Source of the DNA: Acaryochloris marina MBIC11017
GTDB taxonomy: Bacteria > Cyanobacteriota > Cyanobacteriia > Thermosynechococcales > Thermosynechococcaceae
DNA: 32,000 bases
Assembly (NCBI RefSeq): GCF_000018105.1
Contig: NC_009925.1
Location: 5,190,001-5,222,000 of the forward strand
Direction: 5' to 3'
Under the pieces are notes generated by a model. It made no database searches and was not told the origin of the DNA. It was given only the letters and a program-made list of their open reading frames with translations. Both the position numbers and the translations under genes were made by a program. Shown one piece after another: positions 1-32,000 of the stretch (positions within the stretch are counted from its first letter, which is position 1; every line of letters begins with the position of its first letter).

Positions 1-4
1 AAAA

Positions 5-1123
5 GTGATGGATCGACGTTCTTTTTTACAGACCTTAGGTGCAGTAACCTTGAGTCAATTATTAGGGGCCTGTCAACAGAACAACCGCACCGCATTACAA
101 GTAAATTTGTTGCAGAAGACCTTACCCCCTCAATTGGTAGATAAATTCCGCTCAAACTCAAATATTCCTTTACAAATTTCCCTTAAATCCTCTACCCAGG
201 AAATTTTTACTCAGCTCCAAAAATGGAACAAAGAAGATCAAAAGCAAAGGTCTGAGAAAGTACCTTCAGAAGATCAACCCAAACTCCCATCCCGATTAGC
301 CAGCCTAGGAGATTACTGGTTACCCCAAGCGATCCAGCAAAACCTAATCCAACCCCTATCCGCCGATGATCTGAATCGATGGTCCGCCTTAGCGCCTCAA
401 TGGCAGCAGCTCGTTCGTCGCGATCTGCAGGGCAATCCCAGCGCCGAAGGCAAAATTTGGGGGGCTCCCTATCGGTGGGGGGCCACCATGATTGCCTTTC
501 GAAAAGACAAATTCAGAGATTTAGGATGGCAACCCCAAGATTGGTCAGACTTATGGCGCTCTGAACTGAAGGAGCACATTAGCCTCCTCGATCAACCCCG
601 AGAGGTCATTGGTCTTACCCTCAAAAAACTGGGCCAGTCCTACAACTTAGAGGATCTAGACACCATTTCAGAACTCCCCCAAACCCTGAAGGAACTGAAT
701 GAGCAAACCCTCTTTTATGCCTCTAGCCAATATTTAGAGCCCCTAATCTTGGGAGATACCTGGGCTGCGGTGGGATGGTCATCTGACATATTACCCACTC
801 TAGCCCGAGAACCTGATTTGGAAGCAGTCTTCCCTGCATCTGGCTCAGCCTTGTGGGCGGATCTATGGGTCCAAGTCCAACCGAGTGAAACGATTAATCA
901 ATGGATTAATTACTGGTGGGAAGACACCGTTGCCAATAATTTATCCAAATTTACAGATACCATCTCCCCGCTGTTATCCACCACACTTCCGGTCAAGTCG
1001 CAAAGCCATCGACTTGTTGCCGCTCCTAAGCAGTTCGAAAGGAGTGAGTTCTTGTTCCCCCTCTCACCACCCACCCTGCAACAATACGAACGTCTGTGGC
1101 AAGCTATGCGAATACCAGTCTAA
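5..1123 (+). CDS. ABC-transporter substrate-binding lipoprotein, PotD/PotF-like (polyamine-type, SBP family 1)
   Basis: 372-aa ORF. The N-terminus MDRRSFLQTLGAVTLSQLLGAC carries a twin-arginine-like RRxFL motif followed by a lipobox (L-G-A-C). The mature part is W/Y-rich, with a GAPYRWGATMIAFRKD core resembling PotD-family binding proteins. No permease or ATPase gene lies next to it in the window. The substrate is inferred from family resemblance only. Confidence 0.6.
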   Translation: MMDRRSFLQTLGAVTLSQLLGACQQNNRTALQVNLLQKTLPPQLVDKFRSNSNIPLQISLKSSTQEIFTQLQKWNKEDQKQRSEKVPSEDQPKLPSRLASLGDYWLPQAIQQNLIQPLSADDLNRWSALAPQWQQLVRRDLQGNPSAEGKIWGAPYRWGATMIAFRKDKFRDLGWQPQDWSDLWRSELKEHISLLDQPREVIGLTLKKLGQSYNLEDLDTISELPQTLKELNEQTLFYASSQYLEPLILGDTWAAVGWSSDILPTLAREPDLEAVFPASGSALWADLWVQVQPSETINQWINYWWEDTVANNLSKFTDTISPLLSTTLPVKSQSHRLVAAPKQFERSEFLFPLSPPTLQQYERLWQAMRIPV

Positions 1124-1797
1124 AACACACTTCGAGGATAATTTGGGTTTAACCAAAGCCGACAAGGTAAAGCCTGGGTGGACTTAGGATCTGCATAGTC
1201 CGGAATCGGTTGAGATCGTTCATCCAGCATGCTGGGAATGAACTGTGGATCGCTTTGAGCAAAGTCACAGGTATAGGCCCCTAAGACAAAATCTTGGGAA
1301 TCTAGCACCATCAGCTGATAGCCAAAACTGCTAGCATCGGACCCAAACTTGAGCACAAATGCGTACCGTTCAAAGTAAGTATATCGAGTCCATAATTCGG
1401 GTCGAACCCTCACATTAATTTGTTGGTTGCCCACCTGCCCAACCCCATAGGCTTTCCAGTCCGAGACTAATTTTTCTCCGAATTGCTCATTGGTCCACCA
1501 AAGGCTGGGCACTGTAAACCCTTTTTGAGATGGGGTATCTGCAGAAATAATCGGCCCATCCGGACGATTTTCGATCAAGGTTTGTAATTCCATTGGTAGG
1601 GCATCCGAGGCCGGTTGGCGTCGGGGTTGAGCTATGGCAATGTCGCTGATCAAGTGAGTCAAACAGACCACCCCTCCCCAACAACATCCCATCATTCCAG
1701 CCTTCAGTCCCAGTCGTGGGGTCCCAAGCTGAAGCTTACAGGATGCCTGGCGGACGGTAGCTAGCCGACCTTTCAATAGGAGGAATAATCTTGACAT
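1120..1797 (-). CDS. Hypothetical protein, probably exported (start uncertain: 1797, or Met35/Met36 at 1695/1692)
   Basis: 225-aa ORF with no competing ORF. An internal MMGCCWGGVVCLTHLISDIAIAQP stretch looks like a signal peptide if translation starts at 1695. I recognise no family motif. Its stop overlaps the stop of the convergent gene at 1120-1123. Confidence 0.4.
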   Translation of the reverse strand: MSRLFLLLKGRLATVRQASCKLQLGTPRLGLKAGMMGCCWGGVVCLTHLISDIAIAQPRRQPASDALPMELQTLIENRPDGPIISADTPSQKGFTVPSLWWTNEQFGEKLVSDWKAYGVGQVGNQQINVRVRPELWTRYTYFERYAFVLKFGSDASSFGYQLMVLDSQDFVLGAYTCDFAQSDPQFIPSMLDERSQPIPDYADPKSTQALPCRLWLNPNYPRSVF

Positions 1798-1933
1798 TAC
1801 CTCAACTCTTGGGATGGTAGGGTTGAATGCACTTCCAATCCCGAAATATAGCTATAAAACAACAGCCAACTAGGCCAAAGACGCTTGTGATCAATAGTGG
1901 CCAGTTAAGGCTTAAAAAGTCAATGCAATCCAT

Positions 1934-1976
1934 CTAAATACTTTAGTCAATCCTTCAAATAGACTAAAGTATTTAG
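1934..1976. repeat. Perfect 15-bp inverted repeat (CTAAATACTTTAGTC / GACTAAAGTATTTAG) with a 13-nt spacer
   Basis: Read directly: 1934-1948 is the exact reverse complement of 1962-1976. It lies in the 602-bp AT-rich divergent intergenic region between the starts of the genes at 1797 (-) and 2400 (+). Confidence 0.85.
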
Positions 1977-2399
1977 AAATTGGCCAGATATATGATCCGA
2001 TCAAGAACCGGGTGCAATCTACTCATAGCCACCATTACAAGAAACAAGAAATATCAGTCCCTGATCCAAGGAAGCTGCTTTTTAACCAGCAGGATACAAA
2101 ATAGGGATGCAGAAATGAATACAGAAATATTTTAATCGCCAAAGAGTAATAATCACAAATATGCATAAGTCTACCTCTATTACTCTTCAGCAAAACTAGC
2201 AGTTTTACCCCTACAGAAGAGTAAGTTTAACTGACCAGAAGGTCCAATCATCCCTTTTGGAGATTGGCATCCAGCCCAGTGGAAACTATTTTTGGTAGTT
2301 GAATTTTGTTTTCTTAAAAAAAATCAAACAAGGGGACCGAAAATGATACAGTTTTTTTCTGGAAATGAAAATATTTTCTTGATCTAGATACCATTATTA

Positions 2400-5300
2400 A
2401 TGGGCATATTCAATATATTACATTCCTCCAAAGCTAACGACAGCTCTAGCATCTGTGAAGACACGATCCATGCGTTTAACGATGGCCTGACCATGACGGT
2501 TGACCACATCACCCTAAGTCGATACCAAATTCTAGAGCAACTATACGAAAGCTCTAGGACATTGGTTTATCGCGCCCACAACCAGGTCACTCAGACAGAT
2601 GTTGTCCTTAAGATACTTAAAACCCCCTACCCCACTGCTCAAGAATTAGCTGAGTTCCGGCATGAATATGAAATAGCCCGCGAGCTTGATGTCCCTGGAG
2701 TCGTTCAGCCGACTGCACTTTTACCTTATAACAACGGCTTGGCGATTGAGATGCCCGACTTCGGCGGTATCTCCCTCTCCGATTTTGCAACCCCTTCGAC
2801 CGAGCATGGGAAGCCCCGTTCTCCCATGGCTATCCATATATTTTTAGACATTGCTCTTCAGTTAGCGAAAGCGTTAGAGAGTCTGAGTCAGTATCAGATT
2901 ATTCATAAGGATATTAAGCCTCACAATATTGTTGTTCACCCTCAAACCTTAGAAACAAAACTAATTGATTTCAGCCTGGCATCTCTATTGCCTCGAGAAA
3001 GCACTGCTTTACTGAGTCCTAAATTGCTAGAAGGAACGCTACTCTATCTTTCTCCAGAGCAAACGGGACGCATGAACCGGAAGGTGGACTATCGAACAGA
3101 CTTTTACTCTTTAGGCATTACGTTTTATGAGTTGCTAACGGGCCAACTTCCTTTTCAGGCCCAAGATCCAATGGAATTGGTACATTGCCATATTGCTCAG
3201 GTCCCTGTTGCGCCGATCGTTATCAATCCCAATATTCCCGAAGTCCTCAACCAGATTGTCCTGAAGCTGATCGCTAAAATGGCTGAGGATCGGTATCAGA
3301 CCGCCTATGGACTCCATTACGACCTAGCCTACTGCCGTCATTTACTGCAAGAGCAAGGGCAAGTGAGTTCTTTTGCCCTTGCTCAAGAAGATCAGCCGAC
3401 GGATTTTGTCATTCCTGAAAAATTGTATGGCCGAACCCAAGAGGTTGAGATATTACTCAATACCTTTGAACGGGTTGCTCAAGGGGCCAGCGAACTGATG
3501 CTGGTCTCAGGGCATTCTGGTGTTGGCAAAACAGCCGTAATTAGCGAAATTCATAAGCCCATTGTTCGGCGACGGGGCTATTTTATTCAGGGCAAGTTTG
3601 ATCAGCTGCAGCAGAGCATGCCCTTCGCGGCACTTTTACAAGCTTTCCAAGATCTATGTCAGCAGTTATTGATGGAAAGCCCTGAGAGCGTCAAGCAGTG
3701 GCAAACCAAAATCCTGACTGCAGTGGGTGACAATGGCCAAGTCATTATTGATGTAATCCCTGAAGTAGAGCTGCTCATTGGTCCCCAACCCCCTGTGGCT
3801 GAACTCGAGCCTGGACCTACTTTAAATCGATTTAACCTTGTTTTTCAGCAGTTTTTCCAGATCTTTCCGGGGGTCGATCATCCTCTGGTTCTCTTCCTAG
3901 ACGATTTGCAATGGATTGATTCTGCCTCCTTAAAGTTCTTGCAATCTCTGTTAGAAGAGTCAGAACGAGGGTATCTATTGCTGATCGGGACGTATCGAGA
4001 CAACGAAGTTCTGGACGCTCATCCGTTGATGCAGACCCTAAGACGGCTCGAACAATCAGAACTCACCATCAGTCGGCTCCATCTGACAGCTTTACAAGCC
4101 AAGGATTTGAATGCACTGATCTCAGACACCTTGGCCTGCTCACCAGAGCAAACCTGTACCCTCACCCAATACTTGTTTCAGAAGACCCAGGGGAACCCCT
4201 TCTTTAGTCGACAATTCTTGCAAACGCTGGAGAAAGAACAGCTGATTCGGTTTAACCAAACCTTGCGATCTTGGGAATGGGATATTACTGAAATTCAGGC
4301 CTTGGCTCTGACAGGGGATGTCGTTGAATTTATGCGACGTCAGTTACTCAAGCTCTCGCCAGAAACGCAAGAAAGTCTCAAACTCGCGGCATGCATTGGT
4401 AATCGTTTTACCTTGAAGACTTTGGCCATTGTCTCTGGCACTAGCGAGGAGAAAACCGCTCAAACTTTATGGGAAGCTTTGCAGGCTGGGCTACTTGAAG
4501 GTATTAAAAATGTCAATCTGACAGAACAAATCCAAGCGGCTATAGACGAGAATCAACCTCTATCAATAGAGTCTCGAACATCAGGATTAGCCCCATCCAT
4601 CAGCACCTATACATTCCTCCATGACCGGATTCAGCAAGCGGCTTATTCCTTAATTCCATCGGGACAAAAACGAGCCACTCACTTAATGATTGGTCAACAG
4701 TTACTCAAGCTAGTTCCGGAGATGGAGCGGGATGAGCAAATCTTTGAGCTAGTCAATCAGCTCAACCGCGGGGCTACTCTGCTGGAAACATCAGAAGAAC
4801 AGGTGAACCTGGCTGAACTCAACCGAGTTGCAGCCAAAAAGGCACGGACCTCTACTGCCTATGATCTCGCTGCTGAATATGCCTCAATGGGTTTGACCCT
4901 TTTGGGGAAAGACGGATGGCAGCAGCACTATGATCTGACGTTGGCCTTATCTGAGCTGGCCGCGGAAGCGGCTTACTTGCACAGTGCAATTGGGACCATG
5001 GAATCATTGGTCGAGTCAATTCTCGCCCATGCCGCTCATCCCCTTGATCAGGTAAGGGCGTATGAAATCCAAATCCAAGCCTACACTTCTCATAACCGAC
5101 TGCTAGATGCCCTGGCCACCGCTCGCCAAGCCCTGGCTCGCTTTGGTATCCATTTTCCAGAATCACCTCAGCCAGAAGATATCCAAGCGGCCTTCCAAGA
5201 CCTTGCCCAAGAAACGGCACTGTTCAACGTTGCTGAGTTTGGCAATTTGCCAGTGATGCTTGAACAACAGCAGCTTGCGGTGATGGGAATTGCGGCCAGT

Positions 5301-8300
5301 ATGATCCCAGCAGCCTACATTGCTGCACCTGATTTATTTCCCTTAGTGACGGTATTGGGGGTTAAAACCAGCATTCGCCATGGCAACTCCCCTCTGGGGG
5401 CTTTCTTTTATGCCACCTACAGTATTTTACTCACAGGGGTGTTGCAGGATATTGACCTGGCAACAGAGTACAGTCACTTGGCACTCCAGGTGATGGAGAA
5501 GTTTGATGCCAAACCCGTTCAGCCCGCTGTTCTATATAGCTTGGGCGCGTTCGTTACTCATGATTCAGTGCATCTCCAAAATGCGATCGCACTCCTGCGC
5601 GAAGGTTATCAAATTGCATTGGATACAGGCAATCTAGAATTTGTTGGCTACTGTGCTAAGGATATTTGCCAATATTCCTATTTCTGCGGTCAAGACTTGG
5701 GCTCCTTAACGTCGGACATCCAAGCCTATGTCAAGATTCTAGACAAATTCCAAATCGCCACTACCGCCTCGTTTACCCGCCTGTTTTGGCAAGTGGTTCT
5801 CAATCTGCGAGGCCAAAACCAAACCCCCACCCAGTTAGTGGGAAAGGCCTATAACGAGGCGGATGTCTTACCTCAGATGGTGAGCACCAGCAATGTTGCG
5901 GGGCTGCACTTTTACAGTGTGCATAAACTCGTTCTCGGCTATTTATTCCATGACCGCGATCATCTCCAGGCCCTTGCGGATCAGGCCCGTTTCTATCTAG
6001 ACGGCGGCCCCGGCTATTTTACGGGAACGATTTATCACTTTTATGACTCCCTAGCCTTATTGGCCCTCGTTCCCACCGGATCGAGTATTCCTGAACCTTG
6101 GCAAGAAAGAATTGAGCAGAACCAGGCTTACTTAAAGCGCCGTGCTCAGTATGGTCCCATGAATGTCCAGCACAAGTATCATCTGGTGGAGGCGGAACGC
6201 TATCGAGTCTTAGGTGCTCATCTTGAGGCCATTGATGCTTACGATCTCGCCATTTCTTTAGCAACAGAGCATCATTTCACCCAAGAAGCCGCCCTAGCTC
6301 AGGAACTCGCCGCTCGGTTTTATTTGCAATGGGGCAAAACCACCATTGCCCAGACTTATATGGTGAATGCCTATTACGCCTACGAACGCTGGGGGGCAAC
6401 CGCCAAGCTGGCAGACCTGGAAAGTAACTATGCCCAGTTACTTGCCCCATTCCTGAATAGTGGGCTGCGAATTCAGGCATTAGAGTCCTTTAGTTTGGCC
6501 CGAACCCAACCCACCCACTCCAGCCACCAAGGTGGATTTAAAGGCCTGGACTGGGCTGCAGTCATGAAAGCCTGTCAAGCCCTATCTGAAGAGATTGAAA
6601 TCGAGCGACTCCTAGCCACCACAATGCAGGTGGTCATCGAGAATGCTGGCGCAGAGCGAGGCTGTTTGTTGTTATACCAAGATCAACAGCTCTGCTTAGT
6701 GGCGCAACACCCAGAGCAGGCAATGCAGCTTCCCATTTCTTTGAACCATGTGGGAATTAATGGTCACTTGCCTCTATCCCTGATTCACTACAGTGAACGA
6801 ACCCAAGAAACCCTGGTCATTCAGGATGGTCGTACTGAAACCAAATTTGCCGGTGACCTCTATCAAATTAATCAAGCGCCTCTGTCTCAGCTGTGCATGC
6901 CAATTCTACGGCAAGGGGACTTAGTCGGATTACTCTATCTAGAAAATAATTTAACTCCTGGGGCTTTCACCCCCAATCACTTAGAAGTCCTCCACCTGCT
7001 CGCTGCCCAAGCCGCCATTTCCATCGACAATGCCCAACTCTATGCCTCAGTTGAGAAAAAAGTCGCCCAACGGACCCAGCAACTCCGTACAGCCCAGCTC
7101 GAAGCCGAACACGCCAACCAAGCAAAAAGTGATTTCCTGGCCAGCATGAGTCATGAACTGCGCACTCCCCTCAATGCCATTTTGGGGTTTAGCCAGTTAA
7201 TGGCCCAAGATGCGAGGTTGCCGCAGCACCTAGGCGAATCTCTCGCCATCATTAATCGTAGCGGGGAACATTTACTTGATCTGATTAACGATGTATTAGC
7301 CCTCTCCAAAATTGAGGCAGGGAAAACCACCCTTCAACTCGATACGTTCAATTTTTATGAATTTTTACAGGCCATTCATGGCATGTTGCAGCTGAGGGCT
7401 AAATCCAAAAACCTGGACTTTCACTTCGAACAATCCCCTGATATCCCTGAAGTCATTCAAGCGGATGAACGCAAACTTCGCCAAATTCTGATTAATTTAT
7501 TGGGGAATGCCATTAAATTTACGGAACAGGGGCGGGTGACATTGCGAGTCACAAACGCCCACTCACAATCAGAGGGATTGACTCCCCCAGATATTTCTGT
7601 CCTCCAATTTGAAGTAGAAGACACAGGGGCTGGAATTGCAAAGGATGAACTCGATAGCGTTTTTGAAGCCTTCGTTCAAACCCAATCAGGCATTAAATCC
7701 CGGCAGGGTACTGGCCTAGGGCTCCCCATCAGTCAAAGCTTTGTGCAGCTCATGGGAGGCCAACTCCAAGTCCGCAGTGAAGAGGGTATCGGAACTTGCT
7801 TCTTTTTCAATTTGCCGGTTTTGGTAACGACCACTCCAGTCACCCACAAGCCGTCCCAACAGAAAATTCTTCGATTAGCGGAAGATCAACCAAATTACCG
7901 CATTTTAGTGGTGGAAGACCAAGTCGATAACCAACGACTCTTAATCGATCATTTATCCCCCCTCGGTTTTATGATGGCTGCCGTCAATGATGGTCCATCA
8001 GCCATTGAAAGTTGGCAATCTTGGCGCCCTCATTTAATCTGGATGGACTTACAGCTACCTGGGATGAATGGGCTAGAAGTTGCCAAAAAAATCAAGGACT
8101 TAGCCGCCGCTAGTAACAGCCCTCCGCCCATCATCATTGCCCTTACCGCTAATGCATTTGATGACGTTCGTATTCAAGCCCTGGCCAATGGTTGTGACGG
8201 ATTTGTCAGCAAGCCTTATATTTTGACGGAGATATTGGATTTAATGGCTGAAAAACTCAATCTTAGTTGGATTTATGAGGAGTCGACCCCTGTTCAGCCT

Positions 8301-8522
8301 CAGACCATTCCCGTTCGAACCCTTGACCCTGAACATCTCAACCGACTGCCGCTCACTTGGCGAGAGCAACTCAATCAGGCCGCTCTATTTTTAGATGAAG
8401 GTAAAGTGGTTGATCTTATTTCAGAAATTGAACCGAACCATCAAGAAATTGCTGCAAGCCTATACCAACTCGTCAAGGACTATCAGTTTGAAAGACTGAT
8501 TCACTTAACTGAGTCTAGCTGA
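2400..8522 (+). CDS. Giant multidomain sensor: Ser/Thr protein kinase + AAA/STAND-like P-loop ATPase + helical repeat region + GAF + HisKA/HATPase_c histidine kinase + receiver (HstK-like hybrid kinase)
   Basis: 2040-aa ORF.
- Kinase motifs: VVLKILK (catalytic Lys), IIHKDIKPHNIVV (catalytic loop), LIDFSLAS (DFG-like), LYLSPEQ (APE-like).
- P-loop VSGHSGVGKTAV and Walker B LVLFLDDLQWID.
- GAF-like segment ending LLYLENN.
- H-box SMSHELRTPLNAILGF (His codon 7152-7154), N-box LINLLGNAIKFT, G-boxes VEDTGAGI and GTGLGL.
- Receiver ILVVEDQVDN ... LIWMDLQLPGMNG (Asp codon 8046-8048).
- The start could instead be Met32 (2493). Confidence 0.9.
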   Translation: MGIFNILHSSKANDSSSICEDTIHAFNDGLTMTVDHITLSRYQILEQLYESSRTLVYRAHNQVTQTDVVLKILKTPYPTAQELAEFRHEYEIARELDVPGVVQPTALLPYNNGLAIEMPDFGGISLSDFATPSTEHGKPRSPMAIHIFLDIALQLAKALESLSQYQIIHKDIKPHNIVVHPQTLETKLIDFSLASLLPRESTALLSPKLLEGTLLYLSPEQTGRMNRKVDYRTDFYSLGITFYELLTGQLPFQAQDPMELVHCHIAQVPVAPIVINPNIPEVLNQIVLKLIAKMAEDRYQTAYGLHYDLAYCRHLLQEQGQVSSFALAQEDQPTDFVIPEKLYGRTQEVEILLNTFERVAQGASELMLVSGHSGVGKTAVISEIHKPIVRRRGYFIQGKFDQLQQSMPFAALLQAFQDLCQQLLMESPESVKQWQTKILTAVGDNGQVIIDVIPEVELLIGPQPPVAELEPGPTLNRFNLVFQQFFQIFPGVDHPLVLFLDDLQWIDSASLKFLQSLLEESERGYLLLIGTYRDNEVLDAHPLMQTLRRLEQSELTISRLHLTALQAKDLNALISDTLACSPEQTCTLTQYLFQKTQGNPFFSRQFLQTLEKEQLIRFNQTLRSWEWDITEIQALALTGDVVEFMRRQLLKLSPETQESLKLAACIGNRFTLKTLAIVSGTSEEKTAQTLWEALQAGLLEGIKNVNLTEQIQAAIDENQPLSIESRTSGLAPSISTYTFLHDRIQQAAYSLIPSGQKRATHLMIGQQLLKLVPEMERDEQIFELVNQLNRGATLLETSEEQVNLAELNRVAAKKARTSTAYDLAAEYASMGLTLLGKDGWQQHYDLTLALSELAAEAAYLHSAIGTMESLVESILAHAAHPLDQVRAYEIQIQAYTSHNRLLDALATARQALARFGIHFPESPQPEDIQAAFQDLAQETALFNVAEFGNLPVMLEQQQLAVMGIAASMIPAAYIAAPDLFPLVTVLGVKTSIRHGNSPLGAFFYATYSILLTGVLQDIDLATEYSHLALQVMEKFDAKPVQPAVLYSLGAFVTHDSVHLQNAIALLREGYQIALDTGNLEFVGYCAKDICQYSYFCGQDLGSLTSDIQAYVKILDKFQIATTASFTRLFWQVVLNLRGQNQTPTQLVGKAYNEADVLPQMVSTSNVAGLHFYSVHKLVLGYLFHDRDHLQALADQARFYLDGGPGYFTGTIYHFYDSLALLALVPTGSSIPEPWQERIEQNQAYLKRRAQYGPMNVQHKYHLVEAERYRVLGAHLEAIDAYDLAISLATEHHFTQEAALAQELAARFYLQWGKTTIAQTYMVNAYYAYERWGATAKLADLESNYAQLLAPFLNSGLRIQALESFSLARTQPTHSSHQGGFKGLDWAAVMKACQALSEEIEIERLLATTMQVVIENAGAERGCLLLYQDQQLCLVAQHPEQAMQLPISLNHVGINGHLPLSLIHYSERTQETLVIQDGRTETKFAGDLYQINQAPLSQLCMPILRQGDLVGLLYLENNLTPGAFTPNHLEVLHLLAAQAAISIDNAQLYASVEKKVAQRTQQLRTAQLEAEHANQAKSDFLASMSHELRTPLNAILGFSQLMAQDARLPQHLGESLAIINRSGEHLLDLINDVLALSKIEAGKTTLQLDTFNFYEFLQAIHGMLQLRAKSKNLDFHFEQSPDIPEVIQADERKLRQILINLLGNAIKFTEQGRVTLRVTNAHSQSEGLTPPDISVLQFEVEDTGAGIAKDELDSVFEAFVQTQSGIKSRQGTGLGLPISQSFVQLMGGQLQVRSEEGIGTCFFFNLPVLVTTTPVTHKPSQQKILRLAEDQPNYRILVVEDQVDNQRLLIDHLSPLGFMMAAVNDGPSAIESWQSWRPHLIWMDLQLPGMNGLEVAKKIKDLAAASNSPPPIIIALTANAFDDVRIQALANGCDGFVSKPYILTEILDLMAEKLNLSWIYEESTPVQPQTIPVRTLDPEHLNRLPLTWREQLNQAALFLDEGKVVDLISEIEPNHQEIAASLYQLVKDYQFERLIHLTESS

Positions 8523-8578
8523 GGTGAACCGTTCTCACCCTCCGCCTCTTTCAAGACATTACACCTATTAATTGCGGT

Positions 8579-9814
8579 TTACTTTACACCTATAATTTCT
8601 GACTGCTGATACCAAGCCAATAAAGCCGCCTGATAAACCTGTTGCCAAGATAAATGATGCGTTTGGGCAATCTGGGCACAGTCTTCATATTCGGGCTGGA
8701 CGTTTACCAACTGCTGATCATGATAGGCCAGCTTAATCTGTACTGGACCATAAGCCGTATCAATCGTTTTAATTTCTCGTTGTAGAGCGGTGCGTTGCTG
8801 TTGCGATCGCCGAATACCCAGCGTACTCGTCTCTTTAAATATCACCGTTTCACAAGCTGAGACGGTTTCAGGGCGGCAAATCACCGTCAATAGAATGCCA
8901 GGCCGGGACTTTTTCATGCCCACTGCCTGGGTAAACACATCTAACGCCCCAACTTGAAACAGGGCATCAAAAACATAGCCAAAGGCTTGGGGGTTGAGGT
9001 CATCGATTTGCGTCTCCAGCACAGTTACGGTTTCAGGGTGAGTCCCTGAAGCTGGAGATGCTGCCGATTCCCCCAGCCAAATACGGAGGATATTCGGTAA
9101 AGACAAGTCCAGGGTGCCTGCCCCCAAACCGATCTGGTGGAGAGACAGGGGGGGAGGAGGCCCAAATGATTGAGCCAGGGTGGTTGCGATCGCAGCCCCC
9201 GTTGGCGTCACCAATTCCTTGTGAATACCATTGTCATAAACCGGTACTTGTCGCGTTTGCCAAAGCTGTAAAACCGCTGGGACTGGAACCGATAATTTTC
9301 CATGAGCTGCTTTGACTGTCCCGCCTCCAGTGGGGAGGGCTGAACAAAACATCTCTTCAACCCCCAACCAATGCAGACCTAAACAAGTGCCAACAATATC
9401 GACGATGGCATCCGTTGCTCCTACTTCATGGAAATGTACTCGATTGGGTTCAATTCCATGCACCTTACCTTCGGCAAGGGCTAAATTTCGGAAAATATCT
9501 AAACTCCAGCGTTCAGCCTGGTGAGGTAATCCAGCGCTCAAAATCAGACGTTCAATTTCCGGCAAATGCCGGTGGTGGGAATGCTGATGTTTCCCTGGTG
9601 GCCCAGGCTCAGCTCCCAGCTCAACTCGAACATAGGTGGCTTGCTGGCTTTGACGGTGAACAGCGCTGACCTGTAATTCAAATTCTTGCTCAATGTCCAA
9701 ACGCCTGAAATAGTCTTGGAGTAAGGAAAGGGGTACCCCCAAATCTAAGAGCGCTCCCAAGCACATATCTCCGGCAATGCCTGTAGGGCACTCGAAATAA
9801 GCTAGTTTGGTCAT
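8579..9814 (-). CDS. larC: LarC-family nickel insertion protein (nickel-pincer cofactor biosynthesis; DUF111/UPF0272)
   Basis: N-terminus MTKLAYFECPTGIAGDMCLGALLDLGVP and HFHEVGATDAIVDIVG are hallmark LarC/DUF111 motifs. A His-rich stretch GKHQHSHHRH (nt 9566-9595) fits a nickel-binding region. I chose Met18 of the track ORF (ATG at 9814) because family members begin at this motif. The longer form would also overlap the divergent upstream ORF. Confidence 0.8.
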   Translation of the reverse strand: MTKLAYFECPTGIAGDMCLGALLDLGVPLSLLQDYFRRLDIEQEFELQVSAVHRQSQQATYVRVELGAEPGPPGKHQHSHHRHLPEIERLILSAGLPHQAERWSLDIFRNLALAEGKVHGIEPNRVHFHEVGATDAIVDIVGTCLGLHWLGVEEMFCSALPTGGGTVKAAHGKLSVPVPAVLQLWQTRQVPVYDNGIHKELVTPTGAAIATTLAQSFGPPPPLSLHQIGLGAGTLDLSLPNILRIWLGESAASPASGTHPETVTVLETQIDDLNPQAFGYVFDALFQVGALDVFTQAVGMKKSRPGILLTVICRPETVSACETVIFKETSTLGIRRSQQQRTALQREIKTIDTAYGPVQIKLAYHDQQLVNVQPEYEDCAQIAQTHHLSWQQVYQAALLAWYQQSEIIGVK

Positions 9815-9924
9815 AGAGGGCAGTCCCCGCGCGGGAGCATCGAATTTTAGTGTACCTGTCCTCATGGCTGGAAAGCCAACTGGTTTTGCTCATGGAACAA
9901 AGCCAGATGACAAAGGAGAAGATC

Positions 9925-10587
9925 ATGGCCCAAATTTATACAGTTCATCCTCAAGATCCCCAACAGCGAACGATTGACGCTATTCGGGCTGATCTACTGA
10001 ATGGAGCGGTCATGCTCTATCCTACAGACACGGTTTATGCCATTGGCTGTGATATCAACGCCAAGGCTGCGGTTCAACGGGTTCGGCAAATCAAGCAGAT
10101 GTCCAATGACAAACCGCTGACATTCTTATGTTCATCTCTCTCGAATATCGCTCAGTATGCGCGAGTGAGCGATTCAGCCTACAAAATCATGCGTAAGCTG
10201 ATTCCAGGTCCCTATACCTTTTTGTTGCCTGCCACCAAGCTCGTCCCTAAATTGGTCCAAAATCCCAAGCGAAAAACCACTGGCATTCGAGTGCCGGATC
10301 ATCCAGTCTGCCTGTCCCTATTGGACTCCCTAGCCACTCCGATTATCTCGACATCCGCGCATTTCTCGGATCAGGAAAGTGTTCACGGCTGGTCAAAAAA
10401 ACAAGAGCCTCTCACCCCAGTTGAACTCTTTGATCATTTTGATAAGCAAGTGGATCTAATTATCGAAAATGGCCAAGACCTAAGTACTAAAGTCTCAACG
10501 ATTTTAGATCTCTGCCAAGACCAGCCTGCAGTCGTTCGCGAGGGGCTGGGTTGGGATACCCTTTCATCCGAATTCGCCTGGGTTTAG
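9925..10587 (+). CDS. YrdC/TsaC-fold protein of the YciO-like subfamily (usually auto-annotated as L-threonylcarbamoyladenylate synthase)
   Basis: From Met26 of the track ORF, ATG 9925 is preceded by AAAGGAGAA at 9912-9920. Motifs HPQDPQQR, LYPTDTVYAIGCD, KRKTTGIRVP, KQVDLIIENG and PAVVREGLG closely parallel E. coli YciO as I remember it, and the YrdC fold in general. Confidence 0.75.
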   Translation: MAQIYTVHPQDPQQRTIDAIRADLLNGAVMLYPTDTVYAIGCDINAKAAVQRVRQIKQMSNDKPLTFLCSSLSNIAQYARVSDSAYKIMRKLIPGPYTFLLPATKLVPKLVQNPKRKTTGIRVPDHPVCLSLLDSLATPIISTSAHFSDQESVHGWSKKQEPLTPVELFDHFDKQVDLIIENGQDLSTKVSTILDLCQDQPAVVREGLGWDTLSSEFAWV

Positions 10588-11693
10588 TTTGGGTCCCGCA
10601 AACGGTAATAGTCTTCTAAGGTTTGTTCCACCGCATTCAAGATATCGTTTTGTTGCCACCCCTGGTAGAGATGAGCTGCGATCGCACATCCTCCTGCACC
10701 GACCCCTTCTTTCACAAACCCCTGCTCAAATATCTGTAACTGTGGATAGCGCGAGGTGGCGAAACTGAGCTGAGTCGCCACCAAGGGCACCTCACCCACC
10801 TGATTCGCGAGAGCAACCGTATCTCCAGAAGGATCCTCAACGACCCAGCGGGTGGTCCCTACCAGCAAGTTATCAGGGGTCCAAGGCAGTCGAAATATCT
10901 GTGAAATCTGTCTCGCCAAGGCATACACCGCCAGCATTTGTGTCCCCCCTGCCAACATCACCCCACAGGTTCGACTGGCCGTAATCATCATCCCTGCCAC
11001 CACAACTTGCATGGGATCGCCCACGGCCGCCACTAGCGCCAATGGATGGGCCAGCCAGTCCTGCTGCCCCGCTTGAGCTAAACCAGCCTCGACCAGCTGA
11101 TGCTTTTGCTGATGATTACAAACTGGATGACTGCTATTGACCTGGCCTGCTACCGAAAAGCCTAACCCTGTCAATATCCCCTGGGCTGTTGACGTCCCCC
11201 CCACTACACATTCAGCCAAGATGAGATATCCATCTGCCGCTTGCTTCGCCAGGGTTTCTCCCCACTCCAACCCTTGTTGGAATAACAGCTCAACGATGGG
11301 TAGGGGGAGAGCCATACCTGAACTAAGACAACGGGCCGCTTGTCCTCTCAAATCCACCGTGGGAACCGGGGGCGAATGCCTTAAACCTGCATTGAAGAGC
11401 TGGAAAGGAAAGTTTTGAGAGGTATAAATGGGCCATGAAATCATGGCTGGAGACACGCCTTGAGCAAGATCAGGTAAAGGATAGGTGGGCTGAGATTGAG
11501 GGCCGTTGAACAAGAACTCTGCATCAGCGAGGGCCGTCAAACTTCGATCTGCTGGTGTCGCCCCCGCCGTCGAAACATTAGGAATCAATCCTGTCTCCGT
11601 AAATCCCAAGACACAGGCAAAAATCGGTGAACGTCCTTCGTATTGCTTCAGCCACTGATTCCCCCGTTCTAGCTGGGTATACACCCGCAGCAT
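10584..11693 (-). CDS. UPF0284 / TIGR00303-type protein, homologous to CobT (nicotinate-nucleotide--dimethylbenzimidazole phosphoribosyltransferase family)
   Basis: 369-aa ORF. Motifs FACVLGFTETGLIPNVSTAGATP, LAECVVGGTSTAQG and MLAGGTQM are typical of the CobT-like UPF0284 family found in cyanobacteria and archaea. It lies 3 nt downstream of the preceding membrane-protein gene, which suggests an operon. Confidence 0.7.
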   Translation of the reverse strand: MLRVYTQLERGNQWLKQYEGRSPIFACVLGFTETGLIPNVSTAGATPADRSLTALADAEFLFNGPQSQPTYPLPDLAQGVSPAMISWPIYTSQNFPFQLFNAGLRHSPPVPTVDLRGQAARCLSSGMALPLPIVELLFQQGLEWGETLAKQAADGYLILAECVVGGTSTAQGILTGLGFSVAGQVNSSHPVCNHQQKHQLVEAGLAQAGQQDWLAHPLALVAAVGDPMQVVVAGMMITASRTCGVMLAGGTQMLAVYALARQISQIFRLPWTPDNLLVGTTRWVVEDPSGDTVALANQVGEVPLVATQLSFATSRYPQLQIFEQGFVKEGVGAGGCAIAAHLYQGWQQNDILNAVEQTLEDYYRLRDPN

Positions 11694-11696
11694 AGG

Positions 11697-12344
11697 TTAT
11701 TCGTCCTGGTATTCAAGAAAGGTTTGCAGCCATAGGGGCGGATCAGGGATAGATACACCGATGCGATCAAAAACGAGCCAAGCCACTAAGTGAACCAACA
11801 GGATATATAAAAAAGCATTCAACAAAATCAAACCAACCGCAAAGAGCTGGATGACAATCACATCGGGCTGCAGAAGCAGACCTAACTTAATCACCACCCA
11901 ATCTAAAAAGCCTGTAATTTGACGGTTAATATAAATCCAAAGATTCGTCCCGACCAATAGGGATAGTAGGTTGAGCTGGAAGAAAAATCCAATAGCCATC
12001 ACCAGGATGCTCCAGCCCATCGAAATGGCCCAGCTGACCTGCCGTTTCCACAACCCTCCTAATATGACCCCCACCACACCATAAGGCATTAAAAACTGAA
12101 TACTCCGAGGAGGCCCCATCAAAACGGTAATGAGAAGGGTCGTCACCCAAGCGCTCATCCATGCGGAACGATTGCCCCACCGCGAATAGATCAAAGCGGT
12201 GGGAATAGGGAAAAAAATCCGTAACAACGGTCCCAGGGGGAAATAGGTATTGATATACCAAATTAATGCTGTCGCACTAGCCAAAAAAGCCGTCTCTACC
12301 ATAGGTAGTGGCTTATCGACTGGATTGGGAGGGACCTTGGACAT
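11697..12344 (-). CDS. Polytopic membrane protein (DUF2232-like)
   Basis: 215-aa ORF with about 6 hydrophobic helices, for example FLASATALIWYINTYFPLGPLL, WVTTLLITVLMG, YGVVGVILGGLW and LFAVGLILLNAFLYILLVHLVAWLVF. The family name comes from memory of similar cyanobacterial proteins and is not verified. Confidence 0.6.
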   Translation of the reverse strand: MSKVPPNPVDKPLPMVETAFLASATALIWYINTYFPLGPLLRIFFPIPTALIYSRWGNRSAWMSAWVTTLLITVLMGPPRSIQFLMPYGVVGVILGGLWKRQVSWAISMGWSILVMAIGFFFQLNLLSLLVGTNLWIYINRQITGFLDWVVIKLGLLLQPDVIVIQLFAVGLILLNAFLYILLVHLVAWLVFDRIGVSIPDPPLWLQTFLEYQDE

Positions 12345-12508
12345 TACCGGCGTAAACTGAGAACGTTATTCTTCCGACGCTGAAGACTGAAATTAATCTG
12401 GCTAATTCGCTGGTGGATCAAACCCCCAAGAGTATGCTCACCCATACGCAAGCATCAACGTTTCGATCCGACTGGAATAGGCCAGTCTACAGATGGATAA
12501 CCCAACAG

Positions 12509-13210
12509 CTATAGAATCAAATCTTCTAGGGCATCAGTATCAATGATGCACAGCACATCCTGATTGCGTTGAATAAGGCCTTTGTTTTCCAGCTTACCTA
12601 ATTGGCGAGTCACCGTCTCTCGGGCCATGCCGCTAAGGCTGCTTAACTCTCGATGAGGTAAATTGGGAATCTCTATGCCCCCTTTCCCTTCTATTCCTTG
12701 ACCTTCTGCTAAGAACAGAAGGATATCGGCCACGCGGGATTGAGCATCTGCCTCTCTCAATCGTAACCGCCGATTAAGCTGCCGCAAACGACGAGCCATT
12801 AGCTTGGCCAGACGGATGCCAGCTTGAGGCTGCGTCTGCATTAAGTTCACAAAATCCGTAGAAGGCATATTCGCTACAGTTGTGGGGGTAAGGGTAATCA
12901 CATCTGTAGAACGGGGAACCTCATCTAAGGGAGCCATTTCGCCAAAAATCTCACCCTTGCCGACAATATTTAAGGTGACTTCTTTGCCATCGATGTTATA
13001 GGTCCGGATTTTGACCCATCCATTCAAAATGAAGTAAACGGAACTTCCCCAATCATTTTCTAGAAGAATCACCCTATTTGCAGGATGTTCGCGGGTCACA
13101 ACTTGAGCAACCGCTTGATCAACTACTGGATCAGGTAGACCAGCAAAAAAGGGCGTTGAACGAAGCTGAGTTTCTAGTTTGTCGTCACGGGAACTGTGCC
13201 GATCATCCAT
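12509..13210 (-). CDS. Crp/Fnr-family transcriptional regulator (cNMP-binding domain + C-terminal HTH)
   Basis: A beta-roll region (VYFILNGWVKIRTYNIDGKEVTLNIVGKGEIFGEMAPL) is followed by the HTH HRELSSLSGMARETVTRQLGKLENKGLI. The start is set at Met18 (ATG 13210, MDDRHSS...). It is not NtcA by sequence. Confidence 0.8.
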   Translation of the reverse strand: MDDRHSSRDDKLETQLRSTPFFAGLPDPVVDQAVAQVVTREHPANRVILLENDWGSSVYFILNGWVKIRTYNIDGKEVTLNIVGKGEIFGEMAPLDEVPRSTDVITLTPTTVANMPSTDFVNLMQTQPQAGIRLAKLMARRLRQLNRRLRLREADAQSRVADILLFLAEGQGIEGKGGIEIPNLPHRELSSLSGMARETVTRQLGKLENKGLIQRNQDVLCIIDTDALEDLIL

Positions 13211-13848
13211 AGACGTTTTAGGGGGGAGAAATGAGACGGTATCAAAAGGAGTGAAGCACAATTACTGGCTTGAAGCAACCATAACAAACAAACTTCCCTC
13301 CTTGAGGAAATCTTGAAGGAAAGTTGCAGACCCTAACATTGTGTGTTACATTTCTTAATATTGAAGGTTTTATTGATTGATGAGCTATCTTCTCCCTCTA
13401 CATATCAGGCCTTCCTCTTCCCAACACAGCTTATTGAACCAGTCGATTTCTTCCGGCTGGTTCTTCCCAGTTCATGAATATTCCCTAAGCAGATAACAGT
13501 TGTTTAGATTTCATTACTTTGCGGTCGTAGACCGTGATACCTTAAAAACTGGTGCGCTTTGTAAAAGAGACTTTTTTCAAAAGCTTTTTACATAAGGCTG
13601 TGACTAGATTCAACCCCTGTGAAATCTACTTTCCTGAATATTCACCTAGATTTTTCGCGGCAAGTGGGCTGCAAGATTCAGAACGGTTCTCATATTTACT
13701 AGGCTTATCAATAGAGAATTCAGTGGTAATCATACGGCAGAGTAGCGTGGCGGTGGGCACTTGGCTTATGCCAAGTCACCCTCCTGTTCAAATCTAGTGT
13801 CCTTTTATTTTTTTTAGCTCATATATCAATCTTCTGGAGGTATTCTCA

Positions 13849-14262
13849 ATGTCCATCCGCCTATACGTCGGTAATTTACCCAAAGAGTTGGACCGGGACG
13901 AACTAGCTGCGTTATTCACTGCAGAGGTGGGTGAACTCACGTCCACGAAAGTGGTTACCGATCGAAAGACCGGTAAATGTCGCGGGTTTGGTTTTGTCAC
14001 TGTGGAAACAGATGAGCAAGCAGACCAAGTGATTGCTAAATTAAATGGGCATATGTTCAAAGACAATGCCTTGAAAATTGAGAAAGCCTTACCGAAGAGC
14101 AAGGAAGCAAATAGCCAAGGGGCAGGCAATAACGCCCCCCGTCGTGGCAACAAGAACAAATCTCGCTCTTACACTCAAGCAGAAGCAGCTCAACCTGATC
14201 CAAGATGGGCTGACGAGTTAGAAAAGCTCAAGGAAATGTTGTTTGCTCAAACTCAGTCTTAA
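13849..14262 (+). CDS. RRM-type RNA-binding protein, non-glycine-rich class (Rbp3-like, C-terminal PDPRWA motif)
   Basis: RNP2 is LYVGNL and RNP1 is RGFGFVTV. The C-terminal tail carries PDPRWADELEKLKEML rather than a Gly-rich tail. A GGAGG Shine-Dalgarno sits at 13836-13840, 8 nt before the ATG. Confidence 0.85.
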   Translation: MSIRLYVGNLPKELDRDELAALFTAEVGELTSTKVVTDRKTGKCRGFGFVTVETDEQADQVIAKLNGHMFKDNALKIEKALPKSKEANSQGAGNNAPRRGNKNKSRSYTQAEAAQPDPRWADELEKLKEMLFAQTQS

Positions 14263-14600
14263 GTCGTCTTCATATCTTCAGACTTTTGATATAAAGACCC
14301 TTGATACAGCGTTTGCTCTTGATGAGTCTCTAACACGCAATCTGAACGGGGATAGGCCACGCAGGTAACGGTATAGCCTTGGCCCATCTCCGTTGCGTTT
14401 AAAAATTTCTGTTCTGCCTGATCGACAGTTCCACTCACGAGTCGGGCAACACACGTTGAACAATCCCCCTGTCTGCAGGCAGCAGGGAGAGGTAAGTCAT
14501 TCTCTTCGGCAATATCGAGAATGTATTCATCCTCTGGAATGGTGATCGTTTGATCCAGTCCTAAGTCAGGGTTGATAAATCGGACTTGGTAGGTTGTCAT
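14259..14600 (-). CDS. Plant-type [2Fe-2S] ferredoxin with C-terminal extension (Fed2/FdC2-like)
   Basis: Starts MTTYQVRFI... The cluster ligands are C-x4-C-x2-C (ACRQGDCSTC) plus a distal Cys (VTCVAYP). About 20 extra C-terminal residues follow the conserved ...ETHQE core. The ATG at 14600 lies 2 nt after the trpE stop (14603-14605). Confidence 0.8.
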   Translation of the reverse strand: MTTYQVRFINPDLGLDQTITIPEDEYILDIAEENDLPLPAACRQGDCSTCVARLVSGTVDQAEQKFLNATEMGQGYTVTCVAYPRSDCVLETHQEQTLYQGSLYQKSEDMKTT

Positions 14601-14602
14601 GA

Positions 14603-16147
14603 TCAGGTGGACGCACCCTGTACGCAATGAATGGCTTGTAACAGTCCCCTAGCCTTATTGAGGGTTTCTTCATATTCTCGAATAGGTTCAGAATCCGCTA
14701 CAATTCCTGCCCCTGCCTGCACTGTTACTAGATGTTGACCCTTGGTTTGTTGTTGGACAACCATGGTGCGGATCGAAATGGCTGTATTCAGCTGTCCCTC
14801 AAAATCGTAGTAGCCATACACCCCTGAATAAGGACCCCGCCGACATCCTTCTAGCTCATGGATAATTTCCATGGCCCGGATCTTGGGTGCACCACTGACA
14901 GTACCGGCCGGAAAACAGGCCTTGAGCAAATCCCAGGCGGTTTTGTCATCCGCAAGTTCTCCCACAACATTGCTCACGATGTGCATGACATGGGAGTAGC
15001 GTTCAATCACCATGAGATCTGCTGACTTCACTTGAACCGACCCTTTGCTACAGACTCGCCCCAAGTCGTTCCGTCCTAAATCTACGAGCATGACATGCTC
15101 TGCGATTTCTTTTGGATCCTGGAGAAGTTCTGTCGCTAAAGCCATATCTTCTTGGGAGGTTCGACCGCGGGGACGAGTCCCAGCGATGGGTCGCACGGTT
15201 ACAGCCAATCCTCCCTTCTCCTGGGTGCTATGTTCCGCTTTCACCATCACTTCAGGACTGGAACCAATAATTTGCCAATCTTTAAAGTGCAGGTAGGACA
15301 TATAGGGCGATGGATTGATCAAACGTAAGGATCGGTAAAGCTCAAACGGGTCGCCCTGATAGGCTGTAGATAACCGCTGGGATAAGACCACCTGGAAAAT
15401 ATCGCCAGCCTTGATATAGTCTTTAGCCTGCTGAACATTGTGACAGAATCCAGCTTGGGTCGTATTGCTTGTAAAGTCCGCCGTAACGGACTGAGTGGGC
15501 GTCATCCCCGTCAGCTCCAAGCTTTGCCGATCGAGGGGCTGTTGTAGCTTTTGGACCAGATACTCAACGCGATCGCAAGCTTGCTGATAAGCAGTCTTTA
15601 AATCAGGCGTTTGTTGCAAGTCCGCATAGGCAATAACCCAAATTTTGCGCTGGACCTGATCGAAAACCATTAAATTATCCACCTGCATCCACAGCCCATC
15701 CGGTAAGTCTGAGCTAGCTGCAGGATAGATCGGTACCCGGGGTTCAATCCAATTAATGAGTTCGTATCCCCAGAAGCCAACCAGACCGCCAATTCCAGCA
15801 GGAAGCTGAGGAAGGGTTACGGGGTGATAGGGCGCTAAACAATCTTGGAGAATTTGAAACGGGTTACCGGGAAAAGGCACTACCGATCCATTCCGATGGG
15901 TCTGGGTCGTTTGCTGACCGCGAGTTTCCAAAATCCAGACTGGATCACATCCCAAAAGGCTATATCGAGCCAGATGTTCTCCCCCCTCAACGGATTCCAA
16001 TAAGAAACTGTAGGGTTGATCGGCACAGACCCGATACCAAGCTGAGACTGGCGTATCTAAATCCGCAATCCATTCTCGATAAACAGGAATAAAATTGCCC
16101 GATCGGGCCAATGCTTCAAATTGACTAAAGTCAGGCAAAACTGTCAC
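14603..16147 (-). CDS. trpE: Anthranilate synthase component I
   Basis: 514-aa ORF with canonical TrpE/chorismate-binding features: LLESVEGG near the N-terminus, GTRPRG, EHVMLVDLGRNDLGRV, FPAGTVSGAPKIRAMEII and GAGIVADSEPIREYEETLNKA. Confidence 0.95.
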   Translation of the reverse strand: MTVLPDFSQFEALARSGNFIPVYREWIADLDTPVSAWYRVCADQPYSFLLESVEGGEHLARYSLLGCDPVWILETRGQQTTQTHRNGSVVPFPGNPFQILQDCLAPYHPVTLPQLPAGIGGLVGFWGYELINWIEPRVPIYPAASSDLPDGLWMQVDNLMVFDQVQRKIWVIAYADLQQTPDLKTAYQQACDRVEYLVQKLQQPLDRQSLELTGMTPTQSVTADFTSNTTQAGFCHNVQQAKDYIKAGDIFQVVLSQRLSTAYQGDPFELYRSLRLINPSPYMSYLHFKDWQIIGSSPEVMVKAEHSTQEKGGLAVTVRPIAGTRPRGRTSQEDMALATELLQDPKEIAEHVMLVDLGRNDLGRVCSKGSVQVKSADLMVIERYSHVMHIVSNVVGELADDKTAWDLLKACFPAGTVSGAPKIRAMEIIHELEGCRRGPYSGVYGYYDFEGQLNTAISIRTMVVQQQTKGQHLVTVQAGAGIVADSEPIREYEETLNKARGLLQAIHCVQGAST

Positions 16148-16206
16148 TGCAACAACCTATTGATTGAGAGAAATGGCCAAAAACACGTTAATGGCTAGAC
16201 AATATC

Positions 16207-16240
16207 AAAAAAAAGTTGAACCCCACCAATGGAGGGGTTC
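16207..16240 (-). terminator. Rho-independent terminator downstream of psaD
   Basis: The minus-strand RNA reads GAACCCC-TCCATTGGT-GGGGTTC-AAC-UUUUUUUU. This is a 7-bp GC-rich stem followed by a run of 8 U, about 70 nt after the psaD stop and upstream of the trpE start. Confidence 0.7.
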
Positions 16241-16309
16241 ATAAAGTAGAAGAAAAAATGCGCAACACAATCAACCGAAGTTGAAAGGGTTGTTTTGGAG
16301 GTAATCGGC

Positions 16310-16729
16310 CTAATCGTAGGCTTTCTTGCCTGTGTATTTGATGGCACCAGGATTCGGGTTTTCACCAATGGAGCGAGCGACGCTATTGACTGCCGCACGG
16401 CCTTCATTGGATTTTTCAGGAAAGACCCCATCTTTTGGATGAAGGAGAGTATTCGATCCATCCGGTAACACCCGGTAGATCTTATAATCCATGATCTTCT
16501 TAGTGCGCAGTTGTCGGAGACCCAGAGCAAGGCATTGTTCTTTGCGAGCAAGATACAAGAGATTTTCTCCCTCGTTCATCACCGCTGCGCCACCAGTAGG
16601 CATTTCGAAGACCTGTTGCTTCGGACTTGTCCAGGTGATGGCATATTTTTCTTCTGTTTCAGCGCTCGAGAGCAATCCGCCAGTGCTGCCGCCGAACAAT
16701 GGAGTTTGTCCAGTCAGTGTTTCTGCCAT
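16310..16729 (-). CDS. psaD: Photosystem I reaction centre subunit II (PsaD)
   Basis: [20 protein letters not shown]...[44 protein letters not shown]...[10 protein letters not shown]...[10 protein letters not shown] is an unmistakable PsaD sequence. The start is set at Met30 of the track ORF (ATG 16729), giving the usual ~140 aa. Confidence 0.95.
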
Positions 16730-16848
16730 TAACTTTTCTCCCAATACGGTACTGATTGAGGTACCTAAATCTCTTCTAGAGGGCATCCTATCATCGCGTC
16801 CGTCCCCTTTAATCAAGTTCAGCTGGATCTGTTACAGTTCTTCAGGGA

Positions 16849-18888
16849 TCAAGGGCAGGAGGAATCTACAGACCGATGATTCGGTAAAGAAACCTGAGGT
16901 GAAGAGGAGGGCGTGTGAGGCTGGGGAGGCGTCTGTACACTGTGAATCGTAAAGTGCATCGTGGTCCCCTGATTCCGTCCTTGGGATGAGGCCCAAATTC
17001 TTCCCCCCAGATTATGAATAATTTGACGACAGATAGCCAAGCCTAAGCCAGTTCCCCCGGTGGTTCGCCTGAGGGCTCCTTCTTCTTGATAAAACCGCTC
17101 AAAGACTGAACCTAAACAATCGGGATCGATACCCCTACCTGTATCCGCAACGGTCACTTCTAACATCTGTTTAGAGGCGACTTTCGCATCAATTGTGATG
17201 TGGCCATCAGCCTCGGTGAATTTGCAGGCATTGTCCAATAATTTGGCCAACACCTCAACTAGCCACTCGCCATCGACTTGGGCCAGGGGTAAGTTTTCAG
17301 GGATATGAGCCTCAATCTTAGGAAGGGGCTGGCTCTGCGCCCTAATATTACTAAGGGCTAAATTCACACATTCTTGCAGGGCTAAGGGTTCAGAATTCCA
17401 TTCAATTCTGCCACTTTCTAAGCGGGATAGAGTTAAAAAATCTTGGATGAGCTTGCGCATGCGCTCAGCATCGGAAAGCGCCGTGCTCAACATAATTTGC
17501 TGCAGTTCGGGTGCCATATCCGGCTCATTGGTCAGACTCTCTAAACAAATCTGAATGGTTGAAAGGGGGGTCCGCAGTTCATGGCCTGTGATTGCAATTA
17601 AGTTACTTCGAGCTTGTTCTAGATCTGCCAACTGCTGGTTCAGAATGCCTAAGTCAGCAAAGGATTGGGCTTGAATAAGAGCAATACTGATTTGAGAGGC
17701 GATCACATCCACTAACGAAATTTCAGCGTCCTTCCACGCCATCTCTTTTTGAGAATCCGACTGGTGGAGTTCAACCATCCCCAGTAATCGCCCTTGGTAC
17801 CACATGGGCACCAGCAAGAGGGTCTGGATTTGAGCCGTCTTTACCCAATCCTGCAACAGGGCTGACTGCTGTAAACGAACATCAGCCATCGCATCACTGA
17901 CATACACCCACTGCTGAGTGTGGAGCACGTCCTGAAACCAGGGGTTGTCCCGCAAGGGCCAGGTTTGGCCTTTCAGGACAGGCTGCCCGGGTTGAACAAA
18001 CTCATATTGCAGTTTGGTCACCTTATCCTTGGCCAGACATCGGTAGATTAAACAGCGGGCTGTACCCAGGGTTTGTCCAAGCTCTTGTACCGCGACCCCT
18101 AACACATGATCTGGGTCCAGGGATCGGCGGATTGCAGCCGTAATGGAGTTGACTAAGTGTTCTTTACGGGCTTGAGTGGCAATTTGTCGGTAGGCCTTTT
18201 GTTGGCGATACTGGCTGGCCTGCAGATAAGTGACCAATCTGTCCGTAAACGGACCTGGCTCCGTTTGCCGAACGGTCGAAGCCACATAAGGAACAATCTG
18301 AGCGAGGGCCTGAGTCACCTTGGGGGTGAGGTGGGGACAATATTGGCTGATTCTCTGCAAGAACAAATGGGCCGCTTGACAACTCACCCGCCGATCAAAG
18401 GTCCAGATGCCTTCGTAACGACGAGCTTGATCCATCCGTGGGGCATTTAAGGCATCTGAAGTCTGGAGTTGAGGGTGTTCACGACAGGCAAGGCAAGCCG
18501 CATATTGTTGGCCTACAACAATTACGTGCCATTCCTGAGTCAAGGGATCGGCGGCATCAAAGGCAATCGTTTCATAGGGCTCGGCCCCATCCCCAAACTC
18601 TTGTTCAGGGGTCGCCAGAATATAGACTTGTGGTGAGCGAGCGGCCAGACGAGCATAGCGGTGGAGAGCCTTACGATAGTAGCGTTCCCGTTGACAGCTA
18701 ATAATCACTAAAGGGTGATCAGTCCCTGCAAGTACTTGATCTTCCATGGCCCGCGATAAAGCCGTGAGGGAAGACTTAAAATACATTTGCGGTCTAAGCT
18801 GGGGCTGTGTCTCCAGAAGCTCCTGTATCAGGGAGGTAGCAATGAGCATCAACGTTGGCTTTGATCGAAATACAGTAAGTGCCGCCAA
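16849..18888 (-). CDS. Sensor histidine kinase with N-terminal DICT domain and GAF domain
   Basis: The N-terminus (LRPQMYFKSSLTALSRAMEDQVLAGTDHPLVIISCQRERYYRKALHRYARLAARSPQVYILA) matches the DICT sensory domain as I remember it. A central GAF-like region contains RCLIYR...LLVPMWYQGRLLGMVELH. H-box ITGHELRTPLSTI, N-box LAKLLDNACKFT, and G-boxes VADTGRGI and GTGLGLAI are present. The start could be Met14 (18849). Confidence 0.85.
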   Translation of the reverse strand: MAALTVFRSKPTLMLIATSLIQELLETQPQLRPQMYFKSSLTALSRAMEDQVLAGTDHPLVIISCQRERYYRKALHRYARLAARSPQVYILATPEQEFGDGAEPYETIAFDAADPLTQEWHVIVVGQQYAACLACREHPQLQTSDALNAPRMDQARRYEGIWTFDRRVSCQAAHLFLQRISQYCPHLTPKVTQALAQIVPYVASTVRQTEPGPFTDRLVTYLQASQYRQQKAYRQIATQARKEHLVNSITAAIRRSLDPDHVLGVAVQELGQTLGTARCLIYRCLAKDKVTKLQYEFVQPGQPVLKGQTWPLRDNPWFQDVLHTQQWVYVSDAMADVRLQQSALLQDWVKTAQIQTLLLVPMWYQGRLLGMVELHQSDSQKEMAWKDAEISLVDVIASQISIALIQAQSFADLGILNQQLADLEQARSNLIAITGHELRTPLSTIQICLESLTNEPDMAPELQQIMLSTALSDAERMRKLIQDFLTLSRLESGRIEWNSEPLALQECVNLALSNIRAQSQPLPKIEAHIPENLPLAQVDGEWLVEVLAKLLDNACKFTEADGHITIDAKVASKQMLEVTVADTGRGIDPDCLGSVFERFYQEEGALRRTTGGTGLGLAICRQIIHNLGGRIWASSQGRNQGTTMHFTIHSVQTPPQPHTPSSSPQVSLPNHRSVDSSCP

Positions 18889-18972
18889 AACCAGCCTACT
18901 CGATTCTCCCAGCCTTACAGCACTCTAGAAAAAGGCAAAATATCGTTATTACATGCAAAAAGTTGATTAGTT

Positions 18973-19446
18973 ATGAATTTGGCGTCTTTCCCTTGGCTAG
19001 AAGCTGAAATAATTCGTCATAGTTTGAGACTAATAAAGAGTTATCAGCACTGGACAGGAAAACCACTGACAGGGGATGCTCCTTCCCCTGCCGAGATCGC
19101 CCATGATTTATTTCATGCCTCTTTTGTACTGCTATCCCATGGTACAGAGACTGACCCCGTTCTTAATTACGGCAACCAGCCTGCCCTTGATCTCTGGGAA
19201 ACAACCTGGCCTGAACTGACTGCGATGCCCTCTCGCTTGACCGCAGAGCCACATGAGCGGCAAAGCCGGACCCAGCTCCTCCACCAAGCCGCCCAGCAAC
19301 ACTATATTCAGAACTATCAAGGGATCCGGATCTCCACCACGGGCCGCCGATTTAGAATCAGCAATGCGGAAATATGGGATATCTGGGATGAGCAAGAGCA
19401 AAAATGTGGACAAGCAGCCAAGTTCAGCCACTGGGAATGGCTATAA
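18973..19446 (+). CDS. Stand-alone MEKHLA-domain (PAS-like) protein
   Basis: 157-aa ORF. SYQHWTGKPL, FVLLSHGTETDPVLNYGNQPALDLWETTWPELTAMPSRLTAEP and YQGIRISTTGRRFRISNAEIWDIWD correspond to the MEKHLA domain known from plant HD-ZIP III proteins and from small bacterial proteins. Confidence 0.7.
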   Translation: MNLASFPWLEAEIIRHSLRLIKSYQHWTGKPLTGDAPSPAEIAHDLFHASFVLLSHGTETDPVLNYGNQPALDLWETTWPELTAMPSRLTAEPHERQSRTQLLHQAAQQHYIQNYQGIRISTTGRRFRISNAEIWDIWDEQEQKCGQAAKFSHWEWL

Positions 19447-19454
19447 GTCGCTTT

Positions 19455-19464
19455 ATCCCCCCCT
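19455..19464. repeat. Left copy of the 10-bp target-site duplication ATCCCCCCCT
   Basis: It directly abuts the left inverted repeat of the IS and is identical to 20728-20737. Confidence 0.9.
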
Positions 19465-20727
19465 CAGGGCGACCGCACATAGAAGTTAACAAAGCCGTCG
19501 AATTCGGAAGAGGTGGAGGATAATGCCTCAAAAACAACGCTCAGCAAGCCATGACATCCTCTCCCTTTGCCTCAATTATTGAACACTTCAGCGACTTAGA
19601 CGACCCGAGAGCAGCCCACCGCATAGAGTATTCGCTAGAAGATATCATCATCATCACCCTATGCGCTGTCCTTTGTGGAGCAGATAATTGGGTGGAAGTG
19701 GCCAACTATGGTCGTTCCAAAGCCCAGTGGTTAAAGCAATGGATAGCATTGCCAAACGGTGTTCCCTCCCATGACACCTTCGAGTGGGTCTTTGCCAGAT
19801 TGAAACCTCAACAATTGCAGCAATGCTTTCTCAATTGGACTCAAGCCATCTATCAACTGAGCGCAGGAGAATTGATTGCGATTGACGGCAAGACACTCCG
19901 GGGCGCGATTGCGCCAGGTGAGCAGTGCAGCTTGATTCACATGGTCAGTGCATGGGCCAGTCACAATCGTCTAGTTTTAGGTCAACGCACCGTTGACGAG
20001 AAATCCAATGAGATTACGGCTATTCCTGAATTACTGAAAGTGTTAGAGCTTGAAGGAGCCTTGGTCAGTATTGATGCGATGGGCTGTCAAACAGCGATTG
20101 CCGAGACGATTATTGAGGGCCAAGGTGATTATGTGTTGGCCCTCAAAGGCAATCAAGGTGATTTATATAACGATGTGGTGCAACTGTTTGACCATGCTTG
20201 TCAGACTCAATTTCAGGGGATTGAGCATGATAGCTATCAAACCGTCGAGAAAGGGCATGGGCGAATTGAGCATCGCACCTATTGGACAATGGGGCAAACC
20301 GATTACTTACTGGGGGCTGAGCGTTGGGCTCAATTGAAGTCGATTGGGTGCGTTGAATCGTGTCGTCGTCAGCCAGGACACCCAGGCACACTTCAGCGGC
20401 GCTATTACCTTTTGAGCATTGAGAGTGATGCACAACGGTTTGCCGATGCTGTGCGCTCTCATTGGGGGATTGAAAACCAGTTGCACTGGATTTTGGATGT
20501 GGGATTTCGTGAAGATAAACTGCGTGCCTGTCAGGGATGCAGTGCTCAAAACCTATCCGTCATTCGTCATATTGCTGCTAATTTGCTGCAGCAAGAGTCA
20601 ACGGCTAAATGTGGGGTTAAGGCAAAACGGCTCAAGGCAGGTTGGGATGATAACTACCTGGTCAAGATCCTCAGCGTTGCTGCCAAGGGAATACCTTCTT
20701 CATGAAGAACTATGTGCGGTTGCCCTG
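19465..20727 (+). mobile_element. Intact ISAs1-family insertion sequence (1263 bp)
   Basis: The terminal inverted repeats are CAGGGCGACCGCACATAG (19465-19482) and the reverse complement of 20710-20727 (CAGGGCAACCGCACATAG), matching at 17 of 18 positions. They are flanked by a perfect 10-bp direct repeat. A single transposase ORF fills the element. CAGGG ends and an 8-10 bp duplication are what I recall for the ISAs1 family. Confidence 0.9.
19551..20705 (+). CDS. ISAs1-family (H-repeat-associated) DDE transposase
   Basis: 384-aa ORF. The N-terminus HFSDLDDPRAAHRIEYSLEDIIIITLCAVLCGADNWVEV is the signature DDE_Tnp_1_assoc region. It is followed by IAIDGKTLRG, VSIDAMGCQ and HWGIENQLHWILDVGFRED catalytic-region motifs. 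There is no frameshift or premature stop. Confidence 0.92.
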   Translation: MTSSPFASIIEHFSDLDDPRAAHRIEYSLEDIIIITLCAVLCGADNWVEVANYGRSKAQWLKQWIALPNGVPSHDTFEWVFARLKPQQLQQCFLNWTQAIYQLSAGELIAIDGKTLRGAIAPGEQCSLIHMVSAWASHNRLVLGQRTVDEKSNEITAIPELLKVLELEGALVSIDAMGCQTAIAETIIEGQGDYVLALKGNQGDLYNDVVQLFDHACQTQFQGIEHDSYQTVEKGHGRIEHRTYWTMGQTDYLLGAERWAQLKSIGCVESCRRQPGHPGTLQRRYYLLSIESDAQRFADAVRSHWGIENQLHWILDVGFREDKLRACQGCSAQNLSVIRHIAANLLQQESTAKCGVKAKRLKAGWDDNYLVKILSVAAKGIPSS

Positions 20728-20737
20728 ATCCCCCCCT
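20728..20737. repeat. Right copy of the 10-bp target-site duplication ATCCCCCCCT
   Basis: It directly abuts the right inverted repeat and is identical to 19455-19464. Confidence 0.9.
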
Positions 20738-20784
20738 GGCTAAACTGGACTGCCTCCTAAATCGGCCCCTTGCCCTAAATACTC

Positions 20785-21975
20785 TTAGTTATTCTTACTT
20801 AATTGAGCAGGTAGAGGTCCAGGTTTAACGGCAATGGTTTGCTCCTTCCCATTACGTGTAATTCCTAATTTTAGAGAGTTTCCTAAGGATGTGGCATCAA
20901 CCTTCTGCTGAACTTGGCTAGCCTTACTAATGGATTGGCCATCAATTTCACGAATAATGTCTCCAGGACGCAAGCCTGCTGCTGCTGCAGGAGACTTAGG
21001 AATCACTTCAAAGATTAAGACACCTTTCTCGTCTTTGACTTGAAAATCCACATCTGGGCTGCTGTTGATGCGCTCTTTTAGTTCAGGGGTCAAACCAGCC
21101 ATCCGAATACCCAGGAAGGGATGATCCACTTTACCTTTGGCAATCAGTTGATCAGCAATCCGCTGGGCTGTTTTGATGGGAATGGCAAATCCCAGGCCTT
21201 GAGCTCCCCCAATAATGGCGGTGTTCATACCAATGACTTCACCAGCCTGGTTAAGCAAGGGTCCCCCGGAATTACCGGGATTAATGGCCGCGTCCGTTTG
21301 AATAAATCCAACCCGCTTATCTGGAACGCCCACGTCATTGCTGGTACGCCCTGTCGCACTGATAATGCCTGCGGTCACGGTGTTATCCAAGCCGAGGGGG
21401 TTACCAATAGCGATCGCCCATTCACCCGGCTGTAGCTCATCTGACTTGCCCATTTTTACCGTGGGCAGATCTTTGGCTTTAATTTTAATGACTGCAACAT
21501 CCGTCAAGGAATCTTCTCCCATCACGGTGCCTTCATAGCTACGGCCATCTTTGAGAACGACTGTAACTTTATCCGCCCCATTCACCACGTGGGCATTGGT
21601 GAGGACTAAGCCATCATCACTGATGATAAATCCAGACCCTGTTCCCCGTTGAACCCGTGTGCGAGGTTGTTGTCTAGGAATATCTCGGCCAAAAAACTCC
21701 CGGAAGAAGGGATCGTCAAACAGCCTGGATCGACGACGGCTCACGGTGCGAGCAGAGTCAATCCGGACCACGGCTGGTCCTACCTTTTCCACCGCACGGG
21801 CGATAAAATTGGTATCCGTTTGCCCCGGGAGCGGCTTCGGCAATTGAGCGACACTCGGTTGAGGTAAAAGACTGTTACTCGGAATAACCTGTGTTCCCAG
21901 GAGTGTACCTAAGGAACCGACTAACAATAAAGATAGATAGGTCGCGGACCTTTGGACTGAAAATTTCGCTGACAT
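20785..21975 (-). CDS. HtrA/DegP-family periplasmic serine protease (trypsin-like domain + PDZ)
   Basis: Signal-like N-terminus ([17 protein letters not shown]). The catalytic triad contexts are TNAHVV (His), DVAVIKI (Asp) and GNSGGPLL (Ser). A C-terminal PDZ domain contains [14 protein letters not shown]. Confidence 0.9.
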
Positions 21976-22148
21976 ATCGAACGATAACTAAAGGACTATG
22001 GGATAGCAGTGACTTAAAGGAACAGAATGGATCATGTGGGGAATAAAAACTTAGCCTTTAAGGGAGAGAGTGCTCCGGTTGAACAGACTTACCTTGGCAA
22101 GGACATTAGCTTCTTGGACTTTGTTACTTCTAAGAATGTTTCCTGAAG

Positions 22149-23615
22149 ATGAGGCTTGACCATTCACAGGCTTGGGATAGAGCCATCGCTGGGCTACAGA
22201 AGTTTTGGGGGTACAGTCAGTTTCGCCCTTTACAGGGAGAGGCTGTTACCAGCCTACTGAAACACCAAGATGCCTTGGTGATGCTGCCAACTGGCTCGGG
22301 TAAATCCGTCTGCTTTCAGCTTCCAGCACTGTTACAGTCTGGCCTAACGATTGTGATCTCTCCTTTGATTGCTCTGATGGAAGATCAAGTGCAAGCACTC
22401 CAGGCAAAAAAGCTACCTGCTGGGATGATTCACAGCCAGCTCTCTTCTCAGAAGCGTCGGCAGACATTGCGACAAATAGAACAGCAGCAATTACGCCTAT
22501 TATATCTATCTCCCGAATCCTTGTTGAGCCCACCCATTTGGCAGCGGTTAGGGGATCCGCACTTGCAGATTCGATGTTTAATTGTGGATGAAGCCCACTG
22601 CATTGAGCAATGGGGGAGCAGTTTTCGCCCAGTCTATCGCCGCTTAGGGTCGATTCGGGATGCGCTATTGCCAAAGAACAGTGCCGCACCCATTACCGTA
22701 GCCGCCTATACGGCGACCGCTAAACCCACAACACAAGCCGCAATTCAAACCGTACTTCGACTGCATCAGCCTCAGGTTCTGAGTTGTAGTCCCTATCGAA
22801 ATAATCTAGATTTGACCGTTGAAGTGGCCTGGACCCCTGCCTGTCGGCGACAAAAACTTTTGGCATTTATTGGCCGACAGGCCCATTCGGCAGGACTGGT
22901 GTATACCTCTAGCCGACGTTTATGTGAGAGTTTAGCCGCTTGGTTCTGCCAGCAACATCAGCCCACGGTGGCCTACCATGCGGGACTCAGCGCGCCTGAA
23001 CGTCGCCGCATCGAAGCTCAGTGGCTTCAGGGGAAGCTACCATTTGTGATTTGTACAAGTGCGTTTGGCATGGGAATTGATAAACCCGATGTGCGGTGGA
23101 TCGCCCACTATCATCCCCCTTTGAGCTTAAGTGCTTATCTGCAAGAAATCGGTCGGGCTGGTCGAGACAACTTGCGATCGCAAACCCTGCTGCTAACCAG
23201 TGAACCCACTGGTTGGCTGGATCCTCAAGATCGGCAAATGCGACAATACTTCCTCAAACAGTTGAGGGGACAACAAGCATCCGCCCAGCGGTTGGTCCAT
23301 CGACTTCCCCGGCAAGGTCATATTGACACCATCACAAAAGCCTTCCCAGAGGCCGACCTCGCCCTAGCGCTCCTGCATCAGTCGGGTCATCTCATCTGGG
23401 AGGATCCATTTCACTTTCGAATTCTGGCTGCTCAAGGGTTCAACCCTCCCCTCATTCCCACCAAGCTGGATATCACGGATTATCTCTACACCCGCCAATG
23501 CCGTTGGCAATTCATTTTGCAACAGTTTGGTTTTGACCAAGAAGCGCATCACTTTCGATGCGGCCATTGTGATCGCTGCCGTTCCCGCACATCCAAGTCC
23601 AGATCCTTCCATTAA
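22149..23615 (+). CDS. recQ: RecQ-family ATP-dependent DNA helicase (short form, no HRDC visible)
   Basis: FGYSQFRPLQGEAV, Walker A LPTGSGKS, the DEAH box LIVDEAHCIEQWG, AYTATA, FGMGIDKPDVRWIAHY and QEIGRAGRD are present. The C-terminal Cys cluster CRWQ...FRCGHCDRC fits a RecQ zinc-binding module. Confidence 0.88.
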   Translation: MRLDHSQAWDRAIAGLQKFWGYSQFRPLQGEAVTSLLKHQDALVMLPTGSGKSVCFQLPALLQSGLTIVISPLIALMEDQVQALQAKKLPAGMIHSQLSSQKRRQTLRQIEQQQLRLLYLSPESLLSPPIWQRLGDPHLQIRCLIVDEAHCIEQWGSSFRPVYRRLGSIRDALLPKNSAAPITVAAYTATAKPTTQAAIQTVLRLHQPQVLSCSPYRNNLDLTVEVAWTPACRRQKLLAFIGRQAHSAGLVYTSSRRLCESLAAWFCQQHQPTVAYHAGLSAPERRRIEAQWLQGKLPFVICTSAFGMGIDKPDVRWIAHYHPPLSLSAYLQEIGRAGRDNLRSQTLLLTSEPTGWLDPQDRQMRQYFLKQLRGQQASAQRLVHRLPRQGHIDTITKAFPEADLALALLHQSGHLIWEDPFHFRILAAQGFNPPLIPTKLDITDYLYTRQCRWQFILQQFGFDQEAHHFRCGHCDRCRSRTSKSRSFH

Positions 23616-23768
23616 GCCCCTCGTAAAGGGCCAAGGCGTTGGCTGTAATTCCCTCCAAGAAGGAAAAGTGTGGGGCTTACCCACCTCCTGAATTTTCAGG
23701 GTTAAAAGAGGTTGTCTGGTCCCGGCCAGCATGATTTGATAAGGAGGATCTAAGTTAAGTGTGTACCC

Positions 23769-23987
23769 ATGCCTCTTCTTATTCGAGTCCTTGAATCCGT
23801 TGGTTGGACCTTCTTAAGTGTCGTCCTGTTCTATGTGGGGCTAAGGCTTTATGACATTTTGGACCCGATTGATCATCGCGCCGAAATCCGTAAAGGGAAC
23901 TTGGCTTCCGGCATCTTGCAGGCTGCCATTGTGATTGCCCTTGCAGCCATCGTCATTGCCGTTATCTTGACCCCAGATATCTCCTAA
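23769..23987 (+). CDS. Small membrane protein, DUF350-like
   Basis: 72-aa ORF with two hydrophobic helices (GWTFLSVVLFYVGL and ILQAAIVIALAAIVIAVIL) flanking DHRAEIRKGNLA, the layout of DUF350 proteins. Confidence 0.6.
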   Translation: MPLLIRVLESVGWTFLSVVLFYVGLRLYDILDPIDHRAEIRKGNLASGILQAAIVIALAAIVIAVILTPDIS

Positions 23988-23988
23988 C

Positions 23989-24345
23989 TTAGAGACTCAA
24001 GCGTTCCTTAAGTACCTCATCGGAAGCCCGGAACCCAACTAACACAGGGGCGCCATCTTTCAGAATCAAAGGACGCTTGAGGAGCATGGCATCTTCAGCA
24101 AATGCGGCAATCCACTGGTCTTCGCTCCAGGTTTTTTTCTGTTCTCCTAAAGCCCGATAGGCCCCACCCGATGTGTTCCGCATGGGCTTAGAGCCAAACG
24201 TATCAACCCAAGCAGAAATTTGTTGAATGCTGGGGGGTTCTTCCTTTGTATTAATAAACTCAAACTCTAGCTGATTCTCTTGCAGCCATTTCAATGCCTT
24301 CTTGCAGGTGCCGCAAGTGGGGATGCCATAGACCTGAATAGTCAT
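23989..24345 (-). CDS. ArsC/Spx/YffB-family thioredoxin-fold protein
   Basis: 118-aa ORF. MTIQVYGIPTCGTCKKALKWL has the N-terminal CxxC in a beta-alpha unit. LLKRPLI near the C-terminus is typical of the ArsC/YffB family. Confidence 0.75.
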   Translation of the reverse strand: MTIQVYGIPTCGTCKKALKWLQENQLEFEFINTKEEPPSIQQISAWVDTFGSKPMRNTSGGAYRALGEQKKTWSEDQWIAAFAEDAMLLKRPLILKDGAPVLVGFRASDEVLKERLSL

Positions 24346-24477
24346 GTATTGGTGATTACTGAGTCAACGAAATTATGGAACGAATTTAAACGAGTATCAT
24401 TTATTTGTACATCCCGACTTTCCATAAACTTCATTAGTTTATGAAACTTTGGGAATAAATCTAGGGCGCTATCAAGA

Positions 24478-27213
24478 TTAAACGCGAAATTTTTTATCTA
24501 TCAAAGGCAGAAGCTGATCCATTGCCGTAGCAGCTTGAAAGTAATATCCCTGATAGTGAGAACATCCTAATCTTTGTAGGCAGTGCAACTGAGAGGAGGA
24601 CTCAATCCCCTCAGCTACAAAGGTTACCCCTAAGCTGTTCGCGATCGTCAGAATACCTTTCATGATGCCTTCCTTGGCTGGATCAATGTCGATATCGCTG
24701 ACAAAAGTGCGGTCAATCTTAAGGGTATCGAAGGATAAATTCAATAAGTAAGCCAAGGACGAGAAACCTGTTCCAAAATCATCGATGGCAATTCGAACTC
24801 CCTCATTTTTTAGGGCAGTCAACAATTGACTGGGAACTTCACCGGGATGTAGAAACACACTTTCTGTAATTTCTAGTTCTAATGCAGAGCCGGGTAGTTT
24901 GGCAGCGGTTAGGGCTCTCCTCACCCGCTTGACTAATGTACAAGGCGCTAAAAATTCCTGAGCAGAAATATTCACCGCCACATACAGATGAGGATAGGCA
25001 CTGTTAAGGGGAGCAAGGATGGCTAGGCTATGGTCCAGAACCCAATCTGTTAGGGCAGCAATCAGATGGCTTTCTTCGGCGATGGGAATAAAGGTCGAGG
25101 GGGGAACAATACCTAAGGTTGGATGATGCCATCTGACTAATGCTTCTAAACCCAAAATTTGCCCTTCAGGGCCGACCTGGGGTTGAAAAACCAGGTTTAG
25201 TTCGTCCTTTTCAATGGCAGTCCTTAAAGCATGCTCAATGGCCAACTTGCGCTGTAGGGTTGCAGACAGCTGAGCACTGTAGAACTGATAATTATTGCGC
25301 CCTTGAGCCTTCGCCCGATACATGGCCAGATCTGCCTGCTTCATCAGCTCACTGGAGGTTTTTCCTTGAGCTGGATAAAGGCTAATGCCAATACTGCCAC
25401 CAATAAAGATCTCGTGGTTTTGAACGTGAAACGGGGTTCGTAATTGCTGAAGAATGGCTTGAGCCATTTTGGCTGCTGCATCTGGGGATGCGGCCCGGGG
25501 AAGTAAGACCACAAATTCATCTCCGCCCAGGCGAGCCACGGTATCGGATGAGGTCACAGCCCCCTGGAGCCGCTGAGCCACTTGGCAGAGCAATTCATTT
25601 CCAATCGCATGACTCAAGCTGTCATTCACCTTTTTAAAGCCATCTAAATCGATGAAGAGCATGGCAAAGGGTGTGGGTTGATCCGCCGTCTTAGCAATGA
25701 GGGCTTCTAAGGTATGGCGAAATAAGGTGTGATTGGGAAGAGCCGTCAAGGCATCATGATGGGCCATAAAGTGAAGCTGATCCGTGAGGGAACGCACCTT
25801 GGAAATATCTTCACAGGCCAACAACAGTTGAGGAATTCCTCGATGATCATGGACTCTACGGGCATTTTGACGAGCCCAGATCAGGGTGCCATCAGCTTGG
25901 AGCATTTGCGCTTCACGGCTGTAAATCTCGCCAATTTCTAGGTTAGATAAGGTTTGTAAGTAAGCCTGAATTTCTGCAGTTTGGTCATCCGGGTGGAGGA
26001 TGCTAAACGGGGAACCAATCAGGTGATCCACTAAATATCCCAGTTGACTCGCCCCAAAATGGCTGACACGGTGAATCATGCCCTGTGAATCAAGGGCCAG
26101 CAGCAGTAGAGGACTGCCATCGATAAAAAGGCGTACTTGCTCTTCACTATCTCGAAGAACGGCGGCGGCTTCATCTTGTAAGCGAATACGCTCAAAGGTT
26201 GAGCCCATTAGTTCGGCCAAGGTCGTTAAAATCGACAATAATTGATTGCCATCTTTGATCCGCTTAGACGAGGCAGCGTTGAGAATGCCTGTAATTTCAC
26301 CCATTACATGAACAGGAACGCTCCAGCCACAGCGCAATCCTGCTTCCATGAGCATGGCATGTTCGATAAAATCGCTTTCACCCAACTGAGCAAAGAAATA
26401 GGGTTGGCCTAGCTCATAAATAAACCCCAAGCCTGATTTCTCTTTGGGTAAAACAATATCCGTGGGTAAATAGGCATCTCCGGTAAAGCGGAAAATGCGA
26501 AATCCTTTTAATTCTGGGGCTGGTTCAGCATAGCTAACGCGATCCACCGGAATAATTTTTTTGATGGCCTTTGCGATCGCATCAAAGACTTCCTCATCAG
26601 AAATAGCGGCGGATAGTTTGCGGGCAATTTCGTTCAGTACCTGCAGTTGCTCCGCTTGGGACCGATACCCTTCCATAGCCACCTGGGTCTGTTTGAGCAG
26701 CATTTGCCGCTCCAGGTTGGTGGAAATCAAGGTCGTGATTTGAGTCAAGAGGCTAAGAATTTGCGTCTCAGCCAAACTCGGATTGGAAAAAGCCGCATTC
26801 ACTGCCCCGATGGCTTGACCATGAATCATCAACGGTACGCTGACGAATAGAGACATGCCCTCTGCAGACAGACGGACGATATCGAGATAGGGACTGTCGG
26901 GAGACGCCCAGTTTACCTGGGGCTGCCCTGTTCGAACCGCTAATCCTGCAGCTGTTCCGTCACAGGGAATGGTTTTACCGATCGGGCTGACGCCTTCTAT
27001 CCCGTTTAATGCATAAATTTCTAGCTCATGCCCTTCTTCTGTGAGGAGGATGATACTGGTTCGAGCGACCGGGAGAATATCTGGGATATAGGCTGCAACC
27101 GTAGCATAAACATCCGTTTCTGATGTAGCCGATGCGATCGCAATAATCAGTTTCCCTAATGCGATCGAAACATCAGGATTCTCTAAAATCGATAGGGACT
27201 CAGATAAACTCAC
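24478..27213 (-). CDS. c-di-GMP signalling protein: GAF-GAF-PAS-GGDEF-EAL
   Basis: 911-aa ORF with two N-terminal GAF-like modules and a PAS-like segment (FIDGSPLLLLALDSQGMIHRVS...). The GGDEF motif is intact (ARLGGDEFVVLL), as is the EAL motif (LGLEALVRWHHP), and DDFGTG and QGYYF are present. Confidence 0.9.
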   Translation of the reverse strand: MSLSESLSILENPDVSIALGKLIIAIASATSETDVYATVAAYIPDILPVARTSIILLTEEGHELEIYALNGIEGVSPIGKTIPCDGTAAGLAVRTGQPQVNWASPDSPYLDIVRLSAEGMSLFVSVPLMIHGQAIGAVNAAFSNPSLAETQILSLLTQITTLISTNLERQMLLKQTQVAMEGYRSQAEQLQVLNEIARKLSAAISDEEVFDAIAKAIKKIIPVDRVSYAEPAPELKGFRIFRFTGDAYLPTDIVLPKEKSGLGFIYELGQPYFFAQLGESDFIEHAMLMEAGLRCGWSVPVHVMGEITGILNAASSKRIKDGNQLLSILTTLAELMGSTFERIRLQDEAAAVLRDSEEQVRLFIDGSPLLLLALDSQGMIHRVSHFGASQLGYLVDHLIGSPFSILHPDDQTAEIQAYLQTLSNLEIGEIYSREAQMLQADGTLIWARQNARRVHDHRGIPQLLLACEDISKVRSLTDQLHFMAHHDALTALPNHTLFRHTLEALIAKTADQPTPFAMLFIDLDGFKKVNDSLSHAIGNELLCQVAQRLQGAVTSSDTVARLGGDEFVVLLPRAASPDAAAKMAQAILQQLRTPFHVQNHEIFIGGSIGISLYPAQGKTSSELMKQADLAMYRAKAQGRNNYQFYSAQLSATLQRKLAIEHALRTAIEKDELNLVFQPQVGPEGQILGLEALVRWHHPTLGIVPPSTFIPIAEESHLIAALTDWVLDHSLAILAPLNSAYPHLYVAVNISAQEFLAPCTLVKRVRRALTAAKLPGSALELEITESVFLHPGEVPSQLLTALKNEGVRIAIDDFGTGFSSLAYLLNLSFDTLKIDRTFVSDIDIDPAKEGIMKGILTIANSLGVTFVAEGIESSSQLHCLQRLGCSHYQGYYFQAATAMDQLLPLIDKKFRV

Positions 27214-27535
27214 AAATTAAGAGAGCAAAATGGATGACAACACTATTACTTAGGGTGCCCGCTATTGCAGTCAGCTATTTAGCTAAACCGAGATATGCTC
27301 AATTGTTGGCTGATTTAAAAGGCTCAACGGTATCGTTTTAGTAGAGCCAGAAACACAGTTGCTGAAGCATTTCTCTCCCCCCGATGATATTCCCTGCGGG
27401 CAGTTTAGATATCTTTTCAGGAAATCTATCCTTTATGCAAGCGTAAGGCGACTGAATATACGGTAGATCATAGTATCGAGTACTTCTCAAGTGTGTCGAT
27501 CGCTTACCCCATCGTTCTAGTGCATCTAAATCCCT

Positions 27536-28879
27536 ATGGCAGCTTCTAATCCTTCCAAACCTCTTCCACTCCCTCCTGGCAGTTTAGGCTTACCAGTGAT
27601 TGGAGAATCATTGCAATTTTTTCAAGATTCTGATTTCGTTTCCAAACGACAGGAACGTCATGGTGCTATCTTCAAAACCCATATATTGGGACGCCCAACT
27701 GTAATGATCTATGGGGCAGAAGCCAATCAGACCATCCTAGGCAATGAAAGCAAAAATTTTGAAAATAGTTGGCCAGCTTCGACAAAAGCATTACTCGGCC
27801 CTTTGTCCTTGGCACTCCAAACTGGGGAGCTGCATCGCAACCGTCGCAAACTGTTAGCCCAGGCTTTTAAACCTCGAACATTGGCCACCTATGTGGAAAT
27901 CATGGGTGATATCGCCCAGCAATATACCCAGAAATGGCAGCAAGCTGAAACGCTAACCTGGTATCCAGAATTGCGTAGTTTCACCTTAGATGTGGCCTGT
28001 AAGCTCTTTATTGGGCAAGATAATGGCTGTCAAACACCTTTAGGGCAACACTTTGAAACTTGGTGTGCGGGGTTGTTCTCTTTGCCAATTTCGTTGCCTT
28101 GGACAAAATTTGGTAAAGCCAAACGCTGTCGGGACCTGCTTTTACAAGAGCTAGGGCAGACCATCCAAGCACGACAGTCAATGGCAAATCCTGGGAATGA
28201 CACCTTGGGATTACTACTGCAAGCGCGGGATGAGCAAGGTCAAGGACTGAGTCAGGATGAACTCAAGGACCAGATCCTCCTGATGCTGTTTGCTGGGCAT
28301 GAAACTTTAACATCAGCGATTACCTCTTTCTGTCTTCTAACAGCCCAACATCCAGAAATTACCGCTCGTCTCCGCCAGGAACAACAGCAATGGAAATCTA
28401 AAGAGGCTTTGACGGTAGACGACCTCAAACAAATGACTTATTTGGAGCAAGTGCTGACGGAGGTAATGCGGCTGATCCCACCTGTGGCAGGGGTGTTTCG
28501 CACGGTGCTGCAAACTTGTGAAATGGATGGATACCAAATTCCCCAAGGCTGGTCCGTTCAATGTTCTATTGGCAGTACCCACCAAGATCAAGCCCTCTAT
28601 TCCAACCCAAAACAATTTGATCCTGAGCGATTTAGCCCTGAACACTTGGCTCAACAGAGTACAGAACAGCAGAGATATGGCTATGTTCCTTTTGGTGGAG
28701 GGATTCGAGAATGCTTAGGCAAAGAGTTTGCACGGCTAGAGATGAAAATCTTTGCAGCTCATTTACTGCAGAACTATGAATGGCAACTATTACCAAACCA
28801 AGCTTTAGACTTGGTTGTTATCCCTTCTCCCCGTCCACGAGATGGCCTCAAAGTGACCTTTAAAGCTTTGTCTGAGTAA
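27536..28879 (+). CDS. Cytochrome P450, CYP120-like
   Basis: N-terminal PLPPGSLGLPVIGE, I-helix LFAGHETLTSA, ExxR (EVMR) and the haem-ligand loop FGGGIRECLGKEFA are present. The overall similarity to the cyanobacterial CYP120 family is judged from memory. Confidence 0.88.
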   Translation: MAASNPSKPLPLPPGSLGLPVIGESLQFFQDSDFVSKRQERHGAIFKTHILGRPTVMIYGAEANQTILGNESKNFENSWPASTKALLGPLSLALQTGELHRNRRKLLAQAFKPRTLATYVEIMGDIAQQYTQKWQQAETLTWYPELRSFTLDVACKLFIGQDNGCQTPLGQHFETWCAGLFSLPISLPWTKFGKAKRCRDLLLQELGQTIQARQSMANPGNDTLGLLLQARDEQGQGLSQDELKDQILLMLFAGHETLTSAITSFCLLTAQHPEITARLRQEQQQWKSKEALTVDDLKQMTYLEQVLTEVMRLIPPVAGVFRTVLQTCEMDGYQIPQGWSVQCSIGSTHQDQALYSNPKQFDPERFSPEHLAQQSTEQQRYGYVPFGGGIRECLGKEFARLEMKIFAAHLLQNYEWQLLPNQALDLVVIPSPRPRDGLKVTFKALSE

Positions 28880-28967
28880 TTTTCAGTTGTATATTCAAGA
28901 ATTAAATAATGGGCGTACCCAATTTCGTTAAGGAATCTACTAAGCCATAACGACGCTTATCTCGAAA

Positions 28968-29309
28968 ATGACCTCAACCCCAAACGAGTTAGCCCGACGA
29001 ACGCAGGTAGCTCTTGAAGCCATTCAAGATTCTACTGGAACTGAGGCAGGGAAATTTGGTGCTGATCTGTTTGTCTCACATCACCTAGAAGAAATTGACG
29101 CTGCCTATTGGTTGGAAAGGCTGGGAACTGGCAAGCCAGGTTCAAGACAGATTTTGGGACTTCTGATACCAATCTTTGACTCGGATCAAAGAGAAGATGG
29201 CGACTTCGAAACACTTGACTTTACTCTGCCTGGAGATGTTTCAAATTACCTCCTCAGTGTTCAGTTCGACGATAGCGGCAACGTTATTGCGATTTACATG
29301 GAATCGTAA
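28968..29309 (+). CDS. Hypothetical small acidic protein
   Basis: 113-aa ORF that is the only long frame here and has host-like composition. I recognise no motif confidently. It is rich in D/E, ending ...DFETLDFTLPGDVSNYLLSVQFDDSGNVIAIYMES. Confidence 0.45.
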   Translation: MTSTPNELARRTQVALEAIQDSTGTEAGKFGADLFVSHHLEEIDAAYWLERLGTGKPGSRQILGLLIPIFDSDQREDGDFETLDFTLPGDVSNYLLSVQFDDSGNVIAIYMES

Positions 29310-29539
29310 TGTGTAAGGATTTGGTCTAGATCTCAGCAACACTGGCTTGATAAAAACGCTTGTCCTCAAAATTGGTGACCTAATATCAAGGGCAACTAGC
29401 CATGCTACTTTTTGCTATGGCAGATATCGAAGGTTGTGGTTCTGCACGGTTAGGACAGGCGTTGAGATCGCCATAAATTACCCTCAAATAGGGAATTTTG
29501 AACTCCGGTTGATTTTTAAAGACTAACTCTATGGTTCGG

Positions 29540-29572
29540 GCTCTCCCTTAGAAAAATGGGCTAAGGGAGAGC
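29540..29572. repeat. Perfect 12-bp stem / 9-nt loop hairpin (GCTCTCCCTTAG-AAAAATGGG-CTAAGGGAGAGC)
   Basis: Read directly: 29540-29551 is the reverse complement of 29561-29572. No U-run follows on either strand, so it is not a canonical intrinsic terminator. It lies 85 nt upstream of the TIR-gene ATG. Confidence 0.8.
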
Positions 29573-29656
29573 ATTACCCCACCAAGTATCCTGACCTAGC
29601 TCCAATCCATCGAATAGAATAGGACGAAAGGAATTTAGCATCGTCCCTGGTCATCC

Positions 29657-32000
29657 ATGAGCCACAGCCCCACCGATACCGACGCCGCTACCTACGACTA
29701 CGATGTGTTTATCTCATACAGCCGTGCTGATAAGGCTTGGGTGCGGAAGGTACTGGTGACGCGACTGCAAAATGCGGGGTTAAAGGTTTGTATTGACTAC
29801 GAAGATTTTCAGCCAGGGGCACCCGCGATTAAGGAGATTAAGCGGGCGGCGATGACCAGCCGCAAGACGTTGTTGGTGCTAACGGCAAATTATTTGAAGA
29901 GTGGTTGGACGGAATTTGAACGATATTTGTTGCAAACCCCAGATCCGAATAATACAGAACTGCGATTGTTGCCTGTCTTGAAGGAAGCTTGTGCCCTGCC
30001 GCCGGACATTAGTTATCTAAGTTATGTCAATTTTACCGACCCTGAGGAACTGGATATTGCCTGGAAGCAGGTGTTTCGAGCGTTTGGGATTGAGGAAGCC
30101 GAAGCGGCTCCACCGCAAGAATATACACCAAAACAATGGTTTCTGGCTCACCCCTACGGGATGCCACCACACTTTACGGGGCGCGTCGCTGAACGGCAAC
30201 TGCTGAGTGATTGGCTAAATCAGGGTTCCCAGCCATTGCTGGTGCTGAAGGCTTTGGGGGGCTTTGGCAAAAGTGCCCTGACCTGGCATTGGTTGCTGCA
30301 TGATGTGGAAGAGGGTGATTGGCCCCTAGTGGTGTGGTGGAGCTTCTATGAAGAGAAAGCGGGGTTTGATAATTTTGTCTCTGCTACGTTGGCTTATCTG
30401 AGTGGGCAAAAGCCAGATGGTTTGAATCCGACAGAGCGGGTAAGGCGGTTGTTGGAGTATTTGTTGCAGCATCGGATCTTGCTGGTTCTGGATGGGTTTG
30501 AGCGGGCACTGCGGGCCTATGGCAGCCTGGGGGCGGCCTATCAAGGAGATGGGGAACAGGAAATCGCCGATGCGGGGCGCGATTGCGTGAATCCGGGGGC
30601 GGAGTTGTTTTTGCGGAATTTGGCGAGTTTGCCGAAGCTGCAGGGCAAGGTGCTTATGTCTACCCGGTTGAGGCCCCGTCCGGTGGAGGTGACTGGGGGG
30701 GCTTTGCTGCAGGGCTGTCAGGAGGTAGAGCTGACACAGATGCAGGCAGCGGATGCGGTGGCGTTTTTTCGGGTGCAGGGGATCCGGGGCAATCGGGGAG
30801 AGATCGAGCAGGCTTGTAAGGCTTATGGGTTTCACCCGTTAAGTTTGCGGTTGCTGGCGGGGCAGGTGGTCAAGGACTTGCGCAATCCGGGGGATATTCA
30901 GGCGGCACAGCGGCAGGATTTGACGGGGAGCCTGGTGCAGCGGCAACATCATGTGTTGGAGCAGTCCTATAACATTTTGAGCCTAGAGGGGCGGCAACTG
31001 CTGAGTCGGATTGCCTGTTTTCGCAGTCCGGTGACCTTTGAGGTGCTGGCGGCATTGGCGACAGAAGAGTCTGATTTAGAAAATGGTTTGCAGGATTTGA
31101 TCGAACGGGGATTGGTGCAGCGGGAGGGCCAGCGATTTGACCTGCACCCGATTGTGCGGCGCTATGCCTATGACCGTATGGAGACGACAGAACGCAGCAG
31201 CACCCATGGCCAACTGCGGGACTACTTTGCGGCGGTGCCGGAGGTGGAGCGGGTGAAGACGGTGGATGACCTGGCCCCGGTGATGGAGCTGTATCACCAT
31301 ATGGTGCGGGCGGGGCAGTATGACGAGGCGCTGAAGTTGTTTAGAGATCGTCTCGACAAACCCCTCTACTACCAACTCGGAGCCTACCAACAATATATCG
31401 AACTCCTCCGTGCCCTCTTTCCCCAGGGGGAAACCCAGCTCCCCCAACTCCAGTCTGAAGATGGCCAGGGTTGGACGCTGAACTCGCTGGCCAATAGCTA
31501 CAGCCTCAGCGGTCAACCTGCGCAGGCTGTGCCCCTGTTTGAGCAGAGTTTTTTGCTAGCGGAAAAGCAAGGAAATAAGAAAAACTGGGCGATCGGCCTG
31601 GGTGCTGTTGCCTCTGTTGCGTATTTCCCTATCGGTGCCCTACAAGCCGCTGAAGCCAACCTGCGCCGTCGAATTGCCATCTGCCAGGAGCTTGAGGACG
31701 AGTTCCGGGAGGCGATAGGACATCGGGATTTGGGACGACTGCTGGCTTGCTGGGGAGACTGGGGAGCAGCGGCAGAAGCGTTGGATCGGGCACTGGAATT
31801 GTTTGAGAAAGGTAACAATATCCAATCCCAAGGAGTTGTTTGGGTCTATCGAGCTTTAAGTGCTTTGCTGCGGACCCGATCGCACCAGACCTCCAATTCA
31901 CAGCGGACTGAACTTGCTGCCACTGCCCTTGCCGCCGCCCAGCGTGCGATCGCCCTGGCCGATGAAGATACCCGTACTCGATACCCCCACGAACGAGACT
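29657..32000 (+). CDS. TIR domain / NB-ARC (STAND P-loop NTPase) / TPR-repeat protein, 3'-truncated by the window edge (NLR-like candidate immune sensor)
   Basis: Not in the supplied ORF track because no stop occurs before base 32000. My manual translation from ATG 29657 is open for 781 codons.
- TIR: YDVFISYSRADKAWV ... LKSGWTEFERYLL (Glu88 = GAA 29918-29920).
- Walker A: LKALGGFGKSALTW (Lys205 = AAA 30269-30271).
- Walker B: ILLVLDGFE.
- RNBS-B-like: LMSTR.
- GLPL-like: YGFHPLSLRLLA.
- TPR-like repeats from about residue 540: GWTLNSLANSYSLSGQPAQAVPLFEQSFLLAEK and HRDLGRLLACWGDWGAAAEALDRALELFEK. Confidence 0.85.
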   Translation, partial: MSHSPTDTDAATYDYDVFISYSRADKAWVRKVLVTRLQNAGLKVCIDYEDFQPGAPAIKEIKRAAMTSRKTLLVLTANYLKSGWTEFERYLLQTPDPNNTELRLLPVLKEACALPPDISYLSYVNFTDPEELDIAWKQVFRAFGIEEAEAAPPQEYTPKQWFLAHPYGMPPHFTGRVAERQLLSDWLNQGSQPLLVLKALGGFGKSALTWHWLLHDVEEGDWPLVVWWSFYEEKAGFDNFVSATLAYLSGQKPDGLNPTERVRRLLEYLLQHRILLVLDGFERALRAYGSLGAAYQGDGEQEIADAGRDCVNPGAELFLRNLASLPKLQGKVLMSTRLRPRPVEVTGGALLQGCQEVELTQMQAADAVAFFRVQGIRGNRGEIEQACKAYGFHPLSLRLLAGQVVKDLRNPGDIQAAQRQDLTGSLVQRQHHVLEQSYNILSLEGRQLLSRIACFRSPVTFEVLAALATEESDLENGLQDLIERGLVQREGQRFDLHPIVRRYAYDRMETTERSSTHGQLRDYFAAVPEVERVKTVDDLAPVMELYHHMVRAGQYDEALKLFRDRLDKPLYYQLGAYQQYIELLRALFPQGETQLPQLQSEDGQGWTLNSLANSYSLSGQPAQAVPLFEQSFLLAEKQGNKKNWAIGLGAVASVAYFPIGALQAAEANLRRRIAICQELEDEFREAIGHRDLGRLLACWGDWGAAAEALDRALELFEKGNNIQSQGVVWVYRALSALLRTRSHQTSNSQRTELAATALAAAQRAIALADEDTRTRYPHERD

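Follow-up and report, generated by a model that had tools for sequence, protein, structure and literature searches.

A conserved cyanobacterial TIR/STAND NTPase/TPR gene in Acaryochloris marina MBIC11017, encoding a candidate NLR-like sensor

The window analysed here, 32,000 nucleotides of the Acaryochloris marina MBIC11017 chromosome, ends within a real, conserved cyanobacterial gene whose product has an NLR-like build, with a TIR domain, an Apaf-1-like ATPase and TPR repeats. This protein is probably a stand-alone, single-polypeptide NLR-like (STAND) sensor, switch and effector of a biological-conflict system, acting in defence against phages or other invaders or in regulated cell death.

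Gene, start codon and upstream region

The gene and the region preceding it are as follows.

29582..29656, + strand: conserved promoter and 5' leader, with a -35-like CTGACC at 29591, a -10-like TAGAAT ending at 29620 and the invariant AGGACGAAAGGAATTTAG
29657..32000, + strand: 5' part of the TIR-STAND-TPR gene, open for 781 codons and running past the window edge

Translation of 29657-32000 (+) gave 781 codons and zero stops. For a random frame of this length in DNA of 49% GC, the probability of remaining open is (61/64)^781, about 1e-16, which is far beyond chance. The ORF list lacks this frame for the sole reason that it continues past the end of the window. The preliminary description had already proposed an open edge frame of 781 codons from ATG 29657, which was confirmed, and all the motifs quoted for it are in place: DVFISYS at residue 16, GWTEFE at 83 (W84, E88), GGFGKS at 201 (K205), LLVLDGFE at 275, STR at 335 and GFHPLSL at 391.

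At E<=1e-10, the window protein has matches to over 1,470 proteins in the databases. The full-length relatives have 915-960 aa and share 70-82% identity with it over 100% of the fragment, and the window frame stays aligned with them to its last residue. Judging from their lengths, the C-terminal ~135-175 residues, containing more TPRs, are estimated to lie beyond the window; the C-terminus of the family is conserved (...CDGPPDYxYKVAYDEA...).

ATG 29657 is the true start, because it is aligned in eight loci and a conserved promoter and leader stand ahead of it. Nucleotide similarity to these eight otherwise unrelated loci begins at the leader (29582), where the alignment contains invariant blocks. 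A riboswitch or other RNA element was considered for this region and rejected, since an Rfam search of the conserved leader (29582..29656) returned no family match; the leader is read as a promoter followed by a 5' UTR.

Domains and motifs of the encoded protein

The domains and motifs, all on the + strand, are listed below with their residue numbers.

29699..30091, + strand: TIR domain, aa 15-145 (Pfam TIR_2 1.3e-22, TIR 1.3e-11; Foldseek)
29804..29818, + strand: BB-loop DFQPG, aa 50-54; G54 is invariant and the loop aligns to RDFxPG of TLR2/TLR15
29906..29920, + strand: alpha-C motif W84-T-E-F-E88 with the putative catalytic Glu, from conservation and the TLR alignment
30149..30184, + strand: linker motif HPYGMPPHFTGR into the NBD, aa 165-176; family-specific and invariant, also in alphaproteobacterial and archaeal relatives
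30182..31186, + strand: NOD (NBD, helical domain and winged helix), aa 176-510, an Apaf-1/PH0952/MalT-like STAND NTPase (AF2 and Foldseek)
30257..30274, + strand: Walker A/P-loop GGFGKS (K205), invariant in 109/109
30479..30502, + strand: Walker B LLVLDGFE, with D279 and E282 invariant
30515..30586, + strand: family-specific insert after Walker B, aa 287-310, pLDDT <50, with invariant flanks AAYQGD and RDC
30659..30667, + strand: Sensor-1/RNBS-B-like STR ([ST]-T-R), with R337 in 109/109
30827..30847, + strand: GLPL-like GFHPLSL of the helical domain, with G391, H393, P394 and L395 invariant
31139..31153, + strand: MHD-like DLHPI of the winged helix (His497), with H497 and P498 invariant, aligned to 'VHDMV' of PH0952
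31187..32000, + strand: arm with TPR-like helical repeats, aa 511-781, presumed to form the sensor and continuing past the window edge
31532..31606, + strand: variable patch 1 of the TPR region, aa 626-650, an entropy peak in the close clade where nucleotide identity falls to 61-71% in every pairwise comparison
31757..31906, + strand: variable patch 2 of the TPR region, aa 701-750, where entropy is highest among close and distant relatives alike

The N-terminal TIR domain, predicted in the preliminary description, is borne out by both Pfam models, with scores well above the cutoffs (TIR_2, PF13676, 81 bits vs 28; TIR, PF01582, 45.1 vs 21.3). In both sequence and structure it is most similar to TLR1/2/6/15, Hydra TRR-2 and MyD88 (E 1e-17 to 1e-21, TMt 0.79-0.90); in Foldseek the Hydra TRR-2 TIR reached TMt 0.90 with an rmsd of 1.9, and MyD88 TMt 0.85. 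Matches to proven NADases are weaker (AbTIR 2e-9, SARM1 ~4e-3), and RUN1 is also less alike. Both sequence features of NADase-type TIRs, the alpha-C W-x3-E Glu and the BB-loop Gly, are present. Glu88 does occupy the W-x3-E position, as had been proposed, in a gap-free HMMER alignment to the SxWCxYE motif of TLR2/TLR15. W84 is kept in 108/109 relatives (99%) and E88 in 101/109 (93%), the exceptions being seven Gly and one Ala; the eight relatives that lack the Glu count against the mechanism proposed below. As a marker of NADase activity Glu88 fared less well: its position and its conservation (101/109) stand, but this TIR is closest to TLR/MyD88, and the same Glu in TLR2 goes with undetectable NADase activity, so that Glu88 is necessary and not diagnostic. 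Bacterial TIRs tested to date are generally NADases, and the window TIR may be one as well.

The central NOD contains the ordered NB-ARC/AP-ATPase motif set GGFGKS, LLVLDGFE, [ST]TR, G[FY]HPLSL and DLHPIVR, all invariant or nearly so (n=109). The NB-ARC-type STAND NTPase of the preliminary description thus holds for the motif order and the fold, but not for the Pfam NB-ARC HMM (PF00931), where the whole fragment scored 17.6 bits and the NOD alone 19.6 against a cutoff of 23.5. Among 15 family members, 0/15 pass this cutoff and 10/15 give weak matches (best 3.4e-4); relative P0049 scored 22.6 bits. Pfam NACHT (PF05729) was likewise missed (14.7-16.6 bits, cutoff 26.7), with weak matches in 3/15 relatives. 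The NB-ARC label is therefore valid at the motif and fold level only. Residues 172-508 match cyanobacterial RefSeq proteins annotated as 'NB-ARC domain-containing' at 1e-14 to 1e-18.

In a sequence search of the PDB the only significant match of the NOD was the winged helix of PH0952 (6.5e-4), ZAR1 following at E 3.2, and since this search was nearly empty the classification needed structure. The NOD-only AF2 model (pLDDT 90.5, pTM 0.88) represents the closed, resting form. Its Foldseek matches were PH0952 (6mfv, 4.8e-13), CED-4 (2e-12), the NRC1 NB-ARC (1.5e-11, TMt 0.63) and MalT (5e-11, with a TMq of 0.61, as good as the top matches), with NRC2 also among the top and the ADP form of Apaf-1 at TMq 0.58. 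NLRP3 (1.4e-7, rank 44) and Avs3 (2.2e-7) were weaker, and the plant TIR-NLRs RPP1, Roq1 and WRR4A were also matched. The model superposes on resting PH0952, NRC1/NRC2, Apaf-1-ADP and MalT with an rmsd of 4.4-6 A. By its fold matches the NOD belongs within the APAF1-PH0952-MalT assemblage.

The TPR-like repeats were upheld too, TPR_12 passing its cutoff with 37.6 bits vs 30.1 (2.5e-9). The region is modelled as all-helical with pLDDT >90 and matches TPRs of the LGN/KLC type. Compared with six homologues, dN/dS is well below 1 in TIR, NOD and TPR, with omega 0.33-0.49 in the TPR region vs 0.13-0.20 in TIR and NOD. A 'hypervariable sensor' was considered and rejected: the TPR region evolves only moderately faster, and at depth it is conserved like the TIR. 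Across phyla identity remains 53-60%, TPR included, and a sensor engaged in an arms race would not usually be so deeply conserved. Compared with a syntenic locus the TIR module is a mosaic, and the high nucleotide identity is limited to the gene, exceeding that of the neighbouring P450. The faster TPR, the mosaic TIR and the gene-limited identity fit a conflict gene.

Family, genomic context and related systems

The NOD family comprises ~765 clusters (50% identity, E<=1e-30) in Cyanobacteria, Planctomycetota, Acidobacteriota, Alphaproteobacteria and Archaea. Among its best 150 representatives, TPRs as in the window protein occur in 115, but its type of TIR in only 35. The other N-termini include CHAT, Trypsin_2, Mrr_cat, PGAP1/alpha-beta-hydrolase, Metallophos, PNP_UDP_1, Pkinase, GT4-conflict and DUF4062, as well as SEFIR, ThsB_TIR, bDLD1 and EAD1/7/8. 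Varied N-termini on one ATPase-TPR chassis are the signature of a conflict system, and under the effector-based criterion used by Lee et al. 2026 the clade counts as defence-associated. This swapping on the NOD-TPR chassis also strengthens the NLR-like tripartite logic proposed in the preliminary description.

The defence-module setting suggested there found no such backing, as none of six independent contexts, a small sample, contains a defence island near the gene; all are housekeeping or signalling. In one of the six a BrnT toxin adjoins the gene, and an IS4-type transposase is encoded 9 kb upstream of the window gene. Across the same six contexts no conserved partner gene of the Thoeris-like, vWA-MoxR or peptide-processing kind was found, and a search for close copies on plasmids or phages gave none. 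The gene is autonomous, with its own conserved promoter and leader and no conserved neighbour. The window protein and six full-length relatives matched no Avs or bNACHT model of PADLOC-DB 2.0, in which the Avs7-24 models are not included. PADLOC matches were at the TIR level only (PDC-S66, bSEFIR, SAVED-TIR and ThsB). For Thoeris, the ThsB models match weakly (1e-4 to 1e-2), and the six contexts hold no conserved partner gene.

The architecture is not new. TIR + AP-ATPase + TPR proteins appear in catalogues from the STAND and apoptosis-domain surveys onwards, in agreement with the preliminary description, and their activation logic is textbook. Kaur, Burroughs, Iyer and Aravind (2020) listed TIR + AP-ATPase + C-terminal TPR proteins in cyanobacteria, actinobacteria and deltaproteobacteria. 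Their EAD1/7/8, bDLD1, GT4-conflict and NA-iREase1 domains occur in the window family; their systems are mostly multi-gene (vWA-MoxR, peptide-processing), whereas the window-type gene is solitary in six contexts. As the preliminary description had supposed, a literature search found no paper defining a trigger or output for the family.

The best structural matches for NOD, arm and TPR together are PH0952 (6mfv) and MalT (whole model E 3.7e-14; NOD TMq 0.59-0.61, rmsd 4.4-5.0). Proteins of this type rest in a closed, doubly autoinhibited state (PMC6468293), which is the best template for the window protein. Unlike it, with its TIR, they are transcription regulators with a DNA-binding output. 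The plant TNL resistosomes RPP1, Roq1 and WRR4A share the TIR and the NB-ARC-type NOD (RPP1 2.7e-9, whole model), and Apaf-1 and CED-4 share the NOD fold (Apaf-1-ADP TMq 0.58; CED-4 2e-12), but the sensors of these proteins are LRR or WD40 and not TPR. In contrast to TNLs and Apaf-1, the window NOD falls below the NB-ARC cutoff and has motifs of its own (HPYxMPPxFTGR, WWSFYE and the AAYQGD...RDC insert).

The Avs/AVAST proteins (Avs 1-5, Avs7-24; Gao 2022, Lee 2026) also combine effector, NTPase and TPR sensor in one polypeptide, and their N-terminal effectors are swappable (PMC13581612). The Avs likeness drawn in the preliminary description can be kept for the swappable effectors on a sensor chassis, but it does not extend to any PADLOC Avs model. 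The Avs3 fold is weaker (2.2e-7) than the Apaf-1/PH0952 group (1e-11 to 5e-13), and the window family lacks a defence-island context (six loci). Characterised Avs are all from proteobacteria or myxobacteria, and none is cyanobacterial (PMC13581612).

Plant TNP/XTNX proteins (maize ZmTNP-IIa, Arabidopsis TN17/TN21) have the same TIR/Apaf-1-type NOD/TPR order and the same NOD motif set (P-loop, TTR/STR, Walker B, GLPL-like and MHD-like), and they too are encoded by conserved low-copy genes with no obvious partner. A difference is that the window TIR is TLR-like. According to Johanndrees et al., bacterial look-alikes resemble TNPs in the NBD only, and TNP TIRs group apart from bacterial TIRs. The origin of the land-plant TNP (XTNX) family has been stated as unclear. 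That the cyanobacterial-type family is its prokaryotic counterpart, or even its source, its members responding to a conserved ligand of endogenous or viral origin through a TLR-like TIR that would link bacterial, plant and animal TIR signalling, is an idea that we hold to be very doubtful.

Proposed mechanism and alternative explanations

At rest, the Apaf-1/PH0952-like NOD would be closed around ADP and held shut by His497 (MHD-like) and the TPR arm. A ligand, most likely a protein, would bind the TPR solenoid, with the patches at aa 626-650 and 701-750 as the candidate surface. The NOD might then open and exchange ADP for ATP at K205/S206, D279/E282 and R337, followed by head-to-tail multimerisation. 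This would gather the N-terminal TIRs via their BB-loops (G54) into composite active sites around Glu88, which are expected to cleave NAD+. Given the lack of a conserved partner gene, depletion of NAD+ leading to growth arrest or abortive infection is a likelier output than signalling to a dedicated receptor. In ZmTNP-IIa, the plant protein of the same architecture, cell death requires both the Glu of the TIR and the P-loop (PMC9806590), and for TNLs it is established that the NADase activity of the TIR depends on oligomerisation (PMC9153377). The type of ligand, the oligomerisation, the NADase chemistry and the immune phenotype are proposed here by analogy with such systems.

A housekeeping or regulatory STAND protein, similar to MalT or SARM1, would instead sense an endogenous metabolic or stress cue and tune NAD+ metabolism or govern dormancy or death of a developmental or stress-induced kind, with no pathogen sensing. 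The six contexts, all chromosomal and housekeeping without a defence island, would suit such a role, as would the lack of close phage or plasmid copies, the strong conservation of the whole protein across phyla, TPR included, and a fold as similar to the ligand-sensing regulators MalT and PH0952 as to NLRs; plant TNPs, too, are conserved and low-copy, and their part in immunity is unclear. However, the N-termini found in the family (caspase, trypsin, nuclease, lipase, death-like, EAD) are the repertoire of conflict systems and not of regulators, no family member has a DNA-binding output, and the mosaic modules and faster TPR suggest conflict-type dynamics. We therefore regard the regulatory role as unlikely.

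The same STAND switch could also carry its TIR as a non-enzymatic, TLR/MyD88-like scaffold or adaptor, the oligomer nucleating an assembly that recruits an effector encoded elsewhere. This appears quite improbable. The TIR does resemble TLR1/2/6/15, Hydra TRR-2 and MyD88 ahead of AbTIR and SARM1, some relatives have modules that are purely adaptors (EAD1/7/8, bDLD1) in the TIR slot or before the TIR, and TLR2 retains the Glu without activity. On the other hand, a pure scaffold would not need W84 and E88, which are 99% and 93% conserved, the modules swapped into the TIR slot are mostly enzymes, the six contexts contain no conserved partner gene, and the tested bacterial TIRs have generally proved to be NADases.

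Finally, it is exceedingly improbable that the window copy is a truncated or decaying pseudogene, as the position of the stop codon and the final ~140 codons outside the window and the IS4-type transposase upstream might suggest, given 781 intact codons with all catalytic and structural motifs, dN/dS well below 1 in three regions against six homologues, a conserved promoter and leader, and a frame aligned with full-length homologues to the window end.

The window gene is an unsurprising but sound experimental target. The family (~765 clusters) stands outside Pfam NB-ARC/NACHT and PADLOC and is therefore missed by defence-annotation pipelines. If the proposed conflict mechanism is true, it would represent a compact NLR encoded by one gene and present in cyanobacteria and several further phyla, and a tractable one for learning what non-enterobacterial STAND proteins sense, with a modelled rest state, E88, the switch residues K205/H497 and mapped patches at hand. 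Its architecture, identical to that of TNPs, together with its TLR-like TIR, bears on how TIR-NLR immunity evolved.

Reading frame, leader and domain content

The gene and its leader occupy the following positions in the window:

29582-29656: promoter/leader of ~75 nt, conserved among 8 otherwise unrelated loci
29657-32000 (+): TIR-STAND-TPR gene, running off the window edge

As claimed in the preliminary description, the gene reads as 781 stop-free codons from ATG 29657 on translation, and it is absent from the ORF list only because the frame exits the window. The quoted motifs were all recovered, namely DVFISYS at residue 16, GWTEFE at 83 (W84 and E88), GGFGKS at 201 (K205), LLVLDGFE at 275, STR at 335 and GFHPLSL at 391. 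The ATG at 29657 is the correct start codon, since it aligns in eight homologous loci and the conserved leader lies directly before it. This leader contains a -35 element (CTGACC), a -10 element (TAGAAT) and the invariant AGGACGAAAGGAATTTAG, and an Rfam search with it gave no family match. The leader could serve as a regulatory site or be no more than a promoter and 5' UTR travelling with the gene. Pfam TIR_2 (1.3e-22, aa 17-130), TIR (1.3e-11) and TPR_12 (2.5e-9) all scored above their cutoffs, in agreement with the TIR domain and the TPR-like repeats proposed earlier.

Classification of the ATPase

The proposal of an NB-ARC-type STAND NTPase holds for the motifs and fold of the NOD (NBD, helical domain and winged helix, aa 176-510) but not for its Pfam scores: NB-ARC reached 17.6 bits on the whole fragment and 19.6 bits on the NOD alone, under the cutoff of 23.5. 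The whole fragment also gave 14.7 bits for NACHT and 17.3 bits for AAA_16. Among 15 relatives, NB-ARC was weakly matched in 10 (best 3.4e-4) and NACHT in 3, with none above cutoff. By HMM, these sub-cutoff scores leave the ATPase an unclassified STAND. In the 109 relatives used for residue conservation, Walker A GGFGKS, Walker B D279/E282, R337 of the sensor-1 [ST]TR, G-x-HPLSL and the MHD-like DLHPIVR with His497 are invariant, and residues 172-508 match cyanobacterial RefSeq "NB-ARC domain-containing" proteins at 1e-14 to 1e-18 (transitive homology). A family-specific, low-confidence insert was observed after Walker B (window 30515-30586, aa 287-310), between the invariant AAYQGD and RDC; canonical NB-ARC domains lack it.

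The AF2 model of the whole fragment (pLDDT 83.2) matched PH0952 (PDB 6mfv, a TPR-sensor STAND; 3.7e-14), the plant TNL RPP1 (2.7e-9) and Apaf-1 (5.6e-9), followed by CED-4, NRC1/2, Roq1, ZAR1 and Dark. Matches of a NOD-only model (pLDDT 90.5, pTM 0.88) are listed below.

Foldseek matches of the NOD-only model
PH0952: E 4.8e-13, TMq 0.59, rmsd 4.4
CED-4: E 2e-12, TMq 0.44, rmsd 15.6
NRC1 NB-ARC: E 1.5e-11, TMt 0.63
MalT: E 5.2e-11, TMq 0.61
Apaf-1-ADP: E 1.5e-9, TMq 0.58
NLRP3 (NACHT): E 1.4e-7, TMq 0.45
Avs3: E 2.2e-7, TMq 0.43

Every match of low rmsd is to a resting or ADP-bound form, so the modelled NOD is in its closed state. Since PH0952 is reported to be sister to the APAF1 clade, with MalT basal to both (PMC6468293), the NOD is named an Apaf-1/PH0952/MalT-assemblage STAND; its motifs and fold are "NB-ARC-like", but it lies outside Pfam NB-ARC.

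Distribution, effector exchange and genomic context

More than 1,470 proteins matched at E<=1e-10, full-length relatives having 915-960 aa. Relatives share 70-82% identity in many cyanobacteria and 53-58% in Isosphaeraceae, Phycisphaerales and Pyrinomonadaceae. The NOD alone, searched against 1.84 billion cluster representatives, retrieved 5,598 at 1e-3, 1,600 at 1e-10 and 765 at 1e-30, and its hallmarks are the same in alphaproteobacterial and Thermoplasmata (archaeal) relatives. In two MAGs from these groups (L013 9509-12373, alphaproteobacterial; L014 9584-12487, Thermoplasmata), a DUF4062-like N-terminus replaces the TIR on the same NOD-TPR chassis, with the motifs HPYxMxPNFTGR, WWSFYE, LDGxER and YGFHPLSLRLL. 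The family thus crosses the boundary between bacteria and archaea.

Among the best 150 NOD relatives, 115 carry the window-type TPR and 35 the window-type TIR, while 79 have a different N-terminal region, 70 aa or longer. Pfam assigned these swapped N-termini to CHAT, Trypsin_2, Mrr_cat, PGAP1/alpha-beta-hydrolase, Metallophos, PNP_UDP_1, Pkinase, GT4-conflict, DUF4062, SEFIR, ThsB_TIR, NA-iREase1, bacterial death-like domain 1 and EAD1/7/8. Varied N-termini are the pattern by which defence-associated STAND clades are called (Lee et al. 2026). The swapping likewise fits the catalogue of TIR-AP-ATPase-TPR conflict proteins in Kaur et al. 2020.

Besides the swapping, selection by domain and a mosaic gene structure speak for a role in a conflict system. 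Comparison with six close homologues gave dN/dS values of 0.13-0.22 for the TIR, 0.15-0.20 for the NOD and 0.33-0.49 for the TPR region (aa 511-781); entropy peaked at aa 626-650 and 701-750. Between the window and an Acaryochloris MAG contig (L005), identity was 58-60% in the TIR core (29730-30030; L005 2340-2640), 85-87% in the leader, 81-91% in NOD-TPR and 78% in the adjoining P450, with third-position identities of 0.55 for TIR, 0.76 for NOD/TPR and 0.58 for P450. In unrelated genomes, the promoter also marks an abrupt onset of nucleotide similarity. Together, these mosaic identities and this abrupt onset are suggestive of lateral exchange and of a TIR module replaced or recombined among family members, the P450 baseline being a single 116-codon fragment. 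The P450 homologue beside the L005 gene (105-457) has an in-frame stop (GYQIPQG*SV), so that it is a pseudogene or else the assembly is in error there.

L005 was the sole syntenic locus found, with an upstream P450 and an IS end in common, which makes an Acaryochloris-like cyanobacterium the probable origin of the window. The window copy (P450, GGDEF-EAL, DEAD helicase) and five homologues each have a different neighbourhood, made up in every case of housekeeping or signalling genes; those near the homologues include Mfd; urease accessory proteins and CarA; GOGAT and phytochrome two-component systems; and a molybdopterin oxidoreductase with a MacB transporter. The sole conflict-type neighbour in the six contexts is a BrnT-family toxin gene with a small 69-aa ORF, likely its antitoxin, directly upstream of the Leptolyngbya sp. 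CCNP1308 homologue (L001 5116-5608). A plasmid and phage search gave no close copy. PADLOC matches were confined to the TIR domain (PDC-S66 at 1e-13, bSEFIR, SAVED-TIR and a weak ThsB), and its Avs and NACHT models matched neither the window protein nor full-length relatives.

Other genes of the window are:

2400-8522 (+): 2040-aa ORF with Ser/Thr kinase, AAA_16 (STAND-like NTPase), GAF, HisKA/HATPase_c and receiver domains
12509-13261 (-): CRP-family cNMP-binding regulator
18973-19446 (+): MEKHLA-domain protein
19551-20705 (+): IS4-type DDE transposase (DDE_Tnp_1 and associated N-terminal domain)
24478-27213 (-): GAF-PAS-GGDEF-EAL protein

The 2040-aa ORF is a second STAND-type multidomain signalling protein, unrelated to the TIR-STAND-TPR protein. 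The region around the MEKHLA, CRP and GAF-PAS-GGDEF-EAL genes is signalling-rich, without recognisable defence genes. The 3' end of the IS (20630-20727) is 96.9% identical to the L005 contig terminus, which places the same IS in the Acaryochloris sp. IP29b MAG.

A proposed switch and its alternatives

With the architecture, fold, motif conservation and effector modularity observed here, an autonomous NLR-like switch is the best-supported reading of the protein; its ligand, oligomer, chemistry and phenotype are inferred by analogy with TNLs, Avs proteins and ZmTNP-IIa, Avs biology being the functional paradigm. As in PH0952 and MalT, the MHD-like His497 together with the arm/TPR would keep the ADP-bound NOD closed. 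A ligand that binds the TPR would open the NOD, and nucleotide exchange followed by head-to-tail oligomerisation would bring the TIR domains into proximity for E88-dependent NAD+ cleavage. NAD+ depletion would be the likelier output, as no conserved partner gene was found.

A regulator responding to an endogenous signal draws support from the housekeeping contexts and from the deep conservation, though we consider this reading unlikely. A second alternative concerns the TIR itself, whose nearest counterparts are TLR/MyD88-type TIRs (E-values of 1e-17 to 1e-21 by profile, versus 2e-9 for AbTIR, ~4e-8 for Roq1 and ~4e-3 for SARM1; fold matches to TRR-2 at TMt 0.90 and MyD88 at 0.85). NADase activity was not found in TLR2 and adaptor TIRs, even though activity, where it occurs, depends on the Glu (Lapin et al. 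2022). In an ungapped HMMER alignment, "ylkSgWtefEryl" corresponds to "fvnSCWCqyElyf" of TLR15 and "fvkSEWCkyEldf" of TLR2; E88 is conserved in 101/109 relatives (7 Gly, 1 Ala), W84 in 108/109, and the BB-loop Gly54 is invariant. The earlier assignment of Glu88 to the catalytic site is thus sustained as to its canonical alpha-C motif position, and this correct placement is consistent with catalysis but no proof of it, which makes Glu88 a putative catalytic residue. A TIR serving as a scaffold, as in TLRs, appears quite improbable, and a pseudogene past the window edge very improbable indeed.

The TIR + AP-ATPase + TPR architecture is already known, having been described in prokaryotic surveys, and plant TNPs share it. 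A literature search turned up no experiments on this family or on a cyanobacterial TIR-STAND-TPR of any kind, in line with the earlier statement that such proteins are not known to have a defined trigger or output. The protein behind the proposed switch is therefore a well-delimited representative of an architecture already described, and unsurprising to a specialist. It is overlooked by current defence annotation and constitutes a good experimental target.
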